Sequence record: NC_027402.1
DNA length: 64,000 nt
Strand: one strand, 5' to 3'
Shown: positions 1 through 64,000 of the stretch, piece by piece
Layout of the letters: each line of letters starts with the position of its first letter
Position numbering within the stretch: position 1 is the first letter of the stretch
Position numbers and translations under genes: made by a program
The notes under the pieces: model-generated
What the model saw: the letters and a program-made list of their open reading frames with translations, nothing else
Database searches by the model: none
What the model was told of the DNA's origin: nothing

Positions 1-873
1 ATTGAAATCTACCGCAAGGAAGGTTGGAACGCAACAATCGACGTTTACAATCCAGGCACACCCCACGCAACTTTATCAGGCAACGCGGTAGAGTTCGTAG
101 ATAATATCGATACCCTGACGAAGAATACAACCTATCGTTATTGGGTAGCTGCTGTGAAGGACAGTGAACGACTTATCGGCAATCCGATTACGCAAGGATT
201 CTATCCGGACACCGGGCCGGGTCCGCAAACAATCCTGCGCGGTGACTGGGCTTCAGGTTATTTCGGTACAGTACCGAATACAGAGTTCTTTAATACTGCC
301 GAGTTAAAACTCATGTTAACTGCGCAGCAGGGAAACATGTTTGTCTACGACCCTCAGGAATGGCACAAGTTTATTTTCCGTGGGAGAATTGTCTTCTTCC
401 CAGCGACGATGCATTCGAAAACCAACTCGGTACAAATGGCGTATCAGTACGGTATGATGTACGGGACCGATGATGACGGAAGTATTGTTCCGCTGGGAGC
501 CACGGCGACTAAACAAGATTGTAAGGTCACGAAGGATGGTCGTACGTACCGTATCCGATTACCTTACGCAGTCCCGTACGACGCTGTTCTCTCAGGACAG
601 GATTACAACAACGGTGAATGGCGAAACACAATGGGCCGTTTGTATCCTGTCGGTGCACAGTTCGCAGCCCTCGGTCTTGGTGCGATTGACTCACTTGCAA
701 GACAAGGCGCGACTGCGCAGCCGAATGAGTCAGGTGCCGCTGTATTAGCTCCTTTGTGGAGCAACAACATATTCGCTTATGCGTATGGCACCGTGCCTAT
801 GGGGATTAGTAACACCGCAGGTGTCGGGAACTCGGCCACGATATTCTTTGCTTTTGAATTAGTCTTACCGTAA
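1..873 (+). CDS. Tail/baseplate-fibre paralog A1, 5' partial (FN3/Ig-like N-terminus + GPGP domain, phiKZ gp131-like family)
   Basis: Frame 1 is open from base 1 (IEIYRKEGW...YRYWVAAVKDSER) and aligns with A2/A3. Motifs DTGPGPQ..GDW..GYFG and WHKFIFRGRI. Confidence 0.75.
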   Translation: MEIYRKEGWNATIDVYNPGTPHATLSGNAVEFVDNIDTLTKNTTYRYWVAAVKDSERLIGNPITQGFYPDTGPGPQTILRGDWASGYFGTVPNTEFFNTAELKLMLTAQQGNMFVYDPQEWHKFIFRGRIVFFPATMHSKTNSVQMAYQYGMMYGTDDDGSIVPLGATATKQDCKVTKDGRTYRIRLPYAVPYDAVLSGQDYNNGEWRNTMGRLYPVGAQFAALGLGAIDSLARQGATAQPNESGAAVLAPLWSNNIFAYAYGTVPMGISNTAGVGNSATIFFAFELVLP

Positions 874-886
874 TGGAGTAAATACC

Positions 887-2383
887 ATGGGGTTGTATAC
901 AGAACCTTCAATGGAACTGCTCTGCCAACAAATTGTGCGTGACAATCCCGGTTTAGCAGGAAAAATCACTGCTGACTCCATTGGGGTCAGGGGTGTTCCT
1001 GTTGCGAAAAACGTTAACGGACGAAACACACAGATTACGTTGGTAGGAAAACCCGGTAAAGGATTTGCTGGGGAAATAACGGTATATTACGACCGGTTGA
1101 ATCTGGCCAGTCTGTTCAAGTCTGGCCCGAATACGGTGAGTATTCCACGTAGCGCACAAACCCATGCGGAAACGTTACCGGCGTTCAATGAATTGAACGG
1201 GTTGAACTTAACCGCGAGTGACATCACCAGTCCAAACGTTGCATTAATGAAATACGCTACGCCGGAAACTATAACTCTGACGGCGCACGCTAACTCCTTG
1301 TGTTATACCGGGTCATGCAAGATGACCTATGTTTACGAACCGATTGCGATGTATCCGAAGTCGGGTCCTGGGCCAAAAGGATTAATGGCTGGTAATGAGT
1401 TATACGGATTCTTTGGGCTGGTAAGCGCGGAAGAGTTATTCACATCTGATGAAATGGTGTATGCCCTCTATAACGGCACCAACTGGCCTAACCGCTACGC
1501 TATCAAGTGGCTCAAATTCTTTCTGAATGGGGCGGTAGTGTTTGTTCCGACCCGTGCGATTTGCAACGTTACCTGGGCAGACCTGTACAACAAGGGTGCA
1601 ATATTTGATTCCGGAGACGCAGGACCTCGCCCGAAGTCGACTTACACACCTGTCGATGTTGAACAGTTGAAATACATGGTAAAACGGGATGATGAAGGAA
1701 CGCATTATTTCAGAATGTCTATCCCGTATTACACCGAGAACGCCGCCGCGCCTGATTGGAGTAAACCGCCGTCAATCACCTCTATCCTGTCACTGACCAG
1801 CAAATTGGGGTCGGTGAACGTATATGGGGAATGGGGAACTCTTAGCACGACTGATGCTAACTTCCTGGATTACGTGTGGTTACGACACCAGTTCGGTGCC
1901 GACCAAGCGTATTACCAGTCTATCAGTGGGAGCTATCGTTCATACACCTACATTTACACCTCTTCTGGCTTTTGGCCAATCTTGGAGATGTTTGATGTTG
2001 CCAATGAACCTGTGCCGTTGATTGACGAAGGTGCAGAACTGACATGGGCACCGTCCGTGGTTACTCTGACGGACATCGACCAAAATGAATCGCTTCGTGT
2101 GGTGCCTATTACGGAAACCTCCGCTGCAGCGAATCCACGTCCGTTAGTTTTCAACACCGACAACACCGAAACTGCCACCCCTGCCTGGGTGCGGGAAACG
2201 TCATCAGACTCACCACGTCCTCTGCTTGCCACGACGGACAATGATGAACGTGCATATTCCGTCGCGGTAACAGGCATGGCTAGCGTTAAGATTAGACCGA
2301 TTATTCTCACGACTGACCAAATCGCCCAACCTTCAAAAATTACTCTGGGCGATACTAACGGTGAGTTGGATGGATTCCAATAA
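887..2383 (+). CDS. Virion structural paralog B1 (N-terminal YYDRLNL domain, GPGP domain, PRPL repeats, NGELDGF end)
   Basis: 498 aa ORF with GGAG SD; colinear with 4299-5741. Confidence 0.75.
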   Translation: MGLYTEPSMELLCQQIVRDNPGLAGKITADSIGVRGVPVAKNVNGRNTQITLVGKPGKGFAGEITVYYDRLNLASLFKSGPNTVSIPRSAQTHAETLPAFNELNGLNLTASDITSPNVALMKYATPETITLTAHANSLCYTGSCKMTYVYEPIAMYPKSGPGPKGLMAGNELYGFFGLVSAEELFTSDEMVYALYNGTNWPNRYAIKWLKFFLNGAVVFVPTRAICNVTWADLYNKGAIFDSGDAGPRPKSTYTPVDVEQLKYMVKRDDEGTHYFRMSIPYYTENAAAPDWSKPPSITSILSLTSKLGSVNVYGEWGTLSTTDANFLDYVWLRHQFGADQAYYQSISGSYRSYTYIYTSSGFWPILEMFDVANEPVPLIDEGAELTWAPSVVTLTDIDQNESLRVVPITETSAAANPRPLVFNTDNTETATPAWVRETSSDSPRPLLATTDNDERAYSVAVTGMASVKIRPIILTTDQIAQPSKITLGDTNGELDGFQ

Positions 2384-2395
2384 GAGGTAACGACA

Positions 2396-3385
2396 ATGGC
2401 TTTTACAATTCGTTGGACGAACAATAACCCTGGGGCTTCGACCGTGAAGCTGTACCGCGACACCAAACCTCTGGTGCGTACGGCATTACCTGAACCCCTG
2501 GCAACGTTCACTAACGGGGAAACTGAGTATACTGACCGAACAGCGATACTGGGGACAACGTATTACTACATGACCACTGTGACAGTGGGAAGCCGAACAC
2601 TGTTCAGTCCGCAGAAATCAATTCTGATTCAGAACCGTCGCGGTATCGGCATCGTGGCTCCACAGTACGGTGATGACCGCTTTGCGTATTACGGGTACGT
2701 GACGTACGGTGAATTACCTAGCGCGGGTGATTATCCGCCGGGGTTTGTGGCCCTTTCTGGATACGACCCAACTGTTAAGCCGGGCTTGATGAAGTTCCAG
2801 CTAGACGGTAAAATTCTGTATCTGTTTAGTGGTCTTCGTGCGAACGGCAACACGCTGTATAGCCGTGATGCGATTTATAACGCGGGTTTGCTGTACGGTG
2901 TGGCGGGACCTGGTCCGGAAGGCGGTCATGGCGATTTACCTGACGTTGACCAGGCTGGGGAGTTTACGTGGTTGGGTGACCGCTATCGGATGCGCCTGCT
3001 GCGCGGTTTAACACTCGACAGTGAAAGCCCGGTCATGACACTCGACGCACAGTGGAACGGTAAACTCCATGACGAGTCGCCGTATACTGCCGATAGCGAA
3101 TACAACCGACTCATCTATGGGATAAGTAGCTGGTTCCCAGAAAAGAAAAAAGTGATGTCCCTGATAAAGTGGTCGAACACCAGCATATTCGGAAGTGGAT
3201 CGCTGGTGGCAGGCCGTGGGGCGCATTGTCAGGAGTTTGACCCAGACAGTAAGTTGGGGCTGACGCGCGGATGGGCGGCGGCGGATTCCACTGATACCGT
3301 GGATAACCTCCAGCGTATACAACATGTCCCTGGTGCGACCGTGGGCGGTATTTGGATTCCAGTAATCGAGCTTATCGAGGATTAA
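2396..3385 (+). CDS. Virion structural paralog C1 (FN3-like N-terminus + gp131-like domain)
   Basis: 329 aa; MAFTIRW start, YNAGLLYG and YRMRLLRGL shared with 5752-6750. Confidence 0.75.
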   Translation: MAFTIRWTNNNPGASTVKLYRDTKPLVRTALPEPLATFTNGETEYTDRTAILGTTYYYMTTVTVGSRTLFSPQKSILIQNRRGIGIVAPQYGDDRFAYYGYVTYGELPSAGDYPPGFVALSGYDPTVKPGLMKFQLDGKILYLFSGLRANGNTLYSRDAIYNAGLLYGVAGPGPEGGHGDLPDVDQAGEFTWLGDRYRMRLLRGLTLDSESPVMTLDAQWNGKLHDESPYTADSEYNRLIYGISSWFPEKKKVMSLIKWSNTSIFGSGSLVAGRGAHCQEFDPDSKLGLTRGWAAADSTDTVDNLQRIQHVPGATVGGIWIPVIELIED

Positions 3386-3387
3386 TC

Positions 3388-4287
3388 ATGCCTATTACAT
3401 TAAACTTTGCACAACGGAAGCCACAGGCGCTCGATAACATTGAAATCTATCGCAAGACGCCGGGCAACGCCACCATTGATGTTAATGCACCGGGAACGCC
3501 TCTGGCAACCCTTCCGGGTGACGCTACATCGTACGAAGACAACGCTGTGGAAAACAACACCACTTACCGTTATTGGATAGCTGCGGTTAAAGACGGTGAG
3601 CGTGTCTTCAACACCCCTACCGCCCAAGGGTTCTTTTTAGACACCGGGCCTGGCCCCCAGAAGCTGTTATACGGCGACTGGCACGCTGGATACTTTGGAA
3701 CAGTAACGCCAGCAGAGTTATTCACTAACACGGAACTGAACAGCCTCGTGGTGAATATGTTCAGTTCCGCCGTTGGTGCCTGGCATAAGTTCATTTACAA
3801 AAACCGTATTCTGTTTATGTCCGATAACTCGATAATATACGCTAGCCCGCAGTTCATTTATAACCAGGGGCTGATGTACGGCCAGGATGGCAACGGATAT
3901 GTACCGGGCTGGGCTACTGCACGTAACCAACGCCGCACGGTGACGAAAAACGGTTACGAATACGTGGTGCGCTTGCCGTATTTGTTCGACTATAAATTCT
4001 GGACGTCTTACGTTGGAAGCGGTAACACTGAGTTGTATCTCGACGGTGAGTGGTTTAACACCTTCGCGCGCCTGTACAACTACAATGGGCAGTTTCCGCG
4101 CTTTGACGACATTCCGGTCGGTCCAATCGATTCGGTTACTGCCCAACAATCTGCATTCTTTGCGGCTATGAATAACACGTCCAGTCAGTGGTACAACCGT
4201 CCACCTTACCCTGAGTCGCCGTCGTGGAGTAACTACGGTACCACTACAATACGCTCCATTGCGGTACTTGAACTTGTTCTGCCTTAA
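3388..4287 (+). CDS. Tail/baseplate-fibre paralog A2
   Basis: Start moved to MPITLNF (GAGG SD, matches A3 MSIILNW). DTGPGPQKL..GDWHAGYFG motif; ends ELVLP like A1. Confidence 0.75.
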   Translation: MPITLNFAQRKPQALDNIEIYRKTPGNATIDVNAPGTPLATLPGDATSYEDNAVENNTTYRYWIAAVKDGERVFNTPTAQGFFLDTGPGPQKLLYGDWHAGYFGTVTPAELFTNTELNSLVVNMFSSAVGAWHKFIYKNRILFMSDNSIIYASPQFIYNQGLMYGQDGNGYVPGWATARNQRRTVTKNGYEYVVRLPYLFDYKFWTSYVGSGNTELYLDGEWFNTFARLYNYNGQFPRFDDIPVGPIDSVTAQQSAFFAAMNNTSSQWYNRPPYPESPSWSNYGTTTIRSIAVLELVLP

Positions 4288-4298
4288 CAGGAGACTTC

Positions 4299-5741
4299 AT
4301 GGGATTGTATAGCGCACCCGAACTGGAATTACTCTGCCAACAAGTCGTAAGGGATAACCCTGAACTCGCAGGAAGAATCAGCGCTGATTCGATTGGGGTG
4401 AGGGGTATTCCTGCCGAGACCACTAAGAATGGTCGTAACACGGTAATTACGTTGGTAGGAAAACCCGGTAAAGGTTTCTCTGGGGAGTGCACGGTTTATT
4501 ACGACCGTTTAACATTATCAGATCTATTTAAAATAGCTCCGCGCATCTACGTACCACAAACGGCCAAGACCGTGCGGGATCTTCTCCCAGCTCTACGCGA
4601 TTTATACGGTGTTTGGTTATCTGATAGCAGTGTACAGTCGGTAGACGCGCCTATCAAATCGCTGGCAACGCCAACACGTATTAATTTAACCGCGTATAAT
4701 AGCGTATGCTATCGCGGCTATATCCCGGTCGATTATTTGAATGAAGCCGTGGGGTACTATCCAGATTCTGGGCCAGGCAATAAATATTTGTTGGCAGGGG
4801 ACAGCACAAACGGATACTTCGGCCACGTTTCTCAGCAAGAGTTATTTACCTTTGCTGAACTAAACAACCTAATTCGTCCTGATGTTGCCCCAACGAAAAT
4901 GACTTTCGAGTGGTTGAAATTTTTCAAGGATGGTAAGATTGTTTATCTACCGACTACCGGAACGTTAACAGCAACCTGGACGGCCCTTTATCAAGCGGGT
5001 GCCATTTTCGGTACAGGTGACGCTGGTCCTTATCCAGACGGTATCGAACCTGTTGACCAGGCTTTGATTGTCACGAAAACTGAGAATAACAAGACGCATT
5101 ATTACCGCGTCTCCGTTCCGGTTAGCCCTGATTTATCAAAGGCCACACCGTTGTGGCTTATTTCACAACTCGGTGATGGTTCTACGGGCGGCGACTGGGC
5201 AAATGACACCACGTTAACCAGAACCACCGTCTTCTTCACGCAACAACTGTTAACCGGGGGTAACCCTGTTAAAGTACAACGTTGCAATATGCGTGGTGGC
5301 TCAGTTGAATGGGTAACCCTTACAGATACCACTTACTGGTGGCCTGTTTTAGAGGAAATCAATAAGGACGACATCGTCTTACCTTTAGCTGATGTGGAAG
5401 GGGATGTTGTGTGGCGCGTTAGGGTTATTCCTAATGTACCATCACCACAACCTGATAGCATTCGCCCTCTTGCAGTCGAGGTTGCGACAACAGATGCGCC
5501 GAGACCTCTAGCAACAACTGCGGAACAGGTGGAAGAACCTATCAGCCCGATTGTGGTGGGTGAACCAAACGTCGATACTGCGCTGCCGTTATCGACAGTG
5601 TCGAACAGCGTAGGTACAGTTAGGCCGATGGTTGTACTTGAACCACGCGTCGACGCACCGCGTCCACTACCGCCTACTCAGGCAGAACCTCCACTTAAAA
5701 CAGATTTAGCAACCGCGAACGGTGAGTTGAACGGCTTCTAA
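4299..5741 (+). CDS. Virion structural paralog B2
   Basis: 480 aa; MGLYS..ELLCQQ..RDNP start, YYDRL, PDSGPG, PRPL repeats, ANGELNGF end. Confidence 0.75.
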   Translation: MGLYSAPELELLCQQVVRDNPELAGRISADSIGVRGIPAETTKNGRNTVITLVGKPGKGFSGECTVYYDRLTLSDLFKIAPRIYVPQTAKTVRDLLPALRDLYGVWLSDSSVQSVDAPIKSLATPTRINLTAYNSVCYRGYIPVDYLNEAVGYYPDSGPGNKYLLAGDSTNGYFGHVSQQELFTFAELNNLIRPDVAPTKMTFEWLKFFKDGKIVYLPTTGTLTATWTALYQAGAIFGTGDAGPYPDGIEPVDQALIVTKTENNKTHYYRVSVPVSPDLSKATPLWLISQLGDGSTGGDWANDTTLTRTTVFFTQQLLTGGNPVKVQRCNMRGGSVEWVTLTDTTYWWPVLEEINKDDIVLPLADVEGDVVWRVRVIPNVPSPQPDSIRPLAVEVATTDAPRPLATTAEQVEEPISPIVVGEPNVDTALPLSTVSNSVGTVRPMVVLEPRVDAPRPLPPTQAEPPLKTDLATANGELNGF

Positions 5742-5751
5742 GGAGTAACAG

Positions 5752-6750
5752 ATGGCTTTCACACTACGCTGGAAAAATGAAAATCCGGCAGGTTCAATTG
5801 TTAACATTTATCGGGGCACGGCTAAAATAAATACAGCCGCATTACCAGCCCCTATTGCAACTTTAAGTAATGGCGAAACGGAATGGACGGACGAAACCGT
5901 TATTCTTAACACCCGTTACTGGTATCTTTTAACAGTAACTGTTAACGGTCGTACCGTAGGTAGTCCACAAAAATCCTTTGTCATTAAAAACCGTCGTGGT
6001 GTGGGTGGCGTCGACCAGATTAACTATTCCGATACTGACGACTTGGCGTTTCTGGGGCAGTTGCCGTTCGAAGAACAGATGACCTATGACGCGTTGCCTG
6101 CAGGCTTTCGTGCATTAACAGGGATATCGGGCACGGGCACGCTAATCATGAACAAGTTTTATCGTCATGGTAAAGTTTACTACATGATGAACAACGGCGG
6201 ACGATTTAACTCTACACTTTACTCGTGGAATGACATTTATAACGCGGGGCTTGTGTACGGCGTTGATGGATTTGGCCCTGATAACGGACGTGGTGATTTG
6301 GCGGGTGTTGACCAGAGTGGGTTGTTTGAATGGCAAGGCGACACCTATCGGATGCGCCTGCTGCGCGGTTTAACCGACGGGGACGAACCGACAGTAATGA
6401 CGTTGGATGAATCGTTACGAAACGCAGACCATGATGACTTGGAATATGGTCGCTGCGAATATAACGACTTTGTTTATCCGTTCGCGGATTGCATCCCTAA
6501 CAAACAAATGCTCCCCAACTGGACTAATACCAGTCCGGCGTACATTTATGGGAGCGGTAGCGCTTACCAAGGCAAAGGTTTCTTGTGCCAGGAACGTGAT
6601 CCTGAATCGGGATTAGTTCTGGTTCGTGGGTCTGCGCCTATCGATTCAAGCACAACCAATACGTCGAAACGTAACCTCTCTCAAGTTACGTTAATTGACA
6701 GTGCTGAGAAGGTCGGTTTGTACGCATTCGTTATCGAGTTAGTGGAGTAA
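5752..6750 (+). CDS. Virion structural paralog C2
   Basis: 332 aa; colinear with C1. Confidence 0.75.
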   Translation: MAFTLRWKNENPAGSIVNIYRGTAKINTAALPAPIATLSNGETEWTDETVILNTRYWYLLTVTVNGRTVGSPQKSFVIKNRRGVGGVDQINYSDTDDLAFLGQLPFEEQMTYDALPAGFRALTGISGTGTLIMNKFYRHGKVYYMMNNGGRFNSTLYSWNDIYNAGLVYGVDGFGPDNGRGDLAGVDQSGLFEWQGDTYRMRLLRGLTDGDEPTVMTLDESLRNADHDDLEYGRCEYNDFVYPFADCIPNKQMLPNWTNTSPAYIYGSGSAYQGKGFLCQERDPESGLVLVRGSAPIDSSTTNTSKRNLSQVTLIDSAEKVGLYAFVIELVE

Positions 6751-6753
6751 AAC

Positions 6754-7656
6754 ATGTCGATTATCTTAAACTGGAAACAACAGCCAGGCCAGACTTTAGA
6801 TTCCATTGAAATCTATCGTTACGACAACCCTAGACAAAGTGTTAACCCAGTAGCACCGGGGGAACCTATTGTAACACTACCAGGTAACACAACGACGTAC
6901 GAGGACAAGACCACCGAAGCGTATAAAACGTATCAATATCGCATCGTGGCGGTAAAGGGCACTGAAAAGGTTATGGGGCTGCCGATTGTACAGGGCGACT
7001 TTCCAATGACAGGACCCGGCCCACAGGAACTTATTCGTGGCGACTGGCATCGTGGCTACTTTGGCACACTGACAAACAAAGAATTTATTCTTAACCATGC
7101 CGAGCTGAATGGTTTAATTGGCTTTAATGCCTGGAACCAAGCTCCAACATTGTTCCATAAATTCGTTTTCAAAGGACGCATTCTGTTCATTCCTGACACG
7201 GTGACCCGTTTAGGGACGACGTGGAACGAACAATACCAGCAAGGTCTGGCCTGGGGAACAGATGACTACGGTTTCCCGCCACGGGGCGTCGCTACCACTA
7301 ACCAGCGTCGGACATTTAATAAAGACGGTTACGAGTATGTGGTACGTTTGCCTCGACTCGGAGACTACAGTTATGGGCACAGCACCTACCTAAGCAGCGG
7401 TGGTTATTTTCAAGACGGCGAGTGGCACAACACGTTCGCAAGCTTGTTCCGCTACGCGGGCCTCGTAAGACGTTTTGGCGACTTACCGAGGCGCTCCGGC
7501 GGTAGTCCAACCGATTCAAGCGCAACATTGTTTGCCAACGGTTATGACAACGCCACCCCATGGTACTATCGCAGCAACTCACCAGACACACCATCGTACA
7601 CCTCTTCGACCAATAGCGCGTCGGTAGTCCACGTTATCGAACTGGTTCTTAGCTAA
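6754..7656 (+). CDS. Tail/baseplate-fibre paralog A3
   Basis: 300 aa; TGPGPQEL..GDWHRGYFG; ends ELVLS. Confidence 0.75.
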   Translation: MSIILNWKQQPGQTLDSIEIYRYDNPRQSVNPVAPGEPIVTLPGNTTTYEDKTTEAYKTYQYRIVAVKGTEKVMGLPIVQGDFPMTGPGPQELIRGDWHRGYFGTLTNKEFILNHAELNGLIGFNAWNQAPTLFHKFVFKGRILFIPDTVTRLGTTWNEQYQQGLAWGTDDYGFPPRGVATTNQRRTFNKDGYEYVVRLPRLGDYSYGHSTYLSSGGYFQDGEWHNTFASLFRYAGLVRRFGDLPRRSGGSPTDSSATLFANGYDNATPWYYRSNSPDTPSYTSSTNSASVVHVIELVLS

Positions 7657-7667
7657 CAGGAGCTAAT

Positions 7668-7760
7668 ATGGGGTTTTACTCATCCACTGCACTTGAGCTG
7701 TTGTGTCGGCTCATTCAGCGGGATAATCCCCAACACGCAGGTCGAATCAGCTGGAGTTAA
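7668..7760 (+). pseudogene. Truncated relic of a third B-type gene (30 aa)
   Basis: AGGAG SD, then MGFYSSTALELLCRLIQRDNPQHAGRISWS*, which aligns with the B2 start MGLYSAPELELLCQQVVRDNPELAGRIS. Confidence 0.8.
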
Positions 7761-7789
7761 AGGGATAGCGTACTTCACCATAACAGCTA

Positions 7790-7822
7790 AAAATAGGCCC
7801 TGAAGGGCCTATTTTCTTTTTT
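7790..7822 (+). terminator. Intrinsic terminator
   Basis: AAAATAGGCCC-TGAA-GGGCCTATTTT followed by a T tract. Confidence 0.8.
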
Positions 7823-7834
7823 TAGGACGTTGCA

Positions 7835-9154
7835 ATGATCAACTATAACAAACCTGTCATGCAGCTGGTTTGGGATCAGATTAATCGTGATAACCCGCAG
7901 CTCAAGAAACCACTCAACGCAACCAACGTGGCGTTATTACAAGGTCCTTTAACCAATGCCTTGCGCGATGGCCGCAACAGCCGTATAGTGGTAAACGGAT
8001 TACAGGGTGGCGGTTACAGCGGTAAGATGGACATCTACTACGACCGCTTAAACCTTTCGCAGTATTTTAAAGGCGTCAGCGTACCGGTTAAAGTACCTTA
8101 TCGGGCGACGTCCTACCGCGACATCATCGACCGGATTTCCGCAGCTTGTGGGCTGGTGCTTACTGCTGACGATTTAACGTATCCTGACAGCCAGTTTGCA
8201 ATGATCACTGTGGCAACGGGCGATCGGACGGTGGCGATTAAATCGGATAACCCCGCATTCACGGGTCACATTCCTATTAGCTTTATTCGTGAAGAGCCCA
8301 GCTTTGCCGACTTGTACCACACCACCGAAACCGGAGCTTGGGAACCCATGGATGTTTACAGCACGGTCTATCGACTCGACTGGAGCATGTACACCCAACA
8401 GATAATCAATATCCCGATGGGTACCCCGCTGCGACTAAACAGTAACTCGTACATGACCCAGTTCATCGCGGCGCTGTCGGCATGGTCGGGCATCCCGTTC
8501 ACTATCGGTAATGCTGCTACTGATAACCCGTATGACCTCTATGGGTATGTCGCTACACGCAATAACAACCCAGGCTTAGACCCTGATATGCGTGGGGAGT
8601 ACAATTACTGCGTGAAGTTGACGCCACCTGAGGATATGGGTAATCTCCGCCGTCCGTTCTTCTTGCACTTTGGTCCGAAAAATAACGTGGCCTATTTGGC
8701 GCAGGAAAAGGACGTCGAACGTTATGCGCGTTACATGAGTTTCCGGGAAACCAGCCCAAATTCGATGAGCGTCACGTTGTATCAAAACGAGTACGTGTTG
8801 ACTCGGGCAGAATCGCCTGAAACTGCGGATGATTTAACGGGTTCCCCGTATGGCACTCGATACTGTACCGGGAGTATTCGACGGCTGATGCAACACGCGT
8901 TTCCGACCGAAGAGATGTTCCAAGAAAGTATTGCTAACCGACGTCGGGTACTGTACCACACTGCTTACACCACCACGACATCAGCTATTACTTACCAGGG
9001 ACTATACCGTAACGGATACCAATCCAAACAAATGACGAGCCTCTACTCGAATTACTGTAACTATTTCATCTATTACGACCCAAGCAAAGGCGGCTATATG
9101 GTCTACAGTCCATATAGCAAAACCGCCCCGGTCCCTTGGTATCCAGCGCTATAG
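7835..9154 (+). CDS. Virion structural/tail protein with N-terminal YYDRLNL domain
   Basis: 439 aa; RDNP...RN..I...G..G.G.SG....YYDRLNL shared with B genes; C-terminal YYD..PY.K.AP.PW shared with the next gene. Confidence 0.65.
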   Translation: MINYNKPVMQLVWDQINRDNPQLKKPLNATNVALLQGPLTNALRDGRNSRIVVNGLQGGGYSGKMDIYYDRLNLSQYFKGVSVPVKVPYRATSYRDIIDRISAACGLVLTADDLTYPDSQFAMITVATGDRTVAIKSDNPAFTGHIPISFIREEPSFADLYHTTETGAWEPMDVYSTVYRLDWSMYTQQIINIPMGTPLRLNSNSYMTQFIAALSAWSGIPFTIGNAATDNPYDLYGYVATRNNNPGLDPDMRGEYNYCVKLTPPEDMGNLRRPFFLHFGPKNNVAYLAQEKDVERYARYMSFRETSPNSMSVTLYQNEYVLTRAESPETADDLTGSPYGTRYCTGSIRRLMQHAFPTEEMFQESIANRRRVLYHTAYTTTTSAITYQGLYRNGYQSKQMTSLYSNYCNYFIYYDPSKGGYMVYSPYSKTAPVPWYPAL

Positions 9155-9168
9155 ACTAAGGTGTCACC

Positions 9169-11346
9169 ATGTCATACACTCCCGATTTAGTGGCGACCGT
9201 GATTCGGTCGCTCAACCGTAAAAACGCGGTCGCCAAAGCAGTAGACCCCGCTAACGTACGCCTGGTGTCCGTGGCGCATCGTGACGAAAAAACCCTAGAC
9301 GTCACACTGACAGGGGGTCCGGGGTATTCAAGTTACGGTCAAATTACGGCCCAAGTGACGAAGCAAAATATTGCTGATTATTTCGCTAAGGTTAAGTTGG
9401 ATGCCATTCCCACTTGTGCGTCCATCCACGAACTGTTGCCACATTTAGACACTCTACTAGGGATTACCTTTTTAACCGACGACTTTGAAGACCTGCCCAT
9501 CACTTGGACAAACAATGCTGCGCGCATCACGTTCCAGGCGAAACAGACAAGTCTTATCTGGTACGGCAGCCAAACGCTAGATGTGATAAACGGTGACGTG
9601 GATATCAACACCGTCTACACTGTTACCAACATCATTCTCACGCTAAAGGCTGCGAATAAACAGCAGTGGATTAACTTCTACTCTAATGCAGCCAAACGGA
9701 TCGTGGATCTTGATAAAGTCGATGTCAGTGCCCCGATGTCCCCGGAGGATATAGGCCAAACCTCTGCGTATAACAGCGTCGTAGCTTTGACCGCTAGACC
9801 GGGGAGCGGGATGTTTGGAACGAAGTATGTGTTCTTCTCACGTAACAAACTCGAGACATATTCAGGCAAAACCACATACGTCCCGGATGATTTCACCGGT
9901 AGCCTGCACGATGCTCTGGCCATCGAGACACTCGGCATTCGGAGCGTTTTTGATGTAAACGAAATTGCTCCTGTAGAGAGCCTGGCAGGCGAGTGGCCGA
10001 GACAAGTGCAATTGGCACCCGTAGAGGGTTCGTACAAAGTCATGGGCAGCGCCACGTTGAATGTGGCACGCTATCAAGATAACGAGCAAACCCTTAACCT
10101 GAACTACACAACTACGTCGCAACTTTCGGACAGCTACTGGGCCACAACGTTGACCAACCACGCGGCGTGCGGGCGTTTGTTTGTTAACGTGACCGTAGAT
10201 GCGGGGGCTTTCGTTTATCGCGACAGCAACCTGAAACCGACGTTCGTTATCGACGAATTGCCGCAAATTGGCGAGGTGGTTTGGAACTTCGTTAACCGGG
10301 GAACCATTCTTGGTCGTGGTGGTTCGGGTGTGGTCTACTCTATGCCTGCGAACACATCAGCGGACGGAGCTGACGCAATCCACATTAGCGATACCTTCCG
10401 TGGCAAAGTCACCATCGAAAACTACGGCACCATCGCCGGTGGTGGGGGTGGGGGTGACTACTATGCGTTTAGCACCACCAAGATCGGTGGAGCTGGTGGT
10501 GCGCCTCTCGGGCCAGGCGCGGCGGTGCCCAGCGGCACCAATAACCGTAACGGCTTAGCTGGGTCCCGTGACAAAGGCGGTGCTACCCAGTTAGTCGTCG
10601 CACAATTTACCGGCTACCAGAGTCGCTACTATGGCGGTCCGGGTGGGGATTGGGGCCAGCCGGGACGATATACAGCGTTCGAGCAATGGAACACCCCGGC
10701 TACCGGCTCGCCAGTCTATGTCTACGGTCGTGAAGACGGGATGTCATGGACTCGCCCTGGGATGGCAGGCGAAGCCGTCGGTGGGAATAAAAGTATCGTC
10801 AACTGGGTATCCGTCGGAACGGTGAAACCGAATGTTACCGACGAGTACCAAGAATTCCTCGACTACCTCGCAGTTTTAGATGCCAACCGACTGGCCAGTG
10901 CGGATGGGATAGATAAAGTCACCGACCCAACCAAGCCTGTAGTTGTGGAGTTCTTAGGTACGATTATTTCAGGTACGCTGTTCAAAAAGCAAAACATACC
11001 CGGCGGTTTGGTGGGAACACCATACGGTGATGCTGTAGCCAATTTACCGAGCACCACATTGTTTGGTATCATGGCACACAGTGTATCGGAGTTTGATATT
11101 GTGCACGATATTTGGCGTTACAACCGTGCGGTGATGTTCACGCTAAAACCCGCGCCTACCGGGACGATTAACCTCGCTGTGGAACGCAACCGGGTGAAAT
11201 CGGCTACCAGTAGTGCACCGGTGGAGAAGTTCTATGTCGATCGCTTCGTGTATTACGATGCCTACCTCGGTAAGATGATGGAATGTAATCCGTATACCAA
11301 ATCCGCCCCTAAACCGTGGGTGCGGCCAAAGATATCGTTATCATAA
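9169..11346 (+). CDS. Tail-associated receptor-binding protein with internal T-even gp38-like Gly-rich adhesin domain
   Basis: 725 aa; GRGGSG, AIH, NYGTIAGGGGGG, GGAGGAPLG, GGPGGDWG, G.AGEAV.G, NW..VGT follow the order of gp38 glycine-rich motifs. Confidence 0.7.
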   Translation: MSYTPDLVATVIRSLNRKNAVAKAVDPANVRLVSVAHRDEKTLDVTLTGGPGYSSYGQITAQVTKQNIADYFAKVKLDAIPTCASIHELLPHLDTLLGITFLTDDFEDLPITWTNNAARITFQAKQTSLIWYGSQTLDVINGDVDINTVYTVTNIILTLKAANKQQWINFYSNAAKRIVDLDKVDVSAPMSPEDIGQTSAYNSVVALTARPGSGMFGTKYVFFSRNKLETYSGKTTYVPDDFTGSLHDALAIETLGIRSVFDVNEIAPVESLAGEWPRQVQLAPVEGSYKVMGSATLNVARYQDNEQTLNLNYTTTSQLSDSYWATTLTNHAACGRLFVNVTVDAGAFVYRDSNLKPTFVIDELPQIGEVVWNFVNRGTILGRGGSGVVYSMPANTSADGADAIHISDTFRGKVTIENYGTIAGGGGGGDYYAFSTTKIGGAGGAPLGPGAAVPSGTNNRNGLAGSRDKGGATQLVVAQFTGYQSRYYGGPGGDWGQPGRYTAFEQWNTPATGSPVYVYGREDGMSWTRPGMAGEAVGGNKSIVNWVSVGTVKPNVTDEYQEFLDYLAVLDANRLASADGIDKVTDPTKPVVVEFLGTIISGTLFKKQNIPGGLVGTPYGDAVANLPSTTLFGIMAHSVSEFDIVHDIWRYNRAVMFTLKPAPTGTINLAVERNRVKSATSSAPVEKFYVDRFVYYDAYLGKMMECNPYTKSAPKPWVRPKISLS

Positions 11347-11390
11347 TTTAACGAGGAACTTGACGGGGTTAAAGCCTGAGAATAACCCAT

Positions 11391-11425
11391 GCCCTCTTCC
11401 CCACGGGGAAGAGGCTTTCTTTTTA
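11391..11425 (+). terminator. Intrinsic terminator
   Basis: CCTCTTCCC-CACG-GGGAAGAGG followed by CTTTCTTTTT. Confidence 0.8.
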
Positions 11426-11451
11426 TGACCCTATCAACGCAGGAGGTTATC

Positions 11452-12042
11452 GTGGTCGATCGTTGGAGTAAAGAGGGCATTATTCGTGCCAAAGTAAACA
11501 TCGAAGCCGGTTACGTTAATAACCCGAAAGATTTGGGTAAAGCAACTAACCGTGGTGTCACCGAACTCACGGCGCGTGAATATGGCTATAAAGGGGATAT
11601 GCGTGACCTGAGCCTAGAAACCGCGTTAGACATTTACAACAAGCTCTGGTGGCAGCGGATGCGCTTAGACCAGATTATGAAAATGAATGTCCTGCTAGCT
11701 GACCGGATGTTTGATTTCGGCATCAACGCAGGTCGCGGTAACTGTATCAAGTCCCTGCAGCGCATTCTGAACGTATTAAACCGTCAGGGTAAACTGTACG
11801 ACGATATCGATGCCGACGGTGGTATTGGACCACGTACGTTAACAGCGTTAGATGGCTTTATCAAAGCTCGTGGGGAAGAGGGCCTGAATCGACTGATGTT
11901 CGCTTTAACCTGTCATCAGGTGGCGTACTACACCGAAATCAGTGAAGAGCGTGAGGATAACGAAGAGTTTACTTACGGCTGGTATGGGCGCGTCTATCAG
12001 GAAATGCCAGACTACGTGGCTAAGTTGGGAATGTGCAAATGA
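11452..12042 (+). CDS. Glycoside hydrolase family 108 lysozyme with C-terminal peptidoglycan-binding domain (putative endolysin)
   Basis: GTG start after AGGAGG; EAGYVNNPKDLGKATNRGVT (GH108 EGGY-type motif), FDFGINAG, DADGGIGPRT, EEFTYGWYGR. Confidence 0.85.
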   Translation: MVDRWSKEGIIRAKVNIEAGYVNNPKDLGKATNRGVTELTAREYGYKGDMRDLSLETALDIYNKLWWQRMRLDQIMKMNVLLADRMFDFGINAGRGNCIKSLQRILNVLNRQGKLYDDIDADGGIGPRTLTALDGFIKARGEEGLNRLMFALTCHQVAYYTEISEEREDNEEFTYGWYGRVYQEMPDYVAKLGMCK

Positions 12043-12140
12043 AACAGAATTGGTTTGCTGCCTTAATGAAAGCTATCTGGCGTGCTCTTGTGTTTGCCGC
12101 GAGGAGAAAACGTAATGACCCACCGTCCAACTCCGCCTAA
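12039..12140 (+). CDS. 33 aa cationic amphipathic micro-protein
   Basis: ATGA overlap with the GH108 stop; MKQNWFAALMKAIWRALVFAARRKRNDPPSNSA. Confidence 0.5.
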   Translation: MKQNWFAALMKAIWRALVFAARRKRNDPPSNSA

Positions 12141-12267
12141 GTTCCCCGAAGTACAAACCGTTCCGGAAACGTATTACGATTCTGGGTTCTTCAAACTATT
12201 ACGTGCGATCTTCTGTCGGAGGGTAAAGCCATGCAATACGACAACGACGACTGGCCGAAAGGCTTAA
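12115..12267 (+). CDS. 50 aa micro-protein with amphipathic basic helix
   Basis: GAGGAG SD; MTHRPTPPKF...FFKLLRAIFCRRVK. Confidence 0.5.
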   Translation: MTHRPTPPKFPEVQTVPETYYDSGFFKLLRAIFCRRVKPCNTTTTTGRKA

Positions 12268-12323
12268 TGCCCATTTTACTGGGATTAATGGTCCTCACGA
12301 TGCTCGTGCGTTATATGACGTGA
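12231..12323 (+). CDS. 30 aa single-TM micro-protein
   Basis: GGAGG SD; MQYDNDDWPKGLMPILLGLMVLTMLVRYMT. Confidence 0.5.
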   Translation: MQYDNDDWPKGLMPILLGLMVLTMLVRYMT

Positions 12324-12330
12324 GGCCAGT

Positions 12331-12972
12331 ATGGAAGCACTTAAGTATAAGTTGTTAGAGAAGCCGTGGTTTATTCTCACGGATGATTTCCATTTCGAGT
12401 TTACGTTGCGCAGCTTGTATCGTGAAGACACCGGAATGGATGCGATGGTAGCATTATCAGGTGTACATCCGGATACTCCGTTATGGGTAACGGTGCCGAA
12501 AGGATTTGTAACAGACCTGGCAAGCATTCCAGAAGCGTTACGTCCTATCCTGCATCCAGATGGCCCTTGGGCTGCTGCCGCTTGTGTGCATGATTTGTTT
12601 TACCAGAAACGTTCATCGGTAGGCTTTTACCCTGACACCGTTGAAGGTAATCTATCTCGTGCTTGCGACAAAACATTCGCTGACCTGATGTTCTTACGCA
12701 TCATGGAGGCATTAGGCGTTGACACCTTTATTCGTAAGTCCTTCTACCGTGCCGTTCACGAGTTTGGTTGGCCGTCCTATGTAGACGATAACTCTAAAGT
12801 GGTTTATAGCCGGCCGGTAGAAAAGACGTTGTCCTATAATCGCAACTACCTGTTCTTTAGAACATCTCGTACGTTAGCGATTCCTGAACACGAACGTGTT
12901 GACATTACTAATGGGCAACCGGTAAACGTGCAGTATTTGAATATCAAACGTGCGTTCCTGACCGCCCCTTAA
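12331..12972 (+). CDS. DUF1353-family protein
   Basis: VPKGFVTDLASIP...P.GPWAAAACVHDLFY motif. Confidence 0.8.
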   Translation: MEALKYKLLEKPWFILTDDFHFEFTLRSLYREDTGMDAMVALSGVHPDTPLWVTVPKGFVTDLASIPEALRPILHPDGPWAAAACVHDLFYQKRSSVGFYPDTVEGNLSRACDKTFADLMFLRIMEALGVDTFIRKSFYRAVHEFGWPSYVDDNSKVVYSRPVEKTLSYNRNYLFFRTSRTLAIPEHERVDITNGQPVNVQYLNIKRAFLTAP

Positions 12973-12981
12973 GGAGAGAAA

Positions 12982-13497
12982 ATGTTTCATCCGAATCCTG
13001 CCAACTTCGCGTTAAAAGAGTTGATGCCGCAGGAGTACATCGCGAAATACGGTGAAGGTGCTATTCGTTTCCTTAATCCGTTACTGCTAATCTCACTCCA
13101 ACAGATTCGTAATCGTTTTGGACGGATGGTGATTTTAACCAGTTCCCAGCAACAGCGTAGTCTGCGTACCCTGCAGTTCTTTATTAATCAAGAGAAACCA
13201 AAGGGTGGCGATTGGCAAACTCGTGCAAACAAACTGTACGCCGAATCAGGCAGTATGCATAAATTCGGTAATGCGTTTGATGCAACAATGCTCGATACTC
13301 CGTTGCAGAAAGTCCACGATTATATTGCCGCGAACCCTGACGAGTTTCCATTTATTCACTTTATCGAGTGCGATATTACCTGGCTGCATGTTGACGTACG
13401 CAACCAACCTGATATCACCTTCTGGTCACCAACGCGTGGTACCGTTAAAGTGGTAAAACAACAACCCATCGATTGGAGCAAGCTAGTTAAAATCTAA
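12982..13497 (+). CDS. Peptidase M15-family Zn peptidase (peptidoglycan hydrolase)
   Basis: SMHKFGNAFD (H-x6-D) and WLHVDVR zinc-ligand motifs. Confidence 0.8.
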   Translation: MFHPNPANFALKELMPQEYIAKYGEGAIRFLNPLLLISLQQIRNRFGRMVILTSSQQQRSLRTLQFFINQEKPKGGDWQTRANKLYAESGSMHKFGNAFDATMLDTPLQKVHDYIAANPDEFPFIHFIECDITWLHVDVRNQPDITFWSPTRGTVKVVKQQPIDWSKLVKI

Positions 13498-13589
13498 GCT
13501 ACTTTAATCAAAAGTAATATAATTTATCATCTAATACGTTTAACGCTTTTAGAGAGCGTTACAGAGCGTTTTAGAGGGTAAATAAAGCC

Positions 13590-13620
13590 CTTACCCACTC
13601 CCCTTACGGGAGTGGGTAAG
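13590..13620. terminator. Bidirectional terminator, TACC(C/T)ACTCCC family
   Basis: 13-bp stem CTTACCCACTCCC/GGGAGTGGGTAAG between convergent genes. Confidence 0.75.
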
Positions 13621-13622
13621 CA

Positions 13623-14114
13623 CTATTTATTTTCTTCTAACGGAACAATCGTAATCGGGGTAGGAACTTCGTCAATAAGGCCGCCACTGCAGCGAAAGAA
13701 CGTCATCCCTTTACCTTCCCCGGTATGCGGGTTCACATCCGAAAAAGAATAAGTAGGGCCATCGTTTACGGTTTTATTAATACGGTAATAACGTTCGCCT
13801 GTGGTGGTGTTAATATTCCCGTCGATTTTGCCGATCACGTCTTTAAACATCATCGGTGACTCTAGTTTGCCACCGTCCCACGTTGCTACCCAGTTTGCAC
13901 CCACATCCATTACTGTTACTGACCGCGGCATCATTTGTAGGTTGTCCAGTACCGGACGGTAGTCTACAAACTTCTCCTGCGTCCCTGTGCATGTATAAAT
14001 CACCAAGTCGTGATTCTTTACTGGTGTGGCGCTAAATTGCCCTATGTTGCTTGGCGACTGAACACAACCGGCCAACAGGTTTATAATCGCGAATACGATA
14101 AATAGACGTTTCAT
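13623..14114 (-). CDS. Lipoprotein of unknown function
   Basis: MKRLFIVFAIINLLAGC: signal peptide with LAGC lipobox. Confidence 0.75.
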   Translation of the reverse strand: MKRLFIVFAIINLLAGCVQSPSNIGQFSATPVKNHDLVIYTCTGTQEKFVDYRPVLDNLQMMPRSVTVMDVGANWVATWDGGKLESPMMFKDVIGKIDGNINTTTGERYYRINKTVNDGPTYSFSDVNPHTGEGKGMTFFRCSGGLIDEVPTPITIVPLEENK

Positions 14115-14238
14115 AAGGTATCCTTTCGGTGGTAAAAATTTTCTCGTTTAACAGCCAACTTTACTGTCATATTAAGCCCACTATGTATTTTTTAGAATGA
14201 TTTAGTATGCACCACAAACCTACTATAAGGAAACAACC

Positions 14239-14766
14239 ATGGCAGTCATCTCTGCAAAAGACCAACTCGTCGCGCTGTTTAATGCTGCAAACAGCGGACT
14301 GTCTAGTCCGTTAACTGCTGCTGACGTTACATTCGGCGCTGTTGCTGACTATTCACCAGCTGATTCCGGAGACACACGCAACTCCAAACTTACCATCACC
14401 GCCACCGAGGAATCCGCTAACTTTACTGGCGAGAAAGAGCTGCATTATACCCGCCTCAATTCATTGAACATCATCGGTGCGAAAGCAGTGACCGCTGACC
14501 AGGCAGAATGGGATACCGATGAAGAAGTGCTTGCTTTTGTCAACGCAGATCTAATTGCTGCCGGTAAAACGGAAGATGCGTTTGCATTGTCTGAACTCAC
14601 CATTACACGCGAGGACGGCAGCAGTGGTGAGAAAATCATCACTGTTAAGGTGAAAGAAGGCCACATCAAATACCAACCTGCCAGCCTTGCGGTTTATACT
14701 GTAACACAGCCAATCGTTAAAACTGACCTGAGCACCACCAACGGTGAACTGGACGGATTCGTTTAA
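14239..14766 (+). CDS. Small virion structural protein (YTRLN domain, TNGELDGF end)
   Basis: 175 aa acidic protein sharing N- and C-terminal motifs with the B genes; AAGGA SD. Confidence 0.7.
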   Translation: MAVISAKDQLVALFNAANSGLSSPLTAADVTFGAVADYSPADSGDTRNSKLTITATEESANFTGEKELHYTRLNSLNIIGAKAVTADQAEWDTDEEVLAFVNADLIAAGKTEDAFALSELTITREDGSSGEKIITVKVKEGHIKYQPASLAVYTVTQPIVKTDLSTTNGELDGFV

Positions 14767-14806
14767 CAAAACAACTTAGTAGTTTCTAAGAAATAAATAA
14801 AAGGTA

Positions 14807-14830
14807 CCTACCTCCCCGAAGGGAGGTAGG
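14807..14830. terminator. Bidirectional terminator ending the radical SAM/tail-fibre operon
   Basis: CCTACCTCCC-CGAA-GGGAGGTAGG with an A tract before and a T tract after. Confidence 0.75.
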
Positions 14831-14847
14831 GCCTTTATTTTCTTTGC

Positions 14848-15519
14848 TTACATGCCGAGAGATTCGGACAATGTTTTTAATCCAGTGTAATCGCGCTTTT
14901 CAGCTAACTCACGGATTTGGCGTTTGTTATCTGCCATTGCTGAGTGCAACACCTGGTCACGTGCAACAATAGCGCCCAACAACGCTTTACATTGGTCTAC
15001 TGTAAACGGACTGTGCTTAGTATTCAGCGTATCGAGCCAGTATTCTGGTGCGGTATCTGCCTGAATGTATTGACCGAGGATGGTACGCGACGATTCATCG
15101 GCTTGAAAGTGACTACCTTCAAACTCGATATAACCATGACGCTCATCTTCGTACCGGTGGTCAAGTTCCAACAGCATCTTCTGCACGTCTTCGTAAATGT
15201 AACGTGCGGTAGATTTCAGATTCCCGCGAATTTCGTCGAGGTCAATCTCCAGCACATTAGCAATGAACTCTTTCGTGCGTTTCAATGTGAAGTTAGCTTC
15301 AATCTCCGACATCTCATACAGCTTCATGCGTGCCAGGGCTTCTTTATCAGACATCCCTTCGATGAGATGATAATGGAGCAGAGCGCAAAAGCCTGTACGG
15401 CCCTGATCCTGCGCACCGATTCGTTCCATGAAATTACCGTGACGATCAATCGGCAAATCACGCTGGAAATAACGGGCGCGGATCTCTTCGTTCGTTAAGC
15501 TTTTGTCAGTAACAGACAT
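14848..15519 (-). CDS. Protein with C-terminal DUF4376-like (tail-fibre assembly-associated) domain
   Basis: GYIEFEGSHFQADESSR...WLDTLN....FTVDQCKALLGAI resembles DUF4376 as I recall it. Confidence 0.55.
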   Translation of the reverse strand: MSVTDKSLTNEEIRARYFQRDLPIDRHGNFMERIGAQDQGRTGFCALLHYHLIEGMSDKEALARMKLYEMSEIEANFTLKRTKEFIANVLEIDLDEIRGNLKSTARYIYEDVQKMLLELDHRYEDERHGYIEFEGSHFQADESSRTILGQYIQADTAPEYWLDTLNTKHSPFTVDQCKALLGAIVARDQVLHSAMADNKRQIRELAEKRDYTGLKTLSESLGM

Positions 15520-16061
15520 TCGTCCTCCTCAATCAGGCCAAGTTCTAACAACAAACCGAAGTCCAGCATCTGGAAGTCCTGATCGAGGTTACCGGCCCAC
15601 AACAGAGAAATGTTGTGTTGCTCTTCTTCTTCCAACTGCGGGAGCAGGTGTTCTTCGAAGATTTGACGCTCTGTGTAATAAGCGTCAACCGGGTTATTGG
15701 AGCGTAAGTTACGAATACGCATCCGCGGGAAAGACAAGCCCAAAGCCACTAAACTTTCAGGACTGGCTTCATCAATAGAGTGACGTAGCAGTTCGATTTT
15801 GTGGCGTGGGTATGCAAGCAGTCGCTTCTCAAAGCCAGGGTTGCGCTTTTCGATTTCCGCGACAGACTCGTGTCCTTTCTCAACGCAGTAGACCGGGATC
15901 ATCACATTCAGCCCGTATTTAATCAACAGGCTTTGGATTTCATCAGTGAAGTCTTCCCCTGCCACAATTGCGTGCACATTGTACAGCTTGCTTTTGCGCA
16001 GGAAGCGATCGACCAAGTGCAGTTTACGCTTCGTAAAATTGTGAATCAGTATTGACTTCAT
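15495..16061 (-). CDS. Hypothetical protein in radical SAM operon (188 aa)
   Basis: Start moved to MKSILIH (GGAG SD); overlaps both neighbours. Confidence 0.6.
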   Translation of the reverse strand: MKSILIHNFTKRKLHLVDRFLRKSKLYNVHAIVAGEDFTDEIQSLLIKYGLNVMIPVYCVEKGHESVAEIEKRNPGFEKRLLAYPRHKIELLRHSIDEASPESLVALGLSFPRMRIRNLRSNNPVDAYYTERQIFEEHLLPQLEEEEQHNISLLWAGNLDQDFQMLDFGLLLELGLIEEDECLLLTKA

Positions 16062-17352
16062 TCTGGGCTCCGTTTTGTAATTTTTCTGCTTCAGCACGTT
16101 GGCGTACACAACGTGAACAATAGCACATGGATTTATCATGCAAATCTGATGCGCGGGTCGTACCAGTTTTCTGATACCAATATTCCGCCGCCATCAGCTT
16201 CGCAGTAGTCCAACCACACTGACGACGCTCGGCGTGATACGCTTTACGGTCTTCCAGTGTACCTTCACCGTTTTCGTACGATGCTGCTGCGCAGCTACCG
16301 CAGCTGTGTTTCATCGGACACCCTAAACAGGTTTCTGGGTAGTTGGTGTACTGCGTTTGAATCTCTTCTAACAGCTTACCACCGTCCAGGCTCACAAACT
16401 CACGACCGACCAGTTCTGCTACAGCAGAACGGGAAGTTACCGTGGACATGAAACGGTTACAACCGTAAATCTTGCGATCAAAGCCGAGACAGGTCATGTG
16501 CGTCAACGTACCGCAGTACGGTTTCAGGCGTTCTGGGTCGAGACGAACAGAGTCGTCATGTAAGAGTTTGTCACGCCAATCCGGGTCCCAAGTTGCCATA
16601 AAGTTCAGGCCATCCGGGATGATGTGTGTAATCGTGTTACGCGGGTTGGTGTGCAGACCCTTCTCAATCCAGTAGTCCATCACGTCCATCATCTGGTTCG
16701 CGATATCCAACGCCATATGGCGCGGCAGGATATCTTCGTACGTTACGTTACCAGAAATGGTACCACCGCCGGACATGTCAATTAACGATTTCATGCTGGC
16801 GGCATAGTGCGGCAATGTATCGATCGTAAACGTCGCCTTTACGCCCAGTTCAGCGATGCCAACACTCTTCAGATAATTGTAACCGCGTACCGCAGCTTCG
16901 TACGACCCTTCACGCGTCGTGGTAAAGATACGATATTTGTCATGGACTTCAGGTAAACCATCGATGGAGACCCCAATAGACAGTTTGTCTTTCCAGCGCT
17001 CGATAATTTCTTTGTTCAGCGGACGGTCCAGAAGTGTACCGTTCGTGGAGATACTGAACATATACGGGCGATTGTGTTCTGCGCATAACTTCTCTGCGGT
17101 TTCAAAGGCCGCCAAAAGAAGTTTAGGCTGCATGAACGGCTCACCACCGATGATATCGATGATGACTTCAACGTTCGGGATATCTTTATCACGCTCGAAA
17201 CAAGCGTGGATAAAATCAATCACGTCTGCTACTTTGTTGTTACGAGGATATTTACGCTCGTAGCAGTATTCGCAGTCCAGGTTACATGACAGGTTAGTCA
17301 CAACCTGATACGTGCGTGGTGTGTACTGGATTTGCTGTTCGCTGTTACTCAT
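16024..17352 (-). CDS. Radical SAM/SPASM peptide maturase, CXXX-repeat-target type (TIGR04115-like)
   Basis: CNLDCEYC (CX3CX2C), GGEP, STNGTLL, SIDG; SPASM-type YCG..C....IYGC...CLGCPMKHSCGSC...C. Confidence 0.9.
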   Translation of the reverse strand: MSNSEQQIQYTPRTYQVVTNLSCNLDCEYCYERKYPRNNKVADVIDFIHACFERDKDIPNVEVIIDIIGGEPFMQPKLLLAAFETAEKLCAEHNRPYMFSISTNGTLLDRPLNKEIIERWKDKLSIGVSIDGLPEVHDKYRIFTTTREGSYEAAVRGYNYLKSVGIAELGVKATFTIDTLPHYAASMKSLIDMSGGGTISGNVTYEDILPRHMALDIANQMMDVMDYWIEKGLHTNPRNTITHIIPDGLNFMATWDPDWRDKLLHDDSVRLDPERLKPYCGTLTHMTCLGFDRKIYGCNRFMSTVTSRSAVAELVGREFVSLDGGKLLEEIQTQYTNYPETCLGCPMKHSCGSCAAASYENGEGTLEDRKAYHAERRQCGWTTAKLMAAEYWYQKTGTTRASDLHDKSMCYCSRCVRQRAEAEKLQNGAQNEVNTDSQFYEA

Positions 17353-18259
17353 TGTTCGCCGCCCGTTTACGCTTAGCAGAAATTACACGGTTGATGTAGT
17401 TATACGCATCAACGCCGATAGAACGCGCCAGGCGATTACAGCCGACTTCCAATATCTCTGGCGCGTTCTGAATTTGCTCCTGCGTACCGTCGGCGTTAAG
17501 CCACAGCACTTCACTGCACGTGTTGCACTCGGTATCGAACATTTTACTGATTGCAAGCCCACATTCAGAATCGTTCTGCATGTTAAGGCGTTCGATATTG
17601 TCGAGTATTTTCCAATACCCGTACATGAAGTTCATGACGTGGTCCGGCGATAACGGTTTCGGCATCATCGCATCAAACAACAACGACACACCACCTGGAC
17701 GGTAATGATAGATTGCTCGGTGCAGCTCGATGAAATCTTCGTACCAGCGTTTATCACCTAACTGGTCACGCGTCATCACACCCCAGGTGTAATAGTTGTC
17801 CAGCTCGTACAGCACTTCCAGCGCTTCATGATTACCACCGTTTACAAAGTTCATAAACGGACGTTCCGACTTCTTGTAGCCGTCAATGGACACAAAGATA
17901 AGGTCGAACTGTTTCAGCAACGGCAGATGTGATTTACGCATCTTTAAACCGTTGGTGTACATGTGATGACGGAGGTTCGGATGAGACTCCTTCAACTCGT
18001 TCACGAAGTCTTCAATCTTGCGCTGCGCTAACAGCGGCTCACCACCCGTCCAATGAATCTCACCGATATCCGGATTCTTCTCTAAAATCGAGAGAATCTC
18101 TTCACGTTGAAACTCACGAGAAGTATCTTCTCTATCCATGTAATAAGCCCCTCCACAGAAGCTACAGTCTAAGTTACACTTAGAAGTTGCGACAACCGAC
18201 AGAATTGACGGTTTGTCGTACAGTTCAGACGAGATCCTGGATTCTACTTGATCTGTCAT
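17345..18259 (-). CDS. Second, shorter radical SAM enzyme
   Basis: CNLDCSFC, WTGGEPLL, YTNG, VSIDG; only CNTC...C at the C-terminus. Confidence 0.88.
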   Translation of the reverse strand: MTDQVESRISSELYDKPSILSVVATSKCNLDCSFCGGAYYMDREDTSREFQREEILSILEKNPDIGEIHWTGGEPLLAQRKIEDFVNELKESHPNLRHHMYTNGLKMRKSHLPLLKQFDLIFVSIDGYKKSERPFMNFVNGGNHEALEVLYELDNYYTWGVMTRDQLGDKRWYEDFIELHRAIYHYRPGGVSLLFDAMMPKPLSPDHVMNFMYGYWKILDNIERLNMQNDSECGLAISKMFDTECNTCSEVLWLNADGTQEQIQNAPEILEVGCNRLARSIGVDAYNYINRVISAKRKRAANNE

Positions 18260-18280
18260 TGCAGGTTGCTCCAGTATTTT

Positions 18281-19168
18281 TTAAATATAATCAATGGCGA
18301 ATAAAGGATCTTCGTCTACATTAGCGCCAGGCACCAGTAACATCGGGTCGTGATAGGCAGCTAAAATTTTGTTCAAGTCGGCATGTCTTTCGTTCAAGCG
18401 TTTCAAATCGGCCAACGTTACCGAACGACTACGAATCTCAGAAACAGCTTCTGCTTCTTCTTTCGTTAAATCCACCTTCGTTAAGAGGAAGCTTACCAGC
18501 TTACTCAAATCCGCTTCTGTCGCCGGGTAGTCCCCATATCGGGTTTGAACCAGGTGTTGCATCCACGGCTTACGAATGCGTTTGGTGATTTCAAAATCGT
18601 CAGTCAACGCATACCAGACAGAACGCTTTTTATCCCACACGAACTTATAGCTATACGCCATCATGTCCGCTAAACGGGTGATGCCGAGTTCTTTATATCC
18701 CTCGATATCGATGTACGGTTCGGTGTCGAAATACGTTTCCGTATCGGCAGGTACCAGTACAAAGTAGTAAGGGAACGAGCCCAGATAGTCCGGACTCCAC
18801 CAACGGCGCGCCATCGGTTTTGCTTCGAGTTCGTCAAACGGTGTAAACATCAGTTCTAAATCGACACTGTTGTTCAGAATCCCTTCACTGAAGAAATACT
18901 TACCGTCAACCAACACGCCGCGAGAGTTACCATCGCCGTTAAAGATAACGATGGCCTCTGCAACCATATCACGGATCTTAAACGTATTTTCTACGGTGTA
19001 GTTCTTCTTGTCGGTCAAGAAGCGACCACGAACCTTTGGCCACTCACCAGGAATCTGTGCAATCAGTCTGACTTTGTCAGCGAGGTGTGCACGCACCGAA
19101 TCTGGGGAAGATAGATGCAGCGGGTGGTTGAATGTGGTTTTATACGCAAGATGCAAATCGTTTTTCAT
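18281..19168 (-). CDS. Hypothetical protein between the CXXX peptides and the radical SAM genes
   Basis: 295 aa ORF with GGAG SD; no family recognised. Confidence 0.6.
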   Translation of the reverse strand: MKNDLHLAYKTTFNHPLHLSSPDSVRAHLADKVRLIAQIPGEWPKVRGRFLTDKKNYTVENTFKIRDMVAEAIVIFNGDGNSRGVLVDGKYFFSEGILNNSVDLELMFTPFDELEAKPMARRWWSPDYLGSFPYYFVLVPADTETYFDTEPYIDIEGYKELGITRLADMMAYSYKFVWDKKRSVWYALTDDFEITKRIRKPWMQHLVQTRYGDYPATEADLSKLVSFLLTKVDLTKEEAEAVSEIRSRSVTLADLKRLNERHADLNKILAAYHDPMLLVPGANVDEDPLFAIDYI

Positions 19169-19190
19169 TTAATACTCCGAACGTTTTCTG

Positions 19191-19397
19191 TTATCGATTC
19201 CCCGCTCCACGGCTACAGCTTCCGCTGCAGGACCAGCTACACCCACCATTACAGTTATAGTGAGAAAGCGGTAAGCCAGCCAGGTTATTTGTGGTCGACA
19301 CGGTGCCCTGGTTAGCGATATAGTTGTTTGCCTGTGCGGTTGTAATGTAACCTTCTGCCGTAACGAGACGGTTTCGAATAGTCTTGAGACTGATCAC
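19191..19397 (-). CDS. CXXX-repeat precursor-like peptide 3 (68 aa, 4 Cys)
   Basis: GGAGG SD and GTG start; 48-aa leader ISLKTIRNRL..., core CNGGCSWSCSGSCSRGAGNR. Confidence 0.8.
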   Translation of the reverse strand: MISLKTIRNRLVTAEGYITTAQANNYIANQGTVSTTNNLAGLPLSHYNCNGGCSWSCSGSCSRGAGNR

Positions 19398-19412
19398 ATA
19401 AGCCTCCGTCAG

Positions 19413-19817
19413 TTAGGAGTTAGGACCTGAACAACCACCAGAGCACGCACCTGAGCAGTTTGCGGAGCAGGATTTACCACAACCCCCAGAACAGCTGCCT
19501 GTGCACGTGCCGCTACAACCACCAGAGCACGAAGAGCTACAGCCCGTGCAGCTGCTGCTACAGCCTGATACACAGTTTGCCGAACAAGTCGACCCACAAC
19601 CGCCCGTAGCAGACCCAGTACATCCGCCAGAACAACTCGAGCAACTAAAAGAGCATGTTCCACCACAGTCATAGTGCGAACGACCTTGACCTGCGAACAA
19701 GTCAGCGTTATTCGTAGCTTTATTGCGAATGTAGTTTTGCACATTCGTGGTATTCTTTAGAGCGTTTGCATCGATCGTGTTTAATCGGTTATTCAGTTCT
19801 TTTAATCCAATTGCCAT
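19413..19817 (-). CDS. CXXX-repeat precursor-like peptide 2 (134 aa, 20 Cys)
   Basis: 50-aa leader, then a Cys/Ser/Gly core starting CGGTCSFSC. Confidence 0.88.
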   Translation of the reverse strand: MAIGLKELNNRLNTIDANALKNTTNVQNYIRNKATNNADLFAGQGRSHYDCGGTCSFSCSSCSGGCTGSATGGCGSTCSANCVSGCSSSCTGCSSSCSGGCSGTCTGSCSGGCGKSCSANCSGACSGGCSGPNS

Positions 19818-19827
19818 TTAATCCCCC

Positions 19828-20220
19828 TTAGCGACCTGAACAGCCGCCGGAGCAGGCCCCGGAACAACTGGAAGAACATGAGCCACCGCAACCACCTGTG
19901 CAGTTACCGGTACAGCTACTACTGCAACCACCAGAACAACCAGAGCAACCAGAACAGTTACCGCCACACGTCGAAGAACAGCTACCGATACAAGAAGCAG
20001 AACAGCTTCCTGAACAGCTCGAACAGCCATGCGAGCAACCGTTAGAGCACGTCCAAGAACATGTCCCGCCGCAATCTAGCTGTGCTTTCGTCCAACCCCC
20101 AAATCGGTCTGCCGCGTTATGGGCTTTAGAGGCCACTTGCGCGTCGATACGGGGGCCTGTCGCCATGTTAGCTTCGACTATCTGGACGCGGTTTCTGACG
20201 TCTTTAATAGATATCGCCAT
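19828..20220 (-). CDS. CXXX-repeat precursor-like peptide 1 (130 aa, 21 Cys)
   Basis: AGGAAG SD; 49-aa leader, then a Cys/Ser/Gly core starting CGGTCSWTC. Confidence 0.88.
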   Translation of the reverse strand: MAISIKDVRNRVQIVEANMATGPRIDAQVASKAHNAADRFGGWTKAQLDCGGTCSWTCSNGCSHGCSSCSGSCSASCIGSCSSTCGGNCSGCSGCSGGCSSSCTGNCTGGCGGSCSSSCSGACSGGCSGR

Positions 20221-20241
20221 TACGCTTCCTTAAAAAGTAGA

Positions 20242-20278
20242 ACGAGCGGACTATGTCCATAAACATAGTCCGGCTCGT
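20242..20278 (-). promoter_or_regulatory. Long bulged hairpin immediately upstream of the CXXX peptide genes
   Basis: - strand ACGAGC-C-GGACTATGT-TTATGG-ACATAGTCC-GCTCGT, then TCTACTTTTT; contains TATG twice. Confidence 0.55.
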
Positions 20279-20285
20279 AAACAAG

Positions 20286-21488
20286 TTACTTAGTACCCGC
20301 TTCAGCTTGAACATCGTCGCGCGAGGTGAGGTTGTTGTTGACGTGAACAGCAGCCTGCACAACACCGCCATACTGTTTATGGAGGTAATTCGGGTGTGGG
20401 TTATCCGCAGCCGCATGGTTCGCCAGATTCTGGTTTGCCTGCGAAATTGCGTTGGTGTTGTTTACAACCTGAGTTTTAAGACTGTTGATTTGTCCTTGCA
20501 GGTTATCAATTTGCTGTTGGAAGTCTTTGCCCTGATTCTCAAGATCCGTGACGCGCTGATTCGTTTCATTCAGTGCAGACTGAAGATCGTTAACCTTCTT
20601 CTGTAATTGCAACACCAGAGAATTAAGGTTAGCTAATGCTAACGACATTTTCTGGTAATTTTGAGCAACTACATTAAGCTGGTCGTTCCACGCGGCTAAC
20701 GAAGCCACAACTGCATCGATGCGTTGCCCCAACGCCGTGTCTGCTGCTCTTAAGTCGCCGATATCTTTGATGGTGGCGTCAATGGCAGTCTGTACACTTT
20801 GAATCAAAGCACGAATCTCCGTCTCCGTCAGGCCATTAACCTGATGAATGTCGAGATTGTGTACGTTACCTTCGGCGTTGATGTGGGTATTTAAGGCATC
20901 GAGGAAGTCGTTTTTCAGACCGTCCAGAATACCTTTAATTTCTTCCAGCTGTACTGCAGAGCCGGAGTTAATCGCATCTTTAATCCCCGCGAGTACGGTA
21001 ATGATATACTCAAAACCGTAGATATCGCCAAGGTCTTTATACGTCGGTGCGGACGGGAACGTATCGGGTACGTTCCGAAGATCCTTGAAGTCCACCACAC
21101 GGTCTTCAATTTTCAAAGATGCAATCGCTTGTCGGATGCCTTCGACGTTCGCGGACTGAAAACCACCAACGACTTGCGCAGAGACTTCGATATCAGTAGG
21201 AATGGCCGAGTTAGTTACCACCACACCCATGACCACTTCGCGGTTCTTGGTCATTTTCTGATATGCAGTATGTGCAAAAATCAGCTCGTAGTCTGTACCG
21301 CGTTTGTACGGGTAGACACCTGGTTTATTCGCAGCCGCCAAGCGGAAGGTATCCGCGTAGAAAGCTCCGTCAGGAAATGCAAAAGCCCGGTTAACTTTAC
21401 CAGAACCTAACGTAATACGCCGCGTAACGGCGTTCGACGTTAATGTCCCGGTAAGGTCAAGCGGGTACTGATAAATGATTTCGGCCAT
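20286..21488 (-). CDS. Coiled-coil tail-fibre-like protein (400 aa)
   Basis: Start moved to MAEII (AAGGAG SD); YPLDLTG N-terminus like the large fibres, long heptad region, HAAADNPHPNY fibre motif. Confidence 0.7.
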   Translation of the reverse strand: MAEIIYQYPLDLTGTLTSNAVTRRITLGSGKVNRAFAFPDGAFYADTFRLAAANKPGVYPYKRGTDYELIFAHTAYQKMTKNREVVMGVVVTNSAIPTDIEVSAQVVGGFQSANVEGIRQAIASLKIEDRVVDFKDLRNVPDTFPSAPTYKDLGDIYGFEYIITVLAGIKDAINSGSAVQLEEIKGILDGLKNDFLDALNTHINAEGNVHNLDIHQVNGLTETEIRALIQSVQTAIDATIKDIGDLRAADTALGQRIDAVVASLAAWNDQLNVVAQNYQKMSLALANLNSLVLQLQKKVNDLQSALNETNQRVTDLENQGKDFQQQIDNLQGQINSLKTQVVNNTNAISQANQNLANHAAADNPHPNYLHKQYGGVVQAAVHVNNNLTSRDDVQAEAGTK

Positions 21489-21535
21489 TGCCAAACTCCT
21501 TTGATTGGGGCTTCCTTGCCCCATAGCGCCATCTG

Positions 21536-24500
21536 TTAGGTACGGAACATAAGATTGACCTGGATAACATCAGGCTGTTGACGTCCTCTCTCGTTCACCC
21601 AATCATGCGCAATCGTTAACGTAAGATTATCGCCATCCCACGACATGATCGGCGGTGGGAATAAACCCTGAGCACCTGTGGTAACAACCGGGATTGCACC
21701 TGCCACATTCGTAAACGTATAGCTACGACTGTTCAGAACAACCGGTGTGCCGTGGGTCTCTCCCGGATGTGGTAAGATTTGAATCTTACTATCCGAAAGA
21801 TCGGTGGTGATTGGTAGTCCCCCAGCGTCCGTGAAAAGCCAAGAGCAAATATGCTGTTTAGCTGTTTCGAGCGCTGAAGAACTTACCGACGCGACAAACG
21901 TAAAGGTGCACGGCACGCCTGCTGGCAGAGAGTGCTGTTTGTGGTGCACGGTATGTGGTGACGGCAATAACACTTCTGGGTTTTCGTCAATGTTAACATC
22001 CGTACCTTCCGCTTCGACGTTGTAGAAAAAGCCATCCACCGCCTCCCATGGGGCAACGTGGACATTAAAGGTCGTTTCTACTCCCGGTGTACCTGGGACG
22101 ACGAATTTACTTTGCACCACCACCATCAGGTTTGTTGAAGTCGGAGCGAAAGCGGGCGTTGGAATACCTACCCACTCCATTCCCAACGATGCCGCTTCAC
22201 CGTTCTCATCGGCCGTTACCGTCGCAATTGTTGTAGGATGTTTCCAAAACGCCCCCGACTTGTTTGCCTGAGTAAACGCCGGCAAAGTTTTCAAGCCTTC
22301 GAAACGTTTGGACACCATCGCTTTACCGCGACGCTGTGCGTCAGATACGGTATAAAGCAACTGACTATCTAGATAGCCTTTCGTAGCATCGACTGACAAA
22401 GGACCCATCGCTTCTTTACGCAATGGTGCCAGTCTGCCCGTTGCTGCATCCCTTCCCACTTCCACATCATGCTTATTCTCAACCGCCGCATGTTCCAACA
22501 GCTGTTTTACCGCCCCCAATCGCTTAGCATGGTCGACGTTAGTCTCGACGACTCGCGACGAGCCCGTTTTAACATACCCGATGTATAGTTCCGTTTCAGT
22601 GTCTGGATGTTGAACCACGTCCATTACGTACTTCGGTGTACCATTTTCTACCTTAGCGTGCAGGTAGAATGTCCGGTTCTGATGGTTTGTTGGAAATGCT
22701 TCGCTGAGGTCAATATACCACGTAGGCAGCTTATAAGTGCTCGAGCCGAAACGCAGGTTAACTTCCTCAGTCACATATACCAGCCAACCTTCGGCTGTTT
22801 CCACACCAGCAATGACGACCGATTCAGTCGGGCCACTAAAATTAGGAGCCGTAACAAAATCTCTCGACGACGTTGCGATACCACCACAGTAGACGTAGTT
22901 GAGAGATGAGTTGTGCAGCATCACCTGATCACGATGAGCCAGATAAGCTGGGCTGACTGGAGTGTGTGACGGTGCCATACGCCCAACGCCGTGTGGAGCA
23001 GAAGAACGCGTCCAGGTACCATTAGACAGCGTAAGACCAACAGCGTAGTTAAGCGCACCCAAGTCGCCAATCTGCTGCAAAGTTAACGTGTGTGGAAGAT
23101 ACAACCCGAACTGCGTACCATCTACCGACACCAAGGTAGGTTGTCCCGGCCGGCGTGTTTTTCCTCCCGTTATCTCACCCAACGTAGCGTACTTCAAGCC
23201 ATAGTCGAGGTTGTTATAGAAGTCAAACAATGTCAATATCGCCGCGGGGAATGTTACCTGCCCGTTGCTGATTGTTGGTTTCAGTGTAAAGTAGTAGATA
23301 TCCAACACGTTAACATTGTTCACAGTACGTGTACATGCTACTTGTGCTAATGTGAGCGGTGTGGCTGTACCGATACCGATGAACCAAACGGAGAACAGTG
23401 CCTTTCCTGCGTTATTTGCGGCAAGGATATATTCCGAAGCATAACCATTCGCAGCGCCTGCCGGTGCTCCGTCGATGATCATCTGCTTCATCTTATTCCA
23501 TTCAGCTTGTGACAGCGTCAATCGATCGGCATGAATCGTGAAAGTGCCGGAAACGTTGTGGTAAGGGAATGTTTCTGGTCCTGTGCAATACCAGCCGTTT
23601 AACTCTGTACCAGGCGACGCCGGTGTAACAATGTGGCACATCTGCGACAGATTCTCATACGTGATAGAATCTACTAGACGACGATTGTTAGTTGGGCCAT
23701 ACCCCGCCTTACCTGAGTAAGTGGTGTTCGGATCAAACTCAACTTCAATTGCCAAGCGGGAACGCGGCTGTGACAACCAGATAAGTCTGGAATCCGCTCC
23801 CAGAGTCAGCGGATACGCCATACCCAGCTCGTAGATAGAACCACGTCCCTGGTTTAACGTTACCACACTAAACCTTCTGGCAGTGAAGTTGTAGTCGCAC
23901 GACAGGTACTCGTACCAACTCACACCGTCATCTAACGTTGTAATCACGACAATTGGCATTAGGTCACGATCGCCGGCATGTCCTTGCGAAACGATATATT
24001 TGTCTTGCGATGTTGCAAAGGTTTGGTTATTAGCTTGACCTTCGCCCCACTTCCGGCTCGGAATCCCAATCTCAGCACCACCGTTATAACGAACCGCGGT
24101 AAGATCAGCCACAATAGGGAATCGATCGGCACCTTCCAGCGTTACCGTCATTGAACTGCAATCAACAACAAAGCTTGACACCCATTGTTTAAAGTTAATA
24201 GTTTGCCCTGTAGTAGAAGCAAACCAGACTGTTGGCGTTAAACCAACACGAAAGTTCAGCCCATCCACAGCAATCGCGTGATTACATTCCGGACCATGTA
24301 CAAAGTTGGTTGCATTGTTCCACTTCGCTAACGCGTCTGCGTAGATCTGTGTAACTGGTGCTGGGAGCGCATCGGAAGGTGCACGTTTCTGTCCCTGTCG
24401 CAGATAAACGTTTTCACCCGACGTTAATATCCCGCCTGTTAACGCATCCGCCACAAACGTGTTGCTACCACCCGGATTAAGTTCGTTGAGTGCGATGCTA

Positions 24501-26719
24501 CGCATACTCACGAAATAGTTACCGGAGGTAAGCACCGTACGCAACAGGTAGACACGTTCATTACAAACAATCAAATCGTCTGTAGAAGCGTTTGGAGCCC
24601 ACGGTGCTGTCGTTACTGTGCCCGCACCATTACCGTTCTTGTAATCACCCAACACCACTTTAACAACACGATGATGTTTTGCATGGTCAATCGTCCCATC
24701 GAAGATGACCAAGTAGTACGCACCGTCACTGCCTAAGCAGATCATTGCATCTGTACCGGTAATCACAATAGCAACCAGATTCACCCCAGGATACGCCGAC
24801 ATTCCAGCGGGTCGATAACGTACGGACGTCTGCTGCATATTTTCCAGCGTATTGCTTGGCGACACATCAGCATAGGCGTAATAGATAGCCCAGTCACCAG
24901 GTGGGTTCCCGTTAGAACCGTTACGGAGCGAGTAAACCTTACCAGACTCGTAACGCGCCAAACCTTTCTGCCAGGTTTGGTTTTTGGTATACCCTTCGTA
25001 GTTCCCCTGGACAGGTATAGGCAAGAAGTTATTGTTGCCGTACGATGATCCGCCGACAGTCCACGCCGGTAATAACGTAGCAATCTTGTCATTCAGCATG
25101 TCAATCTTCTGTTCAAGCAAGAAGCCTTGACGCGAAGTGACCATCTTATCCGAGGTAGTGTCGATTGCATCCCACAGTTTAGCCAAACCTGTAACAGACG
25201 TGGATGCGTACGGCACGTTATCGAGATCGGCAATGGTGTGGGTGTGCGTTGTAAGCGCTTTGCCTGATAGCACGGTGCGCAACGCATTAGTAACCGGTTT
25301 CTCCAGCGGTCCGGTATTGTTCATCTTCTCAATACCGAAATCTGCCGCGGTTAAGGTCAGATGCATCTGCCCGTTTGAATCTAATACAAACCCTTTACCG
25401 TTGACTGTATACGTGTCGTCCACATATCCGTCGAGTTTGTTCTTCAAGTCAGTAACAGCTTTTTGGGAAATCGCTGTGGACGCTGCAGCGGACGCCGAAA
25501 GGTTAGTAATCGCAAACAAACCCTGCACAGTTGTGGTTGCTGCAGGCAGCTCAGCATTCATGTAAAGTTTGTTTGTTTCTTTACCAGAGCCGTAAATCTT
25601 CAACGTGTCGCTGGACTTGAAGTAGGCGTTTGCTGGAAGTATCTTCACCGAGGTCAAGTACATCTTAACCATATCCGGCGTAACGAGATACACGCTGTTA
25701 TACACAGGTGCAAGCACACCTGCATCATAAGCGCCCCACTTGTCACCTGCTTTACCCGAGTGAACCCAAAGCGTGTTCAGACCAGCACTGAACTCCGTAG
25801 CGATACCCGGTTCGTTGTTATCCTGGTCAGCTTTTAATACCAGCGGTTTTGTCGAGGTGATGATGAACTTCTCACCCTTCATGCTGATAACGTGACCAGA
25901 CGTTGTTTGGAACGTAATCGCGTCGTTATTCAGAACACGCATACGGCCCAGTAAATCACCCAGGGTATTATCCAGAAGCATGTCAACGTGTTTCTGTTGG
26001 ATGCCGCTGGTAGACATTAACGTCACTAGCTCTGCCAGGGTACGTCCGAATGCCTTAGTCGCATCTACGGCTTTGCCGAGTACCGGGAGAGCGCCAATGT
26101 CACCGCAGGTGTAACCATGTGCATTTTTAATCAGATGGTGTTGATACATTTCGTCATCAAACACCTTTTTACCGTTCTGATAAATCAAATCGGTAACTTC
26201 CGCAAAAGCCTCATCCAGTTCGTGGGCACGTTCTAAAATACCCAGACGGATATCTTCCAACGCCTTTACGATTTCATCGCGAAGAATCGCTTCTTCGAGG
26301 TCTTTTGGCGGGTCGATTGGCGAGATAATCGGCGGATATTTCATCAGCTCAGACCAATCGCAGTTACGCGGGTCTTTCATATCTGTCTTAACCAGATACT
26401 TGCCGATTTCAGAAGCAGGGATGCGATACTGTCGATCAACCGACAGTAACTCGTATTCTACCTCTGTGGCGTTCAGCAGCATTATGCTGCCGTATATTGC
26501 ATCGTTCTCAGCCTCGGCTAATTCCTGGAAGTAATGTCCTAAGAAATAATCGAGACCTTCTATTAACTTGCGTTTGGTTCCGGTTGTTTTATCGGTAACG
26601 GTTAACGTTAACCCGATGCGATAGAACGGTGCTTCGACGGGAATGACCGCCGAATAACGGTTCGGGTAAGTAGCGGTACTGAGCGTACCGTTAAACTGCG
26701 CCGCATCTTCTCTCGGCAT
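21536..26719 (-). CDS. Giant tail-fibre protein (about 1727 aa; phiKZ gp145/gp146-like)
   Basis: Start moved to MPRED (AGGAG SD); APFY, PAATTTVQGL and PYASTSVTGL fibre repeats, HTH motif. Confidence 0.75.
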   Translation of the reverse strand: MPREDAAQFNGTLSTATYPNRYSAVIPVEAPFYRIGLTLTVTDKTTGTKRKLIEGLDYFLGHYFQELAEAENDAIYGSIMLLNATEVEYELLSVDRQYRIPASEIGKYLVKTDMKDPRNCDWSELMKYPPIISPIDPPKDLEEAILRDEIVKALEDIRLGILERAHELDEAFAEVTDLIYQNGKKVFDDEMYQHHLIKNAHGYTCGDIGALPVLGKAVDATKAFGRTLAELVTLMSTSGIQQKHVDMLLDNTLGDLLGRMRVLNNDAITFQTTSGHVISMKGEKFIITSTKPLVLKADQDNNEPGIATEFSAGLNTLWVHSGKAGDKWGAYDAGVLAPVYNSVYLVTPDMVKMYLTSVKILPANAYFKSSDTLKIYGSGKETNKLYMNAELPAATTTVQGLFAITNLSASAAASTAISQKAVTDLKNKLDGYVDDTYTVNGKGFVLDSNGQMHLTLTAADFGIEKMNNTGPLEKPVTNALRTVLSGKALTTHTHTIADLDNVPYASTSVTGLAKLWDAIDTTSDKMVTSRQGFLLEQKIDMLNDKIATLLPAWTVGGSSYGNNNFLPIPVQGNYEGYTKNQTWQKGLARYESGKVYSLRNGSNGNPPGDWAIYYAYADVSPSNTLENMQQTSVRYRPAGMSAYPGVNLVAIVITGTDAMICLGSDGAYYLVIFDGTIDHAKHHRVVKVVLGDYKNGNGAGTVTTAPWAPNASTDDLIVCNERVYLLRTVLTSGNYFVSMRSIALNELNPGGSNTFVADALTGGILTSGENVYLRQGQKRAPSDALPAPVTQIYADALAKWNNATNFVHGPECNHAIAVDGLNFRVGLTPTVWFASTTGQTINFKQWVSSFVVDCSSMTVTLEGADRFPIVADLTAVRYNGGAEIGIPSRKWGEGQANNQTFATSQDKYIVSQGHAGDRDLMPIVVITTLDDGVSWYEYLSCDYNFTARRFSVVTLNQGRGSIYELGMAYPLTLGADSRLIWLSQPRSRLAIEVEFDPNTTYSGKAGYGPTNNRRLVDSITYENLSQMCHIVTPASPGTELNGWYCTGPETFPYHNVSGTFTIHADRLTLSQAEWNKMKQMIIDGAPAGAANGYASEYILAANNAGKALFSVWFIGIGTATPLTLAQVACTRTVNNVNVLDIYYFTLKPTISNGQVTFPAAILTLFDFYNNLDYGLKYATLGEITGGKTRRPGQPTLVSVDGTQFGLYLPHTLTLQQIGDLGALNYAVGLTLSNGTWTRSSAPHGVGRMAPSHTPVSPAYLAHRDQVMLHNSSLNYVYCGGIATSSRDFVTAPNFSGPTESVVIAGVETAEGWLVYVTEEVNLRFGSSTYKLPTWYIDLSEAFPTNHQNRTFYLHAKVENGTPKYVMDVVQHPDTETELYIGYVKTGSSRVVETNVDHAKRLGAVKQLLEHAAVENKHDVEVGRDAATGRLAPLRKEAMGPLSVDATKGYLDSQLLYTVSDAQRRGKAMVSKRFEGLKTLPAFTQANKSGAFWKHPTTIATVTADENGEAASLGMEWVGIPTPAFAPTSTNLMVVVQSKFVVPGTPGVETTFNVHVAPWEAVDGFFYNVEAEGTDVNIDENPEVLLPSPHTVHHKQHSLPAGVPCTFTFVASVSSSALETAKQHICSWLFTDAGGLPITTDLSDSKIQILPHPGETHGTPVVLNSRSYTFTNVAGAIPVVTTGAQGLFPPPIMSWDGDNLTLTIAHDWVNERGRQQPDVIQVNLMFRT

Positions 26720-26751
26720 TGCAAACACTCCTAATCTGTAATAAAACGGAG

Positions 26752-26813
26752 ACCGCCCTCCCAATAACGGAAGGGCGGTTTACCTACGGACTACCCGCCC
26801 GTAGGCAGTCCGT
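26752..26813 (-). other. Tandem intergenic hairpins between tail-fibre genes
   Basis: 26786-26813 is a bulged stem with a TACG loop; 26752-26779 is an 11-bp stem including one G-U pair. Confidence 0.5.
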
Positions 26814-26814
26814 C

Positions 26815-29800
26815 CTAAGAGGCCCACTCACCCGAGTTGTTGCCTTCGTTTCTACGTTCAGTATCCAACGTTTGTAAAATCCAATCCCATGTCCTGGTGG
26901 GGATGTGGAATGGATTACGCTTCTCAATGAGAAGCGTCTCGCCACCTGTGCGAAGTTCCACCGGTGTCGTTTCAGTAATCACGAACAATGGATTACCACT
27001 ACTGCCCACACCATTAATAGTGAACTTCGCTTGCAGCGGCGGCACAGAACCTTCCGGAGGCACGAACACGATGTGAATTGGCTGCATCGGTTTCGTGCGG
27101 GCAAGAGTCCCGGATATCTGAACAGCTGTTGTCGATGCACTGAAAGGTATAATATTACCCGGAATTTTCTCACTACCCACGATGATATATCCAGGGTAGT
27201 TAGAGAGCATTGTCCCATTTACCGACACAAAACGCTCATTTTGAGTTGGGCGATAAGCCCGCATAAAGCCGTACTTCCATTCACCACCGTTAGACGTATA
27301 GTCTGCAGGAGCCGACTCAAGTAGCGGAGCACCACGTTTCTGCAGTCCTTTGTAAAACGGTGCGGGGAGTTTACCGTTCGGTGCAAGTTCCGGATAACCC
27401 TCACCTGCAGCAGACAACGTGATGTATTCCGTAACCGGGTTATCGACGTTATCTCCAAAGTTCGCGAACGTGACGGTTGATATCGACATCTCCTCATGCC
27501 CAGAAGACTGGCTGTCTGGAGAACGCTCGATATACGACTCAAATAGTGAGCGTAGATAATGGAAACGATTTAAATCTACTTCTGTTGTGGAAGGGTCCAT
27601 CAAACCGTGGTTGATTGTGACACCTTCACCAGTTTCGAGGCCAGTAACACTAATCGATAAAGCGCCACCTTTAAAATAATCAATCGCGTCAAACGGAATG
27701 TCGTATTCTATCTCACGAACAGTTGCCGAAGCCTGGCCACCTATCTTACTAATCGTCGATATTCGCAGTATCTGCGTATCAACAATATAGCGATAACGAA
27801 TAAGCCAGCGTGAACCAATGGCTGCGAACTCGCTAGCGATTGAAACCGGGAGATAGTCTAAACAGTCAGGCGACTGAACTTCCACGCTCTTGATTACACG
27901 AGGAGCATCAACCAGCGTATTAGTAACGCTGGATTGTGCGCTGGCAATTCTTCCGGTTGGTTTATCGTACGGCGCAGCAATAAAGCCACAGTTTAAACTG
28001 GTCTTGGAATTACTCCACCGCAGAACTCTGGTTTTACCTTTCCCGTCAGCAGAAGGGGCCATGAAGTTTAATGAAACTTCGACGTCCGAGGTTTTTGGGA
28101 CTTCAGGATAATCAGTGTCGATTACCACCGAACCCTCGAATGTCGCCATTCCATTTTCTTTCGGGTTGCTTGGTGTAAACCAGCAATACGGGGACGCGTT
28201 TTCAGTGGAAACAACCGCCGCAAGAAGAATCCTGAGCGAGGTGGCACTTACGAATTTATAATCAAATAACCCACGATCTAAACGAACGAGGTTATCCCCA
28301 GAAACAGACGGGTTAGTTGGATACGCGTACAGCCATTGTTTAGGTAACGGATCAACCTTATTCAACGGCAGCATTTTCGGGTTATCCGTCAACGACCAGT
28401 CGGTGTTACTCACCCCGTGTGCTAGACGTGTTTCGAAGTGCCGTTTAAGTTCGGACGCCATGCCAAAATCAAACGTCGTTTCAAACTCGTAAGTCGTGCC
28501 TGCAACCAATCCCGCGTCAGGGACATCGATATGTCCGATATAGCCGCGTTCCAAGTTAATACCTTCCGTGTCCACAATAGGTTCGGCGCGCGAATATAAC
28601 GCATCGGTTATCATGTTCACATAGAGGTAATGCCTTAAACCGTTCGGCGTCTTAACAAACTCCTGCAGGCGGGCAACTTTGGTGTTTTTATCCGAGGCCC
28701 CAACCGCAAAGTCGCCGTCGTAAATTGTGTAACGAATTGCGGCTGCTTTAGCGCTATCGTTACACTCGGCACGGAATGCTAAGCAGTGTTGCTTCCACCC
28801 CTCCTTGACAGTCGCCTCCAGATACCCCGCTTCTGTAATACCCGCACCGATAATTTCACCGTCTAGATAAACAGAAACAGCACCACCGCCACGAACCCAA
28901 ATCCGCAGCTTACCAGAGTCGCAACGAACCCACGTTTTCGCCAAGAGGTTAACGACCGACAAATCACCCATTCCGGTTGTCGTTAAACCAATCTGCGCAC
29001 CGTAGTCTGTCTCCGGGACGGCAACCTCAAACCCACTAAAATCAATACCGGCACCGGTATTAATTACCGCGTTCTGCCACGTTGTCTCCATACGGTTATC
29101 TGGAGAGAACCACTGGAACATCGGTGTGGTTTGCAGGTCTATCGAACCCGACACCGTCCCCTCTTTACGTGCGCCATTTAACAGATAGAAATAATTCAAA
29201 TCCGTTACGGCGAGTGTGGTACGTGTAGATCCCACAGTCCAAGTCTTACCGCGCACAGCGGCAAAATCGGTCACGGTGTCCTCTTTCGCGTTTGCTAGCG
29301 CAGCTGCAACTACGTCTAAACGTTTTGACAAATCGTTCAGTACGTTCGGGGCAACGCCGCGATTATCCGACAAGCCGTTTAGGTTGGTAGAATATCGAGC
29401 GATACCAGGCACTGTTTGAGAAGCCGTTGGGATCTGTAAATCGGCGAAGTTGTGATGGTGGCCTTTATCACTAAGACCAGTAACTGCTTCTGCCAACGAA
29501 TCGGAAAGTGGTTTATCGACGTCAGCTGTGTTATCAGCCAAGTCCAGACCCAAATCCTTTTTCGTTAGCGTTCGGCTACCAGTGTCCATCGGCTGGTTAT
29601 TCAGCAGTGTTGTCTTCCTGACGTACGAAGACAGATCACCCTCGTACGGTAAGAGCGAAGCTGGGGTGGCTGCTTGTCCTTTGACTACATCGCTCGGCTT
29701 ATCAGTTAGCGTCACAACGCCGGGTTCAGAGGTCGTCGCGGGTTTGGCTGTGACCTTCCCGGTGACGGGATCGGCTTTTGACCCTTTACCCGTGAAAGTA

Positions 29801-30945
29801 ATGCCGTTCACCCCGCTAATGTACAGTTTGTTGTCATCCGGGTCAACGGTACCACCGCCGGTACCAGTGTCTTGTTGATAGCCCATGAGAGCGGTTGTGG
29901 TCAGTAACGTCGTACCATTAAGCGTCAGCTTATCCATCCCCAAGGCACTGCCAGTCGACTCAATACGTAATGTATTGATGCCTGCTTTCCACTCCATAAA
30001 CCGGACGGTTCCAGTAGTATCGGCATACCCACACGCCAACACAACAGAGCCATTAGATTTAAGAGTGAAAGCCTCAGCAGAGAACACAATTTCGGATTCG
30101 CCAGCAGGAGAACGGAACAGGGCACGAGTACCAGATATCGTCGCATTAAACACCCCTTTGGATTCTTTCGATACCCATTTAGAAATGTACTTGTCGATAT
30201 CCGATTGCTGCAGACCCAGTGCACGGACCTCGCTGGTTAACTGACGCAACGTCTTTCCGTACGCCAGGAAAGTATCTGGCGTTTTCAGGTTGACAGGATG
30301 CGCCCCGGCCTGCGCCGCGGTAGTCCCATGAGGGTTAGTGGACGCAATGTGTCCGGGGTAGTTAAATGTGGCGATTTCAGTTCCTAAGGCCAGAACCGCA
30401 TCTTTCAGCTCGGTAAGCTTTTCACGAATCTGCTCGTTGGCCGCCCCGGCATCTAACTCCACATCATGCACTGCAGAGGCAACATACTTTTTATTCAGCA
30501 TGTCTGACCAAGCTACCGCTGCGGGGGTGGCTGGGTACAGGGAAGGCCGATTACCTAAAAGCAGCCAATCTGCAGCCGTTGGGTTGTTGAGTGCCTTAAC
30601 TAGCTCATCCAACATCTCAATCAAACCACTGTAAAACGTACCCCCGAGCATCTGGCCTTCAAAGACCACCGCACCACGCAGTTTAGGGTTAATAAGATGC
30701 ACCCCGCAAAACACCGGGGTCGTCACCGAGTCGTCCAACGGTGTTAAAGCATACTCCAGCTCATAGTCCGTCCCGCGGGTAAGCGGTATGGACGAGCCGG
30801 CGAGCCTTACCACCAATCCTTCGAAAAACGGGCGATGATCTAGCATCACCACCCGGTCGTTAGGATTGTCGGAGTCGATGATACGTTCCTCGATGAAGTG
30901 ACACTCGGGATTTACACCCCGAGGATCGTAAGGATACGTTTTCAT
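26815..30945 (-). CDS. Giant tail-fibre protein (1376 aa)
   Basis: YPYDPRG start, HIASTNPHGTTAAQAGA, PATTSEPG and PTASQTVPG repeats, HHH motif. Confidence 0.75.
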   Translation of the reverse strand: MKTYPYDPRGVNPECHFIEERIIDSDNPNDRVVMLDHRPFFEGLVVRLAGSSIPLTRGTDYELEYALTPLDDSVTTPVFCGVHLINPKLRGAVVFEGQMLGGTFYSGLIEMLDELVKALNNPTAADWLLLGNRPSLYPATPAAVAWSDMLNKKYVASAVHDVELDAGAANEQIREKLTELKDAVLALGTEIATFNYPGHIASTNPHGTTAAQAGAHPVNLKTPDTFLAYGKTLRQLTSEVRALGLQQSDIDKYISKWVSKESKGVFNATISGTRALFRSPAGESEIVFSAEAFTLKSNGSVVLACGYADTTGTVRFMEWKAGINTLRIESTGSALGMDKLTLNGTTLLTTTALMGYQQDTGTGGGTVDPDDNKLYISGVNGITFTGKGSKADPVTGKVTAKPATTSEPGVVTLTDKPSDVVKGQAATPASLLPYEGDLSSYVRKTTLLNNQPMDTGSRTLTKKDLGLDLADNTADVDKPLSDSLAEAVTGLSDKGHHHNFADLQIPTASQTVPGIARYSTNLNGLSDNRGVAPNVLNDLSKRLDVVAAALANAKEDTVTDFAAVRGKTWTVGSTRTTLAVTDLNYFYLLNGARKEGTVSGSIDLQTTPMFQWFSPDNRMETTWQNAVINTGAGIDFSGFEVAVPETDYGAQIGLTTTGMGDLSVVNLLAKTWVRCDSGKLRIWVRGGGAVSVYLDGEIIGAGITEAGYLEATVKEGWKQHCLAFRAECNDSAKAAAIRYTIYDGDFAVGASDKNTKVARLQEFVKTPNGLRHYLYVNMITDALYSRAEPIVDTEGINLERGYIGHIDVPDAGLVAGTTYEFETTFDFGMASELKRHFETRLAHGVSNTDWSLTDNPKMLPLNKVDPLPKQWLYAYPTNPSVSGDNLVRLDRGLFDYKFVSATSLRILLAAVVSTENASPYCWFTPSNPKENGMATFEGSVVIDTDYPEVPKTSDVEVSLNFMAPSADGKGKTRVLRWSNSKTSLNCGFIAAPYDKPTGRIASAQSSVTNTLVDAPRVIKSVEVQSPDCLDYLPVSIASEFAAIGSRWLIRYRYIVDTQILRISTISKIGGQASATVREIEYDIPFDAIDYFKGGALSISVTGLETGEGVTINHGLMDPSTTEVDLNRFHYLRSLFESYIERSPDSQSSGHEEMSISTVTFANFGDNVDNPVTEYITLSAAGEGYPELAPNGKLPAPFYKGLQKRGAPLLESAPADYTSNGGEWKYGFMRAYRPTQNERFVSVNGTMLSNYPGYIIVGSEKIPGNIIPFSASTTAVQISGTLARTKPMQPIHIVFVPPEGSVPPLQAKFTINGVGSSGNPLFVITETTPVELRTGGETLLIEKRNPFHIPTRTWDWILQTLDTERRNEGNNSGEWAS

Positions 30946-30957
30946 TCAAAAATCTCC

Positions 30958-33900
30958 TTAATCACGAATAATAAGTGTTCGAGCTGACGTGTTTTTCGGA
31001 TTGAACGTCATCATCTTGGATGGGTGTGCCACCAGTGGAATTTTACCTGCATCCACTGGTCGGAACGAACTGTATGAATAGTTGCACATCGCGCTGTTCA
31101 TCTCATTAATCGTTGAACCTGCATCCACCACGCCAGTAAAGAATCTTGCGCGGTTTAAGCCGGAATAGTTAATCGCATAGTCAAGGAACGTGGCGTAATA
31201 ACGATTCTTTGTCGGCATCGTGTTCAGGTTAGCGTAAGTCAAACGCGCTTCTGTGTCGGAACTAAACAAACCACCCATGCCGTGATAAATCGGCGTACTC
31301 GGATCGGTAATCAGATTCGTCAAGTCGATATAGTCAGGACGGAGACGGGTAGACAAATCCTCAGTCCACGACTCGCCGGTCGACTGCAAGGTGTATTTCA
31401 GCGTCTTTGTTGTCGCGGTTAGCGTCAGCTCAAAGTTAATCGTTTTGGAATCGATGTTAATCGTTCCCTCGAACGAAATACCGTCCGCTGTTCGCGTGTG
31501 GCTGAAACGCACCGATGGATTAAGTGCCGTCCAGTCATGGCCGGAACCAGTAACACCGTTCAAGCCAATAACAACCTGAGCAGCACGTCCGTAGTTAACC
31601 GCGATTCCCGCATACGTGCTCACGCCGCCTGGAGTGGTAATACGCCCTGCGGTACGTGCGACGAGTACAGAAATACGGTGCATGAATGTGGCCGAGTGAT
31701 GGCAACACCCAATTACCGTTTCTAGCACACTGTCCGCTGCTGCGGTTAAAGGTGTCCACGTTGCGGTAATACCGTTATTCTGGAACATCGGGAATGTGTT
31801 GTGGACAAAACGATAATCGGCTACAGATAAACTGGTTGTTTTAAACGTCCATTTATCAGCAGCCGGATCGTAGTCCGCTTTCAACATAGGCGTATAGCTG
31901 CTAGCCTGCGCGTAACGCCAATCGGCATCTATACGTTTTGTACCCGGTGCGCCTGTGGACCACACAGGCCCGCCCGTGCCGTAAGTAAATCCGAATTCAG
32001 CTTGCGACATACCCCGACGAATATGGGCGTTATCGTCCTCGATATGCTCGCCTAATTCACGAAACTCACCTAAACGCGTTACGTTGCGGATTTCTACAAA
32101 AACCACACCGGTTTCACTGGTGATGATGGAACCTATTTTGGTCATCGTCTCAGTTTCTGCCGTGTTTGGATTTTCGTAGATAATGTACTTGCCATCATCG
32201 CCCGCCGCGTCAACATACACGCCAAACTCAGCATCTTCGTGCGTCGCTGGGAATAGCTCAGCCAAGTTAAATGTGGAGAGAGGTACTTTGTACTCGCGAC
32301 CAACGAAATAATCGTTCGCTTTAATAGTAACCATCCAGTCGGTGTAAGTGATGCCGTTTTCAATGATATCCGTGCCGGGTAAACCGTAACGAATAATATT
32401 GATTGAAGCACCAGAGTCGACTGTCTTCGCAACCTTCTCTATCTCTGTGATGGCGTCCGCCTGTCGGATGACCTCACCGCCGTCTAATGCCAGCGTGGCA
32501 TCATCAACCGCGGTGCCGAACTGTACTAAACCGAACTCCGTCGTTGTTGCACGCTTAATCCCGAACGCAGCAGAAGTGTGTGTGTGACCAACGAATGCAT
32601 ACTTGTCCAGCTCAGCTTGTTGGAGCGGGGAGATCGGCAATTGTACATCTGGGACGTTCTGTACGTTCGATAAGCCAAAGTTAGTTTTATCGATGTAAAT
32701 AGAACTCGTCAGTGGCATGTCGTTGATGTACGATTTAACGGCAACCAACTTGCCCGTAAACTGCTGATCCAATTTCTTGATGAGTGCCGGCGTTGCGGCC
32801 AAGTCCTCACGATCACCGAATTCAGTAGCCAACAAACGGACAGCCATCAGGCCAAGGTCATCGGACTCCGGTGGAACAAAGGTACAAATAAACGGAACAG
32901 ACTGAATACCGTTACCGTTAATGGTTACAGTAGCTGTGGAAGTTCCGTAAAACAGTCCATCGCCACCTGACTCGTTACCCGGCAAATACGGCCCGACCGT
33001 AGTAGGGTCCAACAGTTTCTTACCGTTGAACTCCAATCCACGGGAATCCGGATAAAGGATGAGCTGGTTAGCCCCACTTTGCCATGTAATCGGGTTGTTC
33101 CCGGCGTTAACGGTTTGCGAATCGCGTCCAATAAAACGGATAACCCTCGGGTCAACCGTGAATTGTGCACCCACGCCTTCAGACTCATCGGTACCCACTG
33201 CCGACGTTATCGAAGTCAGGCCAGGCTTCATACCGAACGTGCCGTTGATAGACTGTGCAGCCGCCGGTAAACGTAAAAGCTTATTCGCCAGCGTTGACAG
33301 TTTCGGCAACAGATTGTTAACGTAATCTGTCAGCTGCGGTTGCGTTTTTCCGTATACCAGTGTCGCGTCCGAAGCAATACCGTTATTCTCCAAAGCACGG
33401 ATTGCGCCCCACGAATCGCGATGTGGGTTATCCTTGCGCGGCACGTGCGTATGTGCCGGTGCATCACGGTACAGTTTATCGACAATCTGGTGATATTTTA
33501 CCAGCAGCTGGTACACGTCATTGTTAACGTCAGGTGCCGGTGCGCCTGGTAATGAACGAATCTGGGCGTAATCGTTCTCACCTGCCCACCAGTTTAGGTT
33601 GACGCCCGATTTAAACTTCAACCATTTTGCGACATCAGTTTTCTGATACCCTGGTGCAAATTCGCTCGGTGGGTTGTCAACGTTAAAGCTGTAGTTAACG
33701 GTTTGCTTGCTTGTTTTAACGGTGATGTCGTAAACGCCGTTACCTTCGCGTCTGACCACGCTAAACTCAACCTCACCCACCAACTCGGTATCGGTCAGGC
33801 CAGTCGTCAACGTATAGCTGTAATTGGACGAACCGGAACCAATCGCTGTCGTTAAAGTAAGATAAATCGCGCGTTGCTTCAACTGAAGACGCAGGATACT

Positions 33901-34671
33901 CGCCCCACCGTTTGCGTAACAGAGCATCCAATCGATCAGCTCGCCTGGGTTCAACGTTGTTTCCGGTGGAATGCTCGGTAAACGGTGTTTTACCGCTAAC
34001 GAATACGCATCGAACGTCGTGTTCTGGTAAGATAACGAATAATGTCGACGTGGCGCGTTATACGTGTATCCGCCAGTGCCGTCGTACGTCGCATACTGCT
34101 CGGATGTGATAAGCGTGACGCCGGCGCGATATTGAAGGTCTAACGTGTTACGAGCAATCGGGTCAACGCGACTGATCGCTTCACCGAGCTTAGCACCAAC
34201 CGCAACAATGGCTTCCATCAACTCAGATTCGCCACGCCAGTTTTCCCAATCGAACTTAATATCGACCGGTGGGAAATATAAATCCCCAATGACGTTATCC
34301 CATTGGCAGTCTACGGGATAGCGATCTTTATTCGCTTCTCGTTCTGCGGCGATCATTTCTGCAGTGGCTTCGCCGATACCAATTGCATGGTAATCGAGTG
34401 TAAAGCCACTCTGGTATTTCGGGTTGGTAATCCACACGCCGCCGTGACAAACATGACCAGTGCGGGCCATGCCCGTAACGTACGCATGGGTGATGACGTA
34501 ATCATCACCTAATGTTAATTTCTTGCCGCCACTCTTGACCACCAGGGATGTGGTATAAAAGGGGGCGTGTGCGGGGAACAGCATCCGGTACTTAGTACCG
34601 ATCGGCGTTACCGCTTCACCGGTCTGCATATTCCCCGGTTCTTGATAGTGCGGGTCAGGGACGACAGCCAT
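30958..34671 (-). CDS. Giant tail-fibre protein (1237 aa)
   Basis: HAPFY, DNPH, GHTH, RATTTEFGLVQF fibre repeat, two HIxD-type motifs; paralogous to its neighbours. Confidence 0.75.
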   Translation of the reverse strand: MAVVPDPHYQEPGNMQTGEAVTPIGTKYRMLFPAHAPFYTTSLVVKSGGKKLTLGDDYVITHAYVTGMARTGHVCHGGVWITNPKYQSGFTLDYHAIGIGEATAEMIAAEREANKDRYPVDCQWDNVIGDLYFPPVDIKFDWENWRGESELMEAIVAVGAKLGEAISRVDPIARNTLDLQYRAGVTLITSEQYATYDGTGGYTYNAPRRHYSLSYQNTTFDAYSLAVKHRLPSIPPETTLNPGELIDWMLCYANGGASILRLQLKQRAIYLTLTTAIGSGSSNYSYTLTTGLTDTELVGEVEFSVVRREGNGVYDITVKTSKQTVNYSFNVDNPPSEFAPGYQKTDVAKWLKFKSGVNLNWWAGENDYAQIRSLPGAPAPDVNNDVYQLLVKYHQIVDKLYRDAPAHTHVPRKDNPHRDSWGAIRALENNGIASDATLVYGKTQPQLTDYVNNLLPKLSTLANKLLRLPAAAQSINGTFGMKPGLTSITSAVGTDESEGVGAQFTVDPRVIRFIGRDSQTVNAGNNPITWQSGANQLILYPDSRGLEFNGKKLLDPTTVGPYLPGNESGGDGLFYGTSTATVTINGNGIQSVPFICTFVPPESDDLGLMAVRLLATEFGDREDLAATPALIKKLDQQFTGKLVAVKSYINDMPLTSSIYIDKTNFGLSNVQNVPDVQLPISPLQQAELDKYAFVGHTHTSAAFGIKRATTTEFGLVQFGTAVDDATLALDGGEVIRQADAITEIEKVAKTVDSGASINIIRYGLPGTDIIENGITYTDWMVTIKANDYFVGREYKVPLSTFNLAELFPATHEDAEFGVYVDAAGDDGKYIIYENPNTAETETMTKIGSIITSETGVVFVEIRNVTRLGEFRELGEHIEDDNAHIRRGMSQAEFGFTYGTGGPVWSTGAPGTKRIDADWRYAQASSYTPMLKADYDPAADKWTFKTTSLSVADYRFVHNTFPMFQNNGITATWTPLTAAADSVLETVIGCCHHSATFMHRISVLVARTAGRITTPGGVSTYAGIAVNYGRAAQVVIGLNGVTGSGHDWTALNPSVRFSHTRTADGISFEGTINIDSKTINFELTLTATTKTLKYTLQSTGESWTEDLSTRLRPDYIDLTNLITDPSTPIYHGMGGLFSSDTEARLTYANLNTMPTKNRYYATFLDYAINYSGLNRARFFTGVVDAGSTINEMNSAMCNYSYSSFRPVDAGKIPLVAHPSKMMTFNPKNTSARTLIIRD

Positions 34672-34703
34672 TTTACACTCCTTTTCTCTGAGGGCGTCGA
34701 GTT

Positions 34704-34712
34704 CATACTATG
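34704..34712. promoter_or_regulatory. Possible back-to-back late promoters (CATA-C-TATG)
   Basis: TATG on both strands at a divergent junction between structural genes; TATG is the phiKZ late promoter consensus. Confidence 0.35.
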
Positions 34713-34738
34713 ACCCGAATCCTTAGAGGAAACAGCCA

Positions 34739-36001
34739 GTGACTACTGCTTATCAAGTGCGGGCCGACAGCGCTTTTGGCTTCTCTCGAGACACCCGAAC
34801 TTGGGGAACCATCGATGTCACGCAGCCCTTAAATACCCTTTGTGCTAACTACCACTTTTTCGAAGTAGGACTAGAAGCACTAGGTGCTGAATATACCTTC
34901 TATAGCCAGTATCACCTGGCTGATTTACAAAACCGTACGGACACGTTGCAAGATTGGTTAAACACCAAGTCAGGAATCGCAATTCCAACGCTTGGGAAGG
35001 GCCTACCGAAGCTCGAATTCGTTGAGGCACACTACCAGTCTATTAATGCAGATGTGCCCGTAGAAACGCACCTGTGCCCTCCTGGGTACCATTACACTCA
35101 GGACTTCAATCCTGATGATGCACACGACGTTGTTGTAGTCTGCGACGATGAGTGGAAAGAGAAATACCGTACCGGGGTACTGTACAACATCAACGGTCAA
35201 TGGGTACCTCACCAATCTGACCCAGTGGGTGTTCGCTTAACCGGCGCTGGTAACATCGTGCGGCGTGCCAATACACCTGACATCGGCTGTCTGGTGATGG
35301 CAAACATCGGTAAAGTAAAGACCTACCCCATATCCGGTTTAACGATGAACAAACTCGATACTACGCGAGATTACTATTCTTCGTTAATGTTGACCTTACC
35401 CGATTCCATTACAGGGAAAACCGTTGGGTTCGTCATCGGGGGTATTCTGCATTGGTTGCCGCCGCAGGGCTATTTCAGCGACCGTGCGATTATGCTGAGT
35501 CTGCCAAACCTTAGCGTGGCGAAGATTGTATTGGAAACCCGTCGCTATTACGATTGGGACGCCATCGGTGTAGGTGATTTAAGTACGCCTACGTCCGTTC
35601 AACGTATTCGTAACTCAGAAACGTTAAAAGCGTTGCTGACGCACGAATCCTCGTTTATCTTTACGATAGACAACCCGTATCTCGAAAAAGAGATTCACGG
35701 AATAAGCCACAACGCTATCTGGGGCCGGTTCTATTTAAAAGACCCGACTGACCCAGATGGGAAGAAGACGCTAGGTCCTATCTTTAACCGTATTGGTAAA
35801 TGTGTAGGGTACTGGCCGACCTGGGAAGAAGGGGAGTGGGTTTTCAATACCACATTCTTCGACCGGGAAAACTTTTTGTTGGGGAACGCGCGTTGGTATA
35901 ACCAGAATTTGGTAAACGACGCGCAGGCGATCGTCGGGCCTTTCGGGGCTTGGGGTAAGCCATTTGTTGAAATGCATCGCTACAAAGCACGAAAAAAATA
36001 A
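34739..36001 (+). CDS. Probable virion structural protein (420 aa)
   Basis: Long ORF with GAGG SD and GTG start; function inferred from context only. Confidence 0.5.
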   Translation: MTTAYQVRADSAFGFSRDTRTWGTIDVTQPLNTLCANYHFFEVGLEALGAEYTFYSQYHLADLQNRTDTLQDWLNTKSGIAIPTLGKGLPKLEFVEAHYQSINADVPVETHLCPPGYHYTQDFNPDDAHDVVVVCDDEWKEKYRTGVLYNINGQWVPHQSDPVGVRLTGAGNIVRRANTPDIGCLVMANIGKVKTYPISGLTMNKLDTTRDYYSSLMLTLPDSITGKTVGFVIGGILHWLPPQGYFSDRAIMLSLPNLSVAKIVLETRRYYDWDAIGVGDLSTPTSVQRIRNSETLKALLTHESSFIFTIDNPYLEKEIHGISHNAIWGRFYLKDPTDPDGKKTLGPIFNRIGKCVGYWPTWEEGEWVFNTTFFDRENFLLGNARWYNQNLVNDAQAIVGPFGAWGKPFVEMHRYKARKK

Positions 36002-36009
36002 AAGGTAAA

Positions 36010-36032
36010 CCCTACTCCCGTTGGGAGTAGGG
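36010..36032. terminator. Bidirectional terminator, same family
   Basis: CCCTACTCCC-GTT-GGGAGTAGGG between convergent genes. Confidence 0.7.
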
Positions 36033-36062
36033 TACCTATATCTTTTTTTGCCTGCAGGCCGA

Positions 36063-36272
36063 TTACGCGTTTACGTAATAGATGGCGTTGCCGAACATTT
36101 TGTTGTTGCCGCCACAAGCGGTAACTTTAAATGCTACGCCGCCTTCAGCTTCGGCTTTCTTAGCCAGCGCTTCGGTAACTTCGGTAACGGTGCTCAGTCC
36201 AGAAACCTGAACGGTGCCTGCTTCTACCAGACCAGAAACGTCGCTGCCTGCGGTGATTTCACGAATGCTCAT
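36063..36272 (-). CDS. DUF1471 (YdgH/BhsA/McbA-like) domain protein without signal peptide
   Basis: GTVQVSG.ST..EV..ALAKKAEAEG...FKVT..GGNNKMFGNAIYY; GGAG SD; in-frame TAA directly before the ATG. Confidence 0.75.
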   Translation of the reverse strand: MSIREITAGSDVSGLVEAGTVQVSGLSTVTEVTEALAKKAEAEGGVAFKVTACGGNNKMFGNAIYYVNA

Positions 36273-36479
36273 TTACTTATCTCCATTAACAAATGATAGC
36301 AGAAGAACCCTATGTTCAACTACTTGTACTTCGAGGCATATTAACTGCCCCGACTCGTAAATTAGTTGACAATAAACCGGCTTTTGTGCGAAAAAAGTGG
36401 CTAACTGTGCACAAGCGATTCGGGTTATCGTTACAGTTAGGGGTTTATTGTCACATTATACCCCACACACGTAAATAAC

Positions 36480-37412
36480 TTAGTGTGGTGTACTGGTGTC
36501 GTTGCCCGGACCATGGCCAGTATGTACGTGAAGAGTAAAGGTGATGCCGCCGATAACCGATTCGGTAACTGTGAATGTGCCCTTACCCTCACCCTTGCCG
36601 TTATAGAGGAAATCCTTACCTACTTCCAGGTTACCGGTAAATAGATTCGTTGGGCATGTGGTCTTCCAGTCTTCAGTCGTCCATGCCATGTTTTTCGACG
36701 CTGTAGAGTTGCGAGTTTCGCACTTCTCGTTAATCGTCTTTGTCTCGAGATTAATAGAACGTTTAGCATAAATGAAAGCGTCCTCTTTATTGATATTAAT
36801 CTTCGACCGGCAGGCGTTTTCAAACCCTAAGTCATCCTCCGGAGAATTGAGGTAGAACTTACGCCCTTCGTCATCCACTAACTGGCAAAACCCATCACGG
36901 GTATTCAGCTGGAGCAAATACGCATTTTTCTCGCCGTTAGTCATACTGGTACGTAAAGTAACGTGACCATCCATCGGGGAGATATTCAATACGTAGGCGT
37001 TAGAGAGGTCATCGGCCATCTGGTTTACTGGGTCAGCAGACCAAGCGTATACCCCATCTTCCAGTCGCTTAACGTTACTGTTGTTTAAATCTTCCCAGAA
37101 GTACATATCGGTTTCACCGATACGCCAGATTCTTACATAGTCTTCTTTTTTCACATCCGGAGGGTTAACCCGGTTGCTGTTGGACTTCATCCATTTTGCA
37201 GTGATGGCATTACCTTGCTTTACAGTAAGGTTGTCAGTACCACTTAAACTGTTGTGTTGCTTCTCTACAGGCGTCTCTGTTGCATCGACAGCTGTTGGAT
37301 TAATAAAGTTAACTTCGATAGGGATGACTTTAACTCGAGTGGCACCACGAGGTTTATCTTCCGCGACGATACCTATCGAGAAGATGTGCAACCCTGACTT
37401 AGATTTGTTCAT
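36480..37412 (-). CDS. Baseplate central spike protein (gpV/gp138-like, phiKZ gp164-like)
   Basis: OB-fold-like N-terminus, beta-repeat middle, C-terminal HVHTG (HxH iron-binding tip). Confidence 0.75.
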   Translation of the reverse strand: MNKSKSGLHIFSIGIVAEDKPRGATRVKVIPIEVNFINPTAVDATETPVEKQHNSLSGTDNLTVKQGNAITAKWMKSNSNRVNPPDVKKEDYVRIWRIGETDMYFWEDLNNSNVKRLEDGVYAWSADPVNQMADDLSNAYVLNISPMDGHVTLRTSMTNGEKNAYLLQLNTRDGFCQLVDDEGRKFYLNSPEDDLGFENACRSKININKEDAFIYAKRSINLETKTINEKCETRNSTASKNMAWTTEDWKTTCPTNLFTGNLEVGKDFLYNGKGEGKGTFTVTESVIGGITFTLHVHTGHGPGNDTSTPH

Positions 37413-37592
37413 ACCACCCTCCTCTCATACTACACTTTTTTACGTTTCGATCTCATCGTTTGACAATCGAGGAGAGTACGGGGGTAAGGGGGTTTATGTA
37501 TTGGATGCGAACATAGACGGAGGTATCCGTAGGATACCGACATCCTTTTTGTAGTTGACCTTGACTTTTAACCTAACGAGGAGTGCAGTACC

Positions 37593-37910
37593 ATGTCTTT
37601 ATTTCAAACCATTAAAAGTGCATTAGAGCGTAATGATGCAGACAGTGCCTTTACTGCGTTACAGAAAGCCAGTAACGGGAAGCTAGACAGCGTCTTTGCT
37701 AACAATCAAAGAATGCGCTTTTACAAAGTCGGGGAAGTAGACCAGTTCTACGACGAACTGTTTACGGGAGTAGTGCAAAGCGCGGTATACGCCATGCCGA
37801 CTGAACAATTAAGTCAGTTTGAAAAAGGGATGCGTTACCAGCGGTTAAGTAACGACTACTCATTACTGAATCTGGCTATCGATGACTGCGTCGTACTGGT
37901 CGTATACTAA
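37593..37910 (+). CDS. Hypothetical protein
   Basis: 105 aa; GAGGAG SD. Confidence 0.6.
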   Translation: MSLFQTIKSALERNDADSAFTALQKASNGKLDSVFANNQRMRFYKVGEVDQFYDELFTGVVQSAVYAMPTEQLSQFEKGMRYQRLSNDYSLLNLAIDDCVVLVVY

Positions 37911-37916
37911 GTTTTT

Positions 37917-37940
37917 ACAGATAGATGTCATCTTAGTGAG
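37917..37940 (+). promoter_or_regulatory. Putative early promoter motif
   Basis: ACAGATAGATGTCATCTTAGTGAG; one of five similar intergenic motifs. Confidence 0.5.
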
Positions 37941-38030
37941 CATTGTGTATAAACCCACAGTCGCTTAAACACCAACTGTTCTTTAGTAACAGTTTTTGGT
38001 CACTTTAGTGTACTTTAAAGGAAATACCGA

Positions 38031-39269
38031 ATGTATAACGAATACGAATTAGTTTACCAGACACCGAAAGAAGCATTCTTTAATGCAGTAATTACTAACT
38101 CAATTGTACTGTTGGGAATGCAGTTCAGTATTCGGAGTATGGCTTACAGCGACGTAACGTGGCAGGATTGTGCGCACCTGCCACAAAAGCTCTCAACCGT
38201 TGTCGAAAAGCGGCTGCTTGACAAAGGGGAAGTAAAGTGCCGTTTAGGCCACCACGTCTCTGACTTAGCACCGTGGGTTGAGTTAACCATGATGTTCGAA
38301 GGGGATTCGCGGGTAGTTTACCTATCGGGTAATCAAAACATCGGACGCGCCATTGCCGAGGGTAACACAATGTGGGTGCACTACATTCTTACTCTGCTGA
38401 CCGGTAAACCGGTGTTCGAGTTAACACCTGACATGCCGGCACTAAGCGATAGCAACTGGTGGACTGGCGGTGAGCTGAATATAGGGTTTAATGAGAAATT
38501 ACAAAACTTTAATTCAGAGCGACTCGATGTTGATGCGGAAGTGTTGGTGCAGCAGTTCCCCGAATTCACTGCGTACCAAATTACTACCGTATGGAATAGA
38601 GCGGTAAGCAAGCGCAGATTCTACACGAAAAACGCACCGCGTGAAGCAGCCAAGTCTGTGGAAATTGACGAAGACACCAAGGAAGCACTGCGTGATCTAG
38701 CCACCACTGCCAATGACGGTAATACGATGTTCTGGACATCTGATGAAAACGCTAACCATTATTTCGGTGAGATGTTAGACGCCGATGTTTGGTCAGTAAT
38801 GCCGATAACAGAGCCAGGAAACCTTAAAGATTACTATAAGGTCGAAAAGGATGAGGTGGTTAATGAGAAGGTCGTCGCTCTTCTTGCTGTTTTCCGCGAA
38901 GTTATCCAGTCAGAAATACTGTTAAGCATCTATAAACGCAAGACCCCGGCCAGTGAAAATGACACGGCGTGGGTATTTGACTGTCGACCGACAGATACAA
39001 TATCGCCTGCGTTCTGGATACAGGTGACAGGAACGCTGCAGCGTGTGAACAGTTCCGTTGTTTCTCGCCTGCCAGATTCTGAAATGCGCTCCGTTGCCGA
39101 ACCTGCTTATTTGATGTCGGCGAAGGCGGTACGGGATGCGTGGGGTACCAACGAACTGAAACAATGGCATTACGACGCTATCATCAAATGGGGTATTAAC
39201 AATGGCTGGAAAGAAGTGACTAAGTACGGCCGTCAACTGTTGTTTGTCGCAGATTTGCGTTTACTGTAA
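38031..39269 (+). CDS. Hypothetical protein (412 aa)
   Basis: Long ORF with AAGGA SD; no family recognised. Confidence 0.65.
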   Translation: MYNEYELVYQTPKEAFFNAVITNSIVLLGMQFSIRSMAYSDVTWQDCAHLPQKLSTVVEKRLLDKGEVKCRLGHHVSDLAPWVELTMMFEGDSRVVYLSGNQNIGRAIAEGNTMWVHYILTLLTGKPVFELTPDMPALSDSNWWTGGELNIGFNEKLQNFNSERLDVDAEVLVQQFPEFTAYQITTVWNRAVSKRRFYTKNAPREAAKSVEIDEDTKEALRDLATTANDGNTMFWTSDENANHYFGEMLDADVWSVMPITEPGNLKDYYKVEKDEVVNEKVVALLAVFREVIQSEILLSIYKRKTPASENDTAWVFDCRPTDTISPAFWIQVTGTLQRVNSSVVSRLPDSEMRSVAEPAYLMSAKAVRDAWGTNELKQWHYDAIIKWGINNGWKEVTKYGRQLLFVADLRLL

Positions 39270-39329
39270 TCTCGCCATCGGGGGTCTTGTACCCCCTTCT
39301 TATTTTTTAACCGTAAAGAGTATTTAATC

Positions 39330-39911
39330 ATGCCACAACCAATTATTGAACAACATGAAATGAACTACGAAGAACTGACCCGCCGCTATCGCGTGAAAGC
39401 CCCACGGGTAGTAGAAGGTTGCGAGAAATACAAAGAAGCAGACTTCGTGGTATTCCAACGCGAAGGTGTTCCGATGTTGGTGTTCGTAAAACACGTCACC
39501 ACCGATAACGACGACCGTCTAGTGATGCTGTATAACGTGATGGCTACCGTACTAGATACCGATATTGGACTGTTACGTCGTTATAAATCGTCCTACGAAC
39601 AGAAAGCGAAGGTGGTTGCTTTTGACTTACCACGCACGGTACTAGTAGATGGTTCCCGTCCGGCTATTCTTCGTTTTACGAGAAGTGAAGACGACAGTAA
39701 CCCAGCGCATACCGTTCAGCCACTAACGCTGTCGCAAGATACGTTACAGCAGAACGGCGGGATGGATTGGCTAAACGTCATGTTACCGGGCCTAGCTGAA
39801 GGTCAGGAACTGCATCTGGTTTGCTACACCCCATCCGTCGAGCACACCTATGCGCGTTACCTTACCGAAGAACACGGTTTCCGTAACCACCGCGGTATTT
39901 ACATTGCGTAA
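39330..39911 (+). CDS. Hypothetical protein
   Basis: 193 aa ORF. Confidence 0.6.
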   Translation: MPQPIIEQHEMNYEELTRRYRVKAPRVVEGCEKYKEADFVVFQREGVPMLVFVKHVTTDNDDRLVMLYNVMATVLDTDIGLLRRYKSSYEQKAKVVAFDLPRTVLVDGSRPAILRFTRSEDDSNPAHTVQPLTLSQDTLQQNGGMDWLNVMLPGLAEGQELHLVCYTPSVEHTYARYLTEEHGFRNHRGIYIA

Positions 39912-39920
39912 GGTGAATGT

Positions 39921-40484
39921 ATGTTCCGTTTACTAGAAATTCGAAACGATATCTGGCAAGAGCACATCCGCAACGATCCGGAGTGGGAAGGAGTTGAAAG
40001 TGATTTACCGGATAACCCCGACCAGCTGCTGGTGTTCCTTTATAGCGATAAGGCCAAACAGATCAAGGGGATATTTGAACGTAAAACGACAAGCTTGTCG
40101 ACCTTACTGAGCTGCATTTGCTGCGGCGTCAGTGAGCTTGATCCCAATCTATTCACCAACTATCTTGCGCGTAAAGTCCGTACACCGCTACTGGAGGTTA
40201 CACTCCCGCCAGATATTCGTATCAGTAAAACCGTACCGACCGTTTTGCGTTTACAGGACGTGTCTGGTAGTAGCGACGACGGGGAAACAACGATTACTCT
40301 TTCCTCGTCAGAGAGTGAACTCGCAACCGAATCGTTTCTTAGCGAAGTCGAGGCCGGATTAAAGCAGGACGTAATCGTCTATAATCTCGGCGGTGTGCCC
40401 ATTGAGCCCATTTTACACTTCTTTGAAAGCCAAACCTGCCATCTCGTAGAAAGCTTAACATACCACTTTAAAGGAGCTTTATGA
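39921..40484 (+). CDS. Hypothetical protein
   Basis: 187 aa acidic ORF; AAGGT SD. Confidence 0.6.
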   Translation: MFRLLEIRNDIWQEHIRNDPEWEGVESDLPDNPDQLLVFLYSDKAKQIKGIFERKTTSLSTLLSCICCGVSELDPNLFTNYLARKVRTPLLEVTLPPDIRISKTVPTVLRLQDVSGSSDDGETTITLSSSESELATESFLSEVEAGLKQDVIVYNLGGVPIEPILHFFESQTCHLVESLTYHFKGAL

Positions 40485-41011
40485 TGAAACTCGAAGGCTA
40501 CGTTGTTACTGATAAACCTTTTGCTGAAGCCAACCTGTCGCGTTCACAGGTCGTTTATAAAGACATCGATGTGCCTGCCGAAATCGTTAAAGCGAATCCC
40601 AGCTGGCTAATCAACCACGTTTCTTTGGAAATCACCAATCCGTTTATCAACGATCCAACCGACCCATTTGTCGACATGGGTAATTTCCGCGATATTCTTT
40701 CCCCACATCAATACCAGACAGTGGCACAGAAGAAAGGGAAGTTGCTCACTGAAACGAATGAGTGGGAGCGTATCCAAGAGCGTCATCCTGAAAAGGGTTT
40801 AATGGAAATTTATCACCAACACCCTAAAGAGTTTGACAAATTACCTCTGTGGGCATCGGTGGCGTATAACTGCAGTGGGATATATGACCATCTGTTGCTG
40901 AGCGGATACGATGGCGCAATACACGCAGCCGAAGGCCCGCACACGCCGGTAACTGTTTATCACACATTTCACCCAGCGCGCATCACTTTCATCGAAACGT
41001 TGAGTGTGTAG
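40481..41011 (+). CDS. Hypothetical protein with possible ART-like (GYDG) motifs
   Basis: GYVVTD...A, LEITNPF, GYDGAIH...VYHTFHP. Confidence 0.45.
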   Translation: MMKLEGYVVTDKPFAEANLSRSQVVYKDIDVPAEIVKANPSWLINHVSLEITNPFINDPTDPFVDMGNFRDILSPHQYQTVAQKKGKLLTETNEWERIQERHPEKGLMEIYHQHPKEFDKLPLWASVAYNCSGIYDHLLLSGYDGAIHAAEGPHTPVTVYHTFHPARITFIETLSV

Positions 41012-41016
41012 TTTAT

Positions 41017-41043
41017 CTCCAGTAACCACGAGGGTTACTGGAG
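41017..41043 (+). terminator. Intrinsic terminator
   Basis: CTCCAGTAACC-ACGAG-GGTTACTGGAG followed by a T-rich tail. Confidence 0.75.
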
Positions 41044-41090
41044 TCCTCTTATTTTTTACACTTAACTCAAATTAATTTGAGGTGTGGTAT

Positions 41091-41678
41091 ATGACAGAAC
41101 GTATTTTACGACTGCAAGAGAACAGGTTAGAAGACCTGCACGTAATGCGTAGTCGTGGCTTGTTCCCAGTGGGGCTTGACGTAAGTGGGTTAATAACTTC
41201 TGCGCAGCACGGGGACAAGGTCATTACAATGCATTCACGTGGGAACGAAGTGGTCTCTGCGATTTTCATCGATAAGGTTATTCCGGACTCGGAAAGTGGT
41301 AAGGTGGCGGGACACATCATTTACGAATACTTTCGCAGCATTCTATACGAGGAAAAGATAAACGTCAAAACTTTTATGGAATACGCTAAGCGAAATAACT
41401 ACATCGATGCGCGGCTGATGGTCACGGAAGGCACTCCAACTATAAACGGTAAAGTCCACCATCGTTTACTTGGAGCACAGTTGCCGAGACTAGGCGAGAT
41501 ACCAACGACGATAGAGCTGCACCAAAAAACAGATTGGCGACACAAAATCGAAGTGCTTCACAAGCTTTACGATTTATCGATCGTTCAAATCAAACTGGTG
41601 GACTTTACGCCTGCAAATATGCAAATCGCTAAGCGCGCGTTGGGTTTTCGTATTCTTAACACAACCTTCACATTGTAA
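41091..41678 (+). CDS. Hypothetical protein
   Basis: Start moved to ATG 41091 after GAGG. Confidence 0.6.
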   Translation: MTERILRLQENRLEDLHVMRSRGLFPVGLDVSGLITSAQHGDKVITMHSRGNEVVSAIFIDKVIPDSESGKVAGHIIYEYFRSILYEEKINVKTFMEYAKRNNYIDARLMVTEGTPTINGKVHHRLLGAQLPRLGEIPTTIELHQKTDWRHKIEVLHKLYDLSIVQIKLVDFTPANMQIAKRALGFRILNTTFTL

Positions 41679-41682
41679 AATA

Positions 41683-41708
41683 TCTCAGATATATATTACC
41701 TAGGTGAG
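41683..41708 (+). promoter_or_regulatory. Putative early promoter
   Basis: TCTCAGATATATATTACCTAGGTGAG contains TATATTAC, the phiKZ early promoter core. Confidence 0.6.
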
Positions 41709-41728
41709 AGTTAAGAGATTAACTCAAT

Positions 41729-41746
41729 GGCTACCTTCGGGTAGCC
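41729..41746 (+). terminator. UUCG hairpin terminator
   Basis: GGCTACC-TTCG-GGTAGCC then TATTCTTTTTT. Confidence 0.7.
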
Positions 41747-41782
41747 TATTCTTTTTTAAACCAATCGACTGTAGAGCAAAAC

Positions 41783-42184
41783 ATGACTATCAAGAAGTTC
41801 TTACAAACAGTAGTAGTTCTGGCCGCATGTGGTATCGCAGCAACTTATGCTTTCGATAAGCCAGACGTGACTGAATACGTATCTGCGGATTCCGATTACG
41901 GTATTGCACCGAATGAAAAACCGGAACTGATGCGTGAGGTCGAACAGTTACAAATCTACAAACTGACGGATGGTAAGAACTGCACAGGGCTGGTTATCGC
42001 TGATAAGAAACTGAAAATGTATCAGCGATTAATCGACATATCGTGCGATCAACCAAAAGTCACTTCGGTCAGCGTATCGCCGTTGGAATTGCCAGATCTG
42101 GTTGCTGTGAGTTTTTATCACAACGATGTGCTCGTTGGTCGCATCACCCTCATTCGTGGAGATATCAAAAATGAAATGCAATAA
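41783..42184 (+). CDS. Exported protein with signal peptide
   Basis: MTIKKFLQTVVVLAACGIAATYA. Confidence 0.6.
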   Translation: MTIKKFLQTVVVLAACGIAATYAFDKPDVTEYVSADSDYGIAPNEKPELMREVEQLQIYKLTDGKNCTGLVIADKKLKMYQRLIDISCDQPKVTSVSVSPLELPDLVAVSFYHNDVLVGRITLIRGDIKNEMQ

Positions 42185-42662
42185 CGTTAATCACCACCTG
42201 ATTAAGGTGGTGCTTTTTACTGTGCTGTTGATGGCACTTGTTGTTGGGCTACGGATTTCTAAGGCGCACGCTGACGAATTCAGCGGGTTCCAGGGCAGTA
42301 TTAACGGCAGCATTCCAGCATATACCCGCACCATTAATCTTAATGATAAGCCGTTCTGGTGCAATGCGCGTAAGCTGCTTAAGAAACAGTGTCGTGTAGT
42401 TGACATATCCTTCAACGGACGTGTCGCTATCGTACACCGTCCGGGCGATAAAGATTGCCCAGGTGGTTGGTGGGGTGCAGTCGACCGTCACAACGGTGAC
42501 GCGTTATGGCTTATCCCTAATCGTGATGAACTATCAGTGGAGAAAATTTGCAGCAAAGATTTCAGGGCCGGTTTTGTACAGCGACCTGATACCAAAACTC
42601 TGGCCTCCATCGCTATGTACTACGGTATGGAAACCATCAAAACAATCGACTATTCAGAATAA
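42171..42662 (+). CDS. Exported protein with signal peptide or anchor
   Basis: Start moved to MKCNN (GGAG SD); hydrophobic stretch ending in an AHA cleavage-like site. Confidence 0.6.
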   Translation: MKCNNVNHHLIKVVLFTVLLMALVVGLRISKAHADEFSGFQGSINGSIPAYTRTINLNDKPFWCNARKLLKKQCRVVDISFNGRVAIVHRPGDKDCPGGWWGAVDRHNGDALWLIPNRDELSVEKICSKDFRAGFVQRPDTKTLASIAMYYGMETIKTIDYSE

Positions 42663-42684
42663 CTCAAAAAATTGAGGTGCTATT

Positions 42685-43095
42685 ATGAAACATTTTTTAT
42701 TACCAGTTTTACTTGCTACTCTGGCCATTAGCTTCTTCGCTCGTGCTGGAAGTATCGAGTTACCAAAAGTTGTTAACGATCACGAATACGGCGGAGAGTT
42801 CTGGTGCCAGAACTCTGACGTACAAGGCGGTAGCTGCCAGATCGTTGCGATGTCCGATAACAACCGTTATCTGTTAGTGAAAACAATGGGCGGTGTCGCA
42901 TGTGGCGACCCTGAATACGGGGTCATTAACATGGCAACCGGGCAAGCCGAATCCATGAACTATAATGATAACCAAGCCTGCAGTGGTGAAGCCGTTGCTG
43001 AGTTTACTCGCGACCCAGGTGATAATGCCCTGACGGTTATCATGTATGACCCTACGATTAAGAAAAATGTAGGCATCAATAAACTCGACTTTTAA
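42685..43095 (+). CDS. Exported protein with signal peptide
   Basis: MKHFLLPVLLATLAISFFARA. Confidence 0.65.
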   Translation: MKHFLLPVLLATLAISFFARAGSIELPKVVNDHEYGGEFWCQNSDVQGGSCQIVAMSDNNRYLLVKTMGGVACGDPEYGVINMATGQAESMNYNDNQACSGEAVAEFTRDPGDNALTVIMYDPTIKKNVGINKLDF

Positions 43096-43108
43096 GTAAG
43101 GAAACAAC

Positions 43109-43492
43109 ATGCGTGGATTTATGGGTATTATCGTGGCGGTGTTCTTTACCGCTTCTGCTTCAGCTACAACTAGCGTAGAAGATTTACTACCAGGCACACC
43201 GTATCAGTACAACCCGCCTTCGTTCGAAGTCTGTACTGGCGACGATGGTAGATGTGAAGAAGTCAGCCGGCACGACGAGTACATCCTAGTCCACGCAAAG
43301 GGCGAGGAAACTTGTCCGGCAGGTTACTACTTTCTGTTGAACTCAAAGGCACAAGAGATTGTGCCTGTAGAGACAATAACGTGCGACCCGACGCTTCGCG
43401 CGTCTCTCGCTTACAATACGAAAACCAAACAACGCCTCCTGGTTATTGAACAGCAAGGGGTGGTGCGTGGTTCAGTTGCGCTCGACCAGTAA
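43109..43492 (+). CDS. Exported protein with signal peptide
   Basis: MRGFMGIIVAVFFTASASA. Confidence 0.65.
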   Translation: MRGFMGIIVAVFFTASASATTSVEDLLPGTPYQYNPPSFEVCTGDDGRCEEVSRHDEYILVHAKGEETCPAGYYFLLNSKAQEIVPVETITCDPTLRASLAYNTKTKQRLLVIEQQGVVRGSVALDQ

Positions 43493-43501
43493 CCGAAAAG
43501 T

Positions 43502-43526
43502 TTTCAGACAGATGTTATAACGTGAG
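43502..43526 (+). promoter_or_regulatory. Putative early promoter motif
   Basis: TTTCAGACAGATGTTATAACGTGAG. Confidence 0.5.
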
Positions 43527-43615
43527 ATGACGACCCATCTCACTTTGGCCCTGCGGTGATATCCCCAACACTTAGCCGCAGGGTCCTTTTTAATCGACTA
43601 TTACTCGTAAGGATT

Positions 43616-44122
43616 ATGCAAATGAACATGAACATTCTCGACGATACCCGTTCTTCTTTCTTTACTCAGATGAACGTCAATCCCGAACGTACCCGTGCTA
43701 TTCTTTCCACCGGCTGGAAATTAAAGCTGTTAGGCGAGTTAACCCTAAACCGCACCGACTGGCCAGAAGAAGCAACCGTATTAATTAACACCATTCACAG
43801 CGAGTGGCTAGATGCTACTCTGAATGCCCCACAACTTCGCCCGTACTACCGGATGCTTCATGCGGGTTATGAAGCATACCGTAAGGGCTGGTACGCTGCA
43901 GCCACTTATTGCAACACCCCAGAAGGTCGTGAAGACAACACCGTCGACCATGTATTGGTGAATAACTTCTGGGGCGACCAAATTGAAGTCTTACAACTCT
44001 CTACCGGTGACCGTATTCCGGCCTGTGAGTTATTCGAAACTAACGCACAAATGTACGAACCGTATGCAATGATTCGTGGCCGTAAGGTCCCAATCATTTC
44101 CCTTATGCATATGGGGCTGTAA
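43616..44122 (+). CDS. Hypothetical protein
   Basis: Start moved to MQMNM after AAGGA. Confidence 0.6.
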   Translation: MQMNMNILDDTRSSFFTQMNVNPERTRAILSTGWKLKLLGELTLNRTDWPEEATVLINTIHSEWLDATLNAPQLRPYYRMLHAGYEAYRKGWYAAATYCNTPEGREDNTVDHVLVNNFWGDQIEVLQLSTGDRIPACELFETNAQMYEPYAMIRGRKVPIISLMHMGL

Positions 44123-44129
44123 ATACGAG

Positions 44130-44149
44130 AGGTAGCCTACGGGCTACCT
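44130..44149 (+). terminator. Intrinsic terminator
   Basis: AGGTAGCC-TACG-GGCTACCT followed by a T tract. Confidence 0.75.
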
Positions 44150-44176
44150 TCTTTTTTTGTTGAAGAAGGATTAAAC

Positions 44177-44803
44177 ATGAACGAGATTACCCTGATTCGT
44201 TTCATCGACGACATGGTGACGTGTCAGAAAGCGAATCGTCAGGATACCAAACTGCGTATCAATCTGATGGAAGAAGAGGTAGAAGGGTTTCTGGAATACC
44301 CGCGATTGGTGAAGTGGTTTAAAGAAGCACTGCCGCGTAGCTGGGGGCAGCTCGAAGCGTGGTTTGCTCTACCTATTGCAGAACGTAATCCCAATAATAC
44401 GATCTTCACCGGAACTACTGCATTAGATTTGGCTGGTTCGGTGGAGCAACCTAAACGTTTAGTTTTCTTCTACGTCAATGGCGATTCAATAATGGCTGAT
44501 ACCGTTAACTGGATTTCTGATGAGTTAACTGTAAACACCACTTTGGTCGGTAGCGCTGCCGATGCCTGGGTTGTTGGTCAGCACCAATCGCAACCGTACG
44601 AAGAAATCAAAACCGGTTATTTAATTCCGATATATCTCGACGGTGTAGCACCCGGTCGTAGCGCTGAACTGTTCAAATTTCTGCTTACTGAAACGTTAAA
44701 GGTTGTCGATTCCGATGCCGGGCGTGCGTGGTATGAATTAACCAAAGAGCGCACCGACAGTTTTTGGGAATCGCTCGGACACCGTAAGTTTATTCCGCAG
44801 TAA
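44177..44803 (+). CDS. Hypothetical protein
   Basis: 208 aa; AAGGA SD. Confidence 0.6.
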   Translation: MNEITLIRFIDDMVTCQKANRQDTKLRINLMEEEVEGFLEYPRLVKWFKEALPRSWGQLEAWFALPIAERNPNNTIFTGTTALDLAGSVEQPKRLVFFYVNGDSIMADTVNWISDELTVNTTLVGSAADAWVVGQHQSQPYEEIKTGYLIPIYLDGVAPGRSAELFKFLLTETLKVVDSDAGRAWYELTKERTDSFWESLGHRKFIPQ

Positions 44804-44813
44804 CTCTCCTCTC

Positions 44814-44833
44814 TGGAACCCTTCGGGGTTCCA
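44814..44833 (+). terminator. UUCG hairpin terminator
   Basis: TGGAACCC-TTCG-GGGTTCCA followed by a T-rich tail. Confidence 0.75.
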
Positions 44834-44899
44834 TTTCTTCTTTTTTACGCATGGCCTTTTGGATATGAACGACTAATACTTTCTCATTAGAAGGCAAAC

Positions 44900-47410
44900 A
44901 TGCTCAAGGTCGAACGTATCATTTTGAAAGGATTTACCGGCATGGGGTTACACGAAATCGAAACGTTTGATTTCACCCTTAAGTCAACCGTTACCATCAT
45001 CCTCGGTGGCAATGGTTGCGGTAAAACAAGCCTCCTGTCTGTTTTTCTCCCCTTAGCTCCAGCAAAATCTGAATTCCGTGAAGGTGGTTCTTACACTAAC
45101 TACGCGTTAGTCGGGGACGACCGTCTTAAGTTTGAAGTCCTGCGACGTGGGTCTTCTTTGTCTTGTAGTATTTTCAATATCACCAAAGGCGTCCCCATTG
45201 TGGACTCGGTAAACGCCAAAGTTTACAACTCCATGGTGGAACAGTTAACCGGAATCACCAAAGAAATCAAAGAGTTAATTAATGGCGAGACCTTATTAAC
45301 TGACGCCACTACCGAAGTTCGTCGCAAATGGTTTACGTTAATGTCAGAATCTGATCTGACGTACGTTGTTGGTTGTTATCGACGTTTGCGTAAACTCGCT
45401 TCCAGTTTAAGCGGGGCCATCGAACACACCGGACGAAAAATCGGCGAAGCAAAAATGCGCGTCGTTGACGATGAAGAAGATCGTGCACGTTTAGAAGTTC
45501 GTTTGAAAGAACTCGATGCTGAGCTTCAAGAATTAAACCGCACAATTGAAGCAAGGCCCGGTTTAGATAACGCTGTTTCGGTTGACAGTATCCGGAAACG
45601 CATTGCTTCGTTGCAACCGGCTGTAAAACTCATTATGGAACGTTATGGCGTTCTGCCTTCTGACGAACTGATTAACGAGTTTCAAAGTCGTGTGGTTGCC
45701 TGGCGTGAGCAAGCTGCCTCTGCTGAAACTGAATGCAACATGTACAATAAAGAGTTGTCACAGCTACTGGATGAGGAGTCGCGTCAAGCATATCTGATGC
45801 GCAACCATACCGGTCTAAAACAAACAATCGACAGCTTAAAACAGGAACTGGCAACATTCCAACAGAACTGGATGTTCCCGGCTCTGTTTGAAGGTACCCG
45901 CATCGATGTGGATAGCATTCAGAACGCGTTAAACGACGCCTGTAACTGGAACTTGCCGTTGTCTATGCATCTGGACCAGTTAAAGACAACAGAGCGCCTG
46001 GGAGCGTTAGAGAAGCGTTTACAGGGTATGGATTTAACCTCTGCGGGTCTATCTGAAAAGCTGCAACGTTGTGAGAATGTGCTACACGGTTTATACCACG
46101 ACCGTCAACACTTCTTAGAAACTGCAGAAGTTGATTGCCCACAGTGTAACCACCGTTTCCGTCCTGGGATTCGTAAGTCGTTACCTGAAATTGAAAAGGC
46201 CATCAACGATAATGAAGGTTGGAAAAAACAGCTGAAAGACGAAATGGATAGTCTTTTGCGTGACCGCAAAGAGATCGAAGAGGACGTCCGTAGCCTACGT
46301 ACAATTCGCGAAATTGTCATGTCGTATTCCAATCATCCCGTTGTCGGTTTGTTTTTCCGTAAACTGCAGGAGCTGGATATCTTCACTACGGCGCGGGATC
46401 GTTATGGTGCCATTGCACGTGCCTTTACCGAAGAGTTAGATTCGGCCATGATGTATCTGCGTCAATCAGCGAAGCTTGCAACAGCGGAACGGGAATGGCA
46501 AGAGGCTGTTGCCGCAGTAGGTAATGTTGATGGTGCGCTGAGTCAGAAAATTGAACATATCCGTTCACAACTAGACGGGGCTAACCGTCGACTGATAGAA
46601 TACCGCAGACAAGCCAATGAGCTGGAACGCGAAACCATCCAACTGCAACAAACCAAAGAAGCAATCGAACGTTTCCAAAAGGGCTACGAACATCTGGTAT
46701 CGGAAATGAACATCTCCGTTAACAACGTCGTGGTTCGTGAGTTGTTAAACCGACGCGAAGCGAAGCTCGATGCGTATACTTCAGCTCGTGAACGGTTTCG
46801 TCAAATGGAAGGGGCTATTGCACGTTTAGCGGAACTGGAAAAGGAACAAGCTGAACTGCTCAAAGAGCATCACCATGCCAGATTGATTATCAATGCTGTC
46901 TCCCCCGAAAAAGGATTATTGCGTCGTTACTTTTATGCTGCGATTACACGCATCATGGATTTAATGAATCGGTATATCGAAATGGTGTGGGCATATCCGA
47001 TGCAGGTTATTCCGTGCGATTTAACCGACGGGGATTTGGATTACACATTCCCGGTACGATTAAAAGACCATGAAGAACTGGTACCTGACGTGAAGAAAGG
47101 TTCAAAAGCACAGCGTATCATTTTCAACATGATGTTTCGTTTAACGGCGTATAAAGCACTTGGTTTACAAAATTATCCTTTGTTATTGGATGAACCATCT
47201 GAAGGCATGGATGAAGAACACAAAAACCGATTAGTTAACTTCATTAAATCGTTGGCGTTGTCGGGAGAGTTTTCTCAATTGCTGGTCGTTTCGCATGAAG
47301 CGGAAGTTCATTCTAAACTTAACGAAGCCACCTACTGTGTCGTAGAACCAGAAGGTGTAACGCTTCCACCGGTGTATAACGAAGGGGTAATAATCAAATA
47401 TGCATCATAA
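44900..47410 (+). CDS. sbcC: SbcC/Rad50-like SMC ATPase
   Basis: Walker A GGNGCGKTS, coiled coils with CPQC zinc hook, LLLDEPSEGMD Walker B/D-loop, VSHE H-loop. Confidence 0.9.
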   Translation: MLKVERIILKGFTGMGLHEIETFDFTLKSTVTIILGGNGCGKTSLLSVFLPLAPAKSEFREGGSYTNYALVGDDRLKFEVLRRGSSLSCSIFNITKGVPIVDSVNAKVYNSMVEQLTGITKEIKELINGETLLTDATTEVRRKWFTLMSESDLTYVVGCYRRLRKLASSLSGAIEHTGRKIGEAKMRVVDDEEDRARLEVRLKELDAELQELNRTIEARPGLDNAVSVDSIRKRIASLQPAVKLIMERYGVLPSDELINEFQSRVVAWREQAASAETECNMYNKELSQLLDEESRQAYLMRNHTGLKQTIDSLKQELATFQQNWMFPALFEGTRIDVDSIQNALNDACNWNLPLSMHLDQLKTTERLGALEKRLQGMDLTSAGLSEKLQRCENVLHGLYHDRQHFLETAEVDCPQCNHRFRPGIRKSLPEIEKAINDNEGWKKQLKDEMDSLLRDRKEIEEDVRSLRTIREIVMSYSNHPVVGLFFRKLQELDIFTTARDRYGAIARAFTEELDSAMMYLRQSAKLATAEREWQEAVAAVGNVDGALSQKIEHIRSQLDGANRRLIEYRRQANELERETIQLQQTKEAIERFQKGYEHLVSEMNISVNNVVVRELLNRREAKLDAYTSARERFRQMEGAIARLAELEKEQAELLKEHHHARLIINAVSPEKGLLRRYFYAAITRIMDLMNRYIEMVWAYPMQVIPCDLTDGDLDYTFPVRLKDHEELVPDVKKGSKAQRIIFNMMFRLTAYKALGLQNYPLLLDEPSEGMDEEHKNRLVNFIKSLALSGEFSQLLVVSHEAEVHSKLNEATYCVVEPEGVTLPPVYNEGVIIKYAS

Positions 47411-47591
47411 AGGTTGGCGCTTATGGGCTTGGTGGGGTTTTCAGTTCCTTCAGTTTGTTGTGATGGTACTGTACCTCTCCTTTTGTGCAGCCGTGGTGGT
47501 TATCGCTGCAGTTGTCTATTTAGCCTCTGCTCTTAAAGAACGCCTTTTTGACACGCGTTGTGAGTGGCGAGATATAGGAGAACGGATATGA
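47400..47591 (+). CDS. Small membrane protein
   Basis: 63 aa with a long hydrophobic stretch. Confidence 0.5.
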   Translation: MHHKGWRLWAWWGFQFLQFVVMVLYLSFCAAVVVIAAVVYLASALKERLFDTRCEWRDIGERI

Positions 47592-47692
47592 TTGAAGGTA
47601 TCGTATTAACCGGTATTGCACTGTGGTTGATTCGTGGTGCCTGGGGTTGGATTATCCGCACGAAAGGATGGGCATTCCATGGCAAGACGTAA
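47588..47692 (+). CDS. 34 aa membrane micro-protein
   Basis: ATGA overlap; MIEGIVLTGIALWLIRGAWGWIIRTKGWAFHGKT. Confidence 0.45.
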   Translation: MIEGIVLTGIALWLIRGAWGWIIRTKGWAFHGKT

Positions 47693-47882
47693 ACCCGGTC
47701 GTTTAAAGTTTTGGGCAGTTGTGGTAATGCACACTGTGGTGCTACTGGGTATTTTCATGTCTCGCGCCACGCCTGCCTTTTGGGGCTTAGTTGTTTTGGT
47801 GTTCTTAGAAGGGGTTTACTTCGGTAATCTGTGGAGCAAGCCCCCGCGTTTAAGGGACCCGGCTTATGACAGTCGTGAATAG
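47679..47882 (+). CDS. Small two-TM protein (67 aa)
   Basis: MARRKPGRLKFWAVVVMH... with two hydrophobic segments. Confidence 0.5.
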   Translation: MARRKPGRLKFWAVVVMHTVVLLGIFMSRATPAFWGLVVLVFLEGVYFGNLWSKPPRLRDPAYDSRE

Positions 47883-47997
47883 TGTCAACGCAGCCATGAT
47901 TGCAACAGGTGCGTATGATGGTGCCACCTGGACAGACCTTGGCATTACGATTATCATCTGTGCAATCGGAGCATTTCTGGCATCATGGTTATTTTAG
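47866..47997 (+). CDS. 43 aa membrane micro-protein
   Basis: MTVVNSV...LGITIIICAIGAFLASWLF. Confidence 0.4.
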   Translation: MTVVNSVNAAMIATGAYDGATWTDLGITIIICAIGAFLASWLF

Positions 47998-48110
47998 TGA
48001 AGTGGGTTGGGTGTATCATCTGTAGCCTGGTACTAGGAGCAGGCGCATACGCCCTAGGCGCAATCCTTGCATTGACGCAAGGTTGGTTTTAACAGGAGGG
48101 TAATTACGAA

Positions 48111-48389
48111 GTGGGAGAAGTATCATGTGACTGTGAAACAGTCTCTGATCCCGTGGTCGTGGGTTCAGGGGCGGCCGTGCCAACCCAGCGTATCGTTCTT
48201 TCGTGCGCGGGGATGGCTATAGGGTCTTCAAAGAACCTTCTAGCAGACATCGCGGAAGTCTGCGGGCCGGATGATTTTGCAGTTTCACGTACAGTCGGGG
48301 AAGACTGGCGTGGTAATCAGAAGCGCCATGAGCGAATGTGGCGACGGAAGGTTACCTCAGCATCGCGACGTTTTCAACGTCGTTGCTGA
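48111..48389 (+). CDS. Hypothetical protein
   Basis: 92 aa after an AGGAGG SD; start uncertain. Confidence 0.35.
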   Translation: MGEVSCDCETVSDPVVVGSGAAVPTQRIVLSCAGMAIGSSKNLLADIAEVCGPDDFAVSRTVGEDWRGNQKRHERMWRRKVTSASRRFQRRC

Positions 48390-48535
48390 TTAAAGACACG
48401 GTTCCAATAGAGAACTGGTCTTCACCTCTGGCGGTATGCGCCGCTAAGCTTTACCGGTAAACTTAAGAAAACACAAACGCAATTCTTCGTTACTCGCTTT
48501 CATCGCAGGTGAAAGCTCACTTAGGAATTCAGCTC

Positions 48536-49024
48536 ATGGCCGAAATTGTTATTCTTTCCTCATCTTCAGATTTAACGGAAGCACAAAATAAACAGCTGTT
48601 GGGGCTGCATTATAAATTTCTGAACCACCAACGTACCATACTCCATATCGAAAAAGGTGAGATTCCGAACCTCACTCTGGAGAAACTGTTGGCGGGGAAC
48701 CGTGCTTGTGTTGCTCTGGAAGGGGGTACCCCTGTTGGTTACTGTCTCTATCGCGTAATCGCTGGGGTTCTGAAGATTCGTACGATGTTCGTGTCCGAAA
48801 TGGCACGCCGTCGCAAAACGATGACGCAGATTTTTGATGCGCTTGATGTGAATGAAAAGTTCACCAGTGCGCATGGGGGAATATACGCTTGCCAGGAAGC
48901 TGGTATTGCGTTCTTTACCGCTCGCGGTTTTGACAAGACCGTCTCTACAGACGGACAATGGCTTGAATTTACGAAGCAGGTTCCTGCGGAAGCAGATGAA
49001 CCTTTAAGGACTGCGGTAGCATAG
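48536..49024 (+). CDS. GNAT-fold acetyltransferase-like protein
   Basis: PVGY...LKIRTMFVSEMARRR....I...AIAFF..RGF pattern; start moved to MAEIV. Confidence 0.65.
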   Translation: MAEIVILSSSSDLTEAQNKQLLGLHYKFLNHQRTILHIEKGEIPNLTLEKLLAGNRACVALEGGTPVGYCLYRVIAGVLKIRTMFVSEMARRRKTMTQIFDALDVNEKFTSAHGGIYACQEAGIAFFTARGFDKTVSTDGQWLEFTKQVPAEADEPLRTAVA

Positions 49025-49094
49025 TCCTGTTTTAGCACTCCTTACGATTATGCCTCACTATGAGTGGGGTATTTTTACGCGAGGAGTGCTATTT

Positions 49095-49304
49095 ATGTTT
49101 CACCGTCCTGGGTTTTCAGCTTTAAACACCGATGTCTGTTGGGCTGAGTACGAGCGGGTGAAGGAGTTCTTACCCGTAAATCCAAAACACATCAACGTGG
49201 GTACTATCGGGCGTGTTGCGTTCGATGATACTCCGCTGAGTACGTGTATTAAAGCTGCGCTTGGTACGCTGCCGGCGTCTATAGTGTTTGAGGAATTAAA
49301 ATGA
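49095..49304 (+). CDS. Hypothetical protein
   Basis: GAGGAG SD; start moved to MFHRP. Confidence 0.5.
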   Translation: MFHRPGFSALNTDVCWAEYERVKEFLPVNPKHINVGTIGRVAFDDTPLSTCIKAALGTLPASIVFEELK

Positions 49305-49819
49305 CGGACATTCGTGTTGACATATATGGGGAAATTCATACCACGGCCGATCGTAATCGTGTTGAATGGGCGATCATCGATAACCATCGGAAAAAACCAT
49401 ACGATTTTTTACTGTGTGAAGAACTGGGGCCGTATGAACATCACACTGCAAAAGCGCAAGATAAGGCATTAAAGGAGAAGATGTACTCTATTGGGCCCAT
49501 GGGGCTGGAGTTGGCTAAGAAACTCGGCATCCCTGCTATTGGGATCGATGACTGGAGCGACGCAACCTACGCTAAAGATATCAAGGATAAAAAGGGAATG
49601 GCTGTAAACTTTAGCCGTTCTTTTTATATTCGTGAAACTAAAATGGTTGCAAAAATTAAAAAGTATATGGCAAAAGGGCGTTGTGCTGTTATGCTTGGCG
49701 ACTCACACTTGCGCACCACGAAAACTAAAGAGCTTAGTGATGCGTCCCTTATCTGGGAAACGTTTAAGGATAATCCTGAAGTGAAGTTTCACAGGAGCCC
49801 TAAACGCGAGATTGATTAA
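49301..49819 (+). CDS. Hypothetical protein, possible TraB/GumN/ChaN-like fold
   Basis: GEIH, LCEE, GIDD, RE..M, AVMLGDSHL spacing. Confidence 0.4.
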   Translation: MTDIRVDIYGEIHTTADRNRVEWAIIDNHRKKPYDFLLCEELGPYEHHTAKAQDKALKEKMYSIGPMGLELAKKLGIPAIGIDDWSDATYAKDIKDKKGMAVNFSRSFYIRETKMVAKIKKYMAKGRCAVMLGDSHLRTTKTKELSDASLIWETFKDNPEVKFHRSPKREID

Positions 49820-49836
49820 ATCTAAAGGAGCATTAA

Positions 49837-50259
49837 ATGGTTACCGCTATTCGCGAAACAAAATCACTATACGATCATTTATCAGAAGAAGAAACAGCCT
49901 TATTCTACGACCTGTTACCTGAAACCAAAGCAAATGTTCAGTGGTGGTTACGTTTAGCGCTACGTGATAAAGTTGGGGAAACGCCGGTTAGTATTCTCGC
50001 ACACACGTTGGACATGACACCCATGATTGAAATCGCGATTACCCGCCCTAAATTCTGGCGGCCTGGTATGGTGCGTGAGGCGTATCTACTCCAACGCTTA
50101 GGTGTTGACCCGGAGAAGTGTTGGCGTAAGATGGACGACCATCGCTACCGTGAAGAAATTACGAATAGCCTCAACACTATGTTGGCAATGAAACGGCTCG
50201 GTATCGAACACGAAGGTTTCGAGTCTGCGGTGCGAGCGTGGGTGAGAAGGAATAGCTAA
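49837..50259 (+). CDS. Hypothetical protein
   Basis: 140 aa; AAGGAG SD. Confidence 0.6.
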   Translation: MVTAIRETKSLYDHLSEEETALFYDLLPETKANVQWWLRLALRDKVGETPVSILAHTLDMTPMIEIAITRPKFWRPGMVREAYLLQRLGVDPEKCWRKMDDHRYREEITNSLNTMLAMKRLGIEHEGFESAVRAWVRRNS

Positions 50260-50508
50260 ATGCAAAAAACAATCATCGGAATAATGGTTAGTTCTTTCTG
50301 TGGTTTCCCTACCCCGCAGACAGAACCCCAATATTTGGGCGCAGGCAAACCTGATCCGGAAGTCCGTAAGTTGCGCGAAGAAGCAAAAGCCAGAGTTCTT
50401 ACTGAGCTGGAATCATTGCTTCAGTCTCCGGTTATTTCACAATGGGGTATGGCAATAGATGTCACTCGAACTGATCGACGAGGGCGTTATCTCCCACGAC
50501 TTGTTTAA
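50260..50508 (+). CDS. Hypothetical protein
   Basis: 82 aa; abuts the previous stop codon. Confidence 0.4.
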   Translation: MQKTIIGIMVSSFCGFPTPQTEPQYLGAGKPDPEVRKLREEAKARVLTELESLLQSPVISQWGMAIDVTRTDRRGRYLPRLV

Positions 50509-50959
50509 CGCGCCTGAGCGCTTCAAGGTCGTTACAGTTAACTGTGTTGGTGCGATGGGAAGGGGCATTGCCTTGGCGTGCCGAGAACGCTTCCCATCGC
50601 TTTATAACGACTATCGCCAGAAATGTCGTAAAGAGCAAATCGTTATCGGTGAGGTCTATTGTTATCCTGAGGAAGGGGTAATACTCCTTCCTACTAAAAC
50701 CCATTTTCGCTATAAATCGCAGATTTACTATGTCACGTCCGGCATTGATGCGCTGGCGCGACTAGGGGAAGACTTAGAAGGAGGGATTGCGATACCGCCC
50801 CTAGGGATGGCTAACGGTTGGTTACGTTACCATGAGCGATTGGAAATCTTTATACACTTACAGAAACGACTACAGCACACGGAGCAGACTTATCGATTCT
50901 ATTTACCAGACACCCTGCTGAGGGAAGCAGAGAAAATCATCCCAAAAAGTTTCAAATAG
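50459..50959 (+). CDS. Macrodomain protein (DarG/Poa1-like ADP-ribose hydrolase)
   Basis: HDLF...VVTVNCVGAMGRGIALACRERFP, LLPTKTH, IAIPPLGMANG. Confidence 0.85.
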   Translation: MSLELIDEGVISHDLFNAPERFKVVTVNCVGAMGRGIALACRERFPSLYNDYRQKCRKEQIVIGEVYCYPEEGVILLPTKTHFRYKSQIYYVTSGIDALARLGEDLEGGIAIPPLGMANGWLRYHERLEIFIHLQKRLQHTEQTYRFYLPDTLLREAEKIIPKSFK

Positions 50960-50974
50960 ATATTATTATCAGGG
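50950..50974 (+). promoter_or_regulatory. Putative early promoter motif
   Basis: TTTCAAATAGATATTATTATCAGGG. Confidence 0.45.
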
Positions 50975-51057
50975 CACATTACAAAGGAGCACAATGCCGT
51001 CCGCGCCGTCTTCCCGGATTGGGAACGGAAAAGTATAAATCCGTTTGGAGAACATCC

Positions 51058-51780
51058 ATGTTTCGCACCATTTTATTTCTTCTGGTAGCAGTGACCACAT
51101 TCAACAGCAACGCTTCTTACCAGTCCACCAGTAACAAACATCAAAAAGAATTTGTCCTTATCCAGGACCAGTTCAATGAGATTAAACCTCTCATTGTCTC
51201 CGCATCTCAAAAGCAAGGTGTACATGCCGGGATGCTCGCGACCACCATTTACCGTGAATCCCGTTTTAATAAAAACGTGGGTAAGAATAAATCGAGCAGT
51301 GCTAGTAGTGTTGTCCAAATGACGACAGGCACTAAACGCTCCATGATACGTCTGTATGGGAAACAACTTAACATCCCAAAGAACGCAGACCTTAATAAAC
51401 CGAAATATGCTGTACAGCTTGCTGCTGTTTACATGAAACACATCGAGGATCATCTGACAAAACAACTCAAACGCAAGCCGAGCACAGCCGAAATCGCATT
51501 AGGCTACCGCTTCGGTGAGAGCGCTGCTGTTGCGATGATTAAAAAGAAATCATCGGTCGGGAAACGCTGGATGGACAGCTACCGAAAAGACGCAGCATTC
51601 TACGGTGCGAAAATGACGCCACCGAAAGCTGAAACACGTCAGCTTGCTTTTGCGAAGGAAGACCGCGACCAACGCGTCGCTGAGCTTCAGAAAATCTGGG
51701 ATACGCTGTACAGCAAAGTATCACCTGCGGCCGGTACATTACTGGCAAATAACACTATCATGAAAGGAGCACTGCTTTGA
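51058..51780 (+). CDS. Lytic transglycosylase (SLT, phiKZ gp144-like) with N-terminal signal peptide
   Basis: MFRTILFLLVAVTTFNSNA; IYRESRFN (catalytic Glu), SSASSVVQMTTGT, LKRKPSTAEI..GYRFG..AA. Confidence 0.75.
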   Translation: MFRTILFLLVAVTTFNSNASYQSTSNKHQKEFVLIQDQFNEIKPLIVSASQKQGVHAGMLATTIYRESRFNKNVGKNKSSSASSVVQMTTGTKRSMIRLYGKQLNIPKNADLNKPKYAVQLAAVYMKHIEDHLTKQLKRKPSTAEIALGYRFGESAAVAMIKKKSSVGKRWMDSYRKDAAFYGAKMTPPKAETRQLAFAKEDRDQRVAELQKIWDTLYSKVSPAAGTLLANNTIMKGALL

Positions 51781-52370
51781 CACTCGTAACACGCCCCTGG
51801 TATCCAGGTCTTAAAACAGCCGCACAAATCACCGCCAAAGATGTCTACGAATTAATTCGCGCGGGTGCGGAACACGTTCAAACCAACCCGAACTATGTAG
51901 AGCGTCCTATCGGTGAGGTCGATGGGGAAGCTGTCGAAGCACCGGTCTACGTTGAGTACGGCGAATGGTTCGCAGAGAACCACGGTTTCTACGATGCGTT
52001 AAACGCGGCGTTTGGTGATGACGAAGACGAAGGTATCGAATTCGACTGGAACGTTAATCTGGCGCTGATGTGGATTTGTGGTTTACGTCCAGCAATTGAC
52101 GAAACCGAAGCAGGTTTCGTGCTGACGTGGCGACAGTCGGCGGGTTACAATAAAGAACTCGACTTCAAACAGGCGTATATGGATGTGTCGATTGCACTGC
52201 AGAAACTGTTCTTCGGCGATCGTGCTTTCTGCCAGCTCAGCTGGTTGACCATCCTGGAAAAACTGGCAACGTGCCACAAACTGTGGCGAGCAGAAGATGC
52301 CCCAGAACATCTCTTCGTGCTCGAATACGCAGTGGTGCCGAACCAGCCGTTCTTTGAGGCCGAAGCGTAA
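51777..52370 (+). CDS. Hypothetical protein
   Basis: 197 aa acidic ORF. Confidence 0.55.
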   Translation: MTLVTRPWYPGLKTAAQITAKDVYELIRAGAEHVQTNPNYVERPIGEVDGEAVEAPVYVEYGEWFAENHGFYDALNAAFGDDEDEGIEFDWNVNLALMWICGLRPAIDETEAGFVLTWRQSAGYNKELDFKQAYMDVSIALQKLFFGDRAFCQLSWLTILEKLATCHKLWRAEDAPEHLFVLEYAVVPNQPFFEAEA

Positions 52371-52374
52371 TTAA

Positions 52375-52398
52375 CGGTCAGACCTTCGGGTCTGACCG
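52375..52398 (+). terminator. UUCG hairpin terminator
   Basis: CGGTCAGACC-TTCG-GGTCTGACCG then CCTTTTATTT. Confidence 0.8.
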
Positions 52399-52421
52399 CC
52401 TTTTATTTAATTCTTGGATGT

Positions 52422-52688
52422 GTGCTCGTGAAACGTTTAATAAATTTTCTCTACTGGATGGAGAAACGCTATAGCCACAACATTCCGATGATGTACGGTT
52501 TGCTATTCTCCACGGTAATGTTGGTAATCGGTGCGATTGTCGCACATCTGATGGAACTCACGTCCCCATGGGCGCAACTCTTTCTTGCCATCTGGATGTT
52601 GTTCTCAGGCTACCACGTGCGTGGTTTCATGACCCGATTCTTTCGCTGGCGTAGTACCTGGCACGTCTTTAATTCCGACCGTAACTAG
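52422..52688 (+). CDS. Small two-TM membrane protein
   Basis: 88 aa with two hydrophobic segments. Confidence 0.5.
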   Translation: MLVKRLINFLYWMEKRYSHNIPMMYGLLFSTVMLVIGAIVAHLMELTSPWAQLFLAIWMLFSGYHVRGFMTRFFRWRSTWHVFNSDRN

Positions 52689-52748
52689 TTTTTTACAGCA
52701 GTAACTAATCATCTGAAAATACCGTTTACTTTTATAAGGACTATTAAC

Positions 52749-53882
52749 ATGCAATTTCCAATTTCCGTAATCGAAGATATGGCTCGTGTAGTACGTAACC
52801 GTGCCTATGTGCTTAGCTACGAAGGTGTTCGTGCTTATTCAGAAGCTCTGATTGCACAACACGTCACTGGCACCGGTGTTATCAACCCGGATCTTTACAA
52901 TGCGCTGGTCGATAACAATGTGGAGGCTTACCTGCCGCTGCCGCACCTGCGTAATAAGTTGTGCCTTTCTTCTCAAACTCTTCAGTTTGATAACCTGCCG
53001 CCACTGAAATATTCGCCGGATGACCGTTGGGGAAGTATGCTGGGCGTAGCTTTCCAAAATTGCCACGCGCCTTATAACTGGTCTATTCTCGTTGAAGGTG
53101 TTGATGGTGTCTGGTATGCCATTGCACATTCTGACGAATTCTTCTTCGAGCCAGGTGAACTGATTAAACCCGTAAGTGCTCCACATGGTCGTGTTAAGGT
53201 TGGGCATTGTTACATTGAATTGACTCATGTTCAGTGGACTATCGAAGACTGGCGTGCTGCCTCCGTTATCTTCGGTGACGGTAAACCACACTCAGTCACT
53301 TTCGAGCGTTGCGAAGCAGTGCATGTTGAAGAGCCTGACAATGACGAAGTGGGAGATCGCTACGCGCCGCTGGAAGAGTGTCGCAGCATCGCAAACATCG
53401 ACTGGGTGAAAGTCTTTACGGCCAACCCCGGTTTCCGTGGTCAGACTATCAACCCCGGCGAAGTAACCTGGGAAGGTTTCGTACAACTCGCAGATAAACT
53501 CGGTTATGATGTGTGGGATTACACCTACAAACGTCCATACCCGAATGCGTCAGAAGATGAAGGCCACGATGAGATCATTCTGGAAAACTTAGTTGATGTC
53601 GAAAATGTGTTTATTGACGACGAAATCTTTGTTACCCTCGGTATCGAACGTCCAAAATCAACAGCTTATCCGGTATCGGTTGCCAGTGTGATTCAGGAAC
53701 TGGGCAAAATGCAGGAGCAGACCGTCGAAGTGAAAATCGACGAAGAGCAAATGCAGATTGTTGCTCAGGTACAGAAAACTCTGAACCTGGATAAACTGTA
53801 CGCGGAAATCCGCAAGCTGCCGAAAAAGAAACGTACTGCTGCCACAATCAAAGCAATGGTCCGCGACATCGTCGGTAAATAA
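52749..53882 (+). CDS. Hypothetical protein (377 aa)
   Basis: Long acidic ORF with a basic C-terminal tip; AAGGA SD. Confidence 0.65.
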   Translation: MQFPISVIEDMARVVRNRAYVLSYEGVRAYSEALIAQHVTGTGVINPDLYNALVDNNVEAYLPLPHLRNKLCLSSQTLQFDNLPPLKYSPDDRWGSMLGVAFQNCHAPYNWSILVEGVDGVWYAIAHSDEFFFEPGELIKPVSAPHGRVKVGHCYIELTHVQWTIEDWRAASVIFGDGKPHSVTFERCEAVHVEEPDNDEVGDRYAPLEECRSIANIDWVKVFTANPGFRGQTINPGEVTWEGFVQLADKLGYDVWDYTYKRPYPNASEDEGHDEIILENLVDVENVFIDDEIFVTLGIERPKSTAYPVSVASVIQELGKMQEQTVEVKIDEEQMQIVAQVQKTLNLDKLYAEIRKLPKKKRTAATIKAMVRDIVGK

Positions 53883-53901
53883 TGCGATAAAAAATAAAAG
53901 C

Positions 53902-53927
53902 CTACCTACTCCCAAGGGAGTAGGTAG
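53902..53927. terminator. Bidirectional terminator, same family
   Basis: CTACCTACTCCC/GGGAGTAGGTAG between convergent genes. Confidence 0.75.
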
Positions 53928-53939
53928 TTCTTTTTTTCT

Positions 53940-54563
53940 TTAATTTGTTAACCCGTTATCTTTCAGGATTTTCAACATCGCATCATTCAACGCCTGCAGT
54001 TCTTGATTCTGCTTAGTGAGTGTTGCAACTTGTTCTGTCAGAGGAACCTGCTCACGGATTTTGGCTTTACGCACCGCTTCCATTTGCAAGTGTTCTTCTT
54101 CCGTCACCGTTCCTTCGTAATCCATCGATGTGATGTCCACACGTGCATCGATTCCTAAACCGCGTTCTAAAATGCTTTTCAGGTCGTTCGTTAGCAGTGT
54201 GACGTCGACGTATTCGGGTATTAATGCCAGGTCAATAACCACAACATTGCGTCTATAATTTAACCCGTTCAGTCCGGGATACGTCTCAATGTACGTATCA
54301 GGCAACTCGTAGACTTGACCGTCCCTCGACTTTAATGTTACAATCGAAGCTTCGACATTAGCGTCGCTGATATAGTCGTCACGAGTTAGGCCGACGGGTT
54401 TATAATACTTGCTATAAACGTCAATATTATTACGTTGGAGCTTCGGAAAGTTCTGTACCGCGTCAACACGGTAAATCACTTTATCTGGCAACGTATAAGG
54501 TGCCTTAACCTTGAACAACCCCTCAAGGTTAACCTGAGGCGTATTAGGCAACAGTTGTGCCAT
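53940..54563 (-). CDS. Probable virion structural protein (207 aa)
   Basis: AGGAGG SD; conserved-looking phiKZ-type ORF; function inferred from context. Confidence 0.5.
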   Translation of the reverse strand: MAQLLPNTPQVNLEGLFKVKAPYTLPDKVIYRVDAVQNFPKLQRNNIDVYSKYYKPVGLTRDDYISDANVEASIVTLKSRDGQVYELPDTYIETYPGLNGLNYRRNVVVIDLALIPEYVDVTLLTNDLKSILERGLGIDARVDITSMDYEGTVTEEEHLQMEAVRKAKIREQVPLTEQVATLTKQNQELQALNDAMLKILKDNGLTN

Positions 54564-54573
54564 TTAACCCTCC

Positions 54574-55953
54574 TTAGGCTTCTGGCTCTACCGCAGGGAC
54601 ATCCCAAACAGCTTTGCGGGCCAAGACACGATACTCCACGTTATCGAATTCGAAGACGTAGAAGTAAACATTAGGATCAACGTCGTCTACGAGCTTCACG
54701 ATATCCAGCGGGGTGGAATGTGGGTGATACTCTTCCGCTGCGATTAACGCCTGGAAGAACAGGTCCAGCCACTCGGTGGTTTTCTTCGACATTCTCGCAA
54801 TATCTGCATTGTTAGTGCCGATTAATGCGTAGTCGGGAATCGTATCGTGCAAGGTCGTTTTGCGTGAATCGTTTTCAGGGCCTGCGATAACTACAGCGTT
54901 TAGTGATTTATAGATGGACGGTAAATCCGTTACATCGGTAGTTGGAGTTGAGATTGCTCCACTATTTTTTTCCGTAATGGTTTGAACAGTCCACTCCCCA
55001 AATCGGGAGATTGCTTTGACCCAGAAATCATATGGGAGAATCGGCGAGTATAATGCCGCAACATCTTCCTCATTTGGAATCCCACGAATTGACCAACCGG
55101 GAACAATTGTGAACTTGGTGGTCGTAAAGATTTCTGGGAACACCTTGACACCCAACGCCACAGTAAAACTGGAGTTTGCCAAAATGTAATCACGTAACGC
55201 TTGTTTAATCCTGCTCGGGTTACGACCTGCGCGGCCGTAGATGATAACCGACATCGGTATCGGTAAGGTGGAATCAAAGTCTTCCTGGTCGTGCCAAGTA
55301 TAGATGTTAGTAATCAGGCTAGTGTACGGATAACCGTCAGCTAATTCGTTAATCTTATTATGGTGATCCGGAAGGTTGAACCCTTCCATTGCCTTTTCGA
55401 CTACAGATTTCACAGCCAAGAAAGTATCAACCGGTAATATCGGCATTTGGACTTCAATTTCAAATCCGGTATAGTCCTGATTGAAATCTTCATCAGCAAA
55501 CCAGAGAATAATCTGGTTATTCACATCAGATGGGTCTTCGACTTTATCTGCTGTGGTTTCAAGTTTCCAACTGACCCAACGTGGGAACCAGTTACTGTTA
55601 GTCTGAATCATCGCGCCAGACTGAACACCGCTGATGACACTATTAAATTGCCCCAACAGCAAACGCTGGAATTCAACTTCGTCGTTTCTTAAGTTGCCCA
55701 GGATAGACTGTTGGTAGATCCATTGGGAAACAGTAAGAACGTGGTCGCTAAAGACGGCCGGGGTCTTAATAGGCAACTCGTCACGTTTAGAAGTAAAAGC
55801 AACCAGTTCCACCTGCAGATTTTCTTTAGTAAAATACTGCTTGCTTTTAGCGAACGAATATGACAGCTCAGACAACTCACCTACCGGAGCGGTGTTGCCA
55901 GGGCCATTATCAATCAGAGCCGCTATTTGAATAAAGCCTTGTAAATCATACAT
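54574..55953 (-). CDS. Probable virion structural protein (459 aa)
   Basis: Long ORF; function inferred from context. Confidence 0.5.
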   Translation of the reverse strand: MYDLQGFIQIAALIDNGPGNTAPVGELSELSYSFAKSKQYFTKENLQVELVAFTSKRDELPIKTPAVFSDHVLTVSQWIYQQSILGNLRNDEVEFQRLLLGQFNSVISGVQSGAMIQTNSNWFPRWVSWKLETTADKVEDPSDVNNQIILWFADEDFNQDYTGFEIEVQMPILPVDTFLAVKSVVEKAMEGFNLPDHHNKINELADGYPYTSLITNIYTWHDQEDFDSTLPIPMSVIIYGRAGRNPSRIKQALRDYILANSSFTVALGVKVFPEIFTTTKFTIVPGWSIRGIPNEEDVAALYSPILPYDFWVKAISRFGEWTVQTITEKNSGAISTPTTDVTDLPSIYKSLNAVVIAGPENDSRKTTLHDTIPDYALIGTNNADIARMSKKTTEWLDLFFQALIAAEEYHPHSTPLDIVKLVDDVDPNVYFYVFEFDNVEYRVLARKAVWDVPAVEPEA

Positions 55954-55977
55954 AATTAAAAACTCTCCGAGGTGAGC

Positions 55978-56487
55978 ATGATAGCATCAGTTTTCAAACT
56001 GCTTCCATTCTTACAGATGCTGTGGGAAGCATTTAAACCGGGCGAGGGGGAGAAAGTAACACGAGCCGGGAAAATAGTGACACTAGTGATAGTGGCACTG
56101 ATCGCGTTCTCTGCATTTGTCTCATATGCCTATATTGTTCAATACCACACACTGGTTAGCGTTCAATCGCGTACTCAGTATCTGGAGATATCCTATAAGG
56201 AGCTAAAAGAGAAGTCCGATCACGGCGAAGTGGAGAACAATAAGTTGTACGATCGTCTCTTCACGTGCCTGGGTTCTCGACCGCCATATGATGGTACCAA
56301 ATCTCCAACAGGAACAGGCACTGGGGCCGCGGTTCCGCCTGTAGAACCCAAGCCGGTAACACCGCCGGCACCGTTAAATCCGTCTAGCCCACCTGCCAAG
56401 AAACACCAGGCCGCTTCTCGCCCGGTAGGGTCGCAGGAGGCAAATGATTTCCGACAGGAGATTATCAGTACGCTTAATAATCCATGA
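55978..56487 (+). CDS. Candidate inner-membrane spanin (i-spanin)
   Basis: Single TM, then a helical region, one Cys and a Pro-rich linker; directly upstream of a lipoprotein gene. Confidence 0.5.
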   Translation: MIASVFKLLPFLQMLWEAFKPGEGEKVTRAGKIVTLVIVALIAFSAFVSYAYIVQYHTLVSVQSRTQYLEISYKELKEKSDHGEVENNKLYDRLFTCLGSRPPYDGTKSPTGTGTGAAVPPVEPKPVTPPAPLNPSSPPAKKHQAASRPVGSQEANDFRQEIISTLNNP

Positions 56488-56496
56488 GGAGCATAC

Positions 56497-56976
56497 ATGA
56501 AGTTATTTTTGGCGGCGATATTGGTGCTATTGTTGACAGGATGCCCTGGGGTCATCCGTCACGTAGACCCAGATTACTCCTCAACCGGAGATTGGCCTTT
56601 TCGTCCTTTAGAACACCCACCAGTTTATGTCGGTGGGAACAGTCCTGAGGCGAAAAAGCTGGCAGGGAAAATGTTTGTTGCGGATGTGAACGCTTATGCT
56701 TATTACGTTTATCTGTACGCTAAGTCGTTGAACAATTACGCAGAAGCTAAGGGGTGGCGCACCCCGATGGCCGCACCGCTTTGTGAAGAGTTTATTCGCC
56801 CCACTCTTCATGATATACCCACTGGGATATATCTCGACCCTGGTTCTCGTAGCCCTCAAGACATTAGTCGTGATTTGTCACGACAGATTAAGTCTCTCAT
56901 TCGCGGCTATCGCGAAGACAGAGAGTCTTTTAATCGTGCCTACGAACGGCACAGAAGTAGTTGCCTTGTGCAATGA
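56497..56976 (+). CDS. Lipoprotein, candidate o-spanin
   Basis: MKLFLAAILVLLLTGC lipobox; Pro-rich N-terminal part; two further Cys. Confidence 0.55.
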   Translation: MKLFLAAILVLLLTGCPGVIRHVDPDYSSTGDWPFRPLEHPPVYVGGNSPEAKKLAGKMFVADVNAYAYYVYLYAKSLNNYAEAKGWRTPMAAPLCEEFIRPTLHDIPTGIYLDPGSRSPQDISRDLSRQIKSLIRGYREDRESFNRAYERHRSSCLVQ

Positions 56977-56980
56977 AAAC

Positions 56981-57006
56981 TCCCTCTTACCTTCGGGTAA
57001 GAGGGA
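56981..57006 (+). terminator. UUCG hairpin terminator
   Basis: TCCCTCTTACC-TTCG-GGTAAGAGGGA followed by a T-rich tail. Confidence 0.8.
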
Positions 57007-57063
57007 TTTCCTTTTTTACGTTAGTAGTTAATAGTGTGATATATAATCTCGTGGAGAGTTGAA

Positions 57064-57783
57064 ATGACCTATCCTAAAATTCTGCCTGTTTTAACACCAA
57101 CCGTGGTTGTTGGTACAGACTTAGAGACCCTGGCTTTACGTCCAGATGCCTACATCTTAACGTTGGCAAACGTGGCATTCGATGTTCCGACAATGAAAAT
57201 GATCGGTTCATGTTACCACAAAATCGACCCCAATGATGCAAAGGCAAAAGAAATCTTCTACATCGACCCACAAACGGTCGGCTATTGGGAAGGTAAAGGC
57301 GACCCCGAATACGCACCGAGCGAGAAAGCACGTATTGAAGCGTTTTCTGGGACCACTCCACTGCCAGAGGCACTGTGGGCGGCCAAAAAATGGTTGGATG
57401 ATCTGGGCAACGTGAAAATGGTTATCACCATGCGCGGTCCCGATTTTGATGCTCCAATTCTGATGAACGCGTTCGCGCAGTGCGATATCCCGCCGGGCAA
57501 GTACCGCAAGTTTTCTATATTGGACTCTGACCGGACCGCAGAACGTATTGCATATGCGTTTGGCCTGGAACCGAACTGGCACGCAGAAGCGCACCACTGG
57601 ACCCGTGGCAAAGAAGCGTACGAGCATAACGCTAACTTTGATGCTGCGAAGGAAGCGTATTCTACGGCACGCATCTATCATTTGGCCCTGGTCGCACGTA
57701 CGTACGGCTTCGAACGCATGTTAGAAGCCCACCGCGAAATGTGCACAGGTGAATACATTCCACCGCAGTTGCGAGGAGAATAA
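57064..57783 (+). CDS. DEDDh 3'-5' exonuclease
   Basis: GTDLETL (Exo I), RGPDFDAPIL (Exo II), HNANFDA (Exo III). Confidence 0.85.
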   Translation: MTYPKILPVLTPTVVVGTDLETLALRPDAYILTLANVAFDVPTMKMIGSCYHKIDPNDAKAKEIFYIDPQTVGYWEGKGDPEYAPSEKARIEAFSGTTPLPEALWAAKKWLDDLGNVKMVITMRGPDFDAPILMNAFAQCDIPPGKYRKFSILDSDRTAERIAYAFGLEPNWHAEAHHWTRGKEAYEHNANFDAAKEAYSTARIYHLALVARTYGFERMLEAHREMCTGEYIPPQLRGE

Positions 57784-59297
57784 TGAAAGACGTCGACGTA
57801 GCGGTTATTTATACCGATGGTAGTCATACTGAGTCCCCGAAAGGTTCGGGGGCTGGTATTCATGGTTATTTATTCAACAACGGAGATTTGGAAGACAGTC
57901 AGGCTTATAGCCATCCGGGTGTTTCAGAACGGATTACCACTGTTGGATACAAAAAAGTGCCGCAGGATGTGAAGTGTCCGGAGTTGCCGGACACCGTTCA
58001 ATTTGTCGACGCCGTTATTCCCGTTCCGAAAGAGTTCTACTCAGATGTGGGCGAGTTAATCGCCTTCATCACGTTGTTTGAGAACGCGCCATTCCGTGCG
58101 AAGAACTATATCATCTACGTGGATGCCAGTTACGTTGTAAACACTTTTAACGAGTGGATAGACGGCTGGCATAAACGTGGTTGGGTTCGTGCTGATGGTA
58201 CTCCGCTGGCGAACAAAGAACTTATTGTTCGTATCTGGGAAATCAAACAGCAGATGAAAAAAGAAGGACGGGGTGTTAAGGTTATCAAAATCAAAGGACA
58301 CTCCGGCCACTACGGTAACGACCGGGCGGACGAATTGGCTAGAAAAGGTTCAGCTATCACAGCGACCAACGACGGCGTTCCATATCAGCCGTACTGGTCG
58401 AAGGATGAGTTGCCTGCATCCGCGGAACCCGAGCCCATCGCCGCTGGGATGAACCTTGCGGCATATCCGCCGATTTGTACGGTTAAATATTGCTATCCGT
58501 TGGTGAACGAGGACCATCCTACTGTAAAAGTGAAAGATGAAACTTTCTATTACATGTTTGGTGGTAACCATGCAAAGAACAAGGACGACTTGGTGTTTAT
58601 TGGGAAAATGATTCCTGATGCACACTTTTCCGTAATGTTCACTAAACAACCGTGGGATAACATCTACACGATTGTAAATACCCACGCCGCCCTGGCATGG
58701 AAAGATACACCGAAGATGCGGCAGTATGATCCAATCGGTGTTGTTAACAATGAGTTCGTTAAACGTAAGAAGTTCGTTGATGTGGCAGGTGATGGATTAC
58801 CGGCAGACAAGATGCATTTCAGTGGAGAAGATTCCAATGTCTGGTTCTTTGAAGACCTGGCCATCTCCAGAATGCTTCGCCCGCCCTTATTGTCGTATCG
58901 TGCGCTGGATATTCGTGACGAACTCGCTACAACGTTGAGAGATGTTCTGCATCAGGAAAAGGGTTATGTCTTAAACGACATTACCGACTTGCTATTCGAC
59001 GACAAAGGTAAACCTGTCAAGGAATACTACCGTAGCGTCGATAAGTCAATAACGTTAAAGATTGACTTTCCGATGGGTAAACGACCTGTCTCGGTTATTT
59101 TGACTCGCGGCATCGATATTCCATCGCGTACGGAAATCAACCGTATTAAAGAACCGGAAGGCCGTTATTACATCGCGGTGTGTCGTCCTGAAAAATACTA
59201 CATCCGTTACTTCTTAATCTATATCGGTAAAGAGTATCATGGGTTGTGGTGTGCGTATTACGCAAACCGTCGCATACTGCGAGAAGAAGAGGTGTAA
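57783..59297 (+). CDS. rnhA: Ribonuclease HI with long C-terminal extension
   Basis: IYTDGS, GEL.A, YVDASYV, W...GW, KGHSGHYGNDRADELARKG. Confidence 0.9.
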   Translation: MKDVDVAVIYTDGSHTESPKGSGAGIHGYLFNNGDLEDSQAYSHPGVSERITTVGYKKVPQDVKCPELPDTVQFVDAVIPVPKEFYSDVGELIAFITLFENAPFRAKNYIIYVDASYVVNTFNEWIDGWHKRGWVRADGTPLANKELIVRIWEIKQQMKKEGRGVKVIKIKGHSGHYGNDRADELARKGSAITATNDGVPYQPYWSKDELPASAEPEPIAAGMNLAAYPPICTVKYCYPLVNEDHPTVKVKDETFYYMFGGNHAKNKDDLVFIGKMIPDAHFSVMFTKQPWDNIYTIVNTHAALAWKDTPKMRQYDPIGVVNNEFVKRKKFVDVAGDGLPADKMHFSGEDSNVWFFEDLAISRMLRPPLLSYRALDIRDELATTLRDVLHQEKGYVLNDITDLLFDDKGKPVKEYYRSVDKSITLKIDFPMGKRPVSVILTRGIDIPSRTEINRIKEPEGRYYIAVCRPEKYYIRYFLIYIGKEYHGLWCAYYANRRILREEEV

Positions 59298-59298
59298 C

Positions 59299-60039
59299 AT
59301 GTTGCGAGTCGTGAGTGAATCGCTCACGCTCCACACACAAAGTCTGATTAACTGTGTGGAGCAATACGGATGGATGTCGTGGATGGCAACGAACCGTGAG
59401 TTCGGTGCTGCGCCCATGGAAGATTACGACGTGTTGTACAAGTGGGGATTTGAAGCGGCTTGTGATGTTGTGGCAGAGCTGGTTACCGAAACAATTGCGC
59501 GTTACAATGCAAGATGTGATGAACCGATGCCTAAACAAGTCCCGCCGCAAATACCTCCCCTACCGACAATCGATCGTGAGCAGTGTCGAATCTGGACAAT
59601 GGAAGAGTTGTACGACGAACACGTTAGAATGCTGAAACCGAACGAGCTAATAACCGGTGCGTTGAACTGGTTCTTACATCGTTTCTGGACAGAGTTGGTC
59701 GATGTGGCGGGTGACGAAGATAATTGTTCTCAGGTTATTTGGTACGATCGAGCGATGTTTCATCGCAGTCTTAAAGATCGCAGTCTCTGCAACCTGTATA
59801 TTGTTGACCCGTGTGTAGACATTGTAAGGGTAGCAGAAGGTAACTCTTATTCGGACTTAGTGATGCCCGTGGTAGAAAAACCGATGGGTATTTTCCTGCA
59901 AGGGGACGCTTGGGTTTTAACGGATGATATCTCGGGCTACCTGCTGGACCCGGACGACATTCACTCGGACGAACCTGATACCATCGAGTATTTTCACTTT
60001 ACAGAACAGGCAGCACGCTTCTTGCATCTCTTAAAGTAA
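59299..60039 (+). CDS. Hypothetical acidic protein
   Basis: Start moved to MLRVVSES after GAGG. Confidence 0.6.
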   Translation: MLRVVSESLTLHTQSLINCVEQYGWMSWMATNREFGAAPMEDYDVLYKWGFEAACDVVAELVTETIARYNARCDEPMPKQVPPQIPPLPTIDREQCRIWTMEELYDEHVRMLKPNELITGALNWFLHRFWTELVDVAGDEDNCSQVIWYDRAMFHRSLKDRSLCNLYIVDPCVDIVRVAEGNSYSDLVMPVVEKPMGIFLQGDAWVLTDDISGYLLDPDDIHSDEPDTIEYFHFTEQAARFLHLLK

Positions 60040-60064
60040 TCTGAGATAGATATTATCTACAGGG
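60040..60064 (+). promoter_or_regulatory. Putative early promoter motif
   Basis: TCTGAGATAGATATTATCTACAGGG. Confidence 0.5.
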
Positions 60065-60092
60065 ACGTAACCTTAAGGAGAATTTATTCACG

Positions 60093-60827
60093 ATGCTTAA
60101 AGTCGAAGTGCCAGTGCTTTTAAACCTCACGCCCCAGTTCTTTGAAGCGTTGTTCGAAAAGCATTGGCCCGCGTTCGCGAAGAACGAACTAAAGGATAAC
60201 CCACAGTGGTATCCTCTGCGCGATGAATTCAAGTATACAGCCATCAACGTCTGTATAGAAGTCTTCACTGCATGGTTACAAGAGATGTACGACTGCATCA
60301 ACACCGAACGGTTGTTCACGCTAGAACATGTAGAGATTAATGTTGTTGACGTCTACGAAGGTTACTCCTACGAAGAAGGCATTACTGCCACGGGGTTAAG
60401 CCAGCAAGACGTTGAAGAACAAATCTTTGCGTGGATCGAGTGGTTCACGGAAAAGTTGATGCTGGCTGATTTTGTCACGCAAGTGGAGGACGTATTCATC
60501 CCAATGTACGAGCGGTTAGCTGAGATACGTCGTAACCATCGACTGCTCGGTTACTGGTATGACACTTATACCACCTCCTCAACACTGTGGTCTTCCGCTA
60601 CTGCCGCATTTGGCATAACTGATGGCGATTACGATGTCGTTCATTCCGGCCCTTGGCAGTATGGTTTCGGCACCCTGTGGCACGAGCTGACCGATGCCAT
60701 GTGTCTGGACTTTTATCTGTGTGAAGGTAAGTTTTACACGGATAACTGCGTGAGCCAAATTCCGAATGGTGCGATGGTGGTGATGTGTCGCATCCGTAAA
60801 GAAGTCTCTGAGAAACTAAACTACTGA
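60093..60827 (+). CDS. Hypothetical acidic protein
   Basis: 244 aa; AAGGAG SD. Confidence 0.6.
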   Translation: MLKVEVPVLLNLTPQFFEALFEKHWPAFAKNELKDNPQWYPLRDEFKYTAINVCIEVFTAWLQEMYDCINTERLFTLEHVEINVVDVYEGYSYEEGITATGLSQQDVEEQIFAWIEWFTEKLMLADFVTQVEDVFIPMYERLAEIRRNHRLLGYWYDTYTTSSTLWSSATAAFGITDGDYDVVHSGPWQYGFGTLWHELTDAMCLDFYLCEGKFYTDNCVSQIPNGAMVVMCRIRKEVSEKLNY

Positions 60828-60840
60828 AGGAGTATTTAAA

Positions 60841-61212
60841 ATGACGCAAGACGAATTTGAAACGATGGTAAAACAATACTTTAAAGAAGGGACTATTCTG
60901 TACATAGTCGCACCCGAGAGCGAAAACTGGTTGACGTTATCGTCGCGGGTAACCACCCTACGCGGCCCAGTTTCTCAAGAAATAAGACAGATGGCTCGTA
61001 TAGTTCGAGATACCGCCATCCAGGGCGGTAAAGTCGTCAGCTTCTCCCACCTCTTTCCGATCGGCCACTCTAACTTAGAAACCGAAGTTGATGTGGTTGC
61101 AACCGTCGGTTTCGATTTAGACGGCTCCCCAGGCACTAGCCTTGTTGCCATTAAGAAATGGCGTGGATACGATGCGATTCCATCGCCGGGGGTTTGGCCA
61201 GCTACCAGCTAA
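60841..61212 (+). CDS. Hypothetical protein
   Basis: 123 aa; AAGGAG SD. Confidence 0.6.
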   Translation: MTQDEFETMVKQYFKEGTILYIVAPESENWLTLSSRVTTLRGPVSQEIRQMARIVRDTAIQGGKVVSFSHLFPIGHSNLETEVDVVATVGFDLDGSPGTSLVAIKKWRGYDAIPSPGVWPATS

Positions 61213-61222
61213 TGGGGGCGGT

Positions 61223-61630
61223 ATGTTAAAGGTGTATAGCGAGTCATTGATGGACTTGCAAGAGTATCTAAAGCATGTGGAAATTAACGGCAACCGTGGA
61301 ATGATATACTCCATGGTTGTCGAGATTTTAATTAAAATCGTGCTTGTTTCATTCCACGCGGCAGAAAATGGCACTGCTGTACCAGGAGATGTTTATAAAG
61401 GCGTTATTAAGCATCTTAGCGACCGCTACAGTTGTTTACGTGAACCGGATATCTTTAATGAGGTGCAGCGTGTTGTGTTGCTTATCCTCGACAACCGTGA
61501 AGATTTGGCGTACAAGCTTGCGCATGAACTGGCAGACACGTCACAGCACGGCGGACAACTGAAGTATAACGTTGTGGATCTCGTAGCGTGCAGATACTGG
61601 TATACGCAGCCCGAGGTAAGTAACTTCTAA
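61223..61630 (+). CDS. Hypothetical protein
   Basis: Start moved to MLKVYSES. Confidence 0.55.
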   Translation: MLKVYSESLMDLQEYLKHVEINGNRGMIYSMVVEILIKIVLVSFHAAENGTAVPGDVYKGVIKHLSDRYSCLREPDIFNEVQRVVLLILDNREDLAYKLAHELADTSQHGGQLKYNVVDLVACRYWYTQPEVSNF

Positions 61631-61640
61631 GGAGTATTAG

Positions 61641-62180
61641 ATGCAAATCGTAATAGACTTCGCTCTGTCGGAGTCGAGACGTCAGTTAGATGAAATTCTG
61701 TTAGGATTAAAACGTGACGTGGAATTTGAACTTCACGACGCGTTGACCGTCCACGAAAATCGTTTGTCTGACGAAATAGGTTCGGGTGTAGATGTGGCTA
61801 TCTGCGACACTGGGGATATGGTAAATCAGCTTATTGAACGTATGTTCACTCGGCTGCGTAACATTCTGAACTATCCCCATCGTTTTGAACTGGTAGAAGG
61901 GACGGACCAAATTACCGACTTATTGAGTGAAGCCTTTGATAAGGTCGGTGAGTCTCTGGCGGGGTTACATCAAGAGAACCTGGGCGAGACATACGTTGCT
62001 GTGGTCATTAACGGGCAATCATCGAACGTTACGGACACGGTAACATGGTCTGATATCGTTGACCAGCCAATCATTGACAAAATCACCAAGCTGTATCGTG
62101 AGGCGGAAATGAAGGTGCTGGCTATCTGTCGTCGTGAACTACTGTATCTCGGCGAGAAATATGGGAAACCTGTTGAATGA
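61641..62180 (+). CDS. Hypothetical acidic protein
   Basis: 179 aa; AAGGAG SD. Confidence 0.6.
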   Translation: MQIVIDFALSESRRQLDEILLGLKRDVEFELHDALTVHENRLSDEIGSGVDVAICDTGDMVNQLIERMFTRLRNILNYPHRFELVEGTDQITDLLSEAFDKVGESLAGLHQENLGETYVAVVINGQSSNVTDTVTWSDIVDQPIIDKITKLYREAEMKVLAICRRELLYLGEKYGKPVE

Positions 62181-62719
62181 AAATATTCATTGATTTACTC
62201 GATGACGAATTTCGCGAAATATTTCCAGCGGCGTTGTTCGAGTTTAAGCGTAAGTGTGAAGACTATCTGATACCAAAGAATATCGATCGTCAGCACCTCG
62301 CCGGGCTTATCTCTGCGGCGTACGTCAACATCGCGGTAAATGAAGTTCATCAACTCGCGCAACGTATTGCTTGTTTTGAATACAACGATGAAGACATTGA
62401 AGACGGCTTCCTGCAGTCTAAGATGGGTCGTTTCTCGCTCGAACTTAAAACCGATGAGGTTATTGATAAAGTCGGTAAGGCGTTTGATGAGATGAAAGAC
62501 ATCGAAATGATGATCAAGATGTCTGGTCCAGAAGCAGGCCCATTGAAAGAAGCGTGGGAACATCTCAACCGCGACGAGTATAAAGAGATGTACATGGGTG
62601 AGTTCACCACCATGTTACGTCACCTTGAAGCACAGGTCTGGGAGCATATCGTTTCGCGTCTGAAAGAAATACTGATTGTGGTCGAGCCAATGCAGCCTCT
62701 TTCTATCAGTAAATTCTAA
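62177..62719 (+). CDS. Hypothetical acidic protein
   Basis: 180 aa; ATGA overlap with the previous gene. Confidence 0.6.
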   Translation: MKIFIDLLDDEFREIFPAALFEFKRKCEDYLIPKNIDRQHLAGLISAAYVNIAVNEVHQLAQRIACFEYNDEDIEDGFLQSKMGRFSLELKTDEVIDKVGKAFDEMKDIEMMIKMSGPEAGPLKEAWEHLNRDEYKEMYMGEFTTMLRHLEAQVWEHIVSRLKEILIVVEPMQPLSISKF

Positions 62720-62743
62720 ATCGGTCCGAAATAAAATAAAGCC

Positions 62744-62770
62744 TACCCACTCCCGTAAGGGGAGTGGGTA
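62744..62770. terminator. Bidirectional terminator, same family
   Basis: TACCCACTCCC-GTAAG-GGGAGTGGGTA between convergent genes. Confidence 0.75.
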
Positions 62771-62781
62771 CTGCTTACTTT

Positions 62782-63537
62782 TTATTTTTTGTTTGCTTTC
62801 AGGGTCTTGAGGCGATCACCGGTTACGTTCAGGCATTCTGTCAGTTCATTAATCTGTTTCATAAACAGTCCGAACAGCTCAACCCAGTCAGCACCCATGT
62901 CAGCCATTTTCACTAACTCTGCCGCCACATTAGGATGGACTTGTGAATTAGAGATAATGTCCACAGAGACATTGATGCTTTCAACTGTACGGTCAATACT
63001 TTTCTGAAGTTTCTTAGTCACTTCCAGGTTCAGCGCTTTGGCACGATTAAATGCAACGTCAATCTCGCCTGCGCTGTGGTAGGTCTTTTCAATCGGACGC
63101 TGGTCAATGACGTTGTTGGTATACGACTTCGCCAGTTTCTCAACCAGATCTTTTGGATTGATATTTTTCAGCGGGTAGTTCAGGTCTTTGAACTTAAACC
63201 CAATCGGCAGAGTTAACATGCCCAGGTCATGGGTCATCGCACCGAAACGTTTATCGATGGGTGTTAAAACCCCTTCCTGAATCTTCTGGAGCACAGCCCA
63301 TACAGATTCCAACCGTTCTATGTGGTCCATCACATACGTGTTGAAGCCCGGAGGTACGGGTACAAGCATTCCGGTAAAGTTTAAAAACTTCTCTTGCTGC
63401 ATCCACTTGGACACATCAGACATGTCGTCATAGGTGGTCAGCGCGAGTTCCTGTTGAGAGCCGCTAAAGGCTTTAGGCAGAATCGTGGATGCTTTGGCAA
63501 CAAAGCCCGACAACGCTGCAAGTGGATTAACATTCAT
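62782..63537 (-). CDS. Probable virion structural protein (251 aa)
   Basis: GAGG SD; helical ORF; function inferred from context. Confidence 0.45.
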   Translation of the reverse strand: MNVNPLAALSGFVAKASTILPKAFSGSQQELALTTYDDMSDVSKWMQQEKFLNFTGMLVPVPPGFNTYVMDHIERLESVWAVLQKIQEGVLTPIDKRFGAMTHDLGMLTLPIGFKFKDLNYPLKNINPKDLVEKLAKSYTNNVIDQRPIEKTYHSAGEIDVAFNRAKALNLEVTKKLQKSIDRTVESINVSVDIISNSQVHPNVAAELVKMADMGADWVELFGLFMKQINELTECLNVTGDRLKTLKANKK

Positions 63538-63635
63538 TCTATCAACCTCGAATATATAAGGGATTGGGCTACATAGTAAGTCTTTTACGTATCACCCAAA
63601 CCTTATGTACGAGAACTGCATAAAGGTAACATCTG

Positions 63636-63935
63636 ATGAGAATCAAATTACTGACTCGCGCTTTAACCTCTCGTATCGAACCTGAGATTTACACCACCCC
63701 GACGAAGAAGAATACCGATGGTAGTCCGATCGTGGTTGGTAAAATCCTGAACGTGACCACTCGTGCTGATGGTCAGCGCGTTCTGGAAATCGAAATCGAC
63801 GAACGTAACCGTAACCGCTTCAAGGGCATTTCTAATATCAACCCTAAAGATGACAGTCAAGTCACCGAGTGGGCAGAAATGCATTTCGAAGTTTGGCATA
63901 AACGTCGTCTGTTACTCCCACTGAAAAAACGCTAA
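63636..63935 (+). CDS. Hypothetical protein
   Basis: 99 aa ORF. Confidence 0.55.
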   Translation: MRIKLLTRALTSRIEPEIYTTPTKKNTDGSPIVVGKILNVTTRADGQRVLEIEIDERNRNRFKGISNINPKDDSQVTEWAEMHFEVWHKRRLLLPLKKR

Positions 63936-63950
63936 TTGACGGAGCGCTAA

Positions 63951-64000
63951 ATGGCAGGTCCAGCTAAACAAGTCATGGGTGAAGTGATTCGCCCTCGTTT
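63951..64000 (+). CDS. 5' fragment of a gene running off the window (possibly UvsX/RecA-like by synteny)
   Basis: GGAG SD, then MAGPAKQVMGEVIRPR; identity inferred only from recalled phiKZ gene order. Confidence 0.3.
   Translation, partial: MAGPAKQVMGEVIRPR

Follow-up and report, generated by a model that had tools for sequence, protein, structure and literature searches.

Among described systems, those closest to the locus analysed here are the bacterial CXXX-repeat proteins, a family that to our knowledge is uncharacterised and has no assigned function, together with the TIGR04115 maturases. The locus, from Salmonella phage SPN3US, shares with them long runs in which every fourth residue is Cys, and a neighbouring radical SAM enzyme of the SPASM type (gp163) having TIGR04115 as its best match, but it scores under the curated cut-offs (19.6 vs. 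20 bits for TIGR04114 and 125.6 vs. 350 bits for TIGR04115), which makes gp163 a distant relative of the maturase. The SPN3US version further differs in being phage-borne, in its location in a tail-fibre module and in having a second radical SAM enzyme, the protein gp165 and substrates with fibre-like N-termini. QhpD is a SPASM radical SAM enzyme that forms intrachain thioethers in QhpC, a subunit retained in a larger complex, and represents a precedent for a radical SAM-crosslinked subunit. gp163 matches TIGR03906 weakly (55.5 bits, far under the cut-off of 453 bits), and QhpC is an enzyme subunit that is neither repetitive nor viral and whose links are of the Cys-Asp/Glu type. Finally, gp163 resembles the PapB/freyrasin system and the ranthipeptide/SCIFF maturases (CteB, Tte1186) and aligns to positions 12-319 of the 330 positions of the PapB profile, with 113.6 bits for a cut-off of 340 bits. 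PapB is reported to link the repeats of a C-x3-D motif into a thioether ladder (PMC12373016). The SPN3US repeats are in contrast of the C-[S/T]-G-x type without an Asp/Glu acceptor, so that the acceptor atom and the type of bond are only putative, and the proteins acted upon seem to have a structural role instead of being secreted as small peptides.

On the structural side, the gp38 protein of phages T2, T6 and S16 offers a conceptual parallel only, as a small Gly/Ser-rich tip protein encoded right after the fibre gene. The initial annotation had proposed that three Cys-rich peptides of SPN3US, designated here pepA, pepB and pepC, could cap a fibre in the manner of gp38. This analogy has no sequence basis, since none of the three peptides matches a Pfam family and their only family is phrog_6085, while gp38 has no sequence or family similarity to them and is built of polyglycine-II sandwiches with neither Cys ladders nor modifying enzymes. 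The S74 chaperone tips of T5 pb1 and K1F and the Fe-His needle of T4 gp37 are also C-terminal elements that stabilise or register a trimeric fibre; the stabilisation proposed for SPN3US differs from these in that the covalent crosslinks would be installed by enzymes. No precedent for enzyme-crosslinked fibres, for phage ranthipeptides or for radical SAM enzymes associated with tail fibres was found in the searchable literature.

The window, a stretch of 64,000 nucleotides, corresponds to bases 124001-188000 of SPN3US and is 100% identical to JN641803 over 139400-145600. On its minus strand, genes occur in the order gp167, pepA, pepB, pepC, gp165, gp164, gp163, gp162 and gp161, which places the three peptide genes directly downstream of those of the virion proteins gp167-gp170 and hence inside the baseplate/tail-fibre module. 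The 442-aa gp163 (16024..17352) is a radical SAM/SPASM-type peptide or protein maturase that matches PF04055, has a CNLDCEYC motif of the CxxxCxxC type at residues 23-30 and, in its C-terminal part, eight Cys (C280, C288, C298, C342, C345, C351, C354 and C379) that are invariant in the family alignment (A4). The second enzyme, gp164 (17345..18259; 304 aa; phrog_1802), is also a radical SAM protein (PF04055, E 1e-15) with CxxxCxxC at residues 28-35, and is devoid of a full SPASM domain. Next to it lies gp165 (18281..19168; 295 aa; phrog_8030), a conserved accessory protein of the module whose AF2 model reaches a pLDDT of 89.6 with an alignment and 37 from the single sequence. No fold match to gp165 was obtained (best E 0.18 with Foldseek against the PDB, best Z 4.2 in the VIA wide search) and ESM Atlas features were uninformative (scores of at most 0.84); that its residues 175-250 form an RRE/PqqD-like unit is a guess. 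The enzyme block is closed by gp162 (15495..16139; annotated as 188 aa; phrog_7988, E 8e-87), which is syntenic across all relatives. The last gene of the operon encodes gp161 (14848..15519; 223 aa), and is followed by a strong bidirectional terminator (14807-14830). The description of this last gene as DUF4376-like was accurate (PF14301, E 5.3e-9), the gene lying outside positions 19191-21488 to which the initial annotation referred.

All three peptide genes are on the minus strand and each is preceded by its own Shine-Dalgarno sequence. pepA (19828..20220; AGGAAG Shine-Dalgarno) encodes 130 aa with 21 Cys, pepB (19413..19817) 134 aa with 20 Cys and the same architecture, and pepC (19191..19397), which starts with GTG, 68 aa with 4 Cys. 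Neither GenBank nor RefSeq contains pepA and pepC for SPN3US, and in both the CDS named gp166 (19409-19744) is in the wrong frame over pepB. The Cys frame is preserved in Erwinia phages Wellington, EarlPhillipIV and ChrisDB and is under purifying selection, with NG86 dN/dS values of 0.14-0.20 for the N-terminal part and of 0.04-0.18 for the core. The three products match phrog_6085, a family of unknown function, with E-values of 7.5e-41 (pepA), 3e-41 (pepB) and 2.7e-24 (pepC). Because the frame is kept, dN/dS is low and a phage family is matched, pepA, pepB and pepC are considered as real genes. The trio is present in 17 out of 17 related metagenomic phages, in all of which pepA has exactly 21 Cys despite ca. 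50% divergence; the number in pepB ranges from 20 to 23 across relatives. A search for further copies of the leader in the SPN3US genome recovered only pepA and pepB.

In pepA, ca. 49 N-terminal residues composed of a short helix and a fibre-type N-A-x-x-F/L-G-G junction are followed by C-[ST]-G-x repeats. The N-terminal part of pepC is like that of pepA and pepB and is followed by a C-x-G-x-C-S-W motif. Over the 20-21 Cys, nearly all spacings are of three residues, with a few of two and a single one of seven in pepB, so that Cys stands at every fourth residue of a long run, as in CXXX proteins. Ser or Thr follows the Cys in 78% of the repeats, and the Cys content is ca. 25% with Ser/Gly spacers. 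Lys and Arg occur in the N-terminal 45-50 residues but are nearly absent from the cores. Scores against TIGR04114 are all below the cut-off of 20 bits, marginally so for pepA (19.6) and more clearly for pepB (17.1) and pepC (13.7). The pepC orthologues of two SPN3US-like lineages are longer, at 147 and 210 aa, owing to an added C-terminal extension of 80-145 aa (P0059, from a 222-kb contig, L017; P0068, found in two samples, L020 and L021), for which tblastn gave no match in 50,697 phage records.

A profile made of the N-terminal 58 residues of the peptides was searched against 1.84 billion proteins, and retrieved small homologues together with three proteins of 211-226 aa (P0079, P0084 and P0085) in which an N-terminal domain and a coil precede the shared segment and the CXXX repeats. 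In P0079 and P0084, the N-terminal domain matches phrog_5073, annotated as tail fiber protein (E 1.6e-5 to 3.6e-5), and the solved short tail fibre 8ke9 (E 0.02), in both cases weakly. A larger protein of 568 aa, encoded directly after a baseplate-wedge gene (L039), has classic fibre repeats and ends in the shared junction and 30 Cys. In this fibre, as in P0079, P0084 and P0085, the C-terminal junction is homologous to the N-terminal segment of the SPN3US peptides together with their first Cys motif. These comparisons show the same Cys domain to be, in unrelated phages, the C-terminus of fibre-type proteins encoded in tail modules. Outside of the SPN3US clade, the N-terminal part generally spans 100-500 aa, a length that is atypical for RiPP leaders. 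Matches of the leader profile to SprB, RTX and SpaA repeat proteins (P0067, P0073 and P0083) were judged compositional and discarded, as were P0056 and P0061, judged to be frameshift or chimeric artefacts. A second class of Cys-repeat proteins was also observed, with CNCNY repeats that end in S-D-x-R-L-K like the start of an S74 domain (L062-L067).

The genes that surround these homologues were also compared. The gene of P0079 is followed by those of a small radical SAM enzyme, a gp165-like protein and a gp163-like radical SAM enzyme with 35% identity to gp163 (E 2e-66), and that of P0085 stands after a gpJ-like central fibre gene (phrog_31) and before a radical SAM gene. In one such module (L018), the large radical SAM enzyme has 35% identity with gp163 over 395 aa, the small one has 24% identity with gp164, and a 234-aa protein shows local similarity to gp165 (E 2e-6). 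The module made of the peptides, gp165 and the two radical SAM enzymes is thus conserved. Elsewhere, a CXXX protein and a radical SAM enzyme are encoded among baseplate, tail and tail-fibre PHROGs (L040, L042, L049 and L060), a Cys-repeat gene also lies in the baseplate/tail-fibre module of L016 and of L039, and overall the association of a CXXX protein and a radical SAM enzyme with baseplate or fibre genes occurs in at least five unrelated lineages. Target and maturase genes belong to one operon in SPN3US and in all of the relatives examined, as they do in the distant loci L039-L058 and L060. Two relatives of SPN3US (L011 and L012) have an extra gp164-like copy between pepA and pepB. Against 185,579 bacterial and archaeal genomes, alignment of gp163 returned only weak, generic radical SAM matches, and none of the 80 loci kept around its relatives had a CXXX ORF, the scan being bound by its search patterns.

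Immediately upstream of the peptides, gp167 (20286..21488, minus strand; 400 aa from the annotated start) matches phrog_2163, annotated as virion structural protein, with an E-value of 5e-109. Its N-terminal domain leads into a long coiled coil, and the protein ends with 45 conserved residues in which an H..ADNPH..Y motif precedes a GG..V..V segment. The initial annotation had correctly noted the long coil, for which coiled-coil families match at about residues 200-375, and the end of the protein about 32 residues past HAAADNPHPNY, a distance that is exactly 32. Its C-terminus is conserved rather than variable (conservation of 0.71 vs. 0.48 for the coil), as a docking surface would be. No homologue fused to a Cys or receptor domain was found among 54 matches (225-429 aa, the full-length ones being 396-400 aa). 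A resemblance that had been proposed between the peptide leaders and the gp167 coil did not hold, the profile-profile probability given by hhalign being 0.5%, and corresponds to generic heptad composition only. Past the stop codon of gp167 and ahead of the ribosome-binding site of pepA, a stable stem-loop followed by a U-rich tract was identified (20244..20278, minus strand; MFE -23.7 kcal/mol, z -5.25), and a hairpin of different sequence occupies the corresponding position in five related phages. This stem-loop is probably a partial terminator or an mRNA-stability element, and its occurrence there suggests that the peptides may be less abundant than gp167 and grouped with the enzymes.

In the published SPN3US virion proteome (PMC5694885), gp167-173 are present and gp161-165 absent, which points to a role for the enzymes and gp165 prior to assembly or in the course of it. 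gp167 was detected in purified virions with an SC/M of 1.90 and 70% coverage (PMC5694885, Suppl. Table 1) and was most abundant in the gel slice where a free monomer of 45 kDa would run (PMC5694885), a position that makes a covalent adduct between gp167 and the peptides unlikely. This data set is blind to pepA, pepB and pepC because the annotation that was searched did not contain their ORFs.

Taken together, we consider with a probability of roughly 55% that pepA, pepB and pepC are structural fibre proteins crosslinked by radical SAM enzymes, and not antibiotic precursors made of a leader and a core. They are seen as small proteins of the fibre type because the shared junction and the CXXX repeats end fibre-type proteins of unrelated phages. 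This reading is further favoured because such proteins of 211-568 aa adjoin homologues of gp163, gp164 and gp165, and because pepC orthologues are extended, the Cys of pepA are fixed at 21 and the operon has neither peptidase nor exporter. Each peptide would comprise three parts, namely an N-terminal helix, a junction of the form N-A-x-x-L-G-G ... Y-x-C-x-G-x-C-S-W-x-C and a C-[S/T]-G-x domain of fixed length. Late in infection, gp163 and gp164, aided by gp165, would modify the Cys repeats in the cytoplasm. Since PapB and other relatives form thioethers, the most likely outcome is that the repeats become crosslinked in ladder fashion through such bonds. The modified protein may then be stiff, rod- or knob-shaped and resistant to both proteolysis and reduction, and would be incorporated into virions as the distal part of the baseplate fibre. 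The N-terminus of the peptides probably docks on the conserved C-terminus of gp167, where an A/B/C heterotrimer might possibly be formed. The initial proposal of a fibre-associated product rather than an exported bacteriocin is hence retained in its general sense, on the basis of the junction homology, the fibre modules, the pepC extensions and the conserved gp167 C-terminus; the likeness of leader and coil on which it drew is not, and a gp167-Cys fusion is missing from its support. Several observations indeed speak against the fibre reading: a conserved hairpin splits gp167 from pepA, neither a gp167-Cys fusion nor a similarity between leader and gp167 was found, and the tail-fibre label of the fused N-terminal domains derives from weak E-values (1e-5 and 0.02).

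The short N-terminus and Cys core, the three paralogues and the best matches of gp163 moreover give the locus exactly the appearance of a RiPP cluster, and the first alternative is therefore a phage-borne, ranthipeptide-like cluster in which leaders of ca. 50 aa would be recognised by gp163-gp165 and the crosslinked cores released at lysis, with or without removal of the leader by host proteases, as an extracellular antimicrobial, metallophore or signal. Three short paralogous precursors, alike in their N-termini and graded in their cores, encoded beside a SPASM radical SAM enzyme, top family matches of gp163 that are RiPP maturases (TIGR04115, PapB and also geopeptide, HxsB and SCIFF maturases), peptides that score only slightly under the TIGR04114 cut-off and a hairpin that groups them with the enzymes and not with gp167 all agree with this possibility; that the peptides are unreported in virions also agrees but is uninformative, their ORFs being missing from the annotation. 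We nevertheless regard it as unlikely, since no peptidase, exporter or transporter family was detected by family profile searches among the eight operon proteins, in line with the initial remark that export genes are absent, and since the so-called leader has its homologue in an internal stretch of fibre-type proteins in which the Cys domain comes after domains of 100-500 aa. The recurrence of the baseplate/fibre association in at least five unrelated lineages, the ability of pepC to bear a C-terminal extension of 145 aa, the fixed Cys number of pepA and the result of 0/80 for CXXX ORFs at bacterial-genome loci around gp163 relatives also argue against it.

Less probable again is that the modified Cys-repeat proteins are assembly factors foreign to the virion, namely transient scaffolds, chaperones or length rulers for the gp167-gp170 complex that would be discarded like T4 gp38 or gp57A. 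Their genes sit among those whose products are absent from the virion (gp161-165), in an operon that ends with a DUF4376 gene, after which relatives have a tail assembly chaperone; the fixed Cys number is suggestive of a ruler, and the hairpin of a dosage below that of gp167. In the fused forms, however, the Cys domain is at the C-terminus of the fibre polypeptide, which argues for its retention unless it is cleaved, and no cleavage motif was found in CXXX-type proteins.

Trimeric phage fibres such as T4 gp37 and gp12 are known to bind metal ions, and a content of ca. 25% Cys spaced by Ser/Gly is reminiscent of metal-binding proteins; the peptides could on these grounds be metallothionein-like proteins that bind metal or Fe-S through free thiols, with radical SAM enzymes acting on some other substrate. 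This appears highly improbable given that the CXXX protein, the gp163-like and small radical SAM enzymes and the gp165-like protein recur as a set in unrelated phages, that an extra radical SAM copy lies between pepA and pepB in L011, and that CXXX repeats are defined by NCBIfam as radical SAM targets. Finally, the idea of chance ORFs in a repetitive GC-rich stretch, to which the several frames open across the repeats and the different frames chosen by annotators in each phage could lend some credit, is refuted by the conservation pattern, that is by a Cys-frame dN/dS well below 1 and non-repetitive N-termini conserved across genera, as well as by the Shine-Dalgarno sequence before each gene and a PHROG family matched at 1e-41.

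Extending the fibre reading beyond SPN3US, we tentatively propose, with somewhat less than even confidence, a widespread class of phage tail fibres having a distal Cys-repeat rod covalently stapled by dedicated radical SAM enzymes of the phage, of which SPN3US-like jumbo phages would possess a version split into A, B and C subunits that assemble on gp167. As the SPN3US reference annotation lacks two genes and has a third in the wrong frame, existing proteomic data sets merit to be searched again. If true, the fibre reading would represent the first case in which crosslinking of the radical SAM (RiPP) type is used to build a part of a virion, and would provide a biological role for the uncharacterised CXXX-repeat/TIGR04115 family. 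It would also reveal a new route to rigid adsorption organelles that resist proteases and reductants, which is relevant to phage engineering and to stapled-protein scaffolds, and would account for the radical SAM genes that SPN3US-like jumbo phages have in their tail modules.

The window, in which each position equals the record position minus 124000, is 100% identical to Salmonella phage SPN3US (JN641803). All genes of the operon lie on the minus strand in the order gp169, gp168 (1742 aa), gp167 (20286-21488), the three Cys-rich ORFs pepA (19828-20220), pepB (19413-19817) and pepC (19191-19397), the accessory protein gene gp165, gp164 (radical SAM), gp163 (radical SAM/SPASM), gp162 and gp161 (DUF4376), after which a strong terminator (14807-14830) ends the operon. 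The initial annotation, which proposed that the Cys-rich peptides are crosslinked fibre-tip subunits on gp167, had described the latter exactly (400 aa, a long coiled coil, an end 32 residues past HAAADNPHPNY), and the DUF4376 gene that it saw closing the operon is indeed gp161.

In GenBank and RefSeq, the sole annotation in the pepA-pepC region is "gp166" (SPN3US_0166 / ACQ60_gp100; 19409-19744), a 111-aa Ala/Val/Arg-rich ORF running across pepB in the wrong reading frame, and no feature covers either pepA or pepC. Erwinia phages Wellington, EarlPhillipIV and ChrisDB retain both the Cys frame and the non-repetitive N-termini (M-A-I/V-S-L-K...), and other frames have often been picked in their records as well. 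In the Cys frame, the N-terminal part has a dN/dS of 0.14-0.20 and the core one of 0.04-0.18; each ORF is preceded by a canonical Shine-Dalgarno sequence and all three match phrog_6085 (E 1e-24 to 1e-41). Together, these sequence data show that the Cys frame is the coding frame and that pepA, pepB and pepC are genuine genes that have been mis-annotated. Several related phage records share these faults or call ORFs on the opposite strand. In Salmonella phages SPFM1, 5, 7-10, 12, 14, 15 and 20 (LR5359xx), elsewhere near-identical to SPN3US, the fibre/peptide/gp165 region gave only fragmentary, low-coverage protein matches, reflecting either a rearranged region or poor sequence quality across the Cys repeats.

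The core is built of C-[S/T]-G-x units. The trio is complete in every SPN3US-like metagenomic locus (17/17), with exactly 21 Cys in pepA in all 17, 20-23 in pepB and 2-4 in pepC. The best family matches of gp163 are the CXXX-repeat maturase TIGR04115 (125.6 bits, below its cut-off of 350) and PapB (113.6 bits), while the three peptides score 19.6, 17.1 and 13.7 bits with the CXXX radical SAM target repeat TIGR04114 (cut-off 20). With scores below the cut-offs, the SPN3US module is therefore distantly related to the CXXX-repeat system; it is carried by a phage and has, in addition, gp164 as another radical SAM enzyme and the conserved accessory protein gp165. The structure of gp165 is confidently predicted (pLDDT 89.6), and comparison of the model with solved structures returned no fold match. 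In two SPN3US-like IMG/VR contigs (L011 and L012), an additional gp164-like gene (4393-5304 in L011, 303 aa) lies between pepA and pepB, although the usual position after gp165 is still filled by a 312-aa ORF; this insertion links enzymes and peptides.

When the first 58 residues were used as a profile query on a set of 1.84 billion representative proteins, the search returned small homologues and three further kinds of match. First, in three proteins of 211-226 aa (P0079, P0084 and P0085), an N-terminal domain and a coil are followed by a leader-type segment and CXXX repeats; two distinct N-terminal domains occur among them, one with matches to phrog_5073, a tail-fibre family (E about 1e-5), and to the solved structure of a short tail fibre (E 0.02). 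Second, pepC has longer orthologues, of 210 and 147 aa, which run on into a beta-rich C-terminal extension; they are encoded by SPN3US-like contigs whose gene order is otherwise conserved, one 222 kb long and the other found in two samples. Third, a 654-aa fibre-like protein carries nine repeats resembling the first half of the leader. The genomic contexts of P0085 and P0079 are tail modules. P0085 lies 3' of a gpJ-like central fibre and 5' of a radical SAM gene; the genes after P0079 encode a small radical SAM enzyme, a protein similar to gp165 (E 2e-6) and a radical SAM enzyme similar to gp163 (35% identity, E 2e-66). The gene 5' of P0079 (L018:3-629) encodes a fragment ending in a GNVYEW-type motif, which we take to be that of the FGE-sulfatase / C-type-lectin-fold receptor-binding domain of phage tail proteins.

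A second scan, with a gp163 alignment against IMG/VR, returned 58 loci. In L039-L060, the gp163-like enzymes share 22-37% identity with gp163, and all but one of these 22 loci (21) contain an adjoining ORF in which an N-terminal part of 65-500 aa precedes CXXX repeats at the C-terminus, the exception (L059) being truncated just upstream of its radical SAM gene; a second ORF in L060 has Cys repeats from its first residues on. One CXXX protein (L039) is 568 aa long with textbook fibre repeats, and it terminates in a stretch that aligns with the junction of SPN3US, N-A-x-x-L-G-G-x5-Y-x-C-x-G-x-C-S-W-x-C. Neighbouring genes belong to baseplate-wedge, tail and tail-fibre PHROGs. When bacterial and archaeal genomes were scanned in a comparable way, a CXXX ORF was found at none of the 80 loci kept. 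The gene set and its linkage to fibres are directly observed. The association of Cys-repeat domain, radical SAM set and tail-fibre module therefore recurs across unrelated phages, in most of which the Cys domain physically makes up the C-terminus of a fibre-type polypeptide.

Other architectures were also seen. In a 516-aa protein (L040:8085-9632), flanked by three radical SAM genes with a baseplate-wedge gene upstream, an RCC1-like beta-propeller is joined to a CXXX-repeat tail at the C-terminus. A second Cys-repeat class, with C-N-C-N-Y-x-C-T-C units, occurs beside more distant radical SAM genes (IMG/VR contigs L062, L064-L067, L078 and L079); some of its members end in S-D-x-R-L-K-x-x-I-x-Y, like the start of tail-fibre S74 intramolecular-chaperone domains, and one contains a Gly_rich_2 domain.

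The supposed likeness of the leaders to gp167 was not borne out, comparison giving no significant similarity, and no Cys-domain fusion was found among gp167 homologues, of which all full-length ones have 396-400 aa. The C-terminal 45 residues of gp167 are more conserved than the coil (0.71 vs 0.48), which, as circumstantial evidence, agrees better with a docking surface than with a receptor-binding tip. In CsCl-purified virions, gp167 (SC/M 1.90, 70% coverage) and gp168-173 are present and gp161-165 absent (PMC5694885 Suppl. Table 1); therefore, none of these last five proteins, the two radical SAM enzymes and the DUF4376 protein included, is structural. In the same study gp167 migrated as a free monomer (PMC5694885). 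The Cys proteins were outside the database searched there, so that the published list speaks neither for nor against their presence. Directly after the gp167 stop codon and just 5' of the pepA ribosome-binding site, there is a strong, stable hairpin with a U-tract or U/A-rich tail (20244-20278, minus strand; -23.7 kcal/mol, z -5.25); a hairpin of unlike sequence stands at this place in five relatives (L003:6935-7003, L004:6944-7003, L005:6936-7003, L017:7125-7195 and L020:7091-7144). Its probable role is that of a partial terminator or mRNA-stability element by which the level of gp167 relative to the genes downstream is set, and the peptides may thus be expressed below gp167 levels.

The peptide/enzyme pairing is of a known kind (CXXX-repeat radical SAM systems, thioether-forming SPASM enzymes); no description of its systematic use on tail-fibre proteins was found in the searchable literature. 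That the peptides are instead released as a RiPP is less likely than a structural role, and a role as transient assembly factor is unlikely. Metal binding without crosslinks seems quite improbable, and an artefact can be dismissed. We favour, at a probability of roughly 0.55, pepA, pepB and pepC being structural fibre proteins, and infer the chemistry, virion incorporation, docking site and stoichiometry. Late in infection, gp163, gp164 and gp165 would modify the C-[S/T]-G-x repeats in the cytoplasm, and the analogy with PapB, SCIFF and QhpD makes a ladder of thioether staples the most likely product, although the repeats offer no Asp or Glu as acceptor. Once stapled, the domains would make up the distal portion of a baseplate fibre, probably attached to gp167.
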